NCBI RefSeq assembly: GCF_000315625.1
Contig: NW_005434571.1
Span: 126,092-190,091 of the forward strand
DNA from: Guillardia theta CCMP2712
Lineage: Eukaryota; Protista; Cryptophyta
DNA length: 64,000 nucleotides
Direction: 5' to 3'
In this document: piece by piece, positions 1 to 64,000 of the stretch
Layout of the letters: each line of letters starts with the position of its first letter
Position numbering within the stretch: the first letter of the stretch is position 1
Notes under the pieces: generated by a model
Told to the model about the DNA's origin: nothing
The model's database searches: none
The model's input: the letters and a program-made list of their open reading frames with translations, nothing else
Translations under genes and position numbers: made by a program

Positions 1-1016
1 ATCAAGCGGCTGGAGAAGGAGGTGGCTGCCTCGGCTGCTGCTACTGAGCGAGCCAAGTCTTCCTCTTCGTCCAAGGTCCGAGAGCTGGAGCAACAGGTGG
101 AAGAGCTTGCGGCAAGTCTGAAGAGGGCAGAGGAGGCGAAACAAGCGGAGGAGGAGAAGTTTGCTGGAGACAAGAAGGCTCTGCTGTCGGAGCTGGCTGA
201 TGCCAAAAAGAATCTGGAGCGGAGCAGCAAGAACAACCAGAAAGAGGAGGAGATGAGAAAGATCTTGGCAGAGAAGGAGAAAGTGGTGGAGCAGCTTCAG
301 AGTCAGGTCTCTCAGCTCGAGGGGGAGAAGCAACAGCTCTGCGACGAACTACGTCAGCTGCAGCAGGAGTGCTCGGACACGGCCACGCGCCTCAGCGACA
401 CGAAGAAGGACGAGGAGGGATCCGTCGGAAACAAGAGGAGGAGAGCGAAGTGCGGTGGTAGGTTCAGCATCGAAGAGTCGGATGCTCTGATCGAGAAGCT
501 AGCGGGGCTGCAGGCGCAGTACCTGCAGATGACTGCGAACAAGACAGGAGGAGGAGGAGGAGGAGGAGACAAGAGAAGCTCGACTGAAATAGTTGAGATG
601 CAGCAGAGGCTGGAGCGAGCGCAGCAGGAGCGAGACGATCTCACGGAGCTGACGCAGCAGCAGGAGCGGCTGATCGCAGGCCTAGAGGATCAGCTGCATC
701 AGAGCGAGAGAAGGCGGGCCCAGCTGCACAACCAGATCCAGGAGCTGCGGGGGAACATCAGGGTCTTCTGCCGCATCCGCCCGTTCCTGCAGGAGGAGGC
801 AACCATGGACGCCCCCTCTGACATGACCTTCGGGCGCAGCGGGGACCGGCCCTCCATCCTCATCAGCCTCCCTCCCCCGCAGGGAGGACGCAAGAAGGAC
901 TCGCAGAGCTTGTCGTTCGAGTACGATGAAGTCTTCGACCCGCAGAGCTCTCAGGCTTCCGTCTTCCGTGAGATCGAGCCGCTGATGCAGGTGCTTGTCC
1001 TCTTCTTCCTCTCTCT

Positions 1017-1052
<36 letters not shown>

Positions 1053-2708
1053 CTCGTCCTTCCCCTCCTTCCTTCGCTGCTCCCCATCCTGCTCCTCGCA
1101 CACCAAAGATATGTTTCATCGTCTGACAAGCTCCGCAGAGCGTCATGGACGGCTATCGTGTCTGCATCTTTGCCTACGGCCAGGTTCATCCCCTCTCCTC
1201 TCCCCCTCCTCCCTGCTGACCTCGAGATAGACTGGCTCGGGCAAGACCCACACCATGGAAGGAAAGATCCGAGCAGGGAAGCAGGACGAGCAGAGGTGAA
1301 GCCTTGCTGGTGTCGCTTGCTACTATCTGACACTGGCACGCAGAGGAGTCGTGCCTCGCTGCATGGAGCGGCTGATTGAGCTGCGTAATGAGATGCAGAA
1401 GAGAGACTGGAGTATCAACTTGCAGGTGAAGGGGGGAGGAGGAGGAGGAGGAGGAGGAGGAGGAGGATGGATGGATACTGAACTTTTACTAGTGCTCCTG
1501 CCTGGAGATCTACAACGAAGTGATCCGTGACCTGCTCTGCGACAAGGAGGATGCTTCGAAGAAACTCGGTCGCTCTCGATGTTCATTCTCCTCCTCGTGC
1601 TCACAATTGTAGCAGAGATCAAGCACGACAAGTCCACCGGAGATGTCGTCGTCACCAACCTAACTCAGGTCCTCCTCGTTCTCCTCCACGACTACCAAAA
1701 GCTTGTTTGCTCCTTCTTCCACCTCCTTCTCTTGTAGTTTCGAACAAGGCTGACCACCACACAGCTTCCCGTGCAGTCAGAGGAAGAGATCTACCGCATC
1801 ATTCAGTCTGCCTCTCGGCGCAGAGAGACAGCTTCGACTGTGAGGTGACGAGAAGAGGACGAAGAGGGGAGAGGAGGCGACTTAGCTTGTGCTGGCAGGA
1901 ACGCCACGTCTTCCAGGAGCCACAGTGTGCTACAGGTTGTTGGTCAGCCATGATGTTGAGTTGCCTGACTGATGCGCAGCTGACTGTTGAATGCAAGCAC
2001 ATGCGGACGGGAGAGGTGCTCACTTCACCTCCTCCTCTTCCGCTCCTCCCCATCCTCCTCCTTTCTCTTCTCCCTCCTTCCTTTTCCTCTCTCGTTCTTT
2101 CTGCGCTTCCTCATGGCGTTTGTGCAGTCCAAGAAGGGGATTCTCAACATGGTGGACCTTGCGGGCAGCGAAAGGATCAGCATAGATCATGACAGCAAGA
2201 CTACCAAGGAAGCGCAGGCGAGTTTCGACTTTCTCAATTGTTCGATCTCCTCCTCCCTTGCTCGACCTCCTCCTCCCTTCGTCCTCCTCTTCCGCTTCCT
2301 TTTTTATCTCCATGCTGTCCTCGTGCTCACACCTGAGAGCAGAACATCAACAAGAGCTTGAGCTCGCTGCTCGGAGTGATTCAGGCGCTTGCAAGCAAGC
2401 AAGCTCACGTCCCCTTCCGCAACTCGAAGTTGACTCACCTCCTTTCGTCCTCCCTCGCGGGAGACGGCAAGGTACGCTCCTCTCCTCTCTTCGCTCTTCT
2501 CCTCACCTCGCTCCTCTCCTCTCTTCGCTCCTCTCCTCTCCTCGCTCCCTCTCCCTCCTTTTCTCCTCGTGAAGCTCCGCAGGCCCTCATGTTCGCCAAT
2601 CTGTCGCCTCGCCTACAGCACGTGCATGAAAGCATCAACACCCTTCGCTTCGCCGCGCAAGTCAACGTCTGCCAGCTCGGACATGGCAAGCTCAAGGCTG
2701 GGGAGTAG
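1..2708 (+). CDS. Kinesin-14 (C-terminal motor) family protein; multi-exon, 5' end outside window
   Basis: A long coiled coil leads into the kinesin-14 neck/motor start [25 protein letters not shown]. After joining GT-AG exons: FEYDEVF, P-loop FAYGQ|[21 protein letters not shown], switch I NATSSRSH, switch [41 protein letters not shown]. Stop at 2708. Confidence 0.95.
1008..1055 (+). repeat. (CT)n microsatellite in a kinesin intron
   Basis: Run of ctctct... inside the intron that starts at gtgctt (991). Confidence 0.9.
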
Positions 2709-2788
2709 AAGGAACAAGCTTTCAAAGAACAGAAGGATGAGGAGGAAGAGGATTTTAACTGACTGCTTGAAGAAACTAACTAATTCGA

Positions 2789-4363
2789 CTACTCAACTGA
2801 GTTGTTGTCAAGCACGATCTTGTTCTTGCTGTCCTCCGACACAAACAGACTCCCTCGCGAGTTCCCTCGCAAATCGTTGTGCTCGAACGTCCCCCATCCT
2901 CCGTCCTTCACTAGAATCCCGAACTCTCCGTTCTGAGTGATGCGATTCTGCTTGCACAGAGGCTTGCCGGCCTGCCAGCATGTGATGCCGGAGAGAGAGT
3001 TCTGAAAGATGTCGTTCTTCTCGATCTCACACCGCGAATGATGGTGCACGTCTACCCCTCCGCTGTGCTCGTGCCCGAAGATCTTGTTGCGGACGATCCT
3101 TGGGTTGCTGCTCTCCCGCACGTCGATGCCGGACAGTCCGTTGCTGTTGATGTCGTTGTCAGTGATGACGCCCCTTCCGTTGTCGAACACGGCGACGCCA
3201 TGCTTGCCGTTGCTGCGGATGCGGTTGAAGCGGATCTCAGGGCGGGACCCTTCGGAGATCTCGATGCCTGACTGTCCGTTGTGATGTATTTCTGTGTCCT
3301 CCACCACCCCCTCGCTCCCGTCGTAGAAGTGAACACCGGTCCCCGCGCACTGATAGATCTCACACCTTCGGATCTTGGGCTTCGTATCCTTGTGGTGAAC
3401 TGAGATGCACGTCAGGCTCGCGCTTGACAACTTGCAGCCTTCCACCACCAGCTTGCCCGCCATGATGTCGATACAGTTCCAGAAGCCGCTTCCTCGCTGC
3501 CTGATAGTGATGTTGGTGATGGACCCGAACTCAGTCTCTGCGATGATAGCGTCTCTCCCGTTAGTCTCGATGACGATGTCGTCGACATGCCCCTCCCCAA
3601 CTATCATGACCGGCCTCGACACTCGAAGCGTCTCCTTGTACTTTCCTGCTCGCACAACGATCTTGTCTCCGGACTTGGCAGCTTCCAAGGCATCGGCGAT
3701 GCGCTGATAACGATCTGACTTTGACACGTACAGCGTAGAGGTGATGTCGGAGAGGACTGGCGGTATGCTGACTTGTCGATCTTCATCCTTGGTGAAGGAG
3801 GAGAGGCGGACGGCAGAGTTGAGCTCATGAATCTCCTGCTTCACATCCCGCATGTCAAATATCAGCTGATCTACATTCCTCCTCATCTCTTCCATCCGGT
3901 TGTGCGCCAGGTCAGCTTGTTTACTTGCTCTGCTGCACTCCATGGAGTTCTGCTTGATCTTGCCCTGGAACAGCTCGAGCAGCTGCTGGATCCTCGAGTC
4001 ATAAGCATCCATCATCTCCTGACGCTCTGCTCGCTCCTTGTCCAGCAGCTTGTGAAGGTCATTCAGTTCCATCTCTCTCACATGCAGCGCCTTCTCCAAC
4101 CTCGCCATACGCTCGTCTCGCTCGGTCGCCGCGTTGTTGAGCAGGTCGACATGGTGCTGCAGGTTTTCCTCCCTGTGCCTGAACTCGTCTCTCCTCGTGA
4201 TCCTCGCTGCACACCCGGACTTGGCGAAAGAGCAGGAGAGGACCTCCAGCGGGCACTCGTGCTGCGCCTCCTCTCCCTTGAAGACCACGGCTCCGCATCC
4301 TCTCACGCACATGGCCACGTCCTCGATCCCCGGCTTGCCTCGTCCTTCGCTTACGGTATTCAT
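2789..4363 (-). CDS. TRAF-type zinc finger + coiled coil + parallel beta-helix (PbH1/CASH, FBXO11-like) protein; extra upstream exons possible
   Basis: CVRGC...HECPLEVLSCSFAKSGC...H...HHVDLL resembles a TRAF zinc finger. A heptad-rich middle region follows. YQRIADALEAAKSGDKIVVRAGKYKETL and many repeats such as IHHNGQSGIEI and IRSNGKHGVAV are typical of right-handed beta-helices. Confidence 0.8.
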   Translation of the reverse strand: MNTVSEGRGKPGIEDVAMCVRGCGAVVFKGEEAQHECPLEVLSCSFAKSGCAARITRRDEFRHREENLQHHVDLLNNAATERDERMARLEKALHVREMELNDLHKLLDKERAERQEMMDAYDSRIQQLLELFQGKIKQNSMECSRASKQADLAHNRMEEMRRNVDQLIFDMRDVKQEIHELNSAVRLSSFTKDEDRQVSIPPVLSDITSTLYVSKSDRYQRIADALEAAKSGDKIVVRAGKYKETLRVSRPVMIVGEGHVDDIVIETNGRDAIIAETEFGSITNITIRQRGSGFWNCIDIMAGKLVVEGCKLSSASLTCISVHHKDTKPKIRRCEIYQCAGTGVHFYDGSEGVVEDTEIHHNGQSGIEISEGSRPEIRFNRIRSNGKHGVAVFDNGRGVITDNDINSNGLSGIDVRESSNPRIVRNKIFGHEHSGGVDVHHHSRCEIEKNDIFQNSLSGITCWQAGKPLCKQNRITQNGEFGILVKDGGWGTFEHNDLRGNSRGSLFVSEDSKNKIVLDNNSVE

Positions 4364-4952
4364 CCTGACCAGAGCTAGCAGCGATGTGCTGCGACCTCAG
4401 TCCCTTGTTTCTTGATCGTCTTCCTCTCAACCTGCCTCCCTCCACCCTCTCCTTGAACTCCTTTGTATCGACTCAGGGAGGTGATTTACAGGGGAACAGC
4501 TACAGTGACGTTCTTGTCAGACTGATGGTTTCTGTTTGCTCCTCTTCTCCTCTTCTCCTCGTCTCTTCTTCCCTCTTCTCCTCGTCTCTTCTCCTCCTCT
4601 TCTCCTCGTCTCTTCTCCTCCCTCATCTCCATCAACCCCCTGGCGCTACCGAGCCTGCAGTCTCTCATGTCGGTCCGCTCGGATACTGAGGCGGAGAATT
4701 CCTATTTTTGGCCTGAAGAAAGAAGCAACTAACATATGGGAGGATTACATCATCATGATGTTGGTAATGATATTACAAGGAGATTTCTTCTGTCATTTCA
4801 TGAGCGAGGGTGAAAGTGTGCGCAATTAGGCAAGGCAATCGTTTCCTTTGTTTTTGACGTGTACTTTCGACTGAACTTAAAGGCAATGCAACGATGCGAG
4901 CAGTCAGATCAACTCAAAGTCCAACTGCCTTTCCTTTTGGACAAGAGCCGCT

Positions 4953-7900
4953 CTAAGAAAGACGAACTAGCTTAAGCTCGCTGTTGCTGCCCCATGGCAC
5001 GAACACTCTGTTGTCCTCGTCGTACACGAAGCAGAAGAACGGGTTGAGCGCGTCCCACGCGCAGGGATGATGTTTCACACAGAACCAGCTTTGAAACCGA
5101 CTCGTCATCAGGTATCCCAGCCCTCCGGTCTTGAAGTCGAGGCTGCAGTTTTTCATTCTCGGCACCAGTATCTCCTCCCACGTGTAGGGGAGCTTGCAGG
5201 TCTTGTACCCGACAGGCAGGTTGTCGCCCCACAGCCAGGGGAAGGAGGAGGACCCGTTGATCGTCATCCAGGACGAGCAGACTGATAGGCGGGAGCCCAG
5301 GTAGCTCAGGTCCCCCATGCACACGTCGGGTCCTTGCTGGAAGCTCTTATCCTCGGTGTCTGAGGTGGAGCAGTTGCCGCCGGTCTCGATGCGGCAGCTG
5401 CTGTCGCAACCGTCTCTCGAGACCTGATTGCCGTCGTCGCACTCCTCCATCTCATCCACGGTCGCGAGGTAGGCGCGAGCATAGAAGACCTTGCAGCTGG
5501 GAGAGTAGGTCTGCGAGCAGTACCGGCAGGAGGCGTACAAGGTGGAAATGGAGATGTTGTAGCTGGGGCCTGACAAGGACGAGGGAATCTTGTACTTGAC
5601 GACGGGCTGGTACGAACCGCAGGATGCGTAGCTGCTGGCAGAAGGACGCGAGAGGGGGAGGCTGACGCCGTTGAGGGTAACGTTGAGAATCTGAGTGGAA
5701 GAATAGAAGGATACCATGTCCATCTCAACGATGAGGAACAGTTGAGTTAGACTTGTTTTAGGAGCCCTCAGTGTTGTGCTGCAGCTTGAGATAGGAGAGT
5801 AGTAGTAGCCGTAGAACATGTTGTCGTAAATGAACGTGGGTTCAGCATTACATTCCCTCTTGTCCTGTATCACAAACGTCCAGTCTCGCAGGCCGTTGCC
5901 ACAAGTGGGTTTTGACTTGAAGCCCCAAGACAAGTTGAAGGGAAACGCAGATGTCCGGTTGTTGACGTTTGACATGAAGGAGAGCGAGATCGACTGACTT
6001 CGGAACACTTGGAACCTATCCCTGGGAACGATGCTGGAGCCCTCGGAAGAGGTCACGGTCAGCAGATCACATGGGGAGTTCTGAGACACATGGCACAGGT
6101 CCGTGATAGTGAGCTTCAGAGCTGACTTCTCTCGGAACGGCAGCAACAGTGTCGTTCCTCCCCTCCCATCGCTCAGAAGGGATAGCCCTCCAGAGTTTGT
6201 CAGGCGCCCGATGGACGTGCGAATACTATTGTCATCGAAGAAAGTTACTTCCCAGATGATGTTGGGGTCCCCCGTCACTCCAGATGTGCTGGCAGTCCCT
6301 TCGAAACGGATGACAAGTCCAGCTCTGCCGCCCTCGTTGACCCTTTTGCTGAGGAGCAGCTGGACTGAGTTGTCTGATCCTCCGATGAAGAGGGTGGGAA
6401 CAGGAGGCCAGCTGGGGCTGAGGCCGCTGTAGTAAGAGAACCCTTGGAAGAAGGTCAGGTAGGAGTTGGAGGAGACGTATGTCCTTGCCCTCACGTTGAC
6501 ACCTTGAAAGCAGAAGTCAAACCCAAAGTCGGGGAGCAGCCAGGAGGAGTCGTCCATGCTCTGGGAATACCCGATAGAGCTGGGGTGGAGCAGGTTCCAG
6601 CCCCCTGACGAGATGTTGCGGAGTTCACTCTGAGTGGCCGACCCGTAGAGCTGAAAGTTGACAGGCTCGAACAAGGTTGGGGAGAAGGGACAATCAGCTT
6701 GCTGCATGCCGGTAGGGGCTATTGCAAGCTCAGTCTCCATGAAGGTTTGAGTTGTGGAGCTGTCGATGCTGAATGTAGCGCAATTTGCTCCTGCTGCAAC
6801 CTCCTCGTCAAACTTGCGAGCGAACAGATCGTAAGGTGACAAATCGAAATGACAGCACGAGCTGAGAAGACACTCCTTCTTGCACGATGACGAACAGCCG
6901 TCGCCATTGTCTGTGTTGCCATCGTCGCAAAACTCTCGTCCTTCTTGTATGCCGTCACCGCAAACGTCGTAGGTGATGGGCCCGTAATGCAGCAGGAACT
7001 GTGAGCGCGAGACTATCTTCATCCTGGGTTGGCTGCTCCTGATGCCGCGACTGAAGGATTCGGATCCAACCATCCACAAGTTGCTGGAGGTAGAGGACAT
7101 CCAGCCTGCGTAGTTCCACGAGCTACACGCGGCATCTGAGCACATGTAGAAATCAACGTTCAAGTTAGCGTTTTCTGTTGTCTTCGGGAAGGAGATTTGA
7201 AGGTTCGTCAGCGACGCCGGTTCAATGTCCCATACACAAGAGCTTGAGCTCCCAGTGTTTGGATACATCTGACTGCTCACGGTGCCCCTCGGCTCAGTGA
7301 ACCTAACGCACCCACAACTGCACTTGGAACATCTCGAGATCTTACCCGGCCAGAGCTCTTGCTCGCACGCGAACGAGTCTTCGATGGTGCAGCTCGACGA
7401 GCATCCGTCGCTACTCCTCGTGTTGCCGTCATCGCATTCTTCGGAGTCACTCACCACTCCATCGCCGCATGTCAAAGTCGTCTCGCACCCAAACCCTGTG
7501 TATCCTTGGCTGCACGTGCACAGCCCCTGCAGGCAAGTTCCCCGACCGGAGCACCCGGCTGGGCACGTCAAGGTGCCACTGCACTGAGTGCTCTGCTCAA
7601 AGTCTCCGGTCACTACGAGCGCGAAGCTTTGAGGACCCTGAGGCACATCGGAACCAACGACAATGACGCGGTAGAGTCCTCCTGCTGCCGCTGGGATCGT
7701 TATCTGCTCCACGTTGTTGACACGATCTGGGCTCTGTCCGGTGCGATTGTTGCCGTACCACAAGTTTCCAGCCTGATCGACCACGAGCAGGTCAAGATTG
7801 TTGATGAGGAGAGAAGTTGAGTACATGGAAGCTGGAGGATCCGTCCAGACCAGAGTCACGCGGAAGGAGGAAGAAGCTACGACATTGAAGCAAAGAGACT

Positions 7901-10900
7901 GAGAGGCTCCTTGAGTGATCTGCTGGCGATCTAGCACCTTGAGGGTGAAGTCGGACTCGTTGCCAAACCAGAGGACCGCTGAGAGGTTCATGAGCCCGTA
8001 CCCTTGCTCGACACTTGGGCTGCTGTCAGGCTGCTTCCACTGCCAGTCGTTTCCTTCGCTCGCATAGATGTATCCCCAGGTGCGGTCACGGACAAGACGG
8101 CTGCCGGAGATGGCGAGGTTTCGAACCTGACGTCCGCTCTGTATGATCATCGCTTTCACCAGCGCTGAAGAAGGATTTATCCCCGCAGACACGTTGCGTG
8201 CTCCGCGGGCATGGAACCCCTCCGTGAAGTACTGCCGCACGATCGCCGCTGCTCCTGCTGCTGCTGGCGTCGCCATGGACGTGCCGCTCTTCTCAACGAT
8301 GCAGCTGTCCTGCATGCCAATAGAGGACGCGCACTGAAAGCTTTGAGCAAGGCCATCAGACGAGGCTGAGAAGATATTCTGACCAGGAGCAACTATGTCA
8401 GGCTTGTTCCGGAGATCAAACGTCGGCCCTCGTGAGGAGAAGTAGGAGAGATCAGTGTGCTGAAAGCTCTGCGCTGTTCGCTCTGCGCTGACCACAGGAA
8501 GTTGCCCGGACATGACTTCATAGTAGCACAACGACCCTGTGCCGCTGATGCACGTCTGCCTCTTGGAGAGAGATTGTAAGTTGTACACGTCCAAGCCGGC
8601 AACGCCAGCGACGGGAATGGTGATGGAGCGGGCGACGTCAGGCCTTGAGGACCCGGTGAGGTGGAGAGGCTCGCTTTGCCTGTAGGGCTGATAGAGCAGC
8701 AGCCCCACGGCTCCGAAGAACTGAGCGTTAGAAGCCATCACAGCTTCATCACATGTGCCTGAGTAGTAAGAGATGTACGGGGCCAAGATGATCTTGCCGG
8801 TAAAGGAATGGCGGAAGTACGACCTCGCCGTGTTCTCAAAGTTCGATATCATGTAAGAGTTGCGCTGCCTGGGAAGAAACGAGTGCACCGCGAATCCTCT
8901 GATCATCAACTGAACATAGTCTGCAGTGTCTCCATAAGCTCCGAAAGAGATGGTGATTGAGCGGTTTGAAAACAGGTTGATCTGAAACTCATTGTACATG
9001 GAATATTCACTAGTGTAAGCTCTGACGAACAAAGAATATCCTTGTACTCCTTGTTCTTGGAACCTCTTTCCAGCAACGAAGGATGGTCGAAACTCAGCTT
9101 CTTCATCGACCCGCAGGAGGGGTAAGTCGATCAGCTGAGAGCTAGAGCCGAAGAAGATCGACCCAGATCTCGTGACTATCAACTGCTGGCTTGAATTGTG
9201 CCCTAGAATACAGAAGTCCATGCCGACATCTACCTGGGTCAAGTGAAATTCTCCAGAGTAATAGTTATAGTTGCTGTTTGTTTGGCTTGCTGAATCGTAG
9301 AGCACATCCCAAGACGGGCGATTGTTGGACAGCAAGTAAGCAATCACCCCGCTGTTGCTTCCCCAGCACGCTCCATAGTAGGGGTCGACAGTCGGGTCAT
9401 AGTGGACCTGAACTTGGATAGATCTCGAAGCTGTCGCAGGCAGGCGGTGAACGTAGCTCATGGTCATGCTGCAATCGGTCACGATCTTGCTTGTGTCGAA
9501 GGGGAGGTACTCTCCGTCTACTGTTATGCTTGAGACGCGAGAAACAAACCCGTCGGCGGTGTACCAGATGAAACCAACCTCGATGATGAGCTCCATGACC
9601 GTGCTGGAAGCGTCGTAGACGGGGATGTTGAAGTTGAATACACAATCCTGAGGCACAGGCCAGCTATATGAAGAACAGCTTGCCGTCTGTTCTACCGAGA
9701 CATGGCCGGAGAAATAGTCGTAGCCGACCAACTGTGGGTTGTTCTGCCAAGTCCCTGAGATGGCAGAATGGTTGGAATCTGCAGAGCATGATCTCCCACT
9801 CTCTTGAACGGGAAGGCAAAGAAGAGAAGACAAATCAGAACATCGCGATCCCCACAGGTAGTAAGAATTGATATAGCAAAAATTGTTGAAGTCCTGCATG
9901 ACCACAGGAGCGGATAGCGGTGTCATGGAGTCTGTCAAAGGAAGACCGAATGTAGCAGGAAGAATGTCGAGCAGCTTGTAGTACATACCATCGCTCATCG
10001 ACAGTGACAGGTTGTAATATTCGCCATAACCGTGAGCTATGTAAGCCTCCCGGGTGTTCATGCTGGAACCCACGGAGAGAACGTTCTTGGCGCTCGCAGG
10101 AGATCCGACGGAGAAGTGGTAAGGTCCAGAGTTCCCAGCAGCAAACACGATGAGGAAGTCATCGTGGTCGTACATGTACGCGTCGGTCTCGTGCGAAGTG
10201 AAGTAGTAATAAGATCCTCCGCCGCTACCCCAGGAATTAGAATGCACTCTGGCCCCGTTCTCATACGCATGAGGGTAAAGGCCGTGATACAAGTCCCAGG
10301 GCAGGTAGTTCAGATAGTAATCCGTGTTTGAGATGTCGTCAAAGACTATCTTTGCTCCCGCTGCTGTTCCGTTGTATTGAGAAGCCAACGAGTGATCGGG
10401 TGAAGCAGCGCCGGCCACTGTGCCGGCCACATGCGTTCCGTGACCATGCAAGCTATCGTAGGAGAACGCTGCGGGAGGTGGCGGCGTGAAGGAGTTGTAG
10501 GAGATGATCTTACGATGAGTCGTCCGCGAAGGGCACTGGAGCGAGCATCCTCCATAGTTGTACATGTAGCAGTTGTTGCAAACGTACACAGCTCGCTGAG
10601 CATCATGGAAGAAACAAGAGTCGAAGTCAATGCCGGTGTCTGAAATGCCAACTATCTGGCCGGTGCCGTTGAGACCTCTCTTCTGCAGCCCATCATGGAT
10701 GGATTCTCCTTTATAGGCTCCCTTCACGACAAGGGATGCGTGCATGTTCAAAGTTTGATACTGCATTCTCCTCTCGATATACTTCACTGCTGCTTGGTTT
10801 GCAAGATAATTCACGATGAGATCCAGATGCTGAAAGTTTGTTTCGATTGAGAATTTGTTGTCTGACTTGGCCCATACCTGAGCAATCTTTCCCGTCTTGC

Positions 10901-11832
10901 TGGCGAAGAAGCTCTCCCACGATTTCAGAAGTTCGACCGTCGAAGTTTTGTCGTCTTGAAGAGAGACAGACACCTCAAGGAAGACTGGGGCAGATACTTC
11001 AATCTCAGCCTTCGATCCTTCGGACGGATTCACGTCAGCTTGATTTAGGAAATTCATTCCTGCCATTTTAGGTCACAACAACATGGCAATGCATCGCATG
11101 GTTACCTGACGATCCCTTGTTGGTCATCCTCGTTTGTTTCATATGCTTCTCCTTCTGAGTTGCGCTGTTGAACCGGTTTCTGGGATGATCCATTGGGTCT
11201 CGATCATGAAAGTGAGTGTTGCCTCTCTTCTCCGGATGCATGGGATCAGCGTTGATAAAGACGTCCTTCGCATTCGATGGGAGCATATTTTTGGTCTTGA
11301 CCATCAATTCGTTGAGAGCAGGAGAGATTTTCATTCCAGCTGGAAGATGGTAGACAGCTTCGACGCCGTTGATTGCTTCGACTCGACTCTTCATATGAAA
11401 CTCCATGGCCACTACGTAAGTGTCGTAAGGGATGTACTGCAAATATTTGTCCCCGCTCGCCACTTTCAAGGCCTGCATCAGGTTTGGAGGGGAAGGATGT
11501 TGAACCCTCACCAGGTAATGACTCTTGCCAGAAGCTTCGAGGTTGAGCTCAAGATCTGTAGGGACATCTTGCACTGTAGTCCTTAGCTTCGTCTGACTGC
11601 GCTGCTGTGTGTGATGATGCAGCGCCGCCATCGGGTTATGGATCAGCAAAGGTCTGCCAGGAAGGTCCTTCACTGATATGGTGGAAGCGCGCGCTCGCTC
11701 CCCGCGGAGCGGCTCCTCATTGTGAGGTCCTCCAGTGTCTGTCTGGATGGCTGCTGTACAGCACACGACTAGCCCTAAGCATGCGATTATCCTCATCATC
11801 CTCCCTCCCCTCTCATTCTCGCCAGCGGCCAT
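4953..11832 (-). CDS. Secreted subtilisin-like S8 serine protease (KP-43/TagC-like) with PA, beta-barrel, EGF, CUB-like, NIDO-like and Myxococcus Cys-rich (DUF4215-type) repeats; one intron at 11060-11105
   Basis: Signal peptide MMRIIACLGLVVCCTAA. Catalytic motifs ISDTGID, HGHGTHVAG, FAAGNSG and SGTSMATP. FRVTLVWTDPP...NNLDL...NNVEQI barrel. EGF CSGRGTCLQGLCTCSQGYTGFGC. Three CG[D/N]G...CDDGN...DGC...C repeats. A 46-nt GT-AG intron joins ORFs 11068..11874 and 4953..11066 in frame (KGSS-G-MNF). Confidence 0.93.
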
Positions 11833-11860
11833 GATACGTTTCGACCTACCCCACCCTTTT

Positions 11861-11870
11861 CCTTTTATAG
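11861..11870 (-). promoter_or_regulatory. Putative TATA box of the subtilase gene
   Basis: CTATAAAAGG on the minus strand, about 30-60 nt upstream of the candidate ATGs (11832 and 11799). Confidence 0.4.
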
Positions 11871-12090
11871 ACAAAACGATGGGCCGCTCAAGTCAAGTAG
11901 GGACCTTCGATAGGCTTGGTCCTACGGGTCCTACGGCTTGCCCCTATCAGCTGGGGCATATCACCCTATTAAAGTACCCTGTCAGTGATGGCTCGGGGAA
12001 GGGGTGGAGTACAGGCCACAGTCCCGTTGTGTACCCGGAGCTCGCGGCTGCCCAGCAGCCGGGTCAGCATTAGGCAACCTGCCGTACTAA

Positions 12091-13480
12091 TGATTGTCCT
12101 CGTACTGATTTTTAACTTAACTAAAATAAAATGAGCAAACAGAGGTGAGCACTACTACTGTGATATAATACTCATTTTTTAACTAAAATCAACAATCATT
12201 GTGGTAAAGTTGCCCACCTGGTCCAGCAGGCCCTAGTGGTGGCCATTAGCATGCCCCGGGTCAGGCTGGCGGGGCCCGGATCCGGCATGATGATGATCGC
12301 CGGGCCCGCCATGATCGGCGGCGCCCGGGCGGCCGGAGTCACTCGGCCGGCCCGTCATCGGACACTGTCAGGCCGGGCCGCGCTCAGGGTCTGAGTCCGA
12401 GTCCGCGCCCGGCCGGCCCGTACTACTACGTGACGGGTAGTACGGTCCGGCCCCCGACTCGTGCCAGTGACCACGGCGGGCCGCCGGGCCGGGCCCCGGG
12501 CCCTGAGTCGGAGGCGGGCACGCACTGACCGCCGTCCCGTCGGACTCCCGGCGGGCGGGGGCGGGGGCGGGCCGGGCCGCCGCGCCCCGGGCTGAGAGGA
12601 CCCGCGCCGTCGTGTCCCGGAGTCCGGGGACAGAACTTTCACTTCGGAAGCTGCCAGGCTAGGCTGTGAGGCTTGCCACGCCGGTGACTTCCGGGCCCGG
12701 CGGCCGCTGTGGCTCCGCGGCGGCCGCCCGGCGTTACAGCACTGCGGCAGATCGGACTCTTCGACGACTCTGACGGACTTGCCGGATTTCTACCGGCCCG
12801 GGCCCGGCCGGGATGGGGACTCGCCGCCGGCCCGTGGGCGCGACAGTCACCGCCCGATCTTTCACCCGCAACTAGAGTCAGTGAGCCGGGCTCAAAACCA
12901 AAATTGAAACCCTGCCACTGTGATTTAGAGATTAGTTACGAGGACCGTTGAAGCGAACTTGGAACGGTCACGAGATCAGTGTTTGAACTTGAAGTTTCAA
13001 CGCGGCGTCGGATCCGGTCGCCGTTCGCGTGATCGGACTCAGCCTGCCGCGGCCCGGCCGCCGGCAGTCAGGCTCGGCCGGGCACGCCACCGGCGTGCCG
13101 CCCGTGACAGTCACTGCCGGAGTGACCGCCCGTCTGTCAGAGCCTCGGAGGACAATCCGAGGAGCCTGGAGAGTCCGATCCGACGGTCCCCGCGACGAGG
13201 AGGCTTGAACCTGTCACTGTCGCACCGTGGGAAAAGACGGCGAGAACCAACCCTCATGCCGCAGTGCCCGGATTGCTGTCCCCCAAACTCAGTGACTAAC
13301 AGTGCCCGATACAGGCTACCTCCACTCAGCCGATCGGACTACTTTACTACTGCCGGGGCTACTGGCAGTTACTAGCCCCTCCTGTCCGTCCCGATTGATT
13401 AACGGCCGTCGGTGAGGAGGGCCCCGGCAGCCGCTTAGCCTGTCGAGCACACAGAAAGGCTACCTGGTGACCGCCCGCGG
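12091..13480. repeat. GC-rich degenerate repeat island (copy A of a dispersed element)
   Basis: 12091-12115 is the exact reverse complement of 60681-60705. About 13150-13260 (gaggacaatc...gaggaggcttgaacctgtcactgtcgcac...aaaagacggcgagaaccaa) matches 35830-35940 and 60695-60845. Confidence 0.8.
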
Positions 13481-13497
13481 CAACAGGTGAGCAAGCG

Positions 13498-16400
13498 ATG
13501 AGTCAGCTGAGAACTCTGATTGAGATAGGTGGATTGTAAACTCAAGGAAGAGATAGACAGGTGTTATGATATGGTCAGTCGCGTCGACTAAAATCGTGTT
13601 GTTTCCCAACAAAAGCTAACATGCAGTCCATTCCAATGTTTCACTTCATTGTTACTCACTACACCTGATCCGAGGGTGTCTACAGTCCCGAATGTGTTGA
13701 GAATGTGTTGAAGCGTGTTGCAGAATGATACCGAACATGATGCTGTGTAGAATACAACTTTCTGTGATTTGCATCAAGTTACGCTCATTCCGAGCAAACA
13801 GATCTATGGAAATGGATCCAAGGGGTGCTTGAATGGAACAAGAAACTCCGAACAAGACTGCAAAACAAACTCTTCCGGTAGTTGAAGTTCTTTGCTTGTC
13901 TGATTGTTGTCTTCATCATTGAGTGTCTGATTAGGTTACAAGTTTGAATGATCTTAGCATTGAAGAAGAGGCATTACTTCTGCGGCAGTGTAGGCTGAAC
14001 AAGGTATTATCCGGTGATTGGTATCGCGGTCACAATGTCTTTAATAGGTGCAGCTGGTGCGAGAACTCCTAGAGTCCAAGAGGATCAGCAACCGGTTCAA
14101 GTTCTCTAATGGAGAGACTCTGCTTATCACCGCTTGCAAGTCTGCGAGTCTGGATGTTATTCGCTTTCTGTTGGATCATGGTGTAGATGTGCATGAAGAA
14201 GACAACTATCATAACAATGCCTTGCACTGGAGCGTTCGATTGGGGTTCGACAAGATTGCAGAGTATGTCGGCCTCTTGCTGTCTTCTCAGTGACTATGAA
14301 TGTTTGCAGCCTGCTCATCTCTCATGATGAGATCCAAAGGCCAAATCGATCATCTCAAAACAAAGTGAATAAACCCGCTTACAAGGCGAAATTGAAGCAT
14401 CCGCAAGTTGATGGAAAGGAAGATGCAAAAAAGGCAAATCGCTTGGTGAGATTTCAATAGCAAGACGAAATTGACAATGTTTTCAGGGTACGCAGACCCA
14501 CGGGCCAAGCCCATCTGATCCGGTAGTGCTTCCCAGCCTCGGGCGACCGCGACTCTTCCTAGAGTCGGTGTCAAGACCACACGATCCCCATGTAAAGTCA
14601 ACGGAAGAGAGAAAGGTAGAGAGATAGTCAAAGCAAAGCGCTGCCGTTGATTCCTTCTTTGCCAGAAAAAGCTCGTCAAAGAGACCCCTTATCAGCGTAT
14701 GTACCTTCAATCAGTGTATAAACGACCCCCCAAACGCCAGAAGCTGTTCGACAAGTACCGAGAGCCAAGGAGTCACAGGGAGCTGAAGAGCAAAGCTCAA
14801 GATCAAGGTGGCAACATCCTCGTCGATCTTCCCCCTCGGTCCTTACCTGTTGACTTGCAGAGGTGCGGGAAGATGAGCAAGGCGATCATGTGACATTGAC
14901 CTCCCCCCGTGAGCCTCCTGATGTGATGATGGTGTTGCACAGGAAACCAGAGCAAAAAGCGAGCCCCTGGTGTCTGAAGCAAGCGACACCCCTCCTGAGC
15001 AGAAGAAGGGGCCCAAGAAGCAGCGAATACTTGACCTGTCTCAAGAAGATCCTGAGCCGGAGACAGGGCTGATCCACTTACGTAACTTCGATGCTGGTCA
15101 GGACTATCCTGCGATAGCTGTGAAAGTAATTGTTGTGATGATAACCTAGATGGCAATTACAAGCGGATCAACAGCCCCCGGTCTATAGAGGCCATGAAGC
15201 GGCTAGGAATCACCATGGAAGAACTGATGCCCATGGAGCAGAAGTTGTCTTTCTCGGAATCCAAGGATGCAGAGGTCCTCCAGAAGAAGAAGGAGATGCT
15301 GGAAGAAAGAAGAAAGCGCAACGTTGATTCCTGTATCAAAGAGAGGAAGCGACTGAAGGCCAGGTCAAAGGATGCCACCCTCAACGTCATCTTTGCTGAG
15401 TATGCTGGGATCTCCGGGGACAACACGATGAACATGAGCGAGTACCTCGACATGATGAAGTCCATGGTAGCTGCCTTGAGCAAGCTGTTGGTTACTCTGA
15501 TGCCTCCCCAGGAATTGCTGCAATCTGAAACTGAACGGAAGCATGGCAAGATCTCCAAGACAGAAGCGGTGGGCATTTTCAAGCAGTTTGCAAGGAAGAT
15601 AGGAGTCACGTATGAGGTCTTCAGCTCCACACCTGGATGGGAGTGAGAGATTGATGTTGTTGGCAGGTGACGTGGGAGCAGTTTGTGAAGCTAGAGAAGC
15701 ATCTCTCAGGTGTGCTGGGTATCAAGAGCATCTCTAAGGCTGGGGAGCATCAGGAGACTGAGGACTCAGAGACCTCACGTGCGTTCAGCTCGCTGTGATG
15801 ATGATCAGATGTCCTTGTTGACTTGCGTTCACCCTGCAGGTAAAGATGCAGTCGAGGCCGATCCTGCTGCTGTCTACATCCAAGAGGTTCGAGCGAAGCA
15901 TGAGCGAGTGAACAGAACAGAGCTGAGAAGAATCGAGACCTACTTTGAGAAACTTCTCAGCCTGAAAGCGCAACATGACACGCTAGAGCAAGCGTCGCAC
16001 CAAAAGGAATCAAAGATCATCAAGAACTATGAGGATAGAAAGTACACGTCAGCATTGAACCGCCTTGACCAGCAGGTACTGGGTAAATGAGCATGCTGAA
16101 AGCGATTAACGGGTGTTCCAGTTCAAATATGTTGAAAGGGTCCTTCAGCATCAGAAGATGATGGCGAAGAAGAAAGAGGAAGAAGAAGAACGATCGAGAA
16201 AGAAGCAAGAAGAAGCAAAGATGAACCTACAGAAGATGGTAAGAAACATGGCGCTTCTTTTGTTCAGCAGCTCTGATTTTGTCTCGCAGACACACGAGAG
16301 GGAGAGGAGGATGAGGATGCAAACTGAACAGCTCAAGATTAGGCAGCAGCTGAGGCAAGAGCAAATCACACAGCGAGATAGGAAGGAGGAATACAGAAGA

Positions 16401-17440
16401 AAGCTGCTCATGGATAAGTTGACTCGAGAGCAACTGAAACAAGAAAAAGATAGAGAGATCAAGAAATTGATTGCTCAGGAAACAGACAAGCTCAAGTCAA
16501 AATCAAGAATGGAAAAGGAGAAGTTCAACGAAGTACACTTTTGTGACAAAGAAAAAACTGTGCTCACGATGGTTCAGGTTGTTCAGAATTTCATGAAATC
16601 TGGGAAGATAGATGTTCCCAAGGGACTTTCTGTACGTCTCAACCTCATGTGATGTTTTGAAAGCCTGAATTCTCATTTGTCTTAGACTTTGGGGGATCTT
16701 GATACGATCCTTGTGCGAGAAGTGAGATGCTTGCCGCTGTTTCTCTTCATAATCTGGTCTCAGGATGCGGCTGACTGGGAGGACAAGAACGAAGCAGCAG
16801 GCCTGCTGTCGGAAGACGCGTCTGTGTCGGGGGAGATCAAGAGCGGAGAGTATGCTTACTTCAAGATCCGAGTCGAAACGCACAAGTCATGGACTTTCGC
16901 TGTCAGCTCGACTGTAAGTTGCACTTGCGTACCTGTTGCTGCTTAACAGCACGAAGGTCAACAAAGCGCTTCTGTTCATTGGGAACAAGAACATTCCCTT
17001 CCCAACCAAAGAGAATCATACCTGGAATGCTTCTAACAAAGACAAGGTGGATCACCCTAACTAGTTTCTCTGGCAACTGAGTCTGTGAGTCTGTCTCAGG
17101 TCACTATCTTTCACCTCGACAAGAGGTACACGTTGGGGTATTGGTACGTCTCGCTGCTGGCACAAGGAGGCGACAGCACGTTCTCGCTGTCATGCAGTAG
17201 CGTTGAACCTCTCGAGGGAGAGGCTCGCGATGACTCGAAGCGTCAGGAGAGCTTGTCGCATGTGAGCTCAAGACCCCTTGAAGCTTCCCAGCTGACACTC
17301 AGCAGGTTCATAACCGGGTGAGGGTGAAGATCAATGAGATGCGAGAGAAGAGGTTGTCTCAGATGGACTCTGATTTCATTAGCAAGTTCGAGGAGCTCTT
17401 TCCTCAAACTTAGCAGCTCTACACCAGCTCTGCGATGATG
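13498..17440 (+). CDS. Multi-exon ankyrin-repeat + EF-hand-like + coiled-coil protein with a C-terminal PPC-like beta-sandwich; boundaries approximate
   Basis: Ankyrin GETLLITACKSASLDVIRFLLDHGVDVHEEDNYHNNALHWSVRLGFDKIAE. EF-hand-like IFAEYAGISGDNTMNMSEYLDMMK...ISKTEAVGIFKQFA. Long K/E/R-rich coiled coil. SVSGEIKSGEYAYFKIRV...LGYWYVSLLA. Many short GT-AG introns. Confidence 0.7.
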
Positions 17441-17939
17441 TGCTGAAACAGCAAGATAGGGGTTAATCGCAGATAGCCTCTGTCTGGCTGAGCCATGTTT
17501 CATAGTGAGGTAGCAGAAGGACTGCTGTAATTCCTTCTGATTCTCCATCCTTAAGATTTCAAAAAAGTGATATGATGATGGGGAGGAAGACAATAACAAC
17601 ATCAGCTTTCATGCCTGCTGCTGCTTCTTCTTTTCCTGTTTCAATGCGCACTTTGATTGCTGACTATGTTCAACTTCACCACTGCGCGAGTAGATTGTGC
17701 TCTCAAGTCTTGATCAATAATCACTTGATTCCCTGCATTTTGAAATTGACGACAACGTTGATCAATCCTGCCACTTACTGAAGTTGGTGATGTCAGCGCA
17801 CAGACCAGAAAAGTTTTTCTTCCGGTAGGTGACACAAAACATCTCAGTTGAACGGACTGATAGATAGAAGACATAGTGAGAGTAAGAGGTTGAGATTTCA
17901 CTTTAACTATCAGCTATACAGGGCTAGTCCGAGTTTGAC

Positions 17940-19406
17940 TTACACGTGCGGGCGGGCATGGAGGGGCAGAACCTTGGAGGACCGTGAGAGGCCGGGGCGA
18001 CGAACTCCCGCATTGTTTGTCAGCAGACGAACGCCTCCTCCAGCAACTGCCGAGCTCATGTTGTTCCTCATCATACCAGCCTTGGGTGGCAACGACGCAA
18101 CGACAGCTCCAGAGTACTGAGAAGTAGCAGGAGGACAGAGGGCTGCCTTGGGTTTCGACTGCTGCACCACGCTCTGAGGGGAGTACGTGTCAACGGGAGA
18201 CGCTGCAAGGCAACATGAACGAGACATACTTGAGCTTGAGGTGCTTGAACTTGAGGTACTTGAACTTGAGGTTGTACTGAGTTCTGCTGCATCGGCGGTA
18301 CAGGCTTGTTTTCCTTGGAAGCAGCTGAGGAGGCGAACACGTAAGGGGAAGGGGCTGAAAGGGTCGGAAGCACCGACCTCCATTGTTAAGAGCCGTCTTA
18401 CAAGGTCTTCCAGGTCGAGGTCTACTCGCAGCATCGTTGCGTTTGGGCACGTTCCTATCAAGTCGGGTCAGTTGACAGCAAGTCAACAACGAATGTTACC
18501 TTGTAATCTGCTGTTTTGCTTTCGGTTGTGCCTTCTTGCTCTTCAAATCTTCATCGCTAGACATCTCATAGTCGTCTTCCGACGCCTCCTCCTCCTCCTC
18601 CTCCTCCTCCTCTTCCGTCGCGTCCTCTTCGCTAGATTCATCAATTGATTCTTTTGCTCGAGGTCTCTTGGCTACTTTCGGGTTAGAAACATCATGTTCG
18701 CTTGTTCTCACGGCTGGCGGCTCTTTGAGCAGAGCATCTACATTGCAGTCAGCAGGGAGCAAGAGAGGATGAATACGATATCGGTTCACCGTTTGCAACA
18801 TGTACATCGGACTCGACTGGACTCTCGTCTTCTTCTGAGTCAGGGATGGTGTCTCCCGTCTCATCAGCCACATGGTTCGGCTGATCGATGCCAGCTGCTG
18901 CAACCTGCTTGTTGCATGCAGCGTTGGGCGCTGCTGTCCTACCGGCATCCTCGGCCTCCTTGTCTTCACTTTGCGACGCTTGTTGCCTTTCGAACTCTTG
19001 CCGAGAGAGCTCAAGGGCCTTCTGAAGGTCAGTATCAGCGCTAGGCGCTCGCGATCTCCTCTTCTTCTGTTCGCAACTATAAATCAGCATGCCATCACGA
19101 TCAAGACATGTGTGTTGCTTCACCGCCGATCCTGTCGTCGGTGAGTTGCCGCTGCTCCGAGGGCTTGAACAGTGCGTCAAGAGCCTTACAACAAGAGCGA
19201 GCTTGACGATGCTGACCTCATGGACTTGCGCTGTGAGATCATCTCAGCATACGATGATCCTGAAGCTTCTGACGTCCCAGCCTCCCATCCCTCACATCCT
19301 TTCTTCAAACTGAAATCATCCGAAAGATCAACGCCCAACAAAGAACCTTACGAGTATGCTCGTACCTCAAGTTCTTTCGCCTTTTGGAGTTAGCATTGGC
19401 ATCCAT
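17940..19406 (-). CDS. Multi-exon low-complexity protein with a UIM-like helix, acidic tract and C-terminal RAD51AP1-type motif
   Basis: DTDLQKALELSRQEFE (UIM-like), [21 protein letters not shown], and C-terminus VRRPGLSRSSKVLPLH. The start MDANANSKRRKN at 19406 is inferred. Confidence 0.6.
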
Positions 19407-19636
19407 ATCTTTCAATTGTTACAAACGTATTGAAGAACTGAGAAAGAAAGAACTACGGCATTGTCAAAACGACCTCAAACATCATTTCATATCGATGCCG
19501 TACAAGGCCACACGCGATTTCAAGCAATTCTGACTGTGACTTCCTCATAATGCCTGATCCAACGGATGGACATACTTGTTTTCTTCGCCTATCCCGCATC
19601 TTATTGTCTTCCTGTCTCTTCGCCCCCCCCCCCCCC

Positions 19637-19736
19637 NNNNNNNNNNNNNNNNNNNNNNNNNNNNNNNNNNNNNNNNNNNNNNNNNNNNNNNNNNNNNNNN
19701 NNNNNNNNNNNNNNNNNNNNNNNNNNNNNNNNNNNN
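19637..19736. other. Assembly gap (100 N)
   Basis: Run of 100 n after a poly-C tract. Confidence 1.
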
Positions 19737-19875
19737 TTCCTCTCCCTCATTGCGTCATTCCCCTTGTCAAGTCCCCTTCCCGCCATTGTGCCCCTCCTCC
19801 GATTTCCCTCAAGAGCTCCGAGGCAAGCTCGGTCCCTGCCCTTCGGTTTGTCAGGGAAACAATGGCGTAGGGAGA

Positions 19876-22800
19876 ATGTGGGGGCAACCGCCAAGGCGCT
19901 GGAATGCCGAGCAGGTGGGGAGAGGAGGAAGGAGGAGGCAGAGCATGAACACAAGAGTCTTGTCCCTCCCTCCTTGTCGTTCCTTCCACATCCTCTGCAC
20001 TCACCCTCGTGCTAATGCATGGAGCTTGCTCGCAAGTACCTGATCCCGGTGACCCCTTCTCTCCTCTCCAGGAGCTTCGAGACATTCGGGATGCTGGCAA
20101 CTTCAATGCAAACCTGCAGTCTGGATTATGTGAAGGCTCATTTGTAAATTGTCCATCAGTGACCAAGTTGCAGACGACCATGGCGCGCTCAAGCTACATC
20201 GCAAGCGCACTGATGCCAACCATGGAACAAGCTTCATAGAGTTTGCACAGGGAGATCAGGTATGGTAGCAAGCTGCTCCTGCATACTATTTGCTCTACTC
20301 GACATCTGTTCTTTTGATCGAAATTGTCTTTGACTGCTCTTCTTCATGCAGTACTTCGGTGGAGTCGTCGCAGGACTGAAGCATGGGAAGGGGACGTACG
20401 TTTGGGCGAACGGCTCAAAGTATGAAGGAGAATGGAGGAGGAATGTGCCTCATGGTCAAGGATACTACGAGTGGCCTGACGGCGAGAAGTTTGAGGGCTC
20501 ATTCTCATATGGAAGGAGGAGCGGGGCAGGCATGTACAAATTTGCCAACGGGTCGAGTTTCGTTGGAACGTTCAAGGACGACAAGGCTGTGGGGAAAGGC
20601 ATCTGTACCTTGGCAGGAGGGAGGAGCTTCCATGGCGACTACGCGCTGTTTGCTGCCTACTTGCAGTCAGCTGAGCTGCGAAGGCAGAGGGGGACGTCGG
20701 ACCAATGGCCGCCAGTCAAGGTACGCGCTAGGTACATATGACGTTGCCTGGAGTCTGACACGGCTCTCAGTGGGGATCGAGTAGCGATCTCATGCGGAAT
20801 CCGCCATGGACAGGATTCACAGCTGTCCGGAGCGGGGAGAGGCACAAGGCGTTCCAAGGAACGAGGCCGAAGCTCGAAGACCCTGTCCTCTCCCTCCGCT
20901 CGTTCGCGCTGAACTGGCCGGAGCCTCCCTTCTCCCATGTTGAGGCTCTGGACCTCGAGCTCTCGTCGAGGAGGAGGAGGAGAGGGAGGATGCCGACCAA
21001 GAAGTTTGCTGAGCGATGGCCGTTCACGTCGTCGGTCTCAGTGCTGGATGAGGGGGTGGTGGATGACTCGGGCCCTGAACACGCCGACCTGAGCTTCCTC
21101 AAGGCCGGAGAGTTCTGTGAGTGTCAGCTGCTGGAGCTGGAGCCCAGCTGGCTGGGGATGGCGGACAAGAGGGGGAAGATCGTGCTGAGTGAGAGCGGAT
21201 GCTACATGCGAGTAAGGATAGAGCTGGTCGAGGTCGTGTGGCCCGGGTTCACTGAAACTCAGTTCCCGCTCGTTCTCTGCAAGGTGAAGCTGGTAGGTCT
21301 GAGCGATAAGGAGCCTCTGCAGTGGGTGCCGGGGAGCCGCCTCCGGCCGTGCATGGCCGGGAAGGATGCGAGCAACGGGCAATGGCAGGGATGGATAGTC
21401 AAGGATTCACCATGTGGGGAGTACAAGGACGGCGAGTTCTACGAGAAAGAAGGGCTTGTGAAGCAAGGGAGTCGAGTGGAGTGTCTGTTTCCTGTACAGG
21501 TGCTGGAGGAGGGGGCAGGGCTGGAGGATAGTGTCCTCTCCTTCCGGCCGTCCCTCGTTGCCTGCGCGGCTGAGAGCGCTGCGATGGGGCTGGTGAGGAG
21601 GGGGGATCCAACAGGGGACGGGCTGTGGGTAACTTATAGCAGGGATAGCTTGCTCCATGCTCCCTTGCTGCTGGCAAAGACGAGCATGTGGGAAGTCCTC
21701 GCAAGCCGCGTGCTCGGCAGTGTTGTCTTCCTGTCACTGGTGGTGAAGGAACTGGGGCCTGATGCACTTTGTGACATGCTGGATGAGTGCTATATGTGGA
21801 TGCTGAATGAAAACACTCTCTCCTCGCAGGGGATCGTGCGGAGCGATGACGAGCAGCATCGCGATCTCCTGCAGGGCTCGTCCGCCAGGGTCTTGCAGCA
21901 CCATCGGTTCTTCGCCCACTGGCACCGTGAGAAGCTCCGCAGGCATCCGCTGGCGAAAGTGGCGGAGGAGAGCAAGCTTGGGTCTCTGCAAGAGCTTCAC
22001 GATCGCATGTTCGGAGTAGATGGAGTGCTGCAGCACGCAAAGCAAGTGCTGAGGAGATGCGCGCGAGACCGTGAGATGCCTGTTTCAGATCGACTCGTCC
22101 TCCTCCAGATGTCTCGGAATGTCAATCACATCAAGGGTCTGCGGTTCTTCGAGGACAAAGTGCAGATGGTAAACGAGCATCTGCTTGAGATCTCCAACGC
22201 TCTATCTCGCTTCGAGCTTGAGCCGAGACAGTCTCGATTGCTCAAGAGCGGCTTCCTCAATGTTGCTTGCAAGCCCCACGCGAACCCAGCTGAAGTTTGC
22301 TCGAAGATCGATTCTTACGCTCTCCTCGCTCGTCAAGAGCTGGAACATGATGCCCACGAAGCTATTGTACAGGTTGAGCTCACTGTCACTTTCCAGCAAG
22401 ACTTGATCCCCGAGATTGCGTTTCGAATCATTCAGCTCCTCCGCGCACGAATCGACAAGGATGCTGTAAAACTGCGCCTGATACGAGCAGAGCCGTCGTT
22501 TTCCACTGATATCGACATGGTGTTTACAAGAACAATCTTGTATGTGTCAATCTACAACATCCAAGACCCCAAACTAGTCTGTGAAGACATCGCCAGAGAC
22601 TTTCTGGGTGGAAGGAGTGAGTTTGCCAAGGTTTGCCGGGATCGGTTCCTTCTTGGATCGATCAAAGTGGTTCATCCGAGCATCTTTCTGCACCTGCTCT
22701 TCAAGAAACCGATCCTAGCACCAGCAAGAGACATTCTGCTCGAGATGCCGAGGGTTGAGAGCATCTGCAGACAAGATTTGTTGCGAGCTTATCCGTCAAT

Positions 22801-25800
22801 GGCAGAGAGGGAGATCGAGGAGGTGGTGGCCAAGATTCGTCTGCTGAAGCTCCTCCGAGAGGATTTGTGCGATGCGATGGAGCTGTCAAGGGATGTCATT
22901 CGAGCGATCAACCTGCTGCCCTGTAAGTCTCGCGCGACATTCGAGGTCTTCTGTGAGAAGGAGAACTTTGAAGACTCGCACATTGCTGGACCAGTCAAGA
23001 CGTTTTGTGCGTCTGTTCACAGCGGAGAGAGTAAGGTTAGAGAAGGGCAGGTACTCGCTGCCTTCGAGTACGTCGTCGATGTCAAAGTTGAGATCGGGTT
23101 CAAACCGGTCAGATCCTTCCCTCTATGGCAAGATGTGGATATGAATTGTGTCAGTAGTGGGGCTGATACACACAGTGAAAGGCTCAGTCTGTCTCAGTTT
23201 GTAGTCCCTGCCTTGACAAGCTTGTTGTGTAGCCGTCAAGTTTGCCTCAACTACCGTGACTCCCATCTCAACGGTTTTCGACAGACGTTTTCTGACTACG
23301 GAAATCCCCAGCTCTGGCGTGCTGATAGAGCGCTAGATGACGTGGATCGATATGAGGAATCGAGGATGCAGGTGGAAGTAGTTGTGTTGGGAGGTGACAG
23401 CTACGAGCTCGAGGGCAAGAGGAAGTTCAAACTCAAGGCTGAGAAAGACTGCGACTTCCGTGTCAGGTTTTGGAGGGGAGACGTTGCGGAGACAAACTCC
23501 ATGACCCGACCGAGCGATCGGACGTACCCGGTCATGACGGGAGATGTTGCCTTGTTGGAGGGCGTTTACTCAGCCGCTGAGCTTCTGTCGCACGTGCAAT
23601 CTCAGCTTTCTGCGATGAAATGGAAAGACGGAGACTTTGAGTTTGCTTCTCAGGTCAGTCAGAGCTGGATCCAATGGTCCTGCTCCGTTGACGATGACGG
23701 GAAAGTCAAGATTCTTGTCCTAACTGATAGATACCTGAGGTTTGAATTGCAATTCGTCAACATGCGTTTGATGGAGATTTTGGGGTTTGATACATCCTCC
23801 CACTCGATACAGAGCAGTGCTTGTACACGGCAATCGTTCCAAGACAAGCTGGTTGACAGTGATGTTGGTTATGTAGAGAATGTTTGGACGACATTCGTTG
23901 GAGGGCATTACACGATTCTGCATCCTCCAAATATGGTTGTGAGGGGGAATCATCTGAAAACAAACGGAAGGTACAGCTACAAAGACGTATTAGAGCTACC
24001 AGCAGATGTTTTCAAGTCGGTCTTCATTCCTCGTCGTTCCGAGACACAAGTCATATTCCTTCGCACAACGGAATTCTGCCTTGACAAGAACTTTCTTCAC
24101 AGCTGTTCCAGAGGAGCAGTTCCTTTGTCAGCATCTTGCGTTCTTGGGCTCAACCGTGACGGCTCGGGTAGGCAGGTGTTTGACTCCCTCCTGTATGACC
24201 ACCTTGCTTCTCAAGACGCGGCTGGCTCGTGTCACCTAGTGCAGTATGACTCGATGTTTGTTGAATCTGCCTTCGATGTCAGTGCTGGTCTTCAGTCTTT
24301 CAATCTCCTCTTCGCACGATTGAATGTTGTCTGGAATGAACTTCACGACTACAACGATCGGCTTGTTCGATTGATCGACGTCATAGAGCTCGGAGATCAT
24401 GTCGAAGATGACCATGACGATCTTGATTGTTACAGTGCGCAGCAATGTTATCTCTGCTGGAAGCTGCTGCGAGATGAGTACGCTCAAAGAGAACAGAGCT
24501 GCATGCACGGCCTGGCGCTGAAGAATTGTTTGGACGAGACATGTAAAGGTCTTGTGAACGCATCTGAAAACAGTATGATGACAGCCATTGACTCTTCACT
24601 GCAAGAAAGAAGAGAAAGGTCATCTTTAGCTCATCACACATTTATCAACAGCATGTCAGCTGGAAGTTGTGTTGTTCTGGACAACTTTGCTTTTGCTGAG
24701 AAGGCTGTGAAAGAACTATACAGTCTGATCCGCGCCCATAGTGGCGGCAGTGATGATTTGTCCTTCGATGCCAGCTTCAAGTTTCTCAATCATTGCAAAC
24801 CTTTTGTATCATACTCCTGCCAGCGGACAAGACAGTTTGAACTGCAATTGATGTTGTCTTCCTTGTACGCCTTGCAGGATGTCAGGGGGTCAAGAGACCG
24901 TACCATGTACGAGTTGACGAGGATGACGTTTGGGCCCAACTTCTCCCTTGCTCCTCTCATCTTCATCTGCGGAAAGGCTGGATCAGGAAAGAGTGTGCTG
25001 CTGGCGAGGTTGGTTTCAAACATGACAACAGAGTCCAAGGACGGTGGACTGTCTTGGAACAAATCAGAAAATACGATACATGTCTTCTACTTCCGGGAGG
25101 CGATGCAGCCGCTGAATCAAGTCCTTGTGTATTTGGCTGACGAGCTTGCTTTCTCTAACAGCGAGTCTTCATTCCCACAGCCGTCCAACGGGATTTCTTA
25201 CGGGAACTTTGAGGAGTTGCTGAATGCCTCCGAGATGAAATTTCTCAATGAGATTAGCAACCTTGTTTACCGCGGCGTCAATATCAAGATGTACATTGAT
25301 GGCCTTGACGCTCAACAGGTGAAGAGGCTGAGTGCCATCGTTGTACATGTTTACAGCAACATCCTCCTGCCTATTAAAGAATCAAGAAATTTCAGAGATG
25401 GTCCTTCGATCCAATTCTTCATCACTGGTTGTGACCCTTGTGTTATCGAGAACTTCTCTACCAAAGTTGTTGAGTTGGCTCAGCTTGACAAGAATGAGGT
25501 GAAGGCGATCGCATCGTTCTGGTTGAAGTTGCTTGTTCCGCAACCTTGTACCACGCAAGCTGAGTTTGCTAATCTGTTGGATGAAATTCTGCAAGCAACA
25601 CAGAAGCTTGCAACACTCCCATCTCATCTTGTTTACCTAGCAAACGAGATCTCAATGAAAGTCCGCGAAGCTGTCTTTGGCGACAAGACGTGGAACAAGA
25701 GCGTTCAAAATGTTGTGAAGGGGATGCGGCTGAAAGTGCATGAAGACATACGAATTCATCTACTCAACAAGTTAAAACATCTTGAGGAGAAGATTGGCTA

Positions 25801-28003
25801 TCTGACCGTCAAGTGGTGCTTGCTGCATCTGATCGCCTCCAACGATGTTCTCCATAAGAGGGAGTTGCAACGGCGAGCTAGAGAGTCGCTGCAGGGAGTG
25901 AAGGTGTGGAGGAACAAGACGACCGGAAAAGACGAAATCATCTTTGAGGTGCGCAAGAATCAAAACTTGTACTTTATCATACTCGCAAGCAGTCAGGAGA
26001 TCATCTGGAACCACTACAAGGATGCCAAGAAGCGTGCAGAGCAAATCCTCTCAGAGTCCTTTGAATTCCCTGGAGTCCTTTGGTGCAGCGACGCTGAGAT
26101 TGACCTGCTACTGACCAACCTTCGACCCTTCCTGTCCACAAGCAGCTTGCTAGTCAACACACGCACCGCGAGCAGAGTTCTGAATGAGACCCCTAGCAAC
26201 TCGTGTGTTGTCCTCACCAACCTTTCCTTCCGGGAGCTCGTGATTGCCCGCTACGACCCGGTCGGCTCCATGAAGAGGACTGAGGATGGGCACATGCTGG
26301 TAGACAGACATGGAGTTGGTTGGGACGGGGTGAATGTATGGAGAGTGTCGAAGCAGACATGGCTGAATGAACTCGTCGTTGCTCCGAAAGCTATCATGGA
26401 CTCTGATGACCGTCTGCTGGACAAGTCGCTAACGATGCCGCGAGCAGCGGAAGGGAAGGCGCCACTGATCAAACTCACGAATGCTGGAAACTTCTTACAG
26501 TCCCTCGACGATGATTTTATCTGGCACTTGCACAAGTTTGGACAGGTTCTCTCTCTGTTGCCTGGACTGCAGATTGAGAAGAAAGAGTTTGTCGCCAAGT
26601 CTCAATTGCAACCTTTTATCTCCTCTAGATTCTTGCACGATGAGAAACTCCTCTGTGTCTTCTCCTCCAAACTGAAGAAAACAAGCTCATCGTCATTGGA
26701 CCTGACGGGCAATGGAAACATCCTTGAAATGGAAAGCGTCAGTGAAGTATCCCTCGGAAAGACTGCTTGCTTTCTTGTTGCAACAGATGCAAACTCTGGA
26801 AAGCGAACTCATGGAAGGTATGTGATTGAAGACCACGATGACTTGCTGAAAACCTCAAAGTGGTCTTGTAATTTCACATGCAACACGTCTGCTCTGTCTC
26901 GGCTGAAAACAATGGATGTAAGAAAGGTACAGAGCTTTGCTGCTGGTCTAGACTTTTCTCTGTTTGGCAAGCACGAGAACTACATCATGACAGGAGGGAG
27001 TGGCAACAACAATCTTAAGAAGTTTTCTTCCATCAGAACAAAACTTTACAAGTTAAAGGAACAAGAGGACGCATCGTTGTTTCTCTACGAGGGCAGGGCT
27101 GTGAAGTTGACATGCCGGGATGTGAATGGCAAGAAGGATGCTGTTGACCTGGTATATGCCGACACCGGCGAGGTCTTGTGGCGAAAGACCAAACCATGGT
27201 TCTCGGTGCGTGTTGGTGGGCCTCTCATTATCTACTTCACGTCATATGAGTCGAGCGTACCGGGAGGCAAGACAGTAGAAGAGATCGTCTCCGACAACCT
27301 CGGGACGGTGCATCTGGTCACAGAAGCTTCACAGCGAAACAGCAAGCAGAGCCTGCACGCTCATTTCTTTCATGTTGACAACTACCTCCGCGCCATAGAC
27401 GAGCTGAAGGCGAACGGCATCGTGTTCAAAGTAGATCAGGAGAGCAGCAAGGTTGCAAGGAGTGCGATCAGCGTGTGGCTGATCTTGAAGAGCAAAGAGA
27501 CTCCCTTTCATGTCAAACATTGGTGCTACACGTTCCGAAACGTCAAACAAGTCGATCTCTTCGATCAGAGCTGGCACTCGCTCTTCATATCCGTTGACAA
27601 CGAGATTTTGCTCTTCCTCGATGGTGACTGTCGCATCTCCCCAGCGCTACCGGAGGGCTACACGACTGGCCCTGACCCGGACGACTTTGTTCTCTCGATG
27701 AGTAACTTCTACCACCTCGGCTGTTTCAGCGGCTACTTCAACAACCTTACCTTCTACGAAAGAAACCTCTCGATACAAGAAGGGATAGCAATGACGACAC
27801 TGACAGAGGCCTACGCCTCTTCTCAGCAGATCAAGTACGACGCGGAGGCAGAAGGGGAGGTAGCACGGCAGGAGCTGGACTCGGTGACGACGACGTATGA
27901 GGAGGTCATCAAGGAGGATGCACCCCGAGCCTACTGGGCCATGCAGGAGACCGATGGGTTCAAGTGCACCGATCACGCTCCTGATGCAAGAGAGAACAAG
28001 TCG

Positions 28004-28088
<85 letters not shown>

Positions 28089-31000
28089 GCGACCTCACCT
28101 TCGAGTCGAAGCATGATGGGGGGGTCCTCAAGGGTGACAAGGGGCCTCCATCGCTCCAATGCTGCTCCGTCTCCTTGCAGGTGAATTACTTGACGTCTAT
28201 GAAGCTTGTGCGCCGTCCGCTGACGTGAGTGTCTGGCAGGGAGGAGCGATGAGAGGAAGGGATGGCGAGATGTGCGATCAGCGAGCTATGAAGGGGAGGG
28301 CGCAGCTGAGATTTACCACTGTGGAGCTCCGTGACCTGACGATAGAGACTTGGATTCGGAGGAATGTCTTGTCGTTGAACACGTCGGAGACAATCGTCAG
28401 CTCGAGCAACGAAGCAAACATGACCGACGGCGACTTCTTCTGGTCCCTCGACAAGACTGGAGGTATCAACTTCCACATCGTCGGCCATGAGCGTTCTGTC
28501 GGGCCCTGCCCTGTGGGGAAGATTGACGATGTGGAGTGGCATCATATCGCAGTTGTGCGATCGTCGGACCCTTCTGTTGTCAACAACTGGATGTTCTACA
28601 AGGACGGACATCTTGTGTGGAGTACGCGGCACGAGGGCGTTCCGATATTTCATCCCTTCACCAACATCCTCATAGGCAAGCGGCACGGAGAGTTCTGGGG
28701 AGGGGACAGGAAGTGGAGACCAGGAGTCGGGGATCAGACCTGCCTGCAAGCAAGCCTCTGCCACCTTGCGGTTTACAACCATGCTGTAAGGGCAGAGAGA
28801 CTGTATCTCCATTACGCGTTTGAGGGGAAAGACAGCAAGGGTGAGATCACTGACAATGATGCAAAGAAGACAACGAGTATTGTCAAGCTTAACAAAGACA
28901 AGAGAGAGGAGCAGGAGGGTCGAGATCTGCTTTTGCCGCCTCGTCCTCCTGCTGGAGGTTTGACTCTGACGGCGCACAGGCGGGAGAGGTTCACGACGAA
29001 GTTGTGGAGCAGAACAAACGTCATGACATCGGCAGATGTCTCGTCGTTCTATGAGAGTCTGCAGCAGAACAACATCTGGAAACTCACGCGGCGAATGTTC
29101 TCTCCTACGATATCTGGAGAGAACTTCAATCGGGATGATGCGGTAGGAAACAGCACTTTGAATGTTCACCCCCCCGCAAGCTTCGCCACTAGCCTCGCTA
29201 GAAACCTGCTGGAGGAAACGGCTCAGAGCATGTTGGAGACAGGAATCAAGACTGCAGACCCGGTGAGACGTGTTAACGATAGACATGTTTCATGTTCATG
29301 ACCTACATATTCCGTGTTCATCGTAGTCATATTACATGTTCTTGATGACCATGTTGTGTGTTCGTGACAGTCTTGATGTATGATTGTCCAGAGGTGGTGA
29401 CGATTGACCGTGACATGCAGGAAGGACTCGGGTTATGGAGCTGTGCGTCCTATTTTTCCCTCGAAGAGCTGCCGAGACTTGCGATCGTGTGCAGGAGGTG
29501 GAAGACTTTGGGAGAAATGCTGTCAAACCTGTGCTTCCTTGTACGGTCGATCATCTTGCTAGGGCTCGAGAACACCTTGCTCAGTTTCGAGCTGGCGATT
29601 CATTGCATGAACGTGCAGGAGAGCTCGAGCGACGAGCTGTCAGCTGCCAAAGTTGTCCTCAACTCTCACCGAAACTTCCTGATCGAGATGCGATCGCTGA
29701 GCCAACGAGGAAAGCTGAGCAAAGTGCAGATTGCGGACTTTGCAATCAAGAGGAAACTGAAATCTGTGCAAGATGTTGGGTATGTCATCTCAGACACGAT
29801 CTACAAGGCCCAGAGGATACTGGGAAGCAACAGTAGGAGGGAGTCGATGACTGTTCAACAGCTCATGGACGTCAACTTGGAGGTAGAGGCCTACCGTCAC
29901 CGTCTGGCTGCTGTGCAGGAACTCGGGCTGATTGCTTGCGGGCCATTCGATGACAAGACGTTCCACTCCATCCTTGATCAGCTCAGTGAGTGGAAGCAGC
30001 GGAACCTTGTTTCTCTTCGTGATCTCGTTCAAGTTGCCAAGAGCTCCCAAGCGGGAGATCGCAACGAGGTTGACGGCAAGGTGGCGACGCTGGTCACCAT
30101 GACAACTGCAGAGGATCATATGCAGCAACGTGCGCATGTCCGGCTTGTCTGCGATGTCTCGTTCGGTTCCTCCCTCCAGCAGTTGGTTGTCTCGGTAGCT
30201 CGACAGGCGAACCGCAGCAAAGAAAGGTCCTGGACCTGTCACATCGTGAGGGTGGAGCCTTTTTTCCCCACTGCTCCTTCACAGCCTGGCGTGCTGATAG
30301 TCCTCGACACTGTGAAACAGGAAGCAGAGTCTGTCATAGCAGACCTCCGCCTGCTCCCCACTCGATTCCTCAGCGTCTCTAGCTGTGAAGAACCCTCCTC
30401 CTTCCTCTCCCTCTTCCTCCTCCCTCACGAGTCCCTAGCTCTCACCCAAGAGCGCAAGGTGCAACTGGCTCAGGCCTTGCACAAGGATCTGACGCTGGTG
30501 ACCGGAGCCTCCTGTACCCCGCACGTGCTGATGGAGAGGAACAACGTGGTGCTAGTGGAGCTACTTGATGGAGACTTGAAGCCCCTCACGCAAGACAAAC
30601 TGCGTCAGGCTCATCAGCTGCTCAGCGCGGAACTTGCCAACAGCTCGAGCAAATTCATGACGGGGACGGTGTCGAGAAGGGTTGTTGCTATCAGAGCTTT
30701 CTCAGCATGGTTGCCACGTCACAGCTGGAGCTCAGGTAACGACGTGATGACGAGCATGGACGTGGATGGGCCGATACTGGACGTGAGGAGTAACTTCGGA
30801 GATCTTGTGTGTGAGAGGAGACTATTGGACAGCATCATTCTCCCTGCATGCCGCAAGTACATCAAGGCAAAGACGAGCGACCTTGGGTGGATAGACTTGT
30901 GTTATGGAGGGTCCGAACAGATCGAATGGATGGAAACCGATCTCCGGCGGCTTCATCGGGAAGCTTTCATGCGCTCGTCTCCTCGCCTTGTGGGAGGCTG

Positions 31001-34000
31001 GCTAGACGTCGGTCTTTCGATAACTGTGATAGGAGAGAATGAAGGAATGGCTGTCGAAGACAATGAAGCTGAGGGGGAGGAAGAGATCAACCCTTTGATG
31101 CACTGGCTTGCGTTTTCTCGTGAGGAGCAAGCGGAGCCAAGAGTGTTCGATGGGCTGATGATGAAGAGAACGAAGACGTTTGTTGAGGATGAAAACTTCC
31201 TTGGTCTACCTCAGTCAGCTCGTTCAAGTATGATGTACTTTGCTGAAGATGAGGAGTCATGGGATGCGACGATGCAGGAGGTGGAGGAGACTTTGGGAGT
31301 GGGTCGATGCAGGATGTTTGATACGAATGTCCTTGGGTACTCTGCCCCAGTCAAGACTATCCTGAAGAAGCTGAGGGAGTGGAAGAGAGATTTGATCCTT
31401 GACTTGCAAGCTCAACGTGCGTTTCACGACTCCAGCAAGTTTGTGAGCGAGGACTCAAAGATTCTGTCAAACTTCATGACAAGAGCTTCTGAAGTTTCCG
31501 TCCGTCAAAGGCTTTACTCGGCGAGGCAGAAACGCAAGCTCATGAGCTACTGGCTCCTCTTGAAAGAGCACTACGACCGGAACGCGTCCCTGAGGCCCTC
31601 CAAGGCTGAGCTCGAAGACTGGGCTGAGATCCAAGAGCTGATGAACGACCCCTTCCTCCTCTCCCTCTCCAGAGAAGACGCAACTTCAGGCGTTCACGGA
31701 ATTCTCGATGGAGACGGCTTCACTTGCCCGGAGCAGGGCAACCCGATCCTTGCTGCCCATGGGCTGAAGGTAGAAGGAGCTGAGTTCCTTGTCCTGGCAG
31801 CAGAGATGGTCGCTAGAGTTTGTTCTGCCTACTCATCAGGTCATAGCTGGAGTGAGTCACAATCTTTGGTGCCGTACATGTCATTCTTGAAGAGGAGAGA
31901 ACGACAGGCCCAGTATCTAGTCAAGTACGCTGAACCCTTTCTAGAGCCCGAGGTTGTCATCAGTAAGACCTTCCCTCCCCACAAGGGGATGAGAGTGTAC
32001 TCCCCGTCGGAAGCTAGGGTTGGCGAGGTCGTGAAGGAGGCGGAGGGCTACGGGATACGTTGGCTGGACGAGGAAGGGGACACAGTCTCCAATCTAGTTT
32101 GGAAGACTAGCTCGCAGGCGACTTCTCGTTACGTTTCCAAGACTCAGTACACTCAGAATCGAGCTGGGGAATATCGGGTGAGCACCCCAAACTTTTGTGT
32201 GTTTCACCGGTTGAGGGCAGCAATTTTGAAATCTTTCAAGCACGAAGGGCAAGCGTCCGTCTTTGTTCTCACAGGAGACAACTGCACCGGCAAGACGGTT
32301 GTTGCTGCTAAGATGATCTTCAGCCTCTTGGAAGAGAAGCACCTGCAGGAGTCCAAGAGGTTGATATCCTTTCTTTTCGTTCCCGGAGGATGCTTCTTCT
32401 TCTCCGGCTCCTTGTCCTCGTTCGAGCAGTCGCCGGCAACGCTGCTTGAGAAGGTTTATTTCGATATCTGCAATCAGGTCCAAGGTGCGCAGCAGCTGCT
32501 CCAGGAAGACGCGTTCCTGCAGACAGAGTACAGCTTCTTTGATGTTGCAGACGTTAAGTCCTACTATCCGTCGGATGTTGCGCTGGAGCACAAGGACGTG
32601 GTTGAGAGGAGGAAGTACGAGAACGTGAAACTGAGATTCTACAAGCTCATGCTGTACATAGCATTGCAAGAGAGTTCGAGGATACAGCAAATTCTCGTCG
32701 TGTTTGATGGTCTTTCCTCATCTTCGATTGCTGTTCTGAAAAGGACATTTGATCATCTGTCTTCAAACATCTTGCAGCCTCTAAGAAAGATGGGACTCAG
32801 CAAACTCAACGTAGCAACTCTCATGACCGGAACGGAAAGACTTCACAGTGACGATTCAGCAAAAATCCCAGGTAAATTTCATATCGAGAAGCTGCTGAAG
32901 AGTGAGAAAGAAGCCCTTATCCTTCAGAAGCTGGTAAAGAACCCTGAGATGATCATCGCGCAGCAGTTCCACGAGAGTCTTCAACCGTTGTTGAATGCGC
33001 TGATTGAGAAGGAAGACAGCGAAAATGTTCTGTTCCTCTCAGCAGTCTGTCGGCGAATCGCAAGATTGACTCAGGAAAAGAAACTTGTCCACATCCAAGA
33101 ATGCCCGACGACTCTGAGAGACCTCTTCATCAAGTCGATTGTCCGGCCCATGGAAACTCGCTTCGGCCGGCACGTAGTGCAAGCCTTACTCCTCAGCCTG
33201 TTGTGTTGCCCTGAAGGAATTCCAGTATCTGATTGCAAACAGATGCTGCAGCAGTACCTCTCGCCGCACCAGACTTCTGGTTATATCCCTATGAATGACC
33301 TTGCGTTCTACCAGATCGTGGCTGAATTCCAGGACTTTATGACTCCCTTGCATTCCAACTGCTGCAGGCTCAGTTTCAAGCATGATTTCATTAGCAAGCT
33401 TGTACTGCAGCATTACTCGATCGCCACATTCGAGGACCAAGTCATCACTGCGACAAAGGAATCCAAGAAAGAGACGTTGGAGGTCGACAACTCAGGGTAC
33501 GTCTTCATTCCCGGGCAAGTATGGTCGAAGCACAAGGATGAGGTACAGGTACAGCTTTACGTGAAGGAGAGTAGCGAGCTATCTGTCATCGACCATCCTC
33601 TCTACCATGTTCGCTTCCTGCAGGAGGTAGAGGTTGTCACTGAAGAGTCCTACGACCTTGAGCCGGTTGACAAGCCCAAGATCCGTCGAGCTCTCAACAT
33701 CCCGGTTGTACCTAAGGGCGTCGGCCAGGCCTGGCCCTTCGTGCAGGCGCCTGACCTTCGTGACCGGATCCTTCAACGGCCGTTGCTCAGCGTTGCATCT
33801 CACAGCTCCGATGACTCTCACCATCGCAGTAGCGTCTTGCGCGGCTTCCCGTCTGTTCCAGAGAAGCGCTACTCCCTCACGGCTTTCTCAGCTCAGGCCA
33901 ACCGCCCCGATCGTTGGAGCAAGGCAGAGGGTCTCAACCCAGGTCCTCCCTCCTTCCTGTACCCTAGCAAACCTGAGAAGAGGGTTGAGGTGCCGCGAGT

Positions 34001-34166
34001 GAAGCCGTCTCCCTCTCTCACAGCGTCACACTGGTCTCTTCCTGGATTCCCTCCCACGTACTCTTGGCAGGACGACAATAGCGAGGATGTTGCCAAGCAG
34101 AACAACAGAGAGCGAGTGAAAGCGTACATGACAAGGAGAAAGCAGGATGTGTTCGGCGAACGTTGA
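19876..34166 (+). CDS. Giant (about 4500 aa) spliced protein: MORN repeats, DUF4062-like + NACHT-like P-loop module 1, LamG with polyQ, DUF4062-like + NACHT-like module 2
   Basis: MORN exon YFGGVVAGLKHGKGTYVWANGSKYEGEW... In-frame GT-AG joins link it to ORF 20792..28228, then through intron 28181-28239 to ORF 28159..29301, then through introns at about 29263-29420 to ORF 29358..34166. Walker A motifs GKAGSGKS and GDNCTGKT. DUF4062-like DLVCERRLLDSIILPACRKY...WIDLCYG. LamG TIETWIR...WHHIAVVR...FYKDG. Confidence 0.7.
28007..28084 (+). repeat. (CAG)26 coding trinucleotide repeat (polyQ)
   Basis: Uninterrupted cag run read as KSK-Q26-KRD. Confidence 0.95.
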
Positions 34167-34399
34167 TGAGAATGCAAGCAGAGGTCAGCGAGTGGTAGAA
34201 GACAATGTGTGATTGATTGTTGTTAATAGTCTTCATGTTCAGTGATCCTAAACTTCAGTAAAGTTGATGCCTATCATATATCGCCCCTTCGATCACAATG
34301 AGAAACATCTGGGGTTCGGTCCAGAACTTGATCTTACAAGTATCTTACACTACTCGCTTACATCTGTTGCCCAACAGTCGTACAAGGACAACTAATCAA

Positions 34400-34867
34400 T
34401 CACGTACCTTTCATTCTTTTTCTCACACTCTCGATGTTGTTCAAAAGAAACGGTTTGCTCGGTTGTGGAAGATCGTCGAGTGGGCGTTTTTTGGCCTTTG
34501 AGAAGTACTCTTTCCTCAGGTAGAAACGATCCTTCTTCTTCGATTCGAACTCCAGCTTCAAGTCTTTCAGTATGATCGAGACTGATTTCTCCTTCCTGTA
34601 AATGGAAAGATCACTTTCGCTGCGTCCAATCCTAGCAAGATCTGCTGGTGTGATGTGCCTGCCCTGGTGCCTTAGCGAGATTCCAGCTATGGTGACTGGC
34701 TTGTCGCCTTGCTGCAACCTGGGCTGCCTCCTCAGGAACTCGAGCTGGTCTGGGATTGGGGATGAGCGGAGGACCATCTTGTTGAAATCCCTCACGCAGA
34801 ATCCCACCACAGCACAAGTGCCATGAGAACATTTCTTAGCTGCTTTGCTCGTGTCACTGTCGGACAT
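34400..34867 (-). CDS. Small hypothetical protein with a CSHGTCAVVGFCVR motif
   Basis: 155-aa intronless ORF sharing a Cys/His motif with 37132..37518. Confidence 0.55.
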   Translation of the reverse strand: MSDSDTSKAAKKCSHGTCAVVGFCVRDFNKMVLRSSPIPDQLEFLRRQPRLQQGDKPVTIAGISLRHQGRHITPADLARIGRSESDLSIYRKEKSVSIILKDLKLEFESKKKDRFYLRKEYFSKAKKRPLDDLPQPSKPFLLNNIESVRKRMKGT

Positions 34868-35519
34868 CGTAACACGGATATCAGCAAGCCCCGCCTCTCC
34901 GATGTCAAGCGAAGTGAAGAAGCGAATATCTCATCGCCGACAGGGAATATTCCATCGGCTGCCTTTCACAATCAGGTTTCTAAGGATAGGGAAACATATC
35001 AGAGTAGGTCAATGGCTGTCGCCTTGACCTCTAGCAGTCTGATAGTTGAACGCGTTGGTAACGCTGCGTGTTAGGAGGGTACCAAGAGGGGAATCTGCCT
35101 GTGCGGTCGATCGCACGTCACTGCTCGTGTAATTTTACTGGATTGTCTACCTTATGATGTTACATCGCCGATCAAATCAGACACCTCGTACCTACTGGAA
35201 TATTTCCTAATGAGGCACATAGATTTTGTCATAGGTATATGAAGCCTGAATGGAGGTTGTCTTGAGCACGCCAACTTTTTTGAACCAATTTAACCAATGC
35301 CATGTGACTTTCTGTCTCAGTCACGAGGCACAAAAAGATAACGCGCATCTCAGAAACACTACCTACCCCACCCTCCGACCGCAAATTGATGGGGGAAACT
35401 GCCACCTACCTTTCCCCCTCTCTTCGCTGTCAAAGTACCCGTACCCTACCGAGAGTCATATTTCACTGAGCACCCTATGAGACACCCCAAGGTCTATCTT
35501 TACACCTGCTCACCACTGC

Positions 35520-36700
35520 TTGCGCCTGTTCTCGTGACCGCCTGCGCATCCGAGGTCACGTGCTCAGCGGCTGCCGCTGTCACTCGAATCGGAGCCATGT
35601 AACTGTGACCGTACAGTGACACTCCGACTCACGGCCCCCGTGTGTGCCGGGACCGTCCGATCGGACTCCCGGACGGGCTGCCCCGGGCCGGTGCCGGCCC
35701 GGGGCCGTGAACTTCGGAAGTCCGGGCCGTCGGAGCCGGGCCCGGCCGGCCCCGGGGCAGTCACGGACGGTGTCGGATGGCACTGAGCGGGCCGCGCGGC
35801 TCAGGCTGCGGCTGAGACCGCCTCAGTGAAACGAGGAGGCTGAGGCTCAGCAGCTTGACTCTGTGACCCTGACACTGTCGCACAGGCCAAACGGCGACTC
35901 GGAGAAGAGTCGAAGAAAAGACACTGCGGCGAGAACCAAACCCACTGATCCTCAGCGCGGCACTGCACTGCAGGACAATCCCCCCGCGCCACTGATGCCA
36001 GCCGCACGGATGTCGCTGTGGCGGCGCCGCCGAAGGAATGAGCCTGTGCCGCACTGACAGTGATACCGGAATGCACGGGCCCGCGATGATGGCCGGGCAG
36101 TGTACTACCGTAGGACACTGGCAGGGAGGCCTTGCCTGAGCTGACGTCGGAAAGATCCTGAGCCTCCGAGGCTGAACCGGATGCGTTTGCAAGTCGGATC
36201 ACCCGGCTGAGACGTCCGAGTCAGCCGAGTCTTGTGAGGCCGAGAGACCATCCAGCGCTCAGCCGTTTCCTTGTTCCGAAGTTCAATTCGCCGAGCCTCG
36301 GAGCGATCCGCCAGCCACCGATTCTCAGGGCAGGCTAGTACGGCGCGCCGCCGCGGCGCGGCAGAGCACCGGCGGGAGCCGCGGCCGGCGCTGAACTTCA
36401 GGCTTGTGCCCCCCCGGTTGAACTTCCCGAGTCCGTTGATCCGAGGGCCGCGGGACTCGACTCGTCCGGGGATCATCGGGCGGCCCCGGCCCGATACGTG
36501 CCCAGGCTACCCGTACAGTGACCGGACCTGATCAGGACCGAACGGTACTAGGCTACCGTACGGTAGTACAGGCTACTGTACCAACTGATTTACTAACCGT
36601 TGAACCGGCAGCTTAACTCTGAACTTGCCAAGTCCGGAACTGAGCGGCCGCAGCCTGCAGTGCGGCGCTCGGCCACCGAGAACTGTCAGACACTGAGAGT
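35520..36700 (+). repeat. GC-rich degenerate repeat island (copy B)
   Basis: Collinear anchor blocks shared with 60715-61090, including an exact 28-mer accggatgcgtttgcaagtcggatcacc (36176-36203 = 61049-61076). Confidence 0.85.
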
Positions 36701-37131
36701 GAGGTATCTTCAACCTGTTCGCCGCCAAGTAACAGCTTTCGATCAAGGATATTTTGGAAAGAGCTGTTTTGTCCTTCCATCCACCTATCGCAGAAAAGAA
36801 CAAGCCTGCTCCCCTGGAATCATGGCACAGTGGTCAGTCTAGATGCAGTGAGAGTCTCAATGATGTCGCAAGCCTATAGTATCTGAGCCTGAAAGGATTA
36901 CGTGCGTGGTCGGTCTCTGATTCAACACTATATCAGGCGATATGAGTATTGTGAAGAAGTCGATGCGCTTCAATCGGAATGACGAGTTCACCCTGTCCAG
37001 AACAAAGCAAGTTTGCTCGTGTAGGATTCCATACATAATATAGTGAAGGGTCATCTACTGGTCATGTATCAAAATGGTGAAATGTCAGGGTTCATCAGCT
37101 GAAAGCTCAGATCATCATGTTTTTATACATG

Positions 37132-37518
37132 TTAAATACTAGGGCATCTACTTCTACACATATCATTGTTACTAATGTCGCTTCCGGATTCCTCTGTGCA
37201 TTCCAATAAGTTCTCTGCGGGGGGGCTAGGTTCAGGGCACACTACTTTTACACTCGCACTTAGGATCCTTTCCGTATAGCACGGTACTGATACCCTCCGA
37301 GTTGCTGAAACTGATTGGTCTTCACGAATGCAGTATCCAACAATCGCGCAGGTGCCGTGATTACAGCTTCTGCGCGTTGGTATAGCTTCGTATTGCTTTG
37401 GTTTGCAAGCAGAGGTCCGTATGAGCTTCATTTCACCAGCGCATCGGTGACTTGTTTCATGGACAACATCTACTTTGTCACAAATTTCATGTGATGTCGT
37501 GGTAGCGGTCGTCTGCAT
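37132..37518 (-). CDS. Small hypothetical protein with a CNHGTCAIVGYCIR motif
   Basis: 128-aa intronless ORF; motif paralogous to 34400..34867. Confidence 0.5.
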   Translation of the reverse strand: MQTTATTTSHEICDKVDVVHETSHRCAGEMKLIRTSACKPKQYEAIPTRRSCNHGTCAIVGYCIREDQSVSATRRVSVPCYTERILSASVKVVCPEPSPPAENLLECTEESGSDISNNDMCRSRCPSI

Positions 37519-37829
37519 TCTTGTGTGGTAGCAGATAGGTGACCTCTATTTTATTAGCTCTAATGTCCTCGTGACCCCACGACCCCATTCAAGTTTACTA
37601 CAATACTCCGAGCTACCCCTACCCCCTCATGGCCCACAAAAAGTACCTAATTTCGATATCCCAGATACACTTCAATGCAGCATGACCCATCCGCGTGACC
37701 AAAAGGTTCGATCATGTGTTCCACCCCCACCCCCTTGGACTGCTTCTGGTACCCTACCTAAATCATCGTGGAGGCTGAACCCCTGGCCCCAGTCAGATCT
37801 CTCCACCCCTCCTTTTCACAAGAATCACC

Positions 37830-38450
37830 GGTACTGCCAGCCTCTTGCACCGCTCACGGACCAGTAGAAGTGCATGGTTGAGGCCACGACCGTGGTCACG
37901 AGGGATACCTCTGAATGCTCACGTTTCAGGCTCCGGAAGGTGTCGAATGTCCGAAACGGTGTAACATAGGAACGACGGCCTGACCCGTGAATGAGGCTGT
38001 GACTGTCTTCTTCTCGTGACCCGCCTGACGGACGGGGGCCGTCGAACTCCGAAGGTGACAAAAGTGTCGCCACCCGGCCGTGTCGCGCCCGCAACCGTCT
38101 CACAGTCACCGGGCGGAGTCCGACGGTCGGACTCACAGGCTGACGGTCTACGGTCAGTGAATCGGATCCGTCACGCCGCCGGTTCCCGGCGGCCCCGGGG
38201 ACCGGGCTCGCCGCAAGGCCCGGCCCCCGCAGGCTGCCAGCCGCGGAGGCTCACCGTGGCAGCATCTTCTTTGCTGATTGTTAACTTAACTTTGAGTAAA
38301 GACAAAGTTAAGTAGACCGCAGCCTGGCAGGGCTTTTTACTCAAAGTTAAGGCAGGGCGGCTGCGGCCGGGCCCGGCTCACTGAGTCAGGAGTCCGGCCG
38401 GGCCCGGCCAACTTGGCCCGGGCCCGGTGAGTGCGCGGCAGTTTGATTTG
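37830..38450. repeat. GC-rich degenerate repeat island with element-end-like AT motif
   Basis: tgattgttaacttaactttgagtaaag (38276-) and inverted tttactcaaagttaag (about 38336-) match the motifs at 12091-12122 and 60657-60705. Confidence 0.65.
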
Positions 38451-38495
38451 AAAGGGCGTGGGCTGATTGGGGGATGAGGCGTCGGTTAAGGCTAG

Positions 38496-41056
38496 ATGGC
38501 AGTACCGCGAGGAATGGTGATAGGGGGGAGGGGAGGGAGGGGAAGGGGAAGAGGAAGAGGGAAGGATAATCTGAGCAATGAATGGGATACAAGGAGAGAA
38601 GGAACAGGGGAGGAGGATACAGATGCTGATGTGGAGATGGTGGAGACCCAAGGGGTTCAAGCACAGGATCCGAGGGAGCTTGACCCTGGGACGCTGGTAA
38701 TGGTCGAACAAGGGAGCGAGGAGGGGAGGTTTAGAGGTACCATAGTGGATGGATGGGACGGTGCTCTGTTTCACGTGAGATACATGGACAAGCACAAGAA
38801 GGATGATGAGGTAAGTCGAGTGTCTGCATGGACATTGATGTACTGTGCTCAGTGATTCTGATACCGAACACGCTTGCAGATCGTTGAGATCAGCAGGATT
38901 TTCAAGCTGCGAAGAATGTGCAATAATCACATTCAGATTCAAAGCGTGAAGACATCGCATTCCAAATCAACGAATGACGCGCGGGTTGCCCCCCAGGATG
39001 TTCATGTTCAACTTCAGACGATCGTCGAGAACCATGAACCAACAAGCCGTCGGGATGTAACACTACTGATGGATCAGAATGCATCGTTGCCTGATTCTGC
39101 ATCTGAAGATGAAGTTGTTAATGGCATGTTATATAAGGACAAAGAGGGGAATGCGGAGGAAAGGAACTTACACACTGAGGTAGAAACTCTGATCAATGAA
39201 CTGAAGCTGAGGCGGGGGAGCAAAGGGGTTGCTTCCAGGAGTAAAGAGCTCGACCAGATACAGGAGTATCTCATGCAACAGAAGGAGAAGATGGAGAATG
39301 CTGTGAGAGTTGAGTTTGAGGTCGATGCACAGTTCGTTGGCTTGGTGGTCGGGAAACGAGGAAGCAACATCGCAAAGGCATCTGCTGTTGATGGAGTGGT
39401 CAAGATCGACGTGCAGGAGACAAGAGTTGCTATCATTGCTGAGTCTATGGAAGCAGCCGAGGCTGCAAGACAGATGCTTGAGTATAGGAGACTAAACATC
39501 CCTGTCGAGAGAAGAACTACTCGGCTTCTGGTGGGGAAGGGGGGTAAGAACTTGAAAGATCTTCAAAGCAGCTCGGGGGTGTCACGAATCAAGATCGATG
39601 ATGGAAAAGGAATAATCGAGCTTCTTGGTACACAGATAGTTTTGTTTTTGACCACTGTATTTGTCATGTCATAACGAGTTTCCTGCAGGAAATAGCTCAT
39701 CGCTTGAGAAAGCCCGTCGAGGGATTGAGTTGATTGCCCGATTCGTTTCTCAGCAAGATGAGTTCATTGAAGGATCAAGAGATTTGCACAGAGACGTGAA
39801 TATGATGATTGGTAACTCTGTTCGGTCGGAGAGCCAGGGCGGGATGTTTTTTTCCTTGGTGGAAGGTGATGGTGAAAACGGAAATCAGTTCGTGTTCACT
39901 GATGAAGGGATGAACTATACAATAGAAGTGCTGAGTTCTAAACTTGGCTTGATTATTGGTCATCATGGGACGAAGATCAAACAGCTGAAGGAGGCTTCAA
40001 AGTGTGGTATTGAGATCGTGCGAGGGCAAGAAGAGATCAGCAAAATTTACATCACCGCGCTGAGTGATGACGCGGATCCTGACCTTGCGCTATCATTGAT
40101 CAACAACATCGTACTGGATCCCCAGCCAGGACAAACATACGCACAGGCATCAATCACAAAAGTTGCAAACTTCGGGGTTTTTGTTGCGATCGGGGAAGGG
40201 AGAGAGGGGCTGCTGCATGTCTCCGATGTCCCGCTCATGAAGAGTGGAGCTATCAGTTATAATGTAGGACAGAAAGTGAATGTTGTAGTTACTAGCGTAG
40301 ATGATCGCGGTAAGATTCGTCTCGGACTCATGCAACACGACGAGGACGGTATCTTGCCCGACTCGAATGGGATCCCCGTGAGAAAAAAGAAAGAGGCTTT
40401 AGGTCCGATTGCGAGCTCCTGCGTTGCTCCTTTCTCACCTCCCTACTGCAGATGTCCGCCAAGGAGAGGAATGGCCGGCGCTGCTCGGGCCCATGCAAGA
40501 AAGCCGAGATGAATGGTACGCGCGAATCAGGAGCCAGAGGAAAGACGCCAGCCATCTTCACGCCAACGCTTCCGTCCCCAGCAAGAACTTTCCCGCAGCC
40601 AAGGACTCGAACTCCTGGGATGAGAACTCGAGGACCAGGCCGCGGCAGCATGCTCCTGTCTCCTCTCCGGAGGCCCCTTCAGCTTCCATACCGCACACCC
40701 CGTCAGCTAACCGCAGCATCGGCCATACACCCACTGGCCCTCGCCATCTTGGAAGGAGCGCACAGATGGAGTCTACCGGGCCTACACGAAACAGGATGGA
40801 GCAGCCACGTACCTTTCGTGTGGCCGATGCAGACTACTCACGCGAGTACGTCCTTTATGCTCCCAAAGAGTCCGCGATGGGAAGAAGAGAAGGGGTTGGT
40901 GAGTCATTCAGACTCTCTGTGACCCTCTTCTTTTCTGAGCTGACTGACGTTGTCGTAGGCCTCTCGAGACCGTCTGATCGCGATGAGACAGAGGCAGGAG
41001 GTCAGGAGATCACGTCACTACGGCAGCGGGTGGCCCAGGCTCGCGGTAGGAGATGA
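38496..41056 (+). CDS. RNA-binding protein: RGG + Agenet/Tudor-like + FMRP-like KH-KH + PNPase-like KH-S1; 4 inferred introns
   Basis: GGRGGRGRGRGRG. LDPGTLVMVEQ...FRGTIVD...FHVRY (Tudor/Agenet-like). KH GxxG loops VVGKRGSNI, LVGKGGKNL and IIGHHGTKI. S1 ITKVANFGVFVAIGEGREGLLHVSDV...VGQKVNVVVTSVDDRGKIRL. Introns 38811-38879 and 39628-39688 keep the frame. Confidence 0.88.
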
Positions 41057-41059
41057 TTG

Positions 41060-41480
41060 AAGTTTTGAAGAAAGTTGGGGAGTTTTCTCGGATCCAATCT
41101 CGGTGTCATCGGCTATCATAGTACGGTATGCGGCGCGGCAGTGCAGAATGGCAGTTGAAACCGAGCCTCGGAACTTGAACCCTATTAGCCTCAGCCGCAT
41201 GATGACGCAGTCAGTGACCTTGACTGCCATGATGAATCTTGACTTTCGGATGAAAGAGCCTCCGAGTCTCGTCTCGCTGCTGCCAGCGTCACGCGACCGG
41301 GGTCCGATGTTCGACTCACGCTGAGGAATCATTGACGGCGTACCGTTCTGGGTGGGCCGGGGCCCGGGCCCTGCAAGTTCCGGTTGAAGTTCACCTCACT
41401 GAGTCAGTCAGGCCGCAGGATTACACCTAGACGGACCGTGCAGCGGAAATCGGCCGAGTCCAGGAGGCTGACATGATGGT
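41060..41480. repeat. GC-rich degenerate island with the same insertion vocabulary
   Basis: Dense cggcc, ccggg, gagtc, ctgag and cagt words; no credible ORF. Confidence 0.45.
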
Positions 41481-42426
41481 ACCTGGGGTACCTCAGTAGC
41501 CTGGGTGGGGGTGGGATGGGGAGAGCTGCTACAACCATGAATCCTTGGGGATGTACGGGTCATTCACTCACTTAACAGGGTAGGGGTACTGTTTGGGGGT
41601 ATTTGAACGATTGGTGGGTGGTAGCGAGATAATGGGGGTAAAGGCATAATGGGGGCGGGGGGTTGAATTTTATAGGGGTAGGGGTATGCAAGTTTCGCAT
41701 AAGTACGGGTAATTCTGGCTATGTTTCGAAGGGGTGCTTTGTGGAATAATGAGTTTAAAAGGGTGGTGTAGGTGATGAAACGTAGTCATTTGTACCCACA
41801 AACCACAGGAACGCGAACGATGAGCGATGGGTAGACGAAGGGGACTAGGAAGAAGAGCAGGGAAAGGAGAGCGCGATGAGGATAAAGGCTTGAAAAGACA
41901 CTTCCTAAGAATGATAGAAGCACGTTGTTAACCACACACATCTGTCAACAGGATAGTTGTCATTGGGTTGAAGTTTCTTGCAGTTTGGGGATTCAGTAGT
42001 TCTCGGATTCCATAGTGAGCGAAAGGGTCGGAAGCTCGTAGAACACATTTTGATCACAGTAGAAGAAAATAGTTGACATTGTTGCTTCAACGAAGATGTT
42101 CGTTTCACAAAGATCTTGATGGGAAAAACTCAAAGTAGTCTTTTCCTTTCTATGTGAAAATAGAAGAGGACTACAGAGGTGACGTGAACATAGAAAAACG
42201 ACCTAAATGATCCGCACATTCCTGTCTTTGCATATAGATGTTTCATTACAATTTCTTTGTCGAGTTCTGAAGCTTTATCCTTCCAGATTATACTTCAAGC
42301 AGTTTTTGGGACGATTTGAAGTTTGAGACAATTTGGGAAGCATCTGAAAGGACGGTGGCAGGAAAAAGCTGCACCACGACAAGCAAACAAGGAATACAAA
42401 GCAGCTTTTGATAGAACCAAGCAAGA

Positions 42427-42873
42427 ATGGTCTGGACCAAAAACTTTGAAGAGTTGAAAGATGATGACAGCGCTGCTAAATCATACTCAGCACCGACTTC
42501 TAAGTCCGGGCGGATGCTGGCGGAAGAAGAGCAGGGTTACTTCCCCAAAACCTCAATCGACATTGTCAGATCCAAAGGGAGCAAAGGGAACAGTCTTGTG
42601 GTCAGTGCGTTCAGGTCTGCGTGCGAGAGAGGGAAGGATATTGGAAAGAAACTTGGCTCGTTTACACACGAGTTGCATCTTCCGAGTTTGCAGCACTTGT
42701 TGTCTAAGGGTAGCGAGGGCGACAAGATCGACAGGAAGAAGAGCGCAGCCGACATGCATGTTGAGCTGATCGAGACATTCTTGAAAGCACAGAGAGATGG
42801 TGGAGTGAAGCTTGTACACGAAGAACGGGACGAATTCCAAGACAGCATCGCTGTCGGCGACGAATGCTGCTAG
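42427..42873 (+). CDS. Hypothetical protein (148 aa)
   Basis: Open, protein-like composition with an ATG start; no motif recognised. Confidence 0.45.
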   Translation: MVWTKNFEELKDDDSAAKSYSAPTSKSGRMLAEEEQGYFPKTSIDIVRSKGSKGNSLVVSAFRSACERGKDIGKKLGSFTHELHLPSLQHLLSKGSEGDKIDRKKSAADMHVELIETFLKAQRDGGVKLVHEERDEFQDSIAVGDECC

Positions 42874-43167
42874 TGTCAATACCCAGAATAGGTATGGGAC
42901 GAGCAAGCATGCAGATCAGAACCCTTGTTCAAGTCCAATTTTGCTTCAGGCTCTGTAAAATCAATTTTCCCACGTGCTTTGGAATCTTACGGTAGCAAGA
43001 CAAGACCAGGCGCGGCCAGAAGTGCTTTGCTGTATTGACCATCCAAGACGAACAATCCAAGTGAATCACGAACAATGTACAAAAAAAGGACCAGTGCCAT
43101 CAGCCACAAGACAGGCCTCAAGCGGTGTCGTCCCTCATATCCTTTTGCCAGAACTGACAAGAAGACG

Positions 43168-45068
43168 TCACATGTAGTCATCATGGATATGTTCTCTCAC
43201 AGTTGGCAGAGTGTTGTTCCGTCCTGGACCGACATTCGAGTCCATACCGCCCAACTCGAGCGACCTCCTGCCCACCTTATCATTGCAGAGAATCTCATCA
43301 GCATGCTGAACCACCTATAAGCTGCCCAGACGGCATCGGACACTGTAGTTCTGAATCCTCCCTTCTCCAGGTTGTAGATTGCGCTTGATGGTAAAAATCA
43401 GTTTTCATACGCGGTGCTCCTCCTCTATTCTCACCTCGCAGTTGTTCCGCCAGGGCTGGTGATGTCATTGCGAAGCTTGGAAACATGTTCTCCGGACTGG
43501 GCAGATGGTAACCATGAAGTCGATATGTTTATGCGGAACCTGGATTGCGTACAAGCAAGTTCCTAGAAGTGTATTCATCACCAGTCGTTCAGCAATATGC
43601 CTAGGAAATCCTGTAAAGGAACGTCAAGAAATTCCTGAGTATGCAACATGCAAAAACGGATGCCATAACATGACCACACCACAGCATGGATCAAATCCAA
43701 AAAAACAAACAAGGGAAACCCCATCTTATTGCATCATAGCAACAAAGTACATGAGGTATGGTCATTGCTTCTATTCAAAGTAAACATACCCATGTGCACT
43801 CCCGAATCAATCATGGCTTCCATCGTCAAGAAAACATAAGCAGGGCCCGACCCTTAAGAAGTGTCATTTGGGCCTAAAACCAGAAATTCCGTTCTCAACC
43901 GGAAATGGCCGTCGCCATGTCCAGAAACCGCTCATCTTCCATATAGATTTCGTCTCCAATAGCAGAAAATAGCTTAGAGATGAGCTAGCAGTCCAGAGAG
44001 CTGTCAGAGAAGGTACCAAGATCCAACAATACAAGCAGACCTCCTTCTTTTCCTTGGGCAAATCCCTTGTAGAACACCATACCGTGCACCCCTGCAACGA
44101 ATAAGACTGCAGTGCATCTGAGAGGTATGACATACTTGCTCTACAGTCACGGGGGTATTTGGCATAGCTCGAACAATGTTCTACGAGTAAACTTCAACAA
44201 GGAATCGGTGAAGTGAGTTTCTTCGACCTCCATTCCAGTGTATTTCTGGAAAGCATGCAGCGGAACCCCTGTCATTGAAATGTCACAAGTACTTTATTTC
44301 GGCTAACAGAGTCCCAACCAGCAATGATGGACGCGAGAACTGTGTCAGTGCGGAGAGGACCCATCTTCTCAACCTGCGAGGATACAAAGAGGCAGAATTC
44401 AGCAGTCTTTCCATGCGCAAGGAAGTCTAACCTCTGCCTTGAGAGGTTTTAAAACTGCCTCAACATTTTGAGGCTTCACTCCTAGAAGAACTATGTCGGC
44501 ATCCTTCCATGACACAATCAGCATGACAAAGCATTGAGATAGTAGACAAAACCATAAGCAGATTATGCAATGATTCTGCCTTTCTAATGCCAGGAAATGC
44601 TTTGCAGCATGCATCCATCTATTCAGTTCCAAGGTTAACAATCTTCTCAATCAAGATTTGACCCGACCTGATCGGTTGACACATCGTAAACCATCACATT
44701 GTGTGCTCTCTGAACCTGTTCAATGCTCAGGACCAAATCTGCACCAGATAATCTTTGCATACCCCGTTTCGAATCATACCGCCCATAATTGCCTACAAGT
44801 GACCATCACAACCAAGCAGTTCTTGTTGGCACTGTATACCTTAGCCATATTTCCAGCTCCAATGAATCCAATTTTGTCACACAAGTTCCCGGCAGCTGCT
44901 GGAATTGCTATCAAGGCAACTTTGTATGATACAGCACTGCAACACACCAGAGATAGAGAAGCTTCGACAAAGAACCATGCCGATGCCAGCCTGTCTAGCC
45001 ATCGTCTGTTCGCTCAGAGCAGAACTTGGAGCCCCCCAGCAAGTTGAGCTACGATGCAACGCGTTCAT
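43168..45068 (-). CDS. proC: Pyrroline-5-carboxylate reductase; multi-exon, possible organellar transit peptide; start approximate
   Basis: Exons read [96 protein letters not shown] and LEKGGFRTTVSDAVWAAYRRSLELG. Confidence 0.93.
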
Positions 45069-47418
45069 GCCTCCCTGCAGAAGCGATCTCTGGAAACTGA
45101 CGCCAAAATAGCGCATCTTGGGCAGATTTCCTCGTCTCTTTGAGTAAATGATCAGAACGTGGAGGTTCCAGACAGATTTGAACAATTGAGGTTTGGGGAT
45201 CACTAGGATTTTGACTATGGGTATGGGTGCAGGATATTGAGGAGATATATATTGGGGGGATGGAGAGGCGAAAGATGCGCAACATCATCATGTATCTGGA
45301 TAACATACATTGGCCATAATGTGAGGTAGTGATGTCATGTAGATTTCCTCCTCTATCATCTTTTAGGATGGTCGAACGGATCGCTTTCTCGTAATATGAC
45401 AAGGTTGTGGTGGGAAACAAACCAAGATTTCAAAATGGAACACTTCTTAGCCAGCATGTCAAATCGTGAGATTCATCAGATAGTACATGTCATGGCACCA
45501 TCTAATCATCTTGCTTTCTCAACATGTTCATCTTTTCCCTCTAAACTCCTTCCGCTTCTGCGCTTTTTCCCCATTTTTGCAGATGTGTCCCCACCCCACC
45601 CCACCCTTATCAACAAAAGTAACCCCACATCAAAAACCCCCGAATTACTGAGATGGACCATTGCTTTTTGTGCTATAACCCCTTCTTTCTAGTGTTTTCA
45701 CCCACCCTTTTCTCAGGAAGATACTACCCAAATTTGCTATGTACCCCTTGATAATTTTTCGTACCCACCCTTTTGATTTTCCTGGTACCTCTGAGAGACT
45801 ACCCTCAAAGTTTGCATTTACCCTGCAAAGGCCATCACCCCTACCCCTCAGGTTCTCACGAACACATACCCACCCCCTTGTTCCTCTTGTCTCACAATTG
45901 TTTCGAGTTGGGTCTCAATTGCAATCAACATTTTCCCGTGTAATCATATCTGATTTAATGTCATTTGATTTGTAGATTACAAATATAGAAATGAATTTTA
46001 AAAAAGTTTGAAGACACTAACATTTGTTTTGCATACAAAAGAATCACTACCGGATTTGCAATTCATCATACTTATTATTATTCATACCCCCCCCCCTCAC
46101 AACCCCACCCTTTGTTTGAAAACACCCTACCTATCTATAGCCCTCCTTGTTTTGACCTGATTGCAATTTTTTCAGGTTTTCAGGGTAATATTATGCAGAG
46201 ACGTGAACTTGTTTTGAAAATAGCAAACAGACCATGGCGCAGGCAGCGAACATTTTGCCCATGGAGTCCGCAACAAGACAGAAGGGCAACAACAGACATC
46301 ATCATCTTGGATGAACAAGATGCCAGATTACATTGCTATTGATATGAACAATCACGAAAAAGCTTGATCGTGATACTGTGAGAGATTTGAGGAGAAATAC
46401 CTGCAAATCCCGAAGTTTTCGATGTGCATTATTATTCGATGTGCATATTTAGATCAGCTAGATTCTTACACCAATACAAGAAGATAGGTGCATTTCGAAT
46501 GTAAATATTATTAGCACACCAGCATGGGAATGTTGTACTAGTGAGAGAACAGAGATGTGGACTTGGAATCATTGAATACCAATTGATACTAGCAAATTCA
46601 CTCCCGTCAGATGCAGATCGTACACAGATCGCACACTTTGACACATTTTTGACAGAAACGAAGTTGTTGAGAATTGACAGAAGGGGGGGTGAAGGTAAGA
46701 CGAACAGCATAGCCCTGTTGTTGCTCGTTTAATCGTAAATGGTGTACAAATGATTTATTGTCTTGCTTTCAAAACGTGATGCTCATTGAGATTCCTATCC
46801 GTTTGAATCTTGGCTCCGTGCCAACAACATGATTCATTCAAACCCCTTTGAGCTATATGAGCTGGAGATATGTAGTTTGCTATGGTACGATAAGCTCGTC
46901 TATCATAGAACTAATGTCTTCAAAAATTTGTCGAATGAGAGTGATTCGATGTTACGATCGAATGAGTGCAAAGTTTACCTTCTCCAAGATTCTCCGTCTT
47001 CTGCGAGAATCTCCATGATTCTGTGTCTCACGTCGAACTGATACCACCTGCAGTTCACTCTCTCGAATCCGAAATTGGATCTTAAGTTGTCTTCGACATG
47101 GCAGAGCTCTTAGTAAATGCCTGTTTCTATCTTGCACCTTGACCAAATGCTTATCACTGCGTGGCTTTTCCATGACTGCCTTTTCTTGACACTGCAACTA
47201 TCGAAACTAGCTTGTTCGAACCGGGAGGTAACTCCTCGACCCCATCTATTTTCTCTTCCGCTTGAGAGTCGTGCTTCGTGTACAGTAAAAAACCTCCCTC
47301 ACATCAAAACATTGACCTACTATGAATCATCTGAAGGCATTTTGAGCAAGAACTCAAACACTGGGATATCAAAGAAATAGAAGTTTATTCTCTACATTAC
47401 AGCCAAACAGAAAGACCT

Positions 47419-48402
47419 TCAATAAGTGCTGGTCAATATACATGGATGGTTATCTCGCACAAGGTCCAATCGTAGCTTGAAAGTTTCATGTGGGTGGTGT
47501 TTTCTGATTGCAACCCAGAGCTCATGGTCGGAAGTAACCAGTATATCGTCACCGTCGTCATCCATGTAGGAGAGAAGAAACCTCTTCGAGATGTCATGGC
47601 CGTTTGCCTTACGTAGAATAGACGTCAACTCTGAAAAGCACCCAGAAGGCACACTGTTCCTATCCTTCCTTTGCAAGAAAATGAATACTTTACGCAAAAC
47701 GATCTCGTCTGATTCTTGTTGGCATGCGACTTTGAACTTTGCAATACTCGATAAGTCTTCTGTCTGCTCAAAGCAAGGGTTCCAAGGATCAAATCTGCCG
47801 TCTTCTGAGTAGGAAATGGAAGGAGAAGCAGAATTCGACCAAGAAGAGTCACTCTCGGCAAAACTTTTTGAAGACAGAGAGTCGTCTGAGTCTGAGTCGG
47901 GACTGTTTGCAACCGAGCGATGCGGCCCCTTACAAGCCTTGGGGTTACTTGCTTGCTTCAAGATTTTTGATATTGCTGATTTGCTTTTACCAAACATGGT
48001 GGCTAGCTCGGATTGACTCTTTTTGACAGCTGGGTCGTTTGATTGGTTCAAACGAATGATTTCTGCTCTCTGGGTTTGAGTTAGCCTAACTTTTCCCTGA
48101 CAATGCTTCTTGTGTCTTATTCTTTCATAGTCCGTCCAAGTTCTTCCACGCTTTGCCTTATTGCTGCTAGTCGGAAGATGCTCAAATTGGTCATGATTGA
48201 CAAGGGATCGAATTTCAAACCCAATCTGTTGCCCCGCATCGTGGTAGGGAAGCACGTTGTCTCGGCATAGGCTACACTTAACAGATCCACTCTCACTTAC
48301 AAGGTCTTGCACGATCGTTTGTGATTTACATTCCGAGCACATTGCGATGAGGAGATTGCTGCTATGCCTTGATGGCGTAGGAAGAGTTTCTACAGCGCTC
48401 AT
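47419..48402 (-). CDS. Putative transcription factor: CxxC..CxxC + CENP-B/psq-type HTH + C-terminal PB1 domain
   Basis: HTH RLTQTQRAEII...KSQSELATMFGKSKSAISKILK. PB1 OPCA motif LSYMDDDGDDILVTSDHEL. Confidence 0.78.
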   Translation of the reverse strand: MSAVETLPTPSRHSSNLLIAMCSECKSQTIVQDLVSESGSVKCSLCRDNVLPYHDAGQQIGFEIRSLVNHDQFEHLPTSSNKAKRGRTWTDYERIRHKKHCQGKVRLTQTQRAEIIRLNQSNDPAVKKSQSELATMFGKSKSAISKILKQASNPKACKGPHRSVANSPDSDSDDSLSSKSFAESDSSWSNSASPSISYSEDGRFDPWNPCFEQTEDLSSIAKFKVACQQESDEIVLRKVFIFLQRKDRNSVPSGCFSELTSILRKANGHDISKRFLLSYMDDDGDDILVTSDHELWVAIRKHHPHETFKLRLDLVRDNHPCILTSTY

Positions 48403-49000
48403 TGAGTACCCTGCTAGGACGAGCGTGAGCGGCGCAGGAGGGGTTTAGGACTTTGAAGGGGGGTGTCGGTGACTGTAATAAAAGGGTGGGCTGGGGTTGT
48501 CACTCCCGGGGTTGGGTCTTGCAGGTGTATCAGGGGGTGGGGGGTAAAGTGAGTCAGCAAGTCACGTTATTCGCGGGGGTTGTAAAGAAGCGGTCACGTC
48601 AAAAACGGGAAAAAAATCCAACGAAACTACTCTGTTTCGACTTAGTCACGTTGATCGCGGGGCTTAAAAACTCCCTTTGTAAAGAATCTGAAAAAGAAAG
48701 ATTTCGAAGCGATTCCTCTCGTCCCCAAGAGACGAAAGGTGGAATATGATTTGTTCGTCTCTTCCCAAAATCCTGAACTGAGAGTCAATGTAGAAATTGG
48801 ATGTGCGGCTATACATGACAGCCCAAGGGAAAACCTTGGATTGAACGTTTATTGCACAAGACAATGATGGCACAAGCAACGTTTGGACAATCAAGAACGA
48901 TGAGATAGAGCTAAAAATGCAAACACTCGTTCATTGATCTATTGATAACCAATAGGGTAACGATGAAAGGAATAAATTAAAGAAATTTCCGAAGATTTTC

Positions 49001-49915
49001 TTAACAAATCAGCTGCACATTCATTCTAACATACAGGCCCGCTGGAAAATGCTTCATGGCAATGCCAAGCTCATGGTCAGAGGAGACAATTATGTTGTCA
49101 CCATCCGCGTCTTGGTAAAACAGTCTCATAGTGTCTGCGAATGCGACGTCGAGGCCAAATTCTTTGATCACCGCTTCAACAAGCTTTCGATACCCTTGAA
49201 ACGGTTCACCAAGCCAGTTAGTGTCAAGCCACAATGGAATGACTCTGCAGGATTGATCGTTTGAAGTAGAAACAAGGAACTCAACCATGCATCTTCCATT
49301 GCTTGGACTTGATTCCTCAATTCCCCAAAACCCGTGCTCTCCGCCGTAACTCGAATCCAAGTCAGACCTTGCTTCTGTGCATTCTGTATCCGATCGGATA
49401 AATTCAACATTTTTGTTGTTGAAATGTGCTGCATAATTCTTTCTTATCTTCTCAACGCTGCTTGGTCGCAAAATTTTCGAAATGGCAGATCTGCTGGTTC
49501 CAAAGAGCCTTGCAATCTGTGCTTGAGTCATCCTTTGTCGCGGATCACGCACTGAGTCCAATTCAACGATTGCTGCCCTCTGGGAAGGTGTCAAACGCAT
49601 CTTGCGGGAAAGCTTTCCTGTTTTCTTTGTACCGAAGCTTTCGAGCCCGTTTCCGAGAGACATAGCATAGGTTCCAGACTGCCATGTGTTTCCCTGCAAG
49701 ATAGCAGCGCCCAGAACAGCTCCATTATTGTGTGTATATACTGGCGTGTACCCGCTACATACATGAGAATCACATGCTGCGAGAGGATCATGATTGCGAA
49801 TTTCCATTGTTGGCTGTATTTCACACTGGTTTGCGAGATGTTCGACAGCAGGCAGCTGATAGACTGCTTGATCATAATGATAGGTGTGAAAGAAGGTTTC
49901 AGGATAGTGATGCAT
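49001..49915 (-). CDS. Paralogous HTH + PB1 putative transcription factor
   Basis: RLTPSQRAAIV...MTQAQIARLFGTSRSAISKILR and LFYQDADGDNIIVSSDHEL. TATA-like cttataaaaac about 40 nt upstream. Confidence 0.78.
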   Translation of the reverse strand: MHHYPETFFHTYHYDQAVYQLPAVEHLANQCEIQPTMEIRNHDPLAACDSHVCSGYTPVYTHNNGAVLGAAILQGNTWQSGTYAMSLGNGLESFGTKKTGKLSRKMRLTPSQRAAIVELDSVRDPRQRMTQAQIARLFGTSRSAISKILRPSSVEKIRKNYAAHFNNKNVEFIRSDTECTEARSDLDSSYGGEHGFWGIEESSPSNGRCMVEFLVSTSNDQSCRVIPLWLDTNWLGEPFQGYRKLVEAVIKEFGLDVAFADTMRLFYQDADGDNIIVSSDHELGIAMKHFPAGLYVRMNVQLIC

Positions 49916-50899
49916 GTTTATCTTCAGCCTCCTCTCTTGTGCCTAGTGTTGTTTTTATAAGCAAGTTTCTGTGGCAACAGGGAGAAAGAAAAGCAGGTCC
50001 GCCTCGGATCTTGGTTGGGGGGACGTGGTCTGTGATACCTCCGAGTTGTTTTGAGTACCGGTACGAGACACGAGAGAAAGGTGGGTATCTTTGTCTTTGA
50101 AAAGCTACAAGGTGGAGACGATTGGGAATGATATCAAGGAGTCCTTTTGACAGGGGTATTCTGCCTATGGGTGTAGGGTGGGGTGCTTGCGTCAGCGATT
50201 GCAAGTGGAAAAAAGAAACTAAAATGAGCGACCATTGCCACAGGGGGATGTGACCATTGTAATCTCCGAGATCATTTACGCTGATGGTACTTTGATATGC
50301 TTCGGAAGGGGAAAAGAGGGGTGGGGGTGCGCGGGCTCAAAAGGGGCAAGCAAAGCTTGCGGGTGGAAAAAAGAAATCCTGCAGGTGGAAAAAAGAATCT
50401 GTTAGCGCCGGGATCCCAAAAAAAGGGGAGCCAGGCAAGAAAGACCCTTTTTTCCGGCCGGGATCCCAAAATAGCGCAAATGCCAAGAAAAAGGGTGTTT
50501 TGGGATCCTCCCGAGGGTGGGTGGTTCCAATCGGTGTAGAACCCCACCCCCGATCAGATTTGAATCTGCAACCTCAAACCGGAATTATTTTGAGATCCAA
50601 GAGTTATAACAGATCTAAATCGGCATACAAGGGTTTTACGGGTTTTAAAATCGGGACGTGTGGTACAAAGATCAGTACTGCTGGTACCAACACGAAGAAA
50701 AATTGCCAAGCAAAACGATGCAGAGGGGGGTGGTGGGTGGTGGGTGGTGGGTAGTGTACGTTACATGGGAAGGAGGGGTGGGGTCCCTCCTCACCCCCCC
50801 GAACCCCTTCCAAGAACTGGGTCCTTCCTAGCCTTAAGAAGGACGGACCCTCCTCACGATGGGGAAGGCAGCACCCCGTCGTGTCCCGCACCCTGAGCA

Positions 50900-53800
50900 A
50901 TGGCGGACAATGGCGGACAAAGCCAACCGCTGGAGGCTGGTCTCCACCAGGATGGCAACCAAGCCTGCGCGAGTCATGCAGGCGATAGTCATGACCAGGA
51001 AGTTGATCAGCTCTCTCCATCCAGTTCTACGAACCCCCCGGCTGTGGCACAGCCCAACTCGTGTGTCTTCGGTGCTGTTTGCTTGATGCAAAAGGAGGCA
51101 AACGCTGTTCTGAAGGTATGCAAAATATGCAGGTTGTGCTTTCACCTTGTCTGTGCATGGGAGTTAGCTGGCTCGGATCGCAATGATGAATGTGGAAAGC
51201 ATGCACCTCGTTCACGCAGAAAGAGGGTCAAAGACAAGAATGCGCTTCTGAGAATATTTGACGACCCTGAGGCTTGTAGCATTTCGGCTTCAGATGACCC
51301 CAACATCCAAGCATTTCTTGATCTGGAATTCAACACGGTGAGCCGAAGCACTCAAGAGACGTATGCTTATCGAATTATGGGTATGATCGAGTTCTTCCAG
51401 AAGGATCCAAGATATCACGCAGCACTCAACCCAGGTCGCACGAACCTGAAGCTCCCATTGCCATTGGACTTGCTCCAGGCTTTCTTTGGTTGGCTGTGTG
51501 AGCACGACGGAATGAGGACAGCAGGGTCCAAGAGGAAGGCAGCATCGGCAGTAAGTGCGGACGGCGAAGAAGAAGAAGAAAATGCAGATACCCCAGACGT
51601 GGCAGGTCACGAGCGTCAGGCAGAGGTAGCCAACATTTTGCAAGTATCAAGCAGAGACAAAGCAACCGTAGCTGTGTCCACCGTGCAGGGTTACAAAAGT
51701 GCGTTGAAATATCTGTACAGACGCAGGAATGTTATGTTTACGGCAATTGGGTTGAAAACTGGCGGAAGATCATTGGATGACATACTGGATGGTTATATCA
51801 ATTCCTATACCAAAGAAGTTACCCGGAAGAAGGGCGACGGTGTGATGCAGGCCCACGAGGGCAAGACAACTCTATCCATGCCAGAGTATAAAGCACTGAA
51901 CAACATCTTGAAGGAGCTGAGACCTCGCAGAGGAAGTTCAGAGTCCGGCAGTTCATGGATTTTCTCTTGGGCATGCTGTTCTGTCATGTGGAACCTGGTA
52001 TGCAGAAGTGAGAGTCTAGACATTTTGCATCTTGAGCACTTTGACTGGGAAAATGATTGCATGAAGGTGGTCTTACTCAAGACAAAAAAAGATCAGTGTG
52101 GCATTGGTACTGACATGCGAAGCACGAGGATAAAACATGTGTTTGCATCGCCCTACACACCAGAAATGTGTCCTATTCTCATTCTTGGGTTGTATATATT
52201 TGCCACGCGACATGGGCAAGTCTCATTCTCTGGAACGAAGTTATTCCCAGGATCAGACCAAAAGCAAAGGTTTTGCACGTTATTGCAAAGAGGGATTCGA
52301 CAAGCTGCAGACCAGTATCATGGCAACTTGGAAGAAGCAGGGAGTCATTCGCTGCGCAAGGGAGGAATATCTCATCTCCTTGCTTTTCTGGAAGGACCAG
52401 GTAAGGGCCAACCGTTGCATGAAGGTTTACTGAATGGTGCAATGCAGGAGTACCAACTGTTTATATTCGAGCCAACTGGAGGATAGGTCATTCATGAGTG
52501 TGATGTTCTCCACGGCACTATGCTGAGTCATGCGGTTGACAGGAGACACAGAGGACCGGTACATCGTGGGAGGAGCAGGAGGCGATCAGATGTGTGGCAG
52601 ACTTTTAGCAGGGAACGATCCTAGCACGGCTGAATTTGCTGTGCTACCACCACATTTTTCCCCTGAAGGGATGCAAGAGATACAAGCGATAGGATGGGAC
52701 AAATTCATCAAGAGTTTCAATGAACTGCCGCGGGGGTTCAGGAATTGTATACCTTTCTTTCTGGCTAGTATTTTGTATCATCTTCCCACTCTGCAAGCAT
52801 GGTTCCCTGATCCACAGCATTCCATATGGGAAATTCCGCTATTTGGCATGTTTGGACAGGACACGATGAGTAGATTGAATCAGCTACGTGACAAAGTAGT
52901 TTTGAAGGTTCACAGTTGCCAAGAGTGTGGCATGCTCGCACATGGGATTCCAACAAAGACCGATATCATTCATACCATTAAGGAGCTTGTGACGAAAGTA
53001 TCAAAGGTTGAAGGCATGTTCACAATTGACGTGATGAGAAAAGCTGCAGAGTCTGGAGAGACAATGGAGGCATCGACCAAGTCAATGGAGTCAGAGATGT
53101 TAAAGGCGTTAGACATGGTGACACAACAATTGAATGCCCACAACAAAGCACTGAACAAGACACTGAAGGAGAACTCGAAACAAACACAGCAAGGTTTGGA
53201 AAGAGTTTGGATGAAGCTGCATAACATAGAGGAGAACATGAAAGTTATGTTCGAAATGATCACATCAGTGTTGCATGGAAATAATTCTGTGCGAGACGGG
53301 AGTTCGGTGGAACACAGGTTTGCATGGCGGGAAGGAACACAAGACAATGAATTGCTTGTGGAAAACAGCTCGGAAGCAAGCTCAGGATCAGACATGGAAG
53401 AAGATGGGTCATTGAACAGTGGAGCAGACAACGATGAGGCCACTCCAGGCGAAGACCAATCATTGAATGATGACGAAGTAGAGGGCGATTGGTTCGAATG
53501 GGGGGGGGCCGCCACATGGTTCCTGCAGATTTCGAATGGCCACAGAAAGTATCAGTCAGAAACATGATGACGTATTGGTATCAAGGGCGGATTAGAAGCA
53601 TTGATGGAAGGGTACAAAGAATCAGACCATTTTATAACTTTTACAAACTGAATTTGAGGCATGACTTGAAAACGAAACCCAGCAGGAGGAATCTTTACAA
53701 AGCAAGGTGCGTGATGATGGAGATAGAGAAGATTTGCCGGGAGAACGGAACGATTGGTGAACAAGGCGAGATACGGGCAGACAACATCCAGGAATGTTAC

Positions 53801-54031
53801 GACAAAGCCTTTCATGTGCTGGTTGAGAGAGCATACGGGAAGTCGGCATGGCAGAGGCGTGAACTCAAGCACAGATATGAACAGCTGAGTTACATCACGT
53901 TTTGCAACAAGTTACACTTGGAGAAGGATAGGACGACAGCTCGACCTGAACACACACAAGACTCCATGGAGTCTTCAGATGAGAGTAGGGAAAGAACGAC
54001 ATATGCTGCAGCATTGTTGAAAGACTTATGA
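50900..54031 (+). mobile_element. Crypton-type tyrosine-recombinase DNA transposon gene (PHD-like finger, YR domain, GCR1_C-like DNA-binding domain); 2 introns and 1 frameshift
   Basis: Catalytic set R (LVCRSES), K (KTKKDQ), HxxR (SHSLRKGG), W (IRANW) and Y (EDRY), followed by GDQMCGRLLAG. Introns 52401-52447 and 52487-52542 restore GPGVPTVYIRANWRIGDTEDRY. C-terminal FEWGG..HMVPADFEWP...YWYQG...IRPF. Frameshift in the G9 run at 53500-53508. Confidence 0.85.
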
Positions 54032-54094
54032 CAGTGGGATGGGAATGAAGATGAACATATGTTTCACCTACATGATTCTACACCATCCCATCTG

Positions 54095-54633
54095 CCATCA
54101 CTCCTCTACCATCACTCCTCTACCATCACTCCTCTACCATCACTCCTCTGCCATCACTCCTCTACCCTCTACCATCACTCCTCTACCATCCCTCCTCTGC
54201 CATCCCTCCTCTACCATCCCTCCTCTGCCATCACTCCTCTACCATCACTCCTCTACCATCCCTCCTCTGCCATCCCTCCTCTACCATCACTCCTCTGCCA
54301 TCCCTCCTCTGCCATCACTCCTCTACCATCACTCCTCTGCCATCCCTCCTCTACCATCACTCCTCTGCCATCACTCCTCTACCATCACTCCTCTGCCATC
54401 ACTCCTCTGCCATCACTCCTCTGCCATCACTCCTCTACCATCACTCCTCTGCCATCACTCCTCTGCCATCACTCCTCTACCATCCCTCCTCTACCATCAC
54501 TCCTCTGCCATCACTCCTCTACCATCACTCCTCTACCATCACTCCTCTACCATCACTCCTCTACCATCACTCCTCTGCCATCCCTCCTCTACCATCCCTC
54601 CTCTGCCATCACTCCTCTGCCATCACTCCTCTA
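54095..54633 (+). repeat. 14-bp minisatellite CCATC(A/C)CTCCTCT(A/G), about 38 copies
   Basis: Direct tandem array with no unique spacers; begins about 65 nt after the Crypton stop codon. Confidence 0.95.
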
Positions 54634-55601
54634 CCGTCTCTCTCCCTTGTTGGCATCTTTTCTCGGACATCTGTCATCTACCTGTCGTCTTCTTCGTTTC
54701 CCCAACACATCTTGTCCGAACTCCCCTGTGAAGTTGCCTTGCGTATTTACCACGCCGGAACAAATTTTCGAAACGGAACTGAGATACTACCCGGTTTACA
54801 GACGTTAAAAGGACCGGTGATCAGTTTCCGAGGGCTATGAGGGGAAAAAAACATCTTTGTTTCTTGCCAAGGATCTCTCCGACACCTGTCCGATCATGAC
54901 CGTACTGACCTTGCAAGACTCTGTGAGAGGCGGGCCTGGGATCCCGCCGGGGACTCGGAGACTCCGGGGATCATCCCGTGATTGTTGCCGGGGCACCGGA
55001 GTTATCTGAGGTTCGGCACCCGGCACTCTGCCACTGATGGTAACGGAAGCAGTAGTGAAGGCGGCTCCCGGTCTACCAGGCTGGACGGACGGTGATCGGC
55101 CCGGGTCAGGAAACTTCAAGAAACGGCGTGAACTTCGGAACCATACTAATCAGGCGGGCAGTTGAGACGGTGGCCGACTGGGCGAACGGCGTAACCGTGA
55201 ACTGAACTTCTGAAGTTGAACTGAGGGGCTCGGTGCCACTACTGCAGCGGCCTCAGGCGTGACTCCCGCCGGCAACTCCCGCCGGCACAGTGCCGTTGGG
55301 CCCGGGCAGGTGAAGTTATGTCAATGGTAGGTGACCGTTCAACTTCCGAGACAATGCTTGCCGGGATGGCAAGCCAATGACACGGTGAATGGGAACAACG
55401 CTCCCAGGTGGGATGGAAGACTGGGACGCACGTCTCAGGCCATGCGTCACATGTGGCGGGAGGAGGCGGGTGAGAGGTTTGATGCCGAATGTTGACATCA
55501 AGACATAGACGGATCAAGTTGTGGCATGATATGGGGCACTGAAGGATTCCTGGGTGTCTCTTTATACATAGTAGTATAGTTTACATGCCCTGCAGTACGA
55601 A

Positions 55602-55631
55602 ATGATGATGATGATTATGACTCAGTGAGAT

Positions 55632-55672
<41 letters not shown>

Positions 55673-55673
55673 G
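55602..55673 (+). repeat. Compound (ATG)/(ATC)n/(CAG)n microsatellite
   Basis: atgatgatgatg...atcatcatcatc...agcagcagcagc. Confidence 0.85.
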
Positions 55674-56324
55674 AGGGGGGGTCGTTGAATGCTGCAGTCG
55701 AAGTAGATGTTGTCGAAAAGCGTCGAAAAGCATCGCATGGTCCAGAAGCGTCGGTGTCTCACTGCCACGAGGTTGGGCCTGATCCGGGATGATCATGGGG
55801 AGGCAACCGTCAAGCCTCCGTGACTCAGAGAGACCGCACGCTTGAAGACGACCCTTGAGTGAGACACTGCATGGTGAGTCCATCATGGGGGAGAGGAGCA
55901 TGGCAGCCGGGATGGGGCAGGGGATGCAACCGGCGGCTGTCACGGTGGGGGGGGGAGGCGGCGGGCGTCGCCGCCATGGGGCATGCGGGGTTTGAAAGTG
56001 GGACAAGTCGCAACGGACGGGCCGCAAGGCACCCGGTACATATCTGTACGGGGGGGGGTACCGGGAGCGGGTTAGAATTGAGTAAAGGCTGGGGTGCCCG
56101 TACCCACCCCGGTACCGCGGGCGGTACCGGGGGGATCAGTCAACCCCGCCCCTAAATGTCGCCCTTGTTTTTTTTCCCCTTTGCTCCTGTACCTTTTTGA
56201 AAATCTCAAAACATCCCAATCGTAGAATTCAGATCGGGGTATCACTAGGAGACCTACGGGCGCAGATTGATCTCGGTCATTGCCAATGGGGGACATGACC
56301 TGTATATCCTCCGTTATCACGAGG

Positions 56325-57380
56325 TCTGTATATCCCCCGATATCACTTGGGTGTTCCTAGAACGGAGGGGTGGTGAGAATTGCCTGCATGCAGGGAAAAA
56401 AAAAAATTTACACTGAGTGCAGTCCTGGCCGTTTAGGGGTCAGAGTCACGGCAAGGAGCAGCTCATGGGACAGCGCGGCGCAGGCCGCTGAGTGTTTCCG
56501 ATTGAGTCGCAGCAGTCCTCAACCCTCAGATCTGATCTGTATATATCCCCCGATATCCGATGATCCCCCTCGGTGTTCATAGAACGGAGGGGTGGTGAGA
56601 ATTGCCTGCATGCAAGGAGAAAAAAAAGAATTGCGGCCGCGCCGGGGGTCACACGCCGGACTGGGAGCACTCCGACTCGGCAGCTCATGGGACACTGGAG
56701 CCTCGGAGCGCTCCGAGCCAGCGGCCAGCACCCAGTACGGTCAGGCTCCGATCGGACCGACGGCCGACTGACTGCAGTCAGGCGGCACAACCCTCAGTCG
56801 GGGGCCGGCTCCTCCGCCGGACCCTCACAGTGACCCTCAACCCCCGGGCCCAGTTACCGTACTACCTTTGAGTGAAGGAAATGTACCGTACCGCAGTCGC
56901 GGCCGGCCCGGCAGTGCCACGAGCAGTCACGGTGCCACCGGGCCGGCCGTCACAGTCACTGGCCCAGTGGAACGGTAAGGCCCAATGGCAGCCGGCAGAC
57001 ACACGCCGCCGGCCGCGTGCCACATTGGCCCAGGCGGCTCCGACTGACTCCCCCCCGGGGCCCGGCCCGCCGGGCCGCCGGGGCCGCGGGGCCGCCGGTA
57101 GTACGGCCCGGGCGGCGCGGCCCTGGCTCACAAGCTGTCACTGTGCGGCCTCCCGGGCCCACTGAGTCATTCCGGCGCCGTACCGCCGGTACGGTACTGT
57201 AGTACGGTCGCCCCCGTACGGTCACCGCCCCGGACCGGACGCCGGGGCACGCCACCGTGACCACCGCAGCCCGGAGCTCCAGGCTCCGAGGAGCCTCCGG
57301 CCTGCCTCCGAGCCTGTGAGAGTCGAGAGTCCGGCTGGGCTGCCCGGCCCGCCCGGGCCGGGGCGCCGGGGCCCGCCCAT
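56325..57380. repeat. Tandem duplication (about 222-bp period) merging into a GC-rich degenerate island
   Basis: 35-nt identity tagaacggaggggtggtgagaattgcctgcatgca at 56358 and 56580; gcagctcatgggaca at about 56458 and 56680. Confidence 0.85.
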
Positions 57381-57885
57381 GGAAACTAACACAATCAACT
57401 CCTCAGAGACAACCTCAACAAGAAACAACGTTAACAACTCTACCAGTGACTGTTGGAAGTGTGATTTGAAGCTCAATCATACGCAAGGGAATCCAATGTC
57501 GGACCGTCAGCGTTGCCGCGAGTGCGCAAAGAATCAAAGTTGAAATCAGAACGAGGACAACGGCCCACGAGCTGGCAAAAAAACAAGTACGGCATGGATT
57601 GACTGCACAATGAGTCTTCAAGCCTTGAAGAGTCTTTCCGGGCTTTCTGGGTCGGGCCCACTCGGGGGCTCTGTTCATGTGAAGGTTCGCGCTAACTTAA
57701 CCGGATTTATTCAAAAATGTTTGGGCTGGAATCATTTCACAGTCATATGTACATTACACCTGCCTGAACCAATCGTTGGCGATCCGATCCGATCCGATCC
57801 GATCTGATCATTGCCAAGGTGCCGGGCACGATATCGTGGTCGGTCGTCTAGGCACTATCATCCAGGAAGCTTTAAAAAGTTCTTT

Positions 57886-59388
57886 TCATTGCCACTGAGT
57901 GTCGCTGTTCAACGACTCGAAATCTTCCGGAGTAAGAGACTTGCTCCGCTTCATCAACCATGGTCTTGACGATTGTGGTAGACAGTGGTCCCCTTCCCTA
58001 CGCTTTCCCCCCTCAACTTCGTCTGATTCGACCAGTGGGTGCAAATGCGGATCGGATGAGCACTTTTCAAGAGCACGGATTGTCCTCGCCTGATCCCTGT
58101 GAAGCATTCCTGCTGTGACCATCTGCGCAACCTGCCTTGAAGTAGACTCTTGGAAGCAACTGCTGCTGTAGTCGTTGTCCGCGTCTACCCCGAGCCCTCG
58201 TACGTTTCCCTTTCCCAGTCGGTGCATCCTCGCCTCTTGCTCGTGCAGGAAGTGTTGTTGAATTCCAATCACACTACCTGGCCTGCACACTCTCAGCCAT
58301 GCGATCGCCTCCTTCGCAGTGAACAAAAAATGTTTCATTAGGTACAAGGCTATGAGCGTCCCTGTCCTGCCCAGTCCTGCCAAGCAGTGCACAGCCACCG
58401 CATTCTTGGATTCCTCGCACTCCAACAAGAAGCGATGAACAATCTCGCGAGAAGGAACTGTACAATCATTGAAAATGAGATCAACATGTTGGAATCCAGC
58501 GTCAGCGAAGGTCTTTGCATCGTACTCAGCTTCGTTGAGTCTGACAATCTTTTCAACTCCCAAGGCAGCAAACAAATCAAGAAAGTCCTCAGGACTATGA
58601 GCTAAGCTGTTCCTACAAGAATTAGACACAGGACCTTTGAAAGCAATGAACTTGTCCGGAACAATAAAGTGCAGATCGCCATTGCGAGGGTTGTCGTAAA
58701 AAAGATATTCCTCGGAGTCGAAACTTGAGAACTTGTAGAAGCCGCACTTGCGCGCACGTAGTAACCCATCCCAGCAGTCCTTCACAGACAGGTCGTGTGT
58801 GCTCTTTGTCCAAGTTGCATCGCGATATGGACGCAGGTGTCTCTGGCTGATCTCCGAGAAGACCTGCATGGCCACGTCGGGGCGAGCGTTCAGGTGAAGA
58901 CAGAGGAAGGAACCAAGCATGAAGACGGCATTGGTGATGTCTCCAGGAGCATCCGGAACCGCAAAAACGATCTTCTTACCCGAAAGCGTTTTGCTCAAAA
59001 GGTGATCTTTGAAGACCTTGCAGTAGTGGTGCACTGCAGCTATGTTCATTGGGCCGAAATCCGCGCAGAACGGAACATATGCGTATTTCTTGTTCATGTG
59101 TATCCATCTTTCATCGTGAGATCTGACTGCTCCACTGATGGCAAGATAGAGCCTTCCCTGTAGCACTTCAAGCTTCCCCGCCTTGAACACTTCCCTTGTA
59201 CGCAAAACGAACTCCTCGTCGGATCCTTCGACTTTCATTGCATACTTCCTTCTACCGGAGGCGCTACTAACACATCTTCTTGCAGGCTGGTCAAAGTTGC
59301 TCAGCTGTTTTCGTCTCATCGCAGTATGAGCCAGCGCAGTCTCGATCGGGCTTGCATGGCGGGCAGAGCTTCCTGCGGTCACTGCCAT
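57886..59388 (-). CDS. CDC14: Cdc14-family dual-specificity phosphatase (intronless)
   Basis: DSPn domain YVPFCADFGPMN...PYRDA...DCWDGL; NGDLHFIVPDKFIAFKGP; IVRLNEAEYD; P-loop AVHCLAGLGRTGTLIALYLMKH; WLRVCRPGSVIG. Confidence 0.95.
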   Translation of the reverse strand: MAVTAGSSARHASPIETALAHTAMRRKQLSNFDQPARRCVSSASGRRKYAMKVEGSDEEFVLRTREVFKAGKLEVLQGRLYLAISGAVRSHDERWIHMNKKYAYVPFCADFGPMNIAAVHHYCKVFKDHLLSKTLSGKKIVFAVPDAPGDITNAVFMLGSFLCLHLNARPDVAMQVFSEISQRHLRPYRDATWTKSTHDLSVKDCWDGLLRARKCGFYKFSSFDSEEYLFYDNPRNGDLHFIVPDKFIAFKGPVSNSCRNSLAHSPEDFLDLFAALGVEKIVRLNEAEYDAKTFADAGFQHVDLIFNDCTVPSREIVHRFLLECEESKNAVAVHCLAGLGRTGTLIALYLMKHFLFTAKEAIAWLRVCRPGSVIGIQQHFLHEQEARMHRLGKGNVRGLGVDADNDYSSSCFQESTSRQVAQMVTAGMLHRDQARTIRALEKCSSDPHLHPLVESDEVEGGKRREGDHCLPQSSRPWLMKRSKSLTPEDFESLNSDTQWQ

Positions 59389-60239
59389 GGTGTCCTGTGA
59401 GACCGGCGGAGAGCTCGGGGGTTATAGAACGGGAGGTAGCTCAAACGTCTATATTTTGCAACGGTTCGTACTGTTCCCCTACTCTAAAATGACTTATTGA
59501 CTTCACGTCAACTTCGCTGATACCAGTACCCCTTCGACGGACAACAACAGGTAAACATACTAGCAGATAAGTTGGTTCAAAGGGGGGTGGGGGGTTTATT
59601 TGGGGGTGGTATCTGATTTCAATTTTTGGGCCATATATTCCCCTGTAAAGTGAGGCGCATCGAACAATCTTGAGATAAAGGTGGGTGGGTGGGCAACAAT
59701 CGATCATGAGATTTATTGGGCGGTGGCACCGTCAGGGTAGTGTATGGTTGGGTAGGGTAGTCTGAATTCATACACGATTCCGAGAAGGTCAGCAATGCAC
59801 TACCCGCTCTTTGTCCTGATTATGAGGGGGTGGGTGCCATTTGTCCGACGATATTCAACCTAGCCACGATTGCGAGAATTATTCGAAAAGATCTGTTTTG
59901 GATTTTCAATGCTGTGCTCCTATAAGAGGATGACATTCCCACGGGGAGCACATGTCCACGGTTGGGGTTCGAAGGATAAGAGACTTTTTAATGATTATAT
60001 AGTAAATTGCTGCTGTGTGACCATATTTATTGAATTTTCCATTAAAATTCAATGAGAAACTGTCAACATCTCTATCCCGTGCAACGGAGTTGGTGCACCT
60101 CCTAAAATAGGCCAGCCGCGAAAGGGAGTCGAGTAGTAAACTTTCCCGTCCAGCGACTGTTCAGATCAAGGGACATACCTCCGGGAGTCCGACCCGAAAG
60201 CGATTCGAAATTGAGATTGAGACTGATCTTTTTTACTCC

Positions 60240-61550
60240 GAGTCAATCTGAGCGCCGCTGAGAGGCCTCCTCACACCGTGCCGCAGTGCCGGCGGGGCCC
60301 GGCCGGCCGAGTTCGGAGTTCAGTACGGCCGTACTAACGGTGGCCCCCGGGCCCCGGCGGGCGGCGGCCAGCGATCCGATCCGATGATCGGATCCCGAGT
60401 CCTGCCCAGTAGACGGTCGCCCCGCCGGGGCCCGGCCCGGCCTCTCAGTGATTCAATGTGATAGAGCCCGGCTAGCCTAGGCGGCCGGTTCACTCGCCGC
60501 CCATGACTGCGGGCCCGCGGCGGCGGCTCGAAGCCGGCGCCCGGCCCGGCGGAGTCCGAGACCGGCCGACCGCCGGGGCGCCCGGGCCCGCCGCGGGCTG
60601 GGCCGGCGCGTGATCGGACGGGCCACGGTGTGACCGTACACGGCCACTGAGATGTTCTTTACTCAAAGTTACTATCAAGTTTAAAAATCAGTACGAGGAC
60701 AATCAGGAGAGTACGGTCCGAGGAGGCTTGACCCTGACACTATCGCACGGTGACTGGCAGGCCCTGAGGGGCCCGGCGCCGGGGCCAAACGGGCCGTGCG
60801 GCGGCGAGCGGCGAGAAAACTTGAAAGACAGCGAGAACCAAACTTGCCACTCACCCAATCCTGCCGCCGCGTGCAGACTGCTGGCCCACAAACGCCATGT
60901 CAGCCGCCGAAGGACGGCGCCTGGCCCGGAATCGGAGACGCATACCGTGGAATGCACCCGCGACTCTCACTGGCAGCGACCGTACAGCGCGGCCTAGTAG
61001 GATCGGACAGGGAGGCCTTGAGCCGCTGAGCTGAACCAAGAGTCCTGGACCGGATGCGTTTGCAAGTCGGATCACCTGAGACGTCTTGGCCGGCGGCCCC
61101 CGAACTCTCAGATCGGTCAGTGCCTTCTCAGTGCCAACTCGTATCCGACTCCTGACCCCACCCGAAAGGACCGGCTCAGCCTCGGCAACCGTCAAATGTG
61201 CGAGGATCTTGTACTTGTAGCTTTGTCGCCGTGACTCGCACCGTAGCTCTCCCGGGCCCACTCACTCAAGAGAACCCACGAGGCCCGGCCCTCAGTATCT
61301 CGGAGCGCCGGGTCTAGTCAGTGCCGCAGGCTCAAATCAGTCAACCAGTGCCGGCACTGAGCATAGCTCAGCTGCTTCCGATTCTGTCACACTGGCCCGG
61401 CCCGGTTGCAGTACCAGTTCACCCGGCAGTCTGAAGAGCCATGATGGGCCTTCGGCGACCGGGCTCGACCGTCGGACTCACGGTGCCAGTCTGCGCCCGG
61501 CGTTGACCACTGTCCAGTACGGTCAATACGGATCTGACTGCCTCCCGGTG
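60240..61550 (+). repeat. GC-rich degenerate repeat island (copy C)
   Basis: Shares collinear blocks with copy A (12091, 13150-13260) and copy B (35830-36230). Confidence 0.85.
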
Positions 61551-61626
61551 ATCAAAGCAAGTCTAAGAGCCGTCAAGGTTTCTGACTGTCACTCCATTCC
61601 TCGATCGACTGATGTGTAGTAAGAAG

Positions 61627-63540
61627 TCATTCATCGCGAGGGCGAGGCAGGAAGAGACTGGTAACCTGCAAGGCGCGGACTGTGTCCTCAATCAACGCCA
61701 CGAGTTCCCTGCTCTGTCTGACGTCCTCGCAAGAAGCCAGCGCCTGGTGTTGCATTGAGAAAATAGCGATAACAAGAGAGGAGAGGGAGGGAGAGGGAGG
61801 GGATGGGAGGGAGAGAGAGGAGGTGGTGGACGGAGATGAAAAAAAAGAGAGGTAGCAAGAAATAAGGAAGAGGAGAAGAAGGAGACGAGTGAATGAAGGA
61901 GAAGGAAAAGGACTAGATGTGAAAGGGAAGAACGCAAACAGAACCAAGAGAGGTCTGAAGAATGAACGAGGGTAGTGATGGCAAGAAGACCAGACAAGAT
62001 GCCTAAGGGGGTTGAATCGGACACGAGGGGGAAAATGAAACGTGGAAGCCACGCAGATGGAGGGGAAGGAGGGAAAGAAGGGGAGAGGAAAGAAGAGAAG
62101 ATAGGAAAATCCTTGCCTCAGAGGAGGAGTAGATCTTTCCTAACAGAGCCTTGCGGGCGTTGCTGGCGATAGTCTTCTCGTCAGGAAGAAGCTTCGACTA
62201 CCACATCTCATATTACTCGTGCTTTCTTCTAAACAAGGTTAACCAACCTGTAAAGCAGCCAGGTGAACTTGAGAGGACTCGTTGCTGCTGTGAAGCGAGG
62301 ACCTGAGACAAGAGTGGGGATCAGGCATGCCCGTTGTGGTTTGAAAGTTTCAACTTCGTATCATGAGACGGCTGCTCTGCCTTCATCTCAGCATCTCCTG
62401 TCACGTCTCCTCGTGAGCTCTATGGTTGGCTGCTGACATCATTTACCTTTCTTGGCTGATTCCCGGGCACCAGCGAGATTTTGCTGCTATAGTAGGAAGC
62501 AAGGAGAGTAAATATCAGTTTCCTCCTTCCTAAAGATCTTCGTCGACCTGAGGAGCTCCTTGTGATGGCTTGCCAACATACCCGCACATCTCGGAGTTCA
62601 CACAGTGCTGCACGTTGGGCTCACCACTCGATCGTTGCATTGATGAGAACCTTGATAGAAGTCTTCGGATCGAGCATGAGCGGGACAAGGCAACCGTCTT
62701 GCGGGCAGGTCTCGCCCAACAAAGTCCAACCTGCATCAGACGCTTTGAACACAGGCTCCCCCCATCGACCTCGGTACCTTGCAGAAGCTTCTGAGCAATG
62801 GCGTTGCTTGCTTTGTTGGAATCCGTCTTTGAACGGGTCAGGTCGAGAGTGGCAACAAGATGAGAAACCTTGGGCACAGTCATGGATGAAGACGAGGAGA
62901 GTTCTTGAACAAGTTCAGATGGGGTCGGGCAAGAAACCGTAGAGAAATTCAAGGTTACCTGGCCTATAGCAACACAATCGTCAAAAGAAAGAGTCGAGGG
63001 AAGGGATGAGGAACAGGAGAGAATGAGGAGGAGCGCATGTGACATACGCGAAAGAGAATCTAGGAGCAGGTGCTTAATCCGAAGACAGGTTGAGGAGAAG
63101 CAAGGCGAGAAAACGAGGGGTGAAGATAAGGAACAAGGAACCAAACATGAGAGAAGGCGAAGAAGGCGGAAAGCAGGCAGGTCACAAAGAACAGAGGAGT
63201 CTAATCACCTTGTTGTTTCTTCCCTCTTTGCTGAAAGCGTGGTGGTGTCTTGCTTACTTGTTCCAGCCGCGTGCTGAGTTTGATCTTTCATTTCTTTCTT
63301 TCCTTCCTTGACTTCTTCTGCACTTTGACATCACCAACACTCAGTCTTAGGTCAAGGGTCCAACCTTTCTCCGGCGCATCAGGGGAGTCTTTCTTGATGT
63401 GGACATTGCATGCAACACAAAAGAGCTCTCCCTTCCTGTCCAGGAGTGGTTCAACAGAATTGTCTATTTCACTGCTACTGCCCAACCTGCTCCTTACGAG
63501 CGGCGTGTAGACACACTGTGGGCACGCGTCTCCCTGAGGT
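61627..63540 (-). CDS. ZNRD2/SSSCA1 (Auto_anti-p27) family protein with at least two zinc ribbons; multi-exon, 5' part uncertain or outside window
   Basis: GDACPQCVYTPLVRSR|KGELFCVAC and KASNAIAQKLLQ|GWTLLGETCPQDGCLVPLMLDP...CVNSEMC. C-terminal helix ALASCEDVRQSRELVALIEDTVRALQ. Confidence 0.75.
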
Positions 63541-64000
63541 GACTTATCACGCAGTGATAGCTGACGGGTGGAGGAACAACCCCTAGTTGACAGGGGAAGA
63601 GTGTGGGTGTGTGAGAGTGTGGGGGTGGGGGTTGATGGGTATGTAGGTGTGGAAGGGAGGGCGGGGAAGGAGTAGGAGCAGAAGTTGGAATTGGAGTAGG
63701 AATAAGAGCAGAAGTGGGATTACACGTTAAGGGGTAGGTGCAGGAGTAGAAATAAAAGTAGGAGTGGGAGTGGGAGTGGGAGTGGGAGTGGGAGTAGGAG
63801 GAGGAGAAAAAGGGGAAGGGGTGGAAGGGGGCAGGAGGAGGAGGAGAGGAGGAGGAGGAGAGGAGGAGGAGGAGAGGAGTGGCTGCTGAGACGAGCCATG
63901 GAGGAGGAGGAGGAGATAGCAGGGACGGGAGGGTCTCAAAATTAACACTGGGAAGAAAGCAGCTCAGTGAGGGCTAGGAGAGTTTTCTGTTTACAACCTT

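Follow-up and report, generated by a model that had tools for sequence, protein, structure and literature searches.

The window, by which we mean the whole 64-kb stretch of nuclear DNA from the cryptophyte Guillardia theta analysed here, contains six G+C-rich non-coding regions whose unusual texture stands out in a motif profile (near 12.0–13.5, 35.5–36.7, 38.0–38.5, 40.9–41.5, 54.9–57.4, and 60.2–61.6 kb). The texture fills islands of 0.4–1.3 kb and reaches well past three dispersed repeat copies, A, B, and C, that lie within them (Table 1). G+C content is 0.67 in the islands and 0.40–0.60 in most other 1-kb windows. A palindrome count along the window agrees with the initial annotation that neighbouring genes are free of the texture.

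Island B is flanked by two minus-strand genes (34403–34930 and 37135–37545), transcribed and conserved in the freshwater metagenome X18, which have a short motif in common, xHGTCAxVGxC, and match no Pfam family. Elsewhere in the window there are two adjacent PB1-domain genes, at 47422–48444 and 49004–49942 (-), and a tandem array of short units at 54080–54650. A C-rich, CTACCCC-like motif occurs just outside three of the islands (11840–11860, 35360–35375, and 37610–37630), with a TATA-like box beside one of them.

Table 1. Coordinates of genes, repeat copies, inserts, and scarred regions in the window
Feature	Position	Strand	Basis
Copy D, further family end	12085–12135	-	25/25 identical to 60681–60705
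Scar island with copy A	12230–13450	.	Alignment to B/C and palindrome count
Copy A	about 13140–13262	+	Aligns to 5' part of repeat
Scar island with copy B	35540–36700	.	C/G-centred palindromes 2.8–3.2x local shuffle, 400-bp bins 35601–36800
Copy B, interior of the probably MITE-like repeat	35830–36276	+	Anchors, polarity, alignment
Derived inserts of copy B	35842–35863, 35924–35928, 36076–36079, 36203–36206, 36214–36228, 36234–36237, others	+	Alignment
Weak candidate for the right-hand inverted end of copy B, scarred	36585–36622	-	p 0.015 in 200 shuffles, from a set of 36 comparisons
Scar island	38020–38450	.	Contains two back-to-back family ends
Scar island	40900–41480	.	Palindrome count; no element end detected
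Crypton-like element in three ORFs	50897–54031	+	Weak phage-integrase SAM-like match, E 0.001; family from motifs
Scarred region with unrelated tandem pair	54880–57380	.	Family end at 57537–57560
Tandem pair of unrelated repeat, A-rich tract	56297–56480, 56536–56760	.	Copies differ by same insert type
Gene 100% identical over 60% of length to GUITHDRAFT_158653	57889–59388	-	Sequence match
Scar island with copy C	60240–61570	.	2.6–3.0x local shuffle
Copy C, family's sharp 5' end at 60658	60658–61095	+	Contig boundaries, alignment
Inserts of copy C	60673–60678, 60713–60718, 60749–60758, 60790–60801, 60844–60846, others	+	Alignment

An assembly artefact around copy B can be excluded, as three contigs of run X1 reproduce positions 34500–38518 without a difference: 34500–35889, 35871–36205, and 36176–38518 are each matched by one contig with no other letters and no gaps. 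The assembly may itself derive from run X1; in runs X2 and X3, which come from two other studies, 0.85 of the sampled words are present.

A dispersed repeat as host of the inserts

Copies B and C share nine exact collinear anchors of 9–28 nt, all inside the element (35832–36216 in B, 60719–61085 in C). The best of these anchors has a BLAST E-value of 7e-9, and the whole B–C chain scores 163, as against 96 or less for any other pair of islands. This bears out the original description of dispersed copies with collinear anchors and short copy-specific inserts, and the three examples quoted with it were all found in the sequence. Whether the anchors are nearly substitution-free, as further stated, varies with the penalty set on gaps: mismatches and gaps come to 10 and 45, 38 and 27, or 63 and 21 (the alignment under the stiffest penalty, with 8 matches, was left out of the substitution counts). 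Neutral DNA accumulates roughly 0.1 indels per substitution, and even 63 mismatches with 21 gaps lie far above that ratio.

The inserts are derived, because other genomic copies lack them. In B, the inserts that precede 35864 and 36172 and the one that follows 35897 are absent from the majority of the loose ends of other copies; the 6-nt insert of C near 60713 is skipped at a depth of 17,963 out of 26,572, bases 60672–60680 are missing from nearly all the depth of other copies, and behind 60748 the sequence of other copies runs on without the 10-nt insert of C. We conclude that the inserts are gains rather than what deletion from a longer ancestor has left, although some five scored inserts (e.g. 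36076, 36234, 60844, 60947, and 56694) fall outside these polarity calls. Many copies of the family are intact at any one position, and scarring is therefore patchy across it.

At least 50 X1 contigs leave the repeat at 60656–60658 into unrelated flanks, and therefore the family has a sharp boundary and occupies at least tens of sites. As many as 395 contigs lie on 113 bases at the left end of C, and the flanks of other copies before 60656–60658 agree at just 0.37–0.49. Depth in X1 amounts to 13,044 in the bin 35870–36006 and 20,102 in the bin 38199–38335, compared with 66 for single-copy DNA, this summed depth not being equal to copy number. Matches to the family end in the window number three, against 0.04 expected; two of the ends stand back to back, 35 bp apart, at 38285–38300 (minus) and 38336–38351 (plus), and 38285–38351 is the top read pile-up of the stretch. 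In four X1 contigs the interior of B is joined to the reverse complement of the end word at 38276–38284, with just 20–27 letters on the sides, and terminal inverted repeats are therefore probable and the family MITE-like. A TA target-site duplication is possible, as the conserved end begins with TTTA. X18 holds a relative that differs at 16 of 497 nt in a neighbouring gene and carries the same repeat family with the same boundary; its contigs give no long cover of island cores and as such cannot show absence. In one contig, found in both X1 and X18, the sequence returns from 60738 to 60681 across 16 intervening letters, which suggests subterminal tandem repeats in the family.

The host repeat is a high-copy family, probably MITE-like, similar to MITEs and other non-autonomous DNA transposons in its high copy number, sharp end, probable inverted termini, and the failure to find a coding relative. 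The earlier view that it descends from a transposon or viral ORF is unsupported, because no protein relative was found, RNA is nearly absent over B, and the ends are probably MITE-like. RNA depth is 0–1.5 over B and 16–51 in the next gene (in about 6% of the run), and for an island ORF a set of 3163 candidates of 81–259 aa yielded no relative at E≤10. No RNA run on record was listed as containing this DNA. A translated anchor of C (a weak test, with a query of 33 aa) gave as its sole match a 335-aa repetitive sequence, which was hit via insert-derived residues and which we attribute to chance; this match has a regular repeat-spacer pattern and resembles a translated array. Rfam gave no matches, DNA scans for the family anchors in viral contigs found none, and a scan for cryptophyte contigs using a window gene found none either. 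Three metagenome matches and one prokaryote match to the anchors have unrelated flanks and were taken as chance.

Symmetry of the inserts and their junctions

The small vocabulary of insert words noted at first is better put as one symmetry rule: an arm, then C or G, then the reverse complement of the arm. Enriched words in the islands (six segments, 5586 bp in total) are almost all odd palindromes. Those centred on C or G number 803 in the six islands, against 281±15 in shuffled sequence and 326 in the largest of 200 dinucleotide shuffles; with arms of at least 4 nt there are 128 against 22. Sites centred on A or T show no enrichment (140 vs 149); the ratio for the remainder of the window is near 1. 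Some of the motifs, whatever their centre base, had served to choose the islands, but classes that played no part in the choice are among the strongest, namely AASTT (7.5x) and TASTA (10x), whose arms consist of A and T only. All 16 arm classes are enriched, by 2.0–10x, and an explanation by a set list of restriction or methylase sites was rejected for that reason.

When inverted arms are sorted by spacer length, the counts peak at 1 nt (943 vs 428) and are flat at 2 nt (441 vs 425), with mild rises at 0 (496 vs 397) and at 3 nt (596 vs 423) and no excess peak at longer spacers up to 12. The inverted copies are adjacent, around a centre of 1 nt. Arms are short, with 536 of 2 nt, 198 of 3 nt, 94 of 4 nt, and 44 longer. 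Tandem periods of 5–8 nt are enriched in the islands as well. A patch of even palindromes, GGTACC/GTAC, at 56020–56140 falls off the odd-centre rule (bin 56001: 9 vs 14).

The same rule can be followed at the insert junctions. Fifteen inserts were scored, 12 of them non-redundant gaps of the alignment, flanked on each side by 5 or more matched bases, and three taken by coordinates (the row 60748–60793 was dropped as a duplicate of 60749–60758). A C/G-centred palindrome with the retained flank as its outer arm is present at 9/15 left and 8/15 right junctions, that is, at 17 of 30, where the island null is 0.28 (p=0.0009); A/T-centred junctions account for 2/30 (null 0.05). Examples in C are CAC-G-GTG and CTG-G-CAG. 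Six of the 15 inserts are capped in this way at both ends, four at neither, and five have a palindrome at one end or a weak second end. At seven left junctions the first new base is itself the centre; four of these have A or T as the following target base, and still their centre is C or G. Both C and G are found at left junctions, and either side takes either base. Pairs of C..G 4 apart (25) and of G..C 3 apart (23) exceed neighbouring distances (4–14) in a post hoc comparison, a hint that leans slightly towards a polar process and is unexpected under random addition. The flanking duplications of 2–5 nt that had been reported were not recovered as such, the duplications being 0–3 nt long at 15/15 clean inserts.

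Proposed hairpin capping and its rivals

We conclude that the C/G-centred scar signature is real, sharply defined, and probably of hairpin type. A palindrome with a single-base centre would exclude an ordinary annealed loop and fits a covalent hairpin that has been opened, or synthesis that makes a U-turn; hairpin opening gives palindromes around one central base in the footprints described in PMC5873905. As the centre is C or G whatever the target base, an added base is suggested, and terminal transferase (TdT) is described as favouring C and G (10.1101/248021). Single-base palindromes and a target-independent C/G centre together therefore favour breaks followed by C/G addition, hairpin capping, opening, and end joining. 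In such a cycle a putative nuclease would make a double-strand break with a stagger of 0–3 nt, a putative terminal-transferase-like polymerase would place one untemplated C or G on the 3' end, and the end would be sealed as a hairpin with the added base as its loop, or else synthesis would make a U-turn. The hairpin would be opened 1–4 nt from its tip and the ends joined, and repeated cycles would inflate the locus and push it towards higher G+C.

The islands would then be non-coding DNA filled with inserts of the form flank, C/G, mirror copy, at loci that were repeatedly broken, hairpin-capped or folded back at their ends, and rejoined. We put the chances of this reading at about even. The proposal of break-and-fill events made at the outset agrees with it, in that the inserts are derived, copy-specific, and of an anatomy fitting a hairpin or fold-back step. 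Counted against the hairpin model are the four inserts without a cap at either end, the rise at spacer 3, the several scored inserts that are nested multi-step events, and the failure to see a fresh or polymorphic insert, X1 being equal to the window.

A visiting cut-and-paste transposon could produce a similar picture if it hairpinned its flanks and hopped locally, the inserts being excision footprints whose loop base comes from the end of the element. A short insert bounded on both sides by odd palindromes is the classic hairpin footprint, local hopping would account for islands, and the excess of C-left/G-right pairs 4 apart is also in its favour. The footprints of Ac/Ds (hAT) described in PMC5873905 resemble the scars in their short palindromic additions around one central base, on both sides of the joint, with arms mostly of 1–4 nt. 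However, the centre in the Ac/Ds footprints of that paper is the complement of the bordering base, whereas in the islands it is C or G regardless, with 3/7 left junctions fitting the complement rule and 4/7 breaking it; with C/G centres beside A/T targets in those four, the scars are therefore not standard hAT footprints. C and G each occurring on both sides also speaks against such a visitor, and no intact one was seen among the islands. Target duplications of hAT elements are 8 bp long, whereas those at the scars are variable and never exceed 3 nt. The lack of an A/T-centre excess and the duplications also set the scars apart from standard hAT footprints; a further difference is that the island scars are stacked over whole kilobases. 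The automated repeat table for G. theta in PMC12747079 (Table S10) lists no hAT, EnSpm, or Harbinger copies, alongside 41 MULE copies and 18,844 unclassified repeats. On this evidence we consider a visiting transposon rather unlikely.

Template switching would dispense with breaks altogether: a polymerase at a stall or lesion would add C or G, copy the opposite strand backwards by a snap-back of the kind known from polymerase-theta end joining, and return. It yields short inverted copies and small duplications, much as fold-back templated insertion leaves short inverted copies beside a break, and both the five inserts with a palindrome at one end or a weak second end and the enriched tandem periods of 5–8 nt would suit it. 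Nevertheless, the yeast fold-back insertions described in PMC11724301 have loops of 18 and 41 nt and microhomology priming, in contrast to the fixed 1-nt centre of the islands, and the six inserts capped at both ends are what two processed ends predict. We regard this route as improbable. Two more ordinary causes, decay of G+C-rich repeats by slippage and micro-indels or selection that favours short palindromes as binding sites, are very improbable and largely refuted: short tandem duplications are present and B–C substitutions may number up to 63 under stiff gap penalties, but slippage copies are direct and not mirrored, shuffles that preserve dinucleotides always stay far below the count in the islands, and one protein would not enrich all 16 arm classes with C/G centres alone.

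Hairpin capping with C/G addition has a partial parallel in immune-receptor assembly. In V(D)J coding joints the P nucleotides form even palindromes and the N bases lie outside them, whereas the C or G of the islands is the palindrome centre, and the island process is dispersed and heritable. The likeness lies in hairpin-derived mirror bases and C/G-biased untemplated bases, as set out for coding joints in 10.1101/248021.

Possible targeting and significance

Copies A, B, and C serve as the ruler that makes the scars visible, and they may or may not attract breaks. The initial annotation had gone further and proposed an insertional, RIP-like genome defence, in which the host aims scarring at repeats; this is compatible with any of the chemistries above. 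In its favour, an end of the repeat family lies within or adjoining 5/6 scarred regions and the genes are spared. On the other side, purifying selection by itself spares genes, the repeat could equally prefer landing in such islands, and at any given position many family copies are intact. The island at 40.9–41.5 kb has no detected element end, the unrelated tandem pair at 56.3–56.8 kb is scarred too, and no scarring is seen in the Crypton-like element (93 vs 89) or in a gene-poor stretch of 4.4 kb at 42.9–47.3 kb (107 vs 124). The Crypton-like element is broken, and PMC12747079 tabulates no Crypton-F copies for G. theta.

RIP consists of C-to-T changes, and shares with the islands that repeats degrade faster than genes. 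The islands, in contrast, gain G+C, change by insertion, and are not depleted in CpG (observed/expected 0.90–1.04 in 7/8 segments and 0.71 in one), so that a RIP-like C-to-T process with dinucleotide depletion does not apply. We hold targeted defence to be doubtful. Equally doubtful is the extended proposal that cryptophyte nuclei have a dedicated insertion mutator, made up of a nuclease and a C/G-adding polymerase, which hairpin-caps breaks at repeat loci and destroys mobile DNA by repeated mirror scars. If true, such a mutator would be the insertional counterpart of RIP and could explain part of the unclassified repeats of cryptophytes.

In the openly accessible literature that was searched, we found no description of this signature. 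The rule fits on one line and can be counted in any assembly within minutes, so that what began as a vague texture becomes a mutational signature of a process open to testing. The signature suggests an end-processing chemistry, with C or G at the hairpin tip, that is unlike the rules of Ac/Ds or V(D)J, and it may bear on the outcomes of genome editing in these algae. Of the 64 kb here, about 6 kb are G+C-rich non-coding DNA that the process has created de novo. According to the repeat figures of PMC12747079, unclassified repeats make up 25–35% of cryptophyte genomes and just 6.6% in G. theta; if general, the signature may explain part of this unclassified cryptophyte fraction.

Follow-up and report, generated by a model that had tools for sequence, protein, structure and literature searches.

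The animal fragile-X (FXR) proteins FMR1, FXR1 and FXR2 (PDB 2qnd, 2cpq, 4ova) are among the closest described relatives of the gene studied here. They begin with a tandem Agenet/Tudor region (Tudor_FRX1/Agenet 1 and Agenet 2) and contain a KH0 domain (Pfam KH_9) and a spacer-free, rigidly packed KH1-KH2 pair, in which KH2 has a long variable loop. They also carry a C-terminal core (FXMRP1_C_core), and FMRP has a C-terminal RGG box. According to a fragile-X review (PMC4216185), this family appeared together with the first nervous systems, in the common ancestor of cnidarians and bilaterians. Proteins called 'FMR/FXR-like' were mentioned in 2010 among those co-purifying with the Argonaute of Toxoplasma (PMC2877743). 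The canonical protist proteins considered here are these Toxoplasma proteins, P0354 from Scyphosphaera apsteinii and P0025 from Prymnesium (both haptophytes), P0039 from the labyrinthulid Mucochytrium, and the product of a Guillardia gene on contigs C78 and C213. In such proteins only a low-complexity or RGG tail follows KH2, and those scanned with Pfam contain neither an S1 domain nor a third KH domain. P0354 matches the Pfam Agenet model; P0025 does not.

The second described system is polynucleotide phosphorylase (PNPase), in which two catalytic RNase PH core domains are accompanied by a C-terminal module consisting of a KH domain and then an S1 domain. Other common S1/KH proteins, such as NusA and the exosome proteins Rrp4 and Rrp40, have S1 before KH.

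A gene of the cryptophyte Guillardia theta combines elements of both systems. It lies on the forward strand of the window, which is the whole 64,000-nucleotide stretch of DNA that was analysed. From N to C terminus the protein has an RGG run, one barrel that is Tudor-like by predicted fold, KH1-KH2, KH3, S1 and finally a disordered tail that carries conserved motifs. The sequence-only reading had held that FMRP is chiefly known from animals and that this architecture would be new. On the second point, literature searches found no paper on FXR-type KH1-KH2 combined with a PNPase-type KH-S1, and the fusion appears to be undescribed. On the first, FXR-like proteins outside animals had been mentioned before (PMC2877743). 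The features of the gene are as follows.

38496-41056, forward strand: whole coding sequence, five exons, 2322 coding nt, 773 amino acids plus TGA (exon sum and frames checked)
38496-38810, forward strand: exon 1, 105 codons, phase 0, with a GTAAGT donor at 38811; start codon, RGG run, acidic stretch and strands 1-4 of the Tudor-like barrel
38523-38561, forward strand: RG/RGG run GGRGGRGRGRGRG, residues 10-22, read from the translation
38679-38909, forward strand: predicted Tudor-like barrel, split by intron 1; motif WDGALFHVRY...DEIVEISRI, conserved in the family (alignment A3)
38811-38879, forward strand: intron 1, 69 nt, GT-AG, inside the Tudor-like barrel
38880-39627, forward strand: exon 2; last Tudor strand, poorly conserved linker, long helix, KH1 and most of KH2
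39306-39491, forward strand: KH1, FXR type, Pfam KH_1; its GXXG is GKRG (VGKRG from 39348); aligns with KH1 of FMR1 and FXR1
39492-39753, forward strand: KH2, FXR type; its GXXG is GKGG (VGKGG from 39531), and its last helix, NSSSLEKARRGIELIARF, is in exon 3
39628-39688, forward strand: intron 2, 61 nt, GT-AG; spliced out in the Hanusia orthologue ORF, retained in RNA contig L011
39689-40402, forward strand: exon 3; end of KH2, helical linker, KH3 and S1
39916-40110, forward strand: KH3, Pfam KH_1, first half of the PNPase-type module; its GXXG is GHHG (IGHHG from 39955)
40126-40344, forward strand: S1, FGVFVAIGEGREGLLHVS...DDRGKIRLGL, Pfam S1 (E 1.9e-11), second half of the PNPase-type module
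40403-40451, forward strand: intron 3, 49 nt, GT-AG; corresponds to a 49-nt gap in the L011 alignment
40452-40898, forward strand: exon 4; disordered tail with conserved QESRDEWYARIRSQRKD (40496-40546) and DADYSREY
40899-40958, forward strand: intron 4, 60 nt, GT-AG; placed by Hanusia tblastn and L011
40959-41056, forward strand: exon 5; C-terminal motif SRPSDRD..EAGGQE..SLRQRVAQARGRR, conserved in Hanusia and P0014, then TGA
41057-41424 at least, forward strand: 3' UTR, to which L011 extends

The positions of the four GT-AG introns come from a tblastn comparison with A0A7S0DVW8 (P0001), a transcriptome protein from Hanusia phi. Position 38496 is the first ATG in frame and is closely preceded by stops; the TGA ends at 41056. 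These are taken as the true ends of the coding sequence because the tblastn with the Hanusia orthologue and an RNA-type contig of 100% identity both agree with them. The span that had been proposed from sequence inspection is thus correct to the nucleotide, and every peptide quoted in that proposal is present in ORFs of the window, the tandem KH strings in ORF 38874-39674 and the S1 strings in ORF 39661-40512. The exon 1/2 junction is backed by both the Hanusia tblastn and the RNA contig. At the intron 3 junction, protein P0166 reads ...KKKEALDVRQGEEW..., and the exon 4 motifs are common to P0001, P0014 and P0233. Database queries were single exons, with natural full-length homologues standing in for the whole protein. 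A word search with exon 2 gave no match, its length window having shut out full-length relatives.

The downstream module is assigned to the PNPase type with the support of several kinds of match. Pfam identifies KH_1 (E 3.1e-7) and S1 in exon 3, in the same order and spacing as at the C terminus of PNPase (PDB 6qh2, 3cdi, 7ogk). The NCBIfam PNPase profile aligns in one stretch (E 3.5e-21), with positions 548-680 of 683, about the last 133, covering exon-3 residues 77-213. PDB chains of PNPase likewise align in one stretch to residues 76-218 (E 5e-14), and Foldseek with a homologue model places the PNPase KH-S1 construct 6qh2 third. The GXXG loop and the S1 signature residues are intact. Unlike PNPase, the protein is encoded by a eukaryotic, intron-bearing gene and lacks the RNase PH core and with it phosphorolytic activity; Pfam finds KH_1 and S1 only, and the PNPase profile is matched at its C-terminal positions (548-685) alone. 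The true PNPase-like loci of the genome reside on contigs C102 and C182, and KH3-S1 is only distantly related to the genome's own PNPase.

Because KH and S1 are common domains, the case for a PNPase origin rests on the module-level profile match. It is rather unlikely that a KH and an S1 domain of the ordinary kind were joined independently and resemble PNPase only through their order. Taken singly, the S1 domain resembles many S1 proteins, and the module is no recent copy of the genome's own PNPase (41% identical over its S1 portion, E 2e-4). Ranked by whole-sequence score, the PDB list has bacterial ribosomal protein S1 ahead of PNPase, but the scores of that protein add up several S1 repeats, and Pfam finds one S1 here instead of its four to six tandem repeats. 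The best single alignments take in KH, linker and S1 and end at the C terminus of the PNPase profile, whose E-value of 3.5e-21 compares with about 1e-9 for S1-only families. NusA and Rrp4/Rrp40 have the opposite domain order, with KH preceding S1 only in the Guillardia protein and PNPase among these, and the match to Rrp4 has an E-value of 0.03.

The N-terminal part of the protein is FXR-related, but the protein is not a full FXR family member because it is without Agenet 1, KH0 and the FXR C-terminal core. None of the Pfam models Agenet, Tudor_FRX1, KH_9 and FXMRP1_C_core matches the exons or the locus. One barrel is present instead of the tandem Agenet/Tudor N terminus. No KH0 was found between this barrel and KH1, either in exon 2 or in six frames of the genome; a home-made iterated KH0 profile was discarded after it drifted onto ordinary KH domains. 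The linker at this place is poorly conserved between Guillardia and Hanusia and is modelled as disordered in a homologue, falling partly below 50 pLDDT in the P0014 model. The likenesses to animal FXR proteins are a KH1-KH2 pair without spacer, a helix before KH1, another after KH2, a barrel in the Agenet 2 position and the presence of an RG/RGG run. The differences extend to an additional KH and S1 and to a KH2 without the long variable loop.

An upstream Agenet/Tudor-like domain had also been proposed. In models, the homologous region has pLDDT 81-89 and 5-6 strands. Foldseek on the N-terminal model gives no match at E<=0.001, and the Tudor assignment draws on weaker structural matches that are uniform in kind, nearly all being Tudor/royal-family domains, and on VIA Z values of 6-7.5. 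General Tudor domains rank above that of FMRP in this search. The alignment with FXR Agenet 2 is colinear but weak: for the barrel alone, hhalign gives E 8.5e-4 and a probability of 24%, and a home-made Agenet-2 profile gives 5-10 bits. Agenet 2 of the canonical protist proteins is likewise colinear with the barrel. With such middling scores, the domain is best described as Tudor-like by predicted fold. The RGG box that had been noted is present, although it is N-terminal here and C-terminal in FMRP. Its likeness to the RGG N terminus of uS5 is one of low complexity only.

Since the Guillardia genome contains a separate canonical Agenet-Agenet-KH1-KH2 gene (on C78 and C213), the fusion gene is a second, divergent lineage that is paralogous to it. 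The canonical gene is the likelier FXR orthologue. An interpretation of reciprocal best matches in which the fusion was the only FXR-like locus in the genome proved wrong for the same reason; six-frame genome searches miss genes that are cut into short exons. It is improbable that the fusion gene is itself the cryptophyte orthologue of animal FMR1/FXR, altered by the loss of Agenet 1 and KH0 and the acquisition of KH-S1. The fusion locus is indeed the best match of one aphid FXR1-like protein and of one haptophyte FXR-like protein, but in the six-frame search, which is blind to genes with short exons. The family also nests among FXR-like sequences in the tree, yet as a clade of its own, next to Agenet-bearing and further FXR-like clades from protists, which include haptophyte and labyrinthulid sequences with the usual spacing of the KH pair.

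Exon 2 contains two Pfam KH_1 domains (E 3.9e-12). The top PDB sequence match is 2qnd, the KH1-KH2 of human FMR1 (45.5 bits, E 7.3e-11), which aligns in one stretch through both domains and their linker (exon-2 residues 145-240 with chain residues 7-104, about one third identical). The FMRP strings quoted in the sequence-only reading agree with this alignment. When exon 2 was compared with 1.84 billion proteins, 462 matches reached E<=1e-3, 61 of them E<=1e-10, numbers that place the match far beyond chance; the canonical protist proteins are found at E 1e-13 to 1e-16. Pfam analysis of 110 of the top 150 matches identified KH_9 (31), Agenet (24), Tudor_FRX1 (20) and FXMRP1_C_core (7), and no marker domains of other KH families. 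In profile-profile alignment by hhalign, the family matches 46 FXR-like proteins from the Tudor domain through the helix after KH2 (probability 99.8%, E 5e-29). Past KH2, only this directly adjoining helix aligns.

Structural comparisons used models of homologues (P0014 and P0240), which stand in for the Guillardia protein. The region equivalent to KH2 has pLDDT 96-98 in the P0014 AlphaFold model. Foldseek with this model returns 2qnd first, with a target TM of 0.81-0.85 and an rmsd of 2.3-2.8 Å over 137-142 columns, and other KH tandems reach TM <=0.45 at an rmsd of about 10-20 Å. In a KH1-KH2 tree, the family forms one clade (SH-aLRT 99) within the FXR-like set. By sequence, tree and model packing, the assignment of KH1-KH2 to the fragile-X type, nearest FMR1/FXR rather than vigilin, FUBP or generic KH proteins, is supported.

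The contrary reading, that this is a generic multi-KH protein of the vigilin, FUBP or PCBP kind whose likeness to FMRP is that of any tandem KH pair, is largely refuted and highly improbable. The GXXG core is indeed common to KH domains, the FXR-specific Pfam models do not match the Guillardia protein, and FUBP2, IGF2BP, PCBP2 and Nova appear in the PDB list, but with weaker E-values (the second match, FUBP2, has E 4.6e-6). Against this reading, FMR1 is the top match in a single alignment, the companion domains of the 110 library matches are only those of FXR proteins, the profile-profile alignment reaches into the flanking helices, and the KH pair superposes as a rigid unit only with that of FMRP. 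In the KH1-KH2 tree, the branch leading to the generic multi-KH protein of this genome has a length of 5.

Both halves of this FXR-related protein are encoded on one transcript of an expressed nuclear gene. JGI contig L011, the only RNA-type contig available from Guillardia theta, is 100% identical to the window, spans 38540-41424 and includes all five exons without introns 1, 3 and 4. It keeps intron 2, retention of which would truncate the protein after the KH2 strands, and because of this JGI calls two ORFs on it, of 354 and 381 amino acids. The Hanusia phi transcript has a single continuous ORF across the intron 2 junction. P0014, P0009 and P0375 have the same domain order, each in one intronless ORF on a genomic contig (the eukaryotic contigs of these whole-architecture ORFs are L005, L006 and L012). 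The exons also interlock with the domains: the Tudor-like domain straddles intron 1 and KH2 straddles intron 2. Adjacent FXR-like and KH-S1 genes misread as one, whether through a faulty gene model or a read-through transcript, can hardly be credited despite the split call on L011, since the last helix of KH2 is encoded 3' of intron 2, leaving neither half with a complete domain set, and since all five exons share one RNA contig and the relatives have single ORFs.

The gene belongs to a small conserved protist family that is already in sequence databases but has gone unrecognised. Its members are Hanusia phi A0A7S0DVW8 and the metagenome proteins P0009, P0014 and P0233/P0375. The Hanusia entry has a truncated N terminus and otherwise the same full architecture, including the C-terminal motifs, with 50-68% identity depending on the exon. 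The metagenome members share the architecture and C-terminal motifs at about 36-39% identity over the KH pair, and they differ by an insertion in KH3 and by having their RG-rich stretch in the tail. When P0001 and alignment A3 served as queries in word searches, they added only metagenome members, followed by matches to bacterial ribosomal protein S1 and PNPase. No dinoflagellate spliced leader was found for the non-cryptophyte members; the genes that neighbour them point to a eukaryote.

In function, this is probably a non-catalytic cryptophyte RNA-binding protein of several modules, in which an FXR-homologous core has gained a PNPase-type KH-S1 downstream. The three intact KH domains (GKRG, GKGG, GHHG), the S1 domain and the RGG run could each grip single-stranded or structured RNA, and the absence of RNase PH domains suggests binding without degradation. 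The Tudor-like barrel may bind a protein partner, perhaps by way of a methylated residue. By likeness to FXR proteins, the product would serve as an mRNP scaffold, or regulate translation or stability, in the cytosol or nucleus. An organellar location is unlikely because the N terminus has no hydrophobic signal sequence.

An origin of the FXR family with nervous systems is contradicted by the fusion gene, by the canonical Guillardia gene and by the relatives in haptophytes and labyrinthulids. The KH1-KH2 core of FXR proteins occurs widely among protists and has been put to new use in different domain arrangements. The fusion hints that the ancestral task of this core may have been general handling of single-stranded RNA, with nothing neural about it. 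A bolder scenario, which we regard as doubtful, is that the FXR core (Agenet, KH1-KH2) is older than animals and had diverged into at least two lineages in early eukaryotes, that one of these, retained in cryptophytes and in a group of marine picoeukaryotes, captured the substrate-binding KH-S1 of PNPase, and that the product may be a non-catalytic adaptor passing mRNAs to 3'-5' decay or small-RNA machinery. If true, such an adaptor role would be one unknown for animal FXR proteins.

The family also corrects several database labels. The Hanusia entry is filed as 'S1 motif domain-containing protein', and the metagenome members carry only automatic labels such as 'NusA-like' or 'polyribonucleotide nucleotidyltransferase'. 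One member is listed under an Asgard archaeon.

The gene at 38496-41056 (+) is a single spliced gene whose product joins a Tudor-like barrel and a fragile-X family (FXR) type KH1-KH2 pair to a PNPase-type KH3-S1 module. Its closest named relative is from the cryptophyte Hanusia phi, and tblastn of this protein (P0001) was combined with a reading of the DNA to define the exons.

Exons of the gene under study (DNA reading and P0001 tblastn)
38496-38810, + strand, exon 1
38880-39627, + strand, exon 2
39689-40402, + strand, exon 3
40452-40898, + strand, exon 4
40959-41056, + strand, exon 5

The four introns (69, 61, 49 and 60 nt, in order) are all GT-AG, and the coding length is 2322 nt (773 aa plus TGA), with in-frame stops directly 5' of the ATG. 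Exon 2 supplies the final strand of the barrel and exon 3 the last helix of KH2, so both junctions interrupt domains. In the searches described here, exons were used singly and natural full-length homologues took the place of the whole protein; the genome searched was the 87.1 Mb assembly of 669 contigs.

Three kinds of evidence place both halves on one transcript, as the sequence-only reading had proposed. P0001, a transcriptome protein truncated at its N-terminus (UniProt A0A7S0DVW8, 674 aa), contains the barrel, KH1, KH2, KH3, S1 and the C-terminal motifs of the window's gene in one unbroken stretch, and the gaps in its alignment to the window coincide exactly with the introns. JGI contig L011 (2707 nt, sample 3300017164) spans window positions 38540-41424, is 100% identical over exon 1, and encodes P0166, which is the product of this same gene begun at an internal Met. 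Finally, the metagenomic family members P0014, P0009 and P0375 carry the entire domain order in single intronless ORFs. L011:1-2707 is the sole RNA-type contig for the gene; introns 1, 3 and 4 are spliced out, and two ORFs are called on it because intron 2 (39628-39688) is retained. This retention could be regulated, with a truncated Tudor-KH1-KH2 product, or could merely mark an unprocessed molecule.

Pfam finds two KH_1 domains in exon 2, and KH_1 and S1 in exon 3. All three KH domains have an intact GXXG loop (GKRG, GKGG and GHHG), and the RGG box is present as an RG/RGG run at residues 10-22. RNase PH domains are absent from the gene, and it also lacks Agenet 1, KH0 and the FXR C-terminal core, which full FXR membership would call for.

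Assignment of the KH pair to the FXR type holds by several routes. The best solved-structure match to exon 2 is human FMR1 KH1-KH2 (2qnd; residues 145-240 against 7-104 in one stretch, E 7.3e-11), followed in the sequence search by FUBP2 (E 4.6e-6) and FXR1 KH1 (E 2.6e-5). Exon 2 has 462 matches at E<=1e-3 among 1.84 billion representatives. Named matches include insect and nematode FXR proteins and, among protists, the haptophytes Scyphosphaera and Prymnesium and the labyrinthulid Mucochytrium. A Pfam scan of 110 of the best 150 matches gave KH_9 (FMRP KH0) in 31, Agenet in 24, Tudor_FRX1 in 20, FXMRP1_C_core in 7 and S1 in 3, and no markers of other KH families. Aligned by hhalign to 46 FXR-like proteins, the family matches from the barrel through the helix after KH2 (probability 99.8%, E 5e-29). 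A quick maximum-likelihood tree with an unreliable root places the S1-bearing proteins as one clade within the FXR-like set (SH-aLRT 99); the branch leading to the genome's generic multi-KH protein is very long.

Structure prediction agrees. The AlphaFold model of P0014 (pLDDT 96-98 across KH1-KH2) has 2qnd as its first match; across 137-142 columns the target TM is 0.81-0.85, with an rmsd of 2.3-2.8 Å, whereas the PCBP2, IMP, Nova and FBP tandems stay at TM <=0.45 with an rmsd of about 10-20 Å. Since only 2qnd superposes as a pair, the predicted packing of KH1-KH2, as well as the fold, is FXR-like.

The upstream Agenet/Tudor-like domain is upheld in part. The homologous N-terminal region is modelled with five to six strands (pLDDT 81-89), and its matches (Foldseek, VIA) are nearly all Tudor/royal-family (TDRD4, PHF1, Esa1, TDRD3, SMN) at middling scores (best E 4e-3, best Z 7.5); FMRP 4ova comes 21st in the Foldseek ranking. 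The sequence is colinear with FXR Agenet 2 (G.F.V.Y...DEIVE..R against the FXR-like consensus GeFyvVeY..deiVeleri), but the barrel alone matches it weakly (hhalign E 8.5e-4, probability 24%; 5-10 bits against a home-made profile).

KH3-S1 is of the PNPase C-terminal type, as first read. Exon-3 residues 77-213 align in one stretch to positions 548-680 of 683 in the NCBIfam PNPase profile (E 3.5e-21, against about 1e-9 for S1-only families). PDB PNPase chains match residues 76-218 (E 5e-14), and the PNPase KH-S1 construct 6qh2 is Foldseek rank 3 for the P0014 model. This module is only distantly related to the genome's own PNPase-like loci, on contigs C102 and C182.

When the genome was searched in six frames, the gene under study was the only match to exon 2, to an aphid FXR1-like protein and to one of FXR-like type from a haptophyte. 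That it is the genome's only FXR-type gene is ruled out by tblastn, which reveals a multi-exon Agenet 1-Agenet 2-KH1-KH2 gene with short exons on contig C78 (about 61.0-62.4 kb; L014:7017-8435), which is duplicated almost identically on C213 (L015:6941-8359). The KH exons of this canonical gene escaped the six-frame searches. Of the two, it is the likelier FXR orthologue, and the gene under study thus represents a divergent second lineage related to FXR. FMRP is known chiefly from animals, and a review places the family's origin in the cnidarian-bilaterian ancestor (PMC4216185); against this stand the gene under study, the canonical gene and the haptophyte and labyrinthulid matches. Two 'FMR/FXR-like' proteins were reported in 2010 among Toxoplasma Argonaute partners (PMC2877743).

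Among the best 150 of the 462 exon-2 matches, only P0001, P0009, P0014 and the fragment P0006 share the KH3-S1 part; a word search added P0233 and P0234-P0236. Members have the tail motifs QESRxEW and RPSDRDG...SLRxR in common. Those outside cryptophytes come from marine metagenomes, on intron-poor contigs of 56-64% G+C with eukaryotic gene neighbours (an EML-like beta-propeller/HELP/DM10 gene and DUF829). The P0014 cluster includes P0152; here NCBI's label for a protein that shares 90% identity or more with P0014 is 'MAG: KH domain-containing protein, partial [Promethearchaeia archaeon]'. Because the EML-like/HELP/DM10 and DUF829 genes keep their order on the contigs of P0014 and a relative (L005, L012), this Asgard label probably reflects a mis-binned eukaryotic contig. 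On the Tara contig L012, a 70-aa ORF (1311-1523) lies 10 nt 5' of the family gene (1534-3642), whose called product begins mid-barrel; the two probably belong to a single gene that a short intron or a frameshift divides.

None of the literature searches turned up a description of an FXR/KH-S1 fusion, and the architecture appears to be undescribed. The original observation is confirmed and its interpretation supported. The protein would be a non-catalytic, multivalent RNA binder and may serve to regulate mRNPs or translation.

An uninterrupted ORF of 1602 aa (29358-34166, +) precedes the gene on its own strand. The 13-mer CTCACTGAGTCAG flanks the gene at 38377-38389 and 41395-41407 (+), about 120 nt 5' of the ATG and about 340 nt 3' of the stop, with a third copy at 55617-55629 (-). 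These three matches in the window compare with a chance expectation of 0.25, and every copy adjoins GGGCCCGG-type runs.
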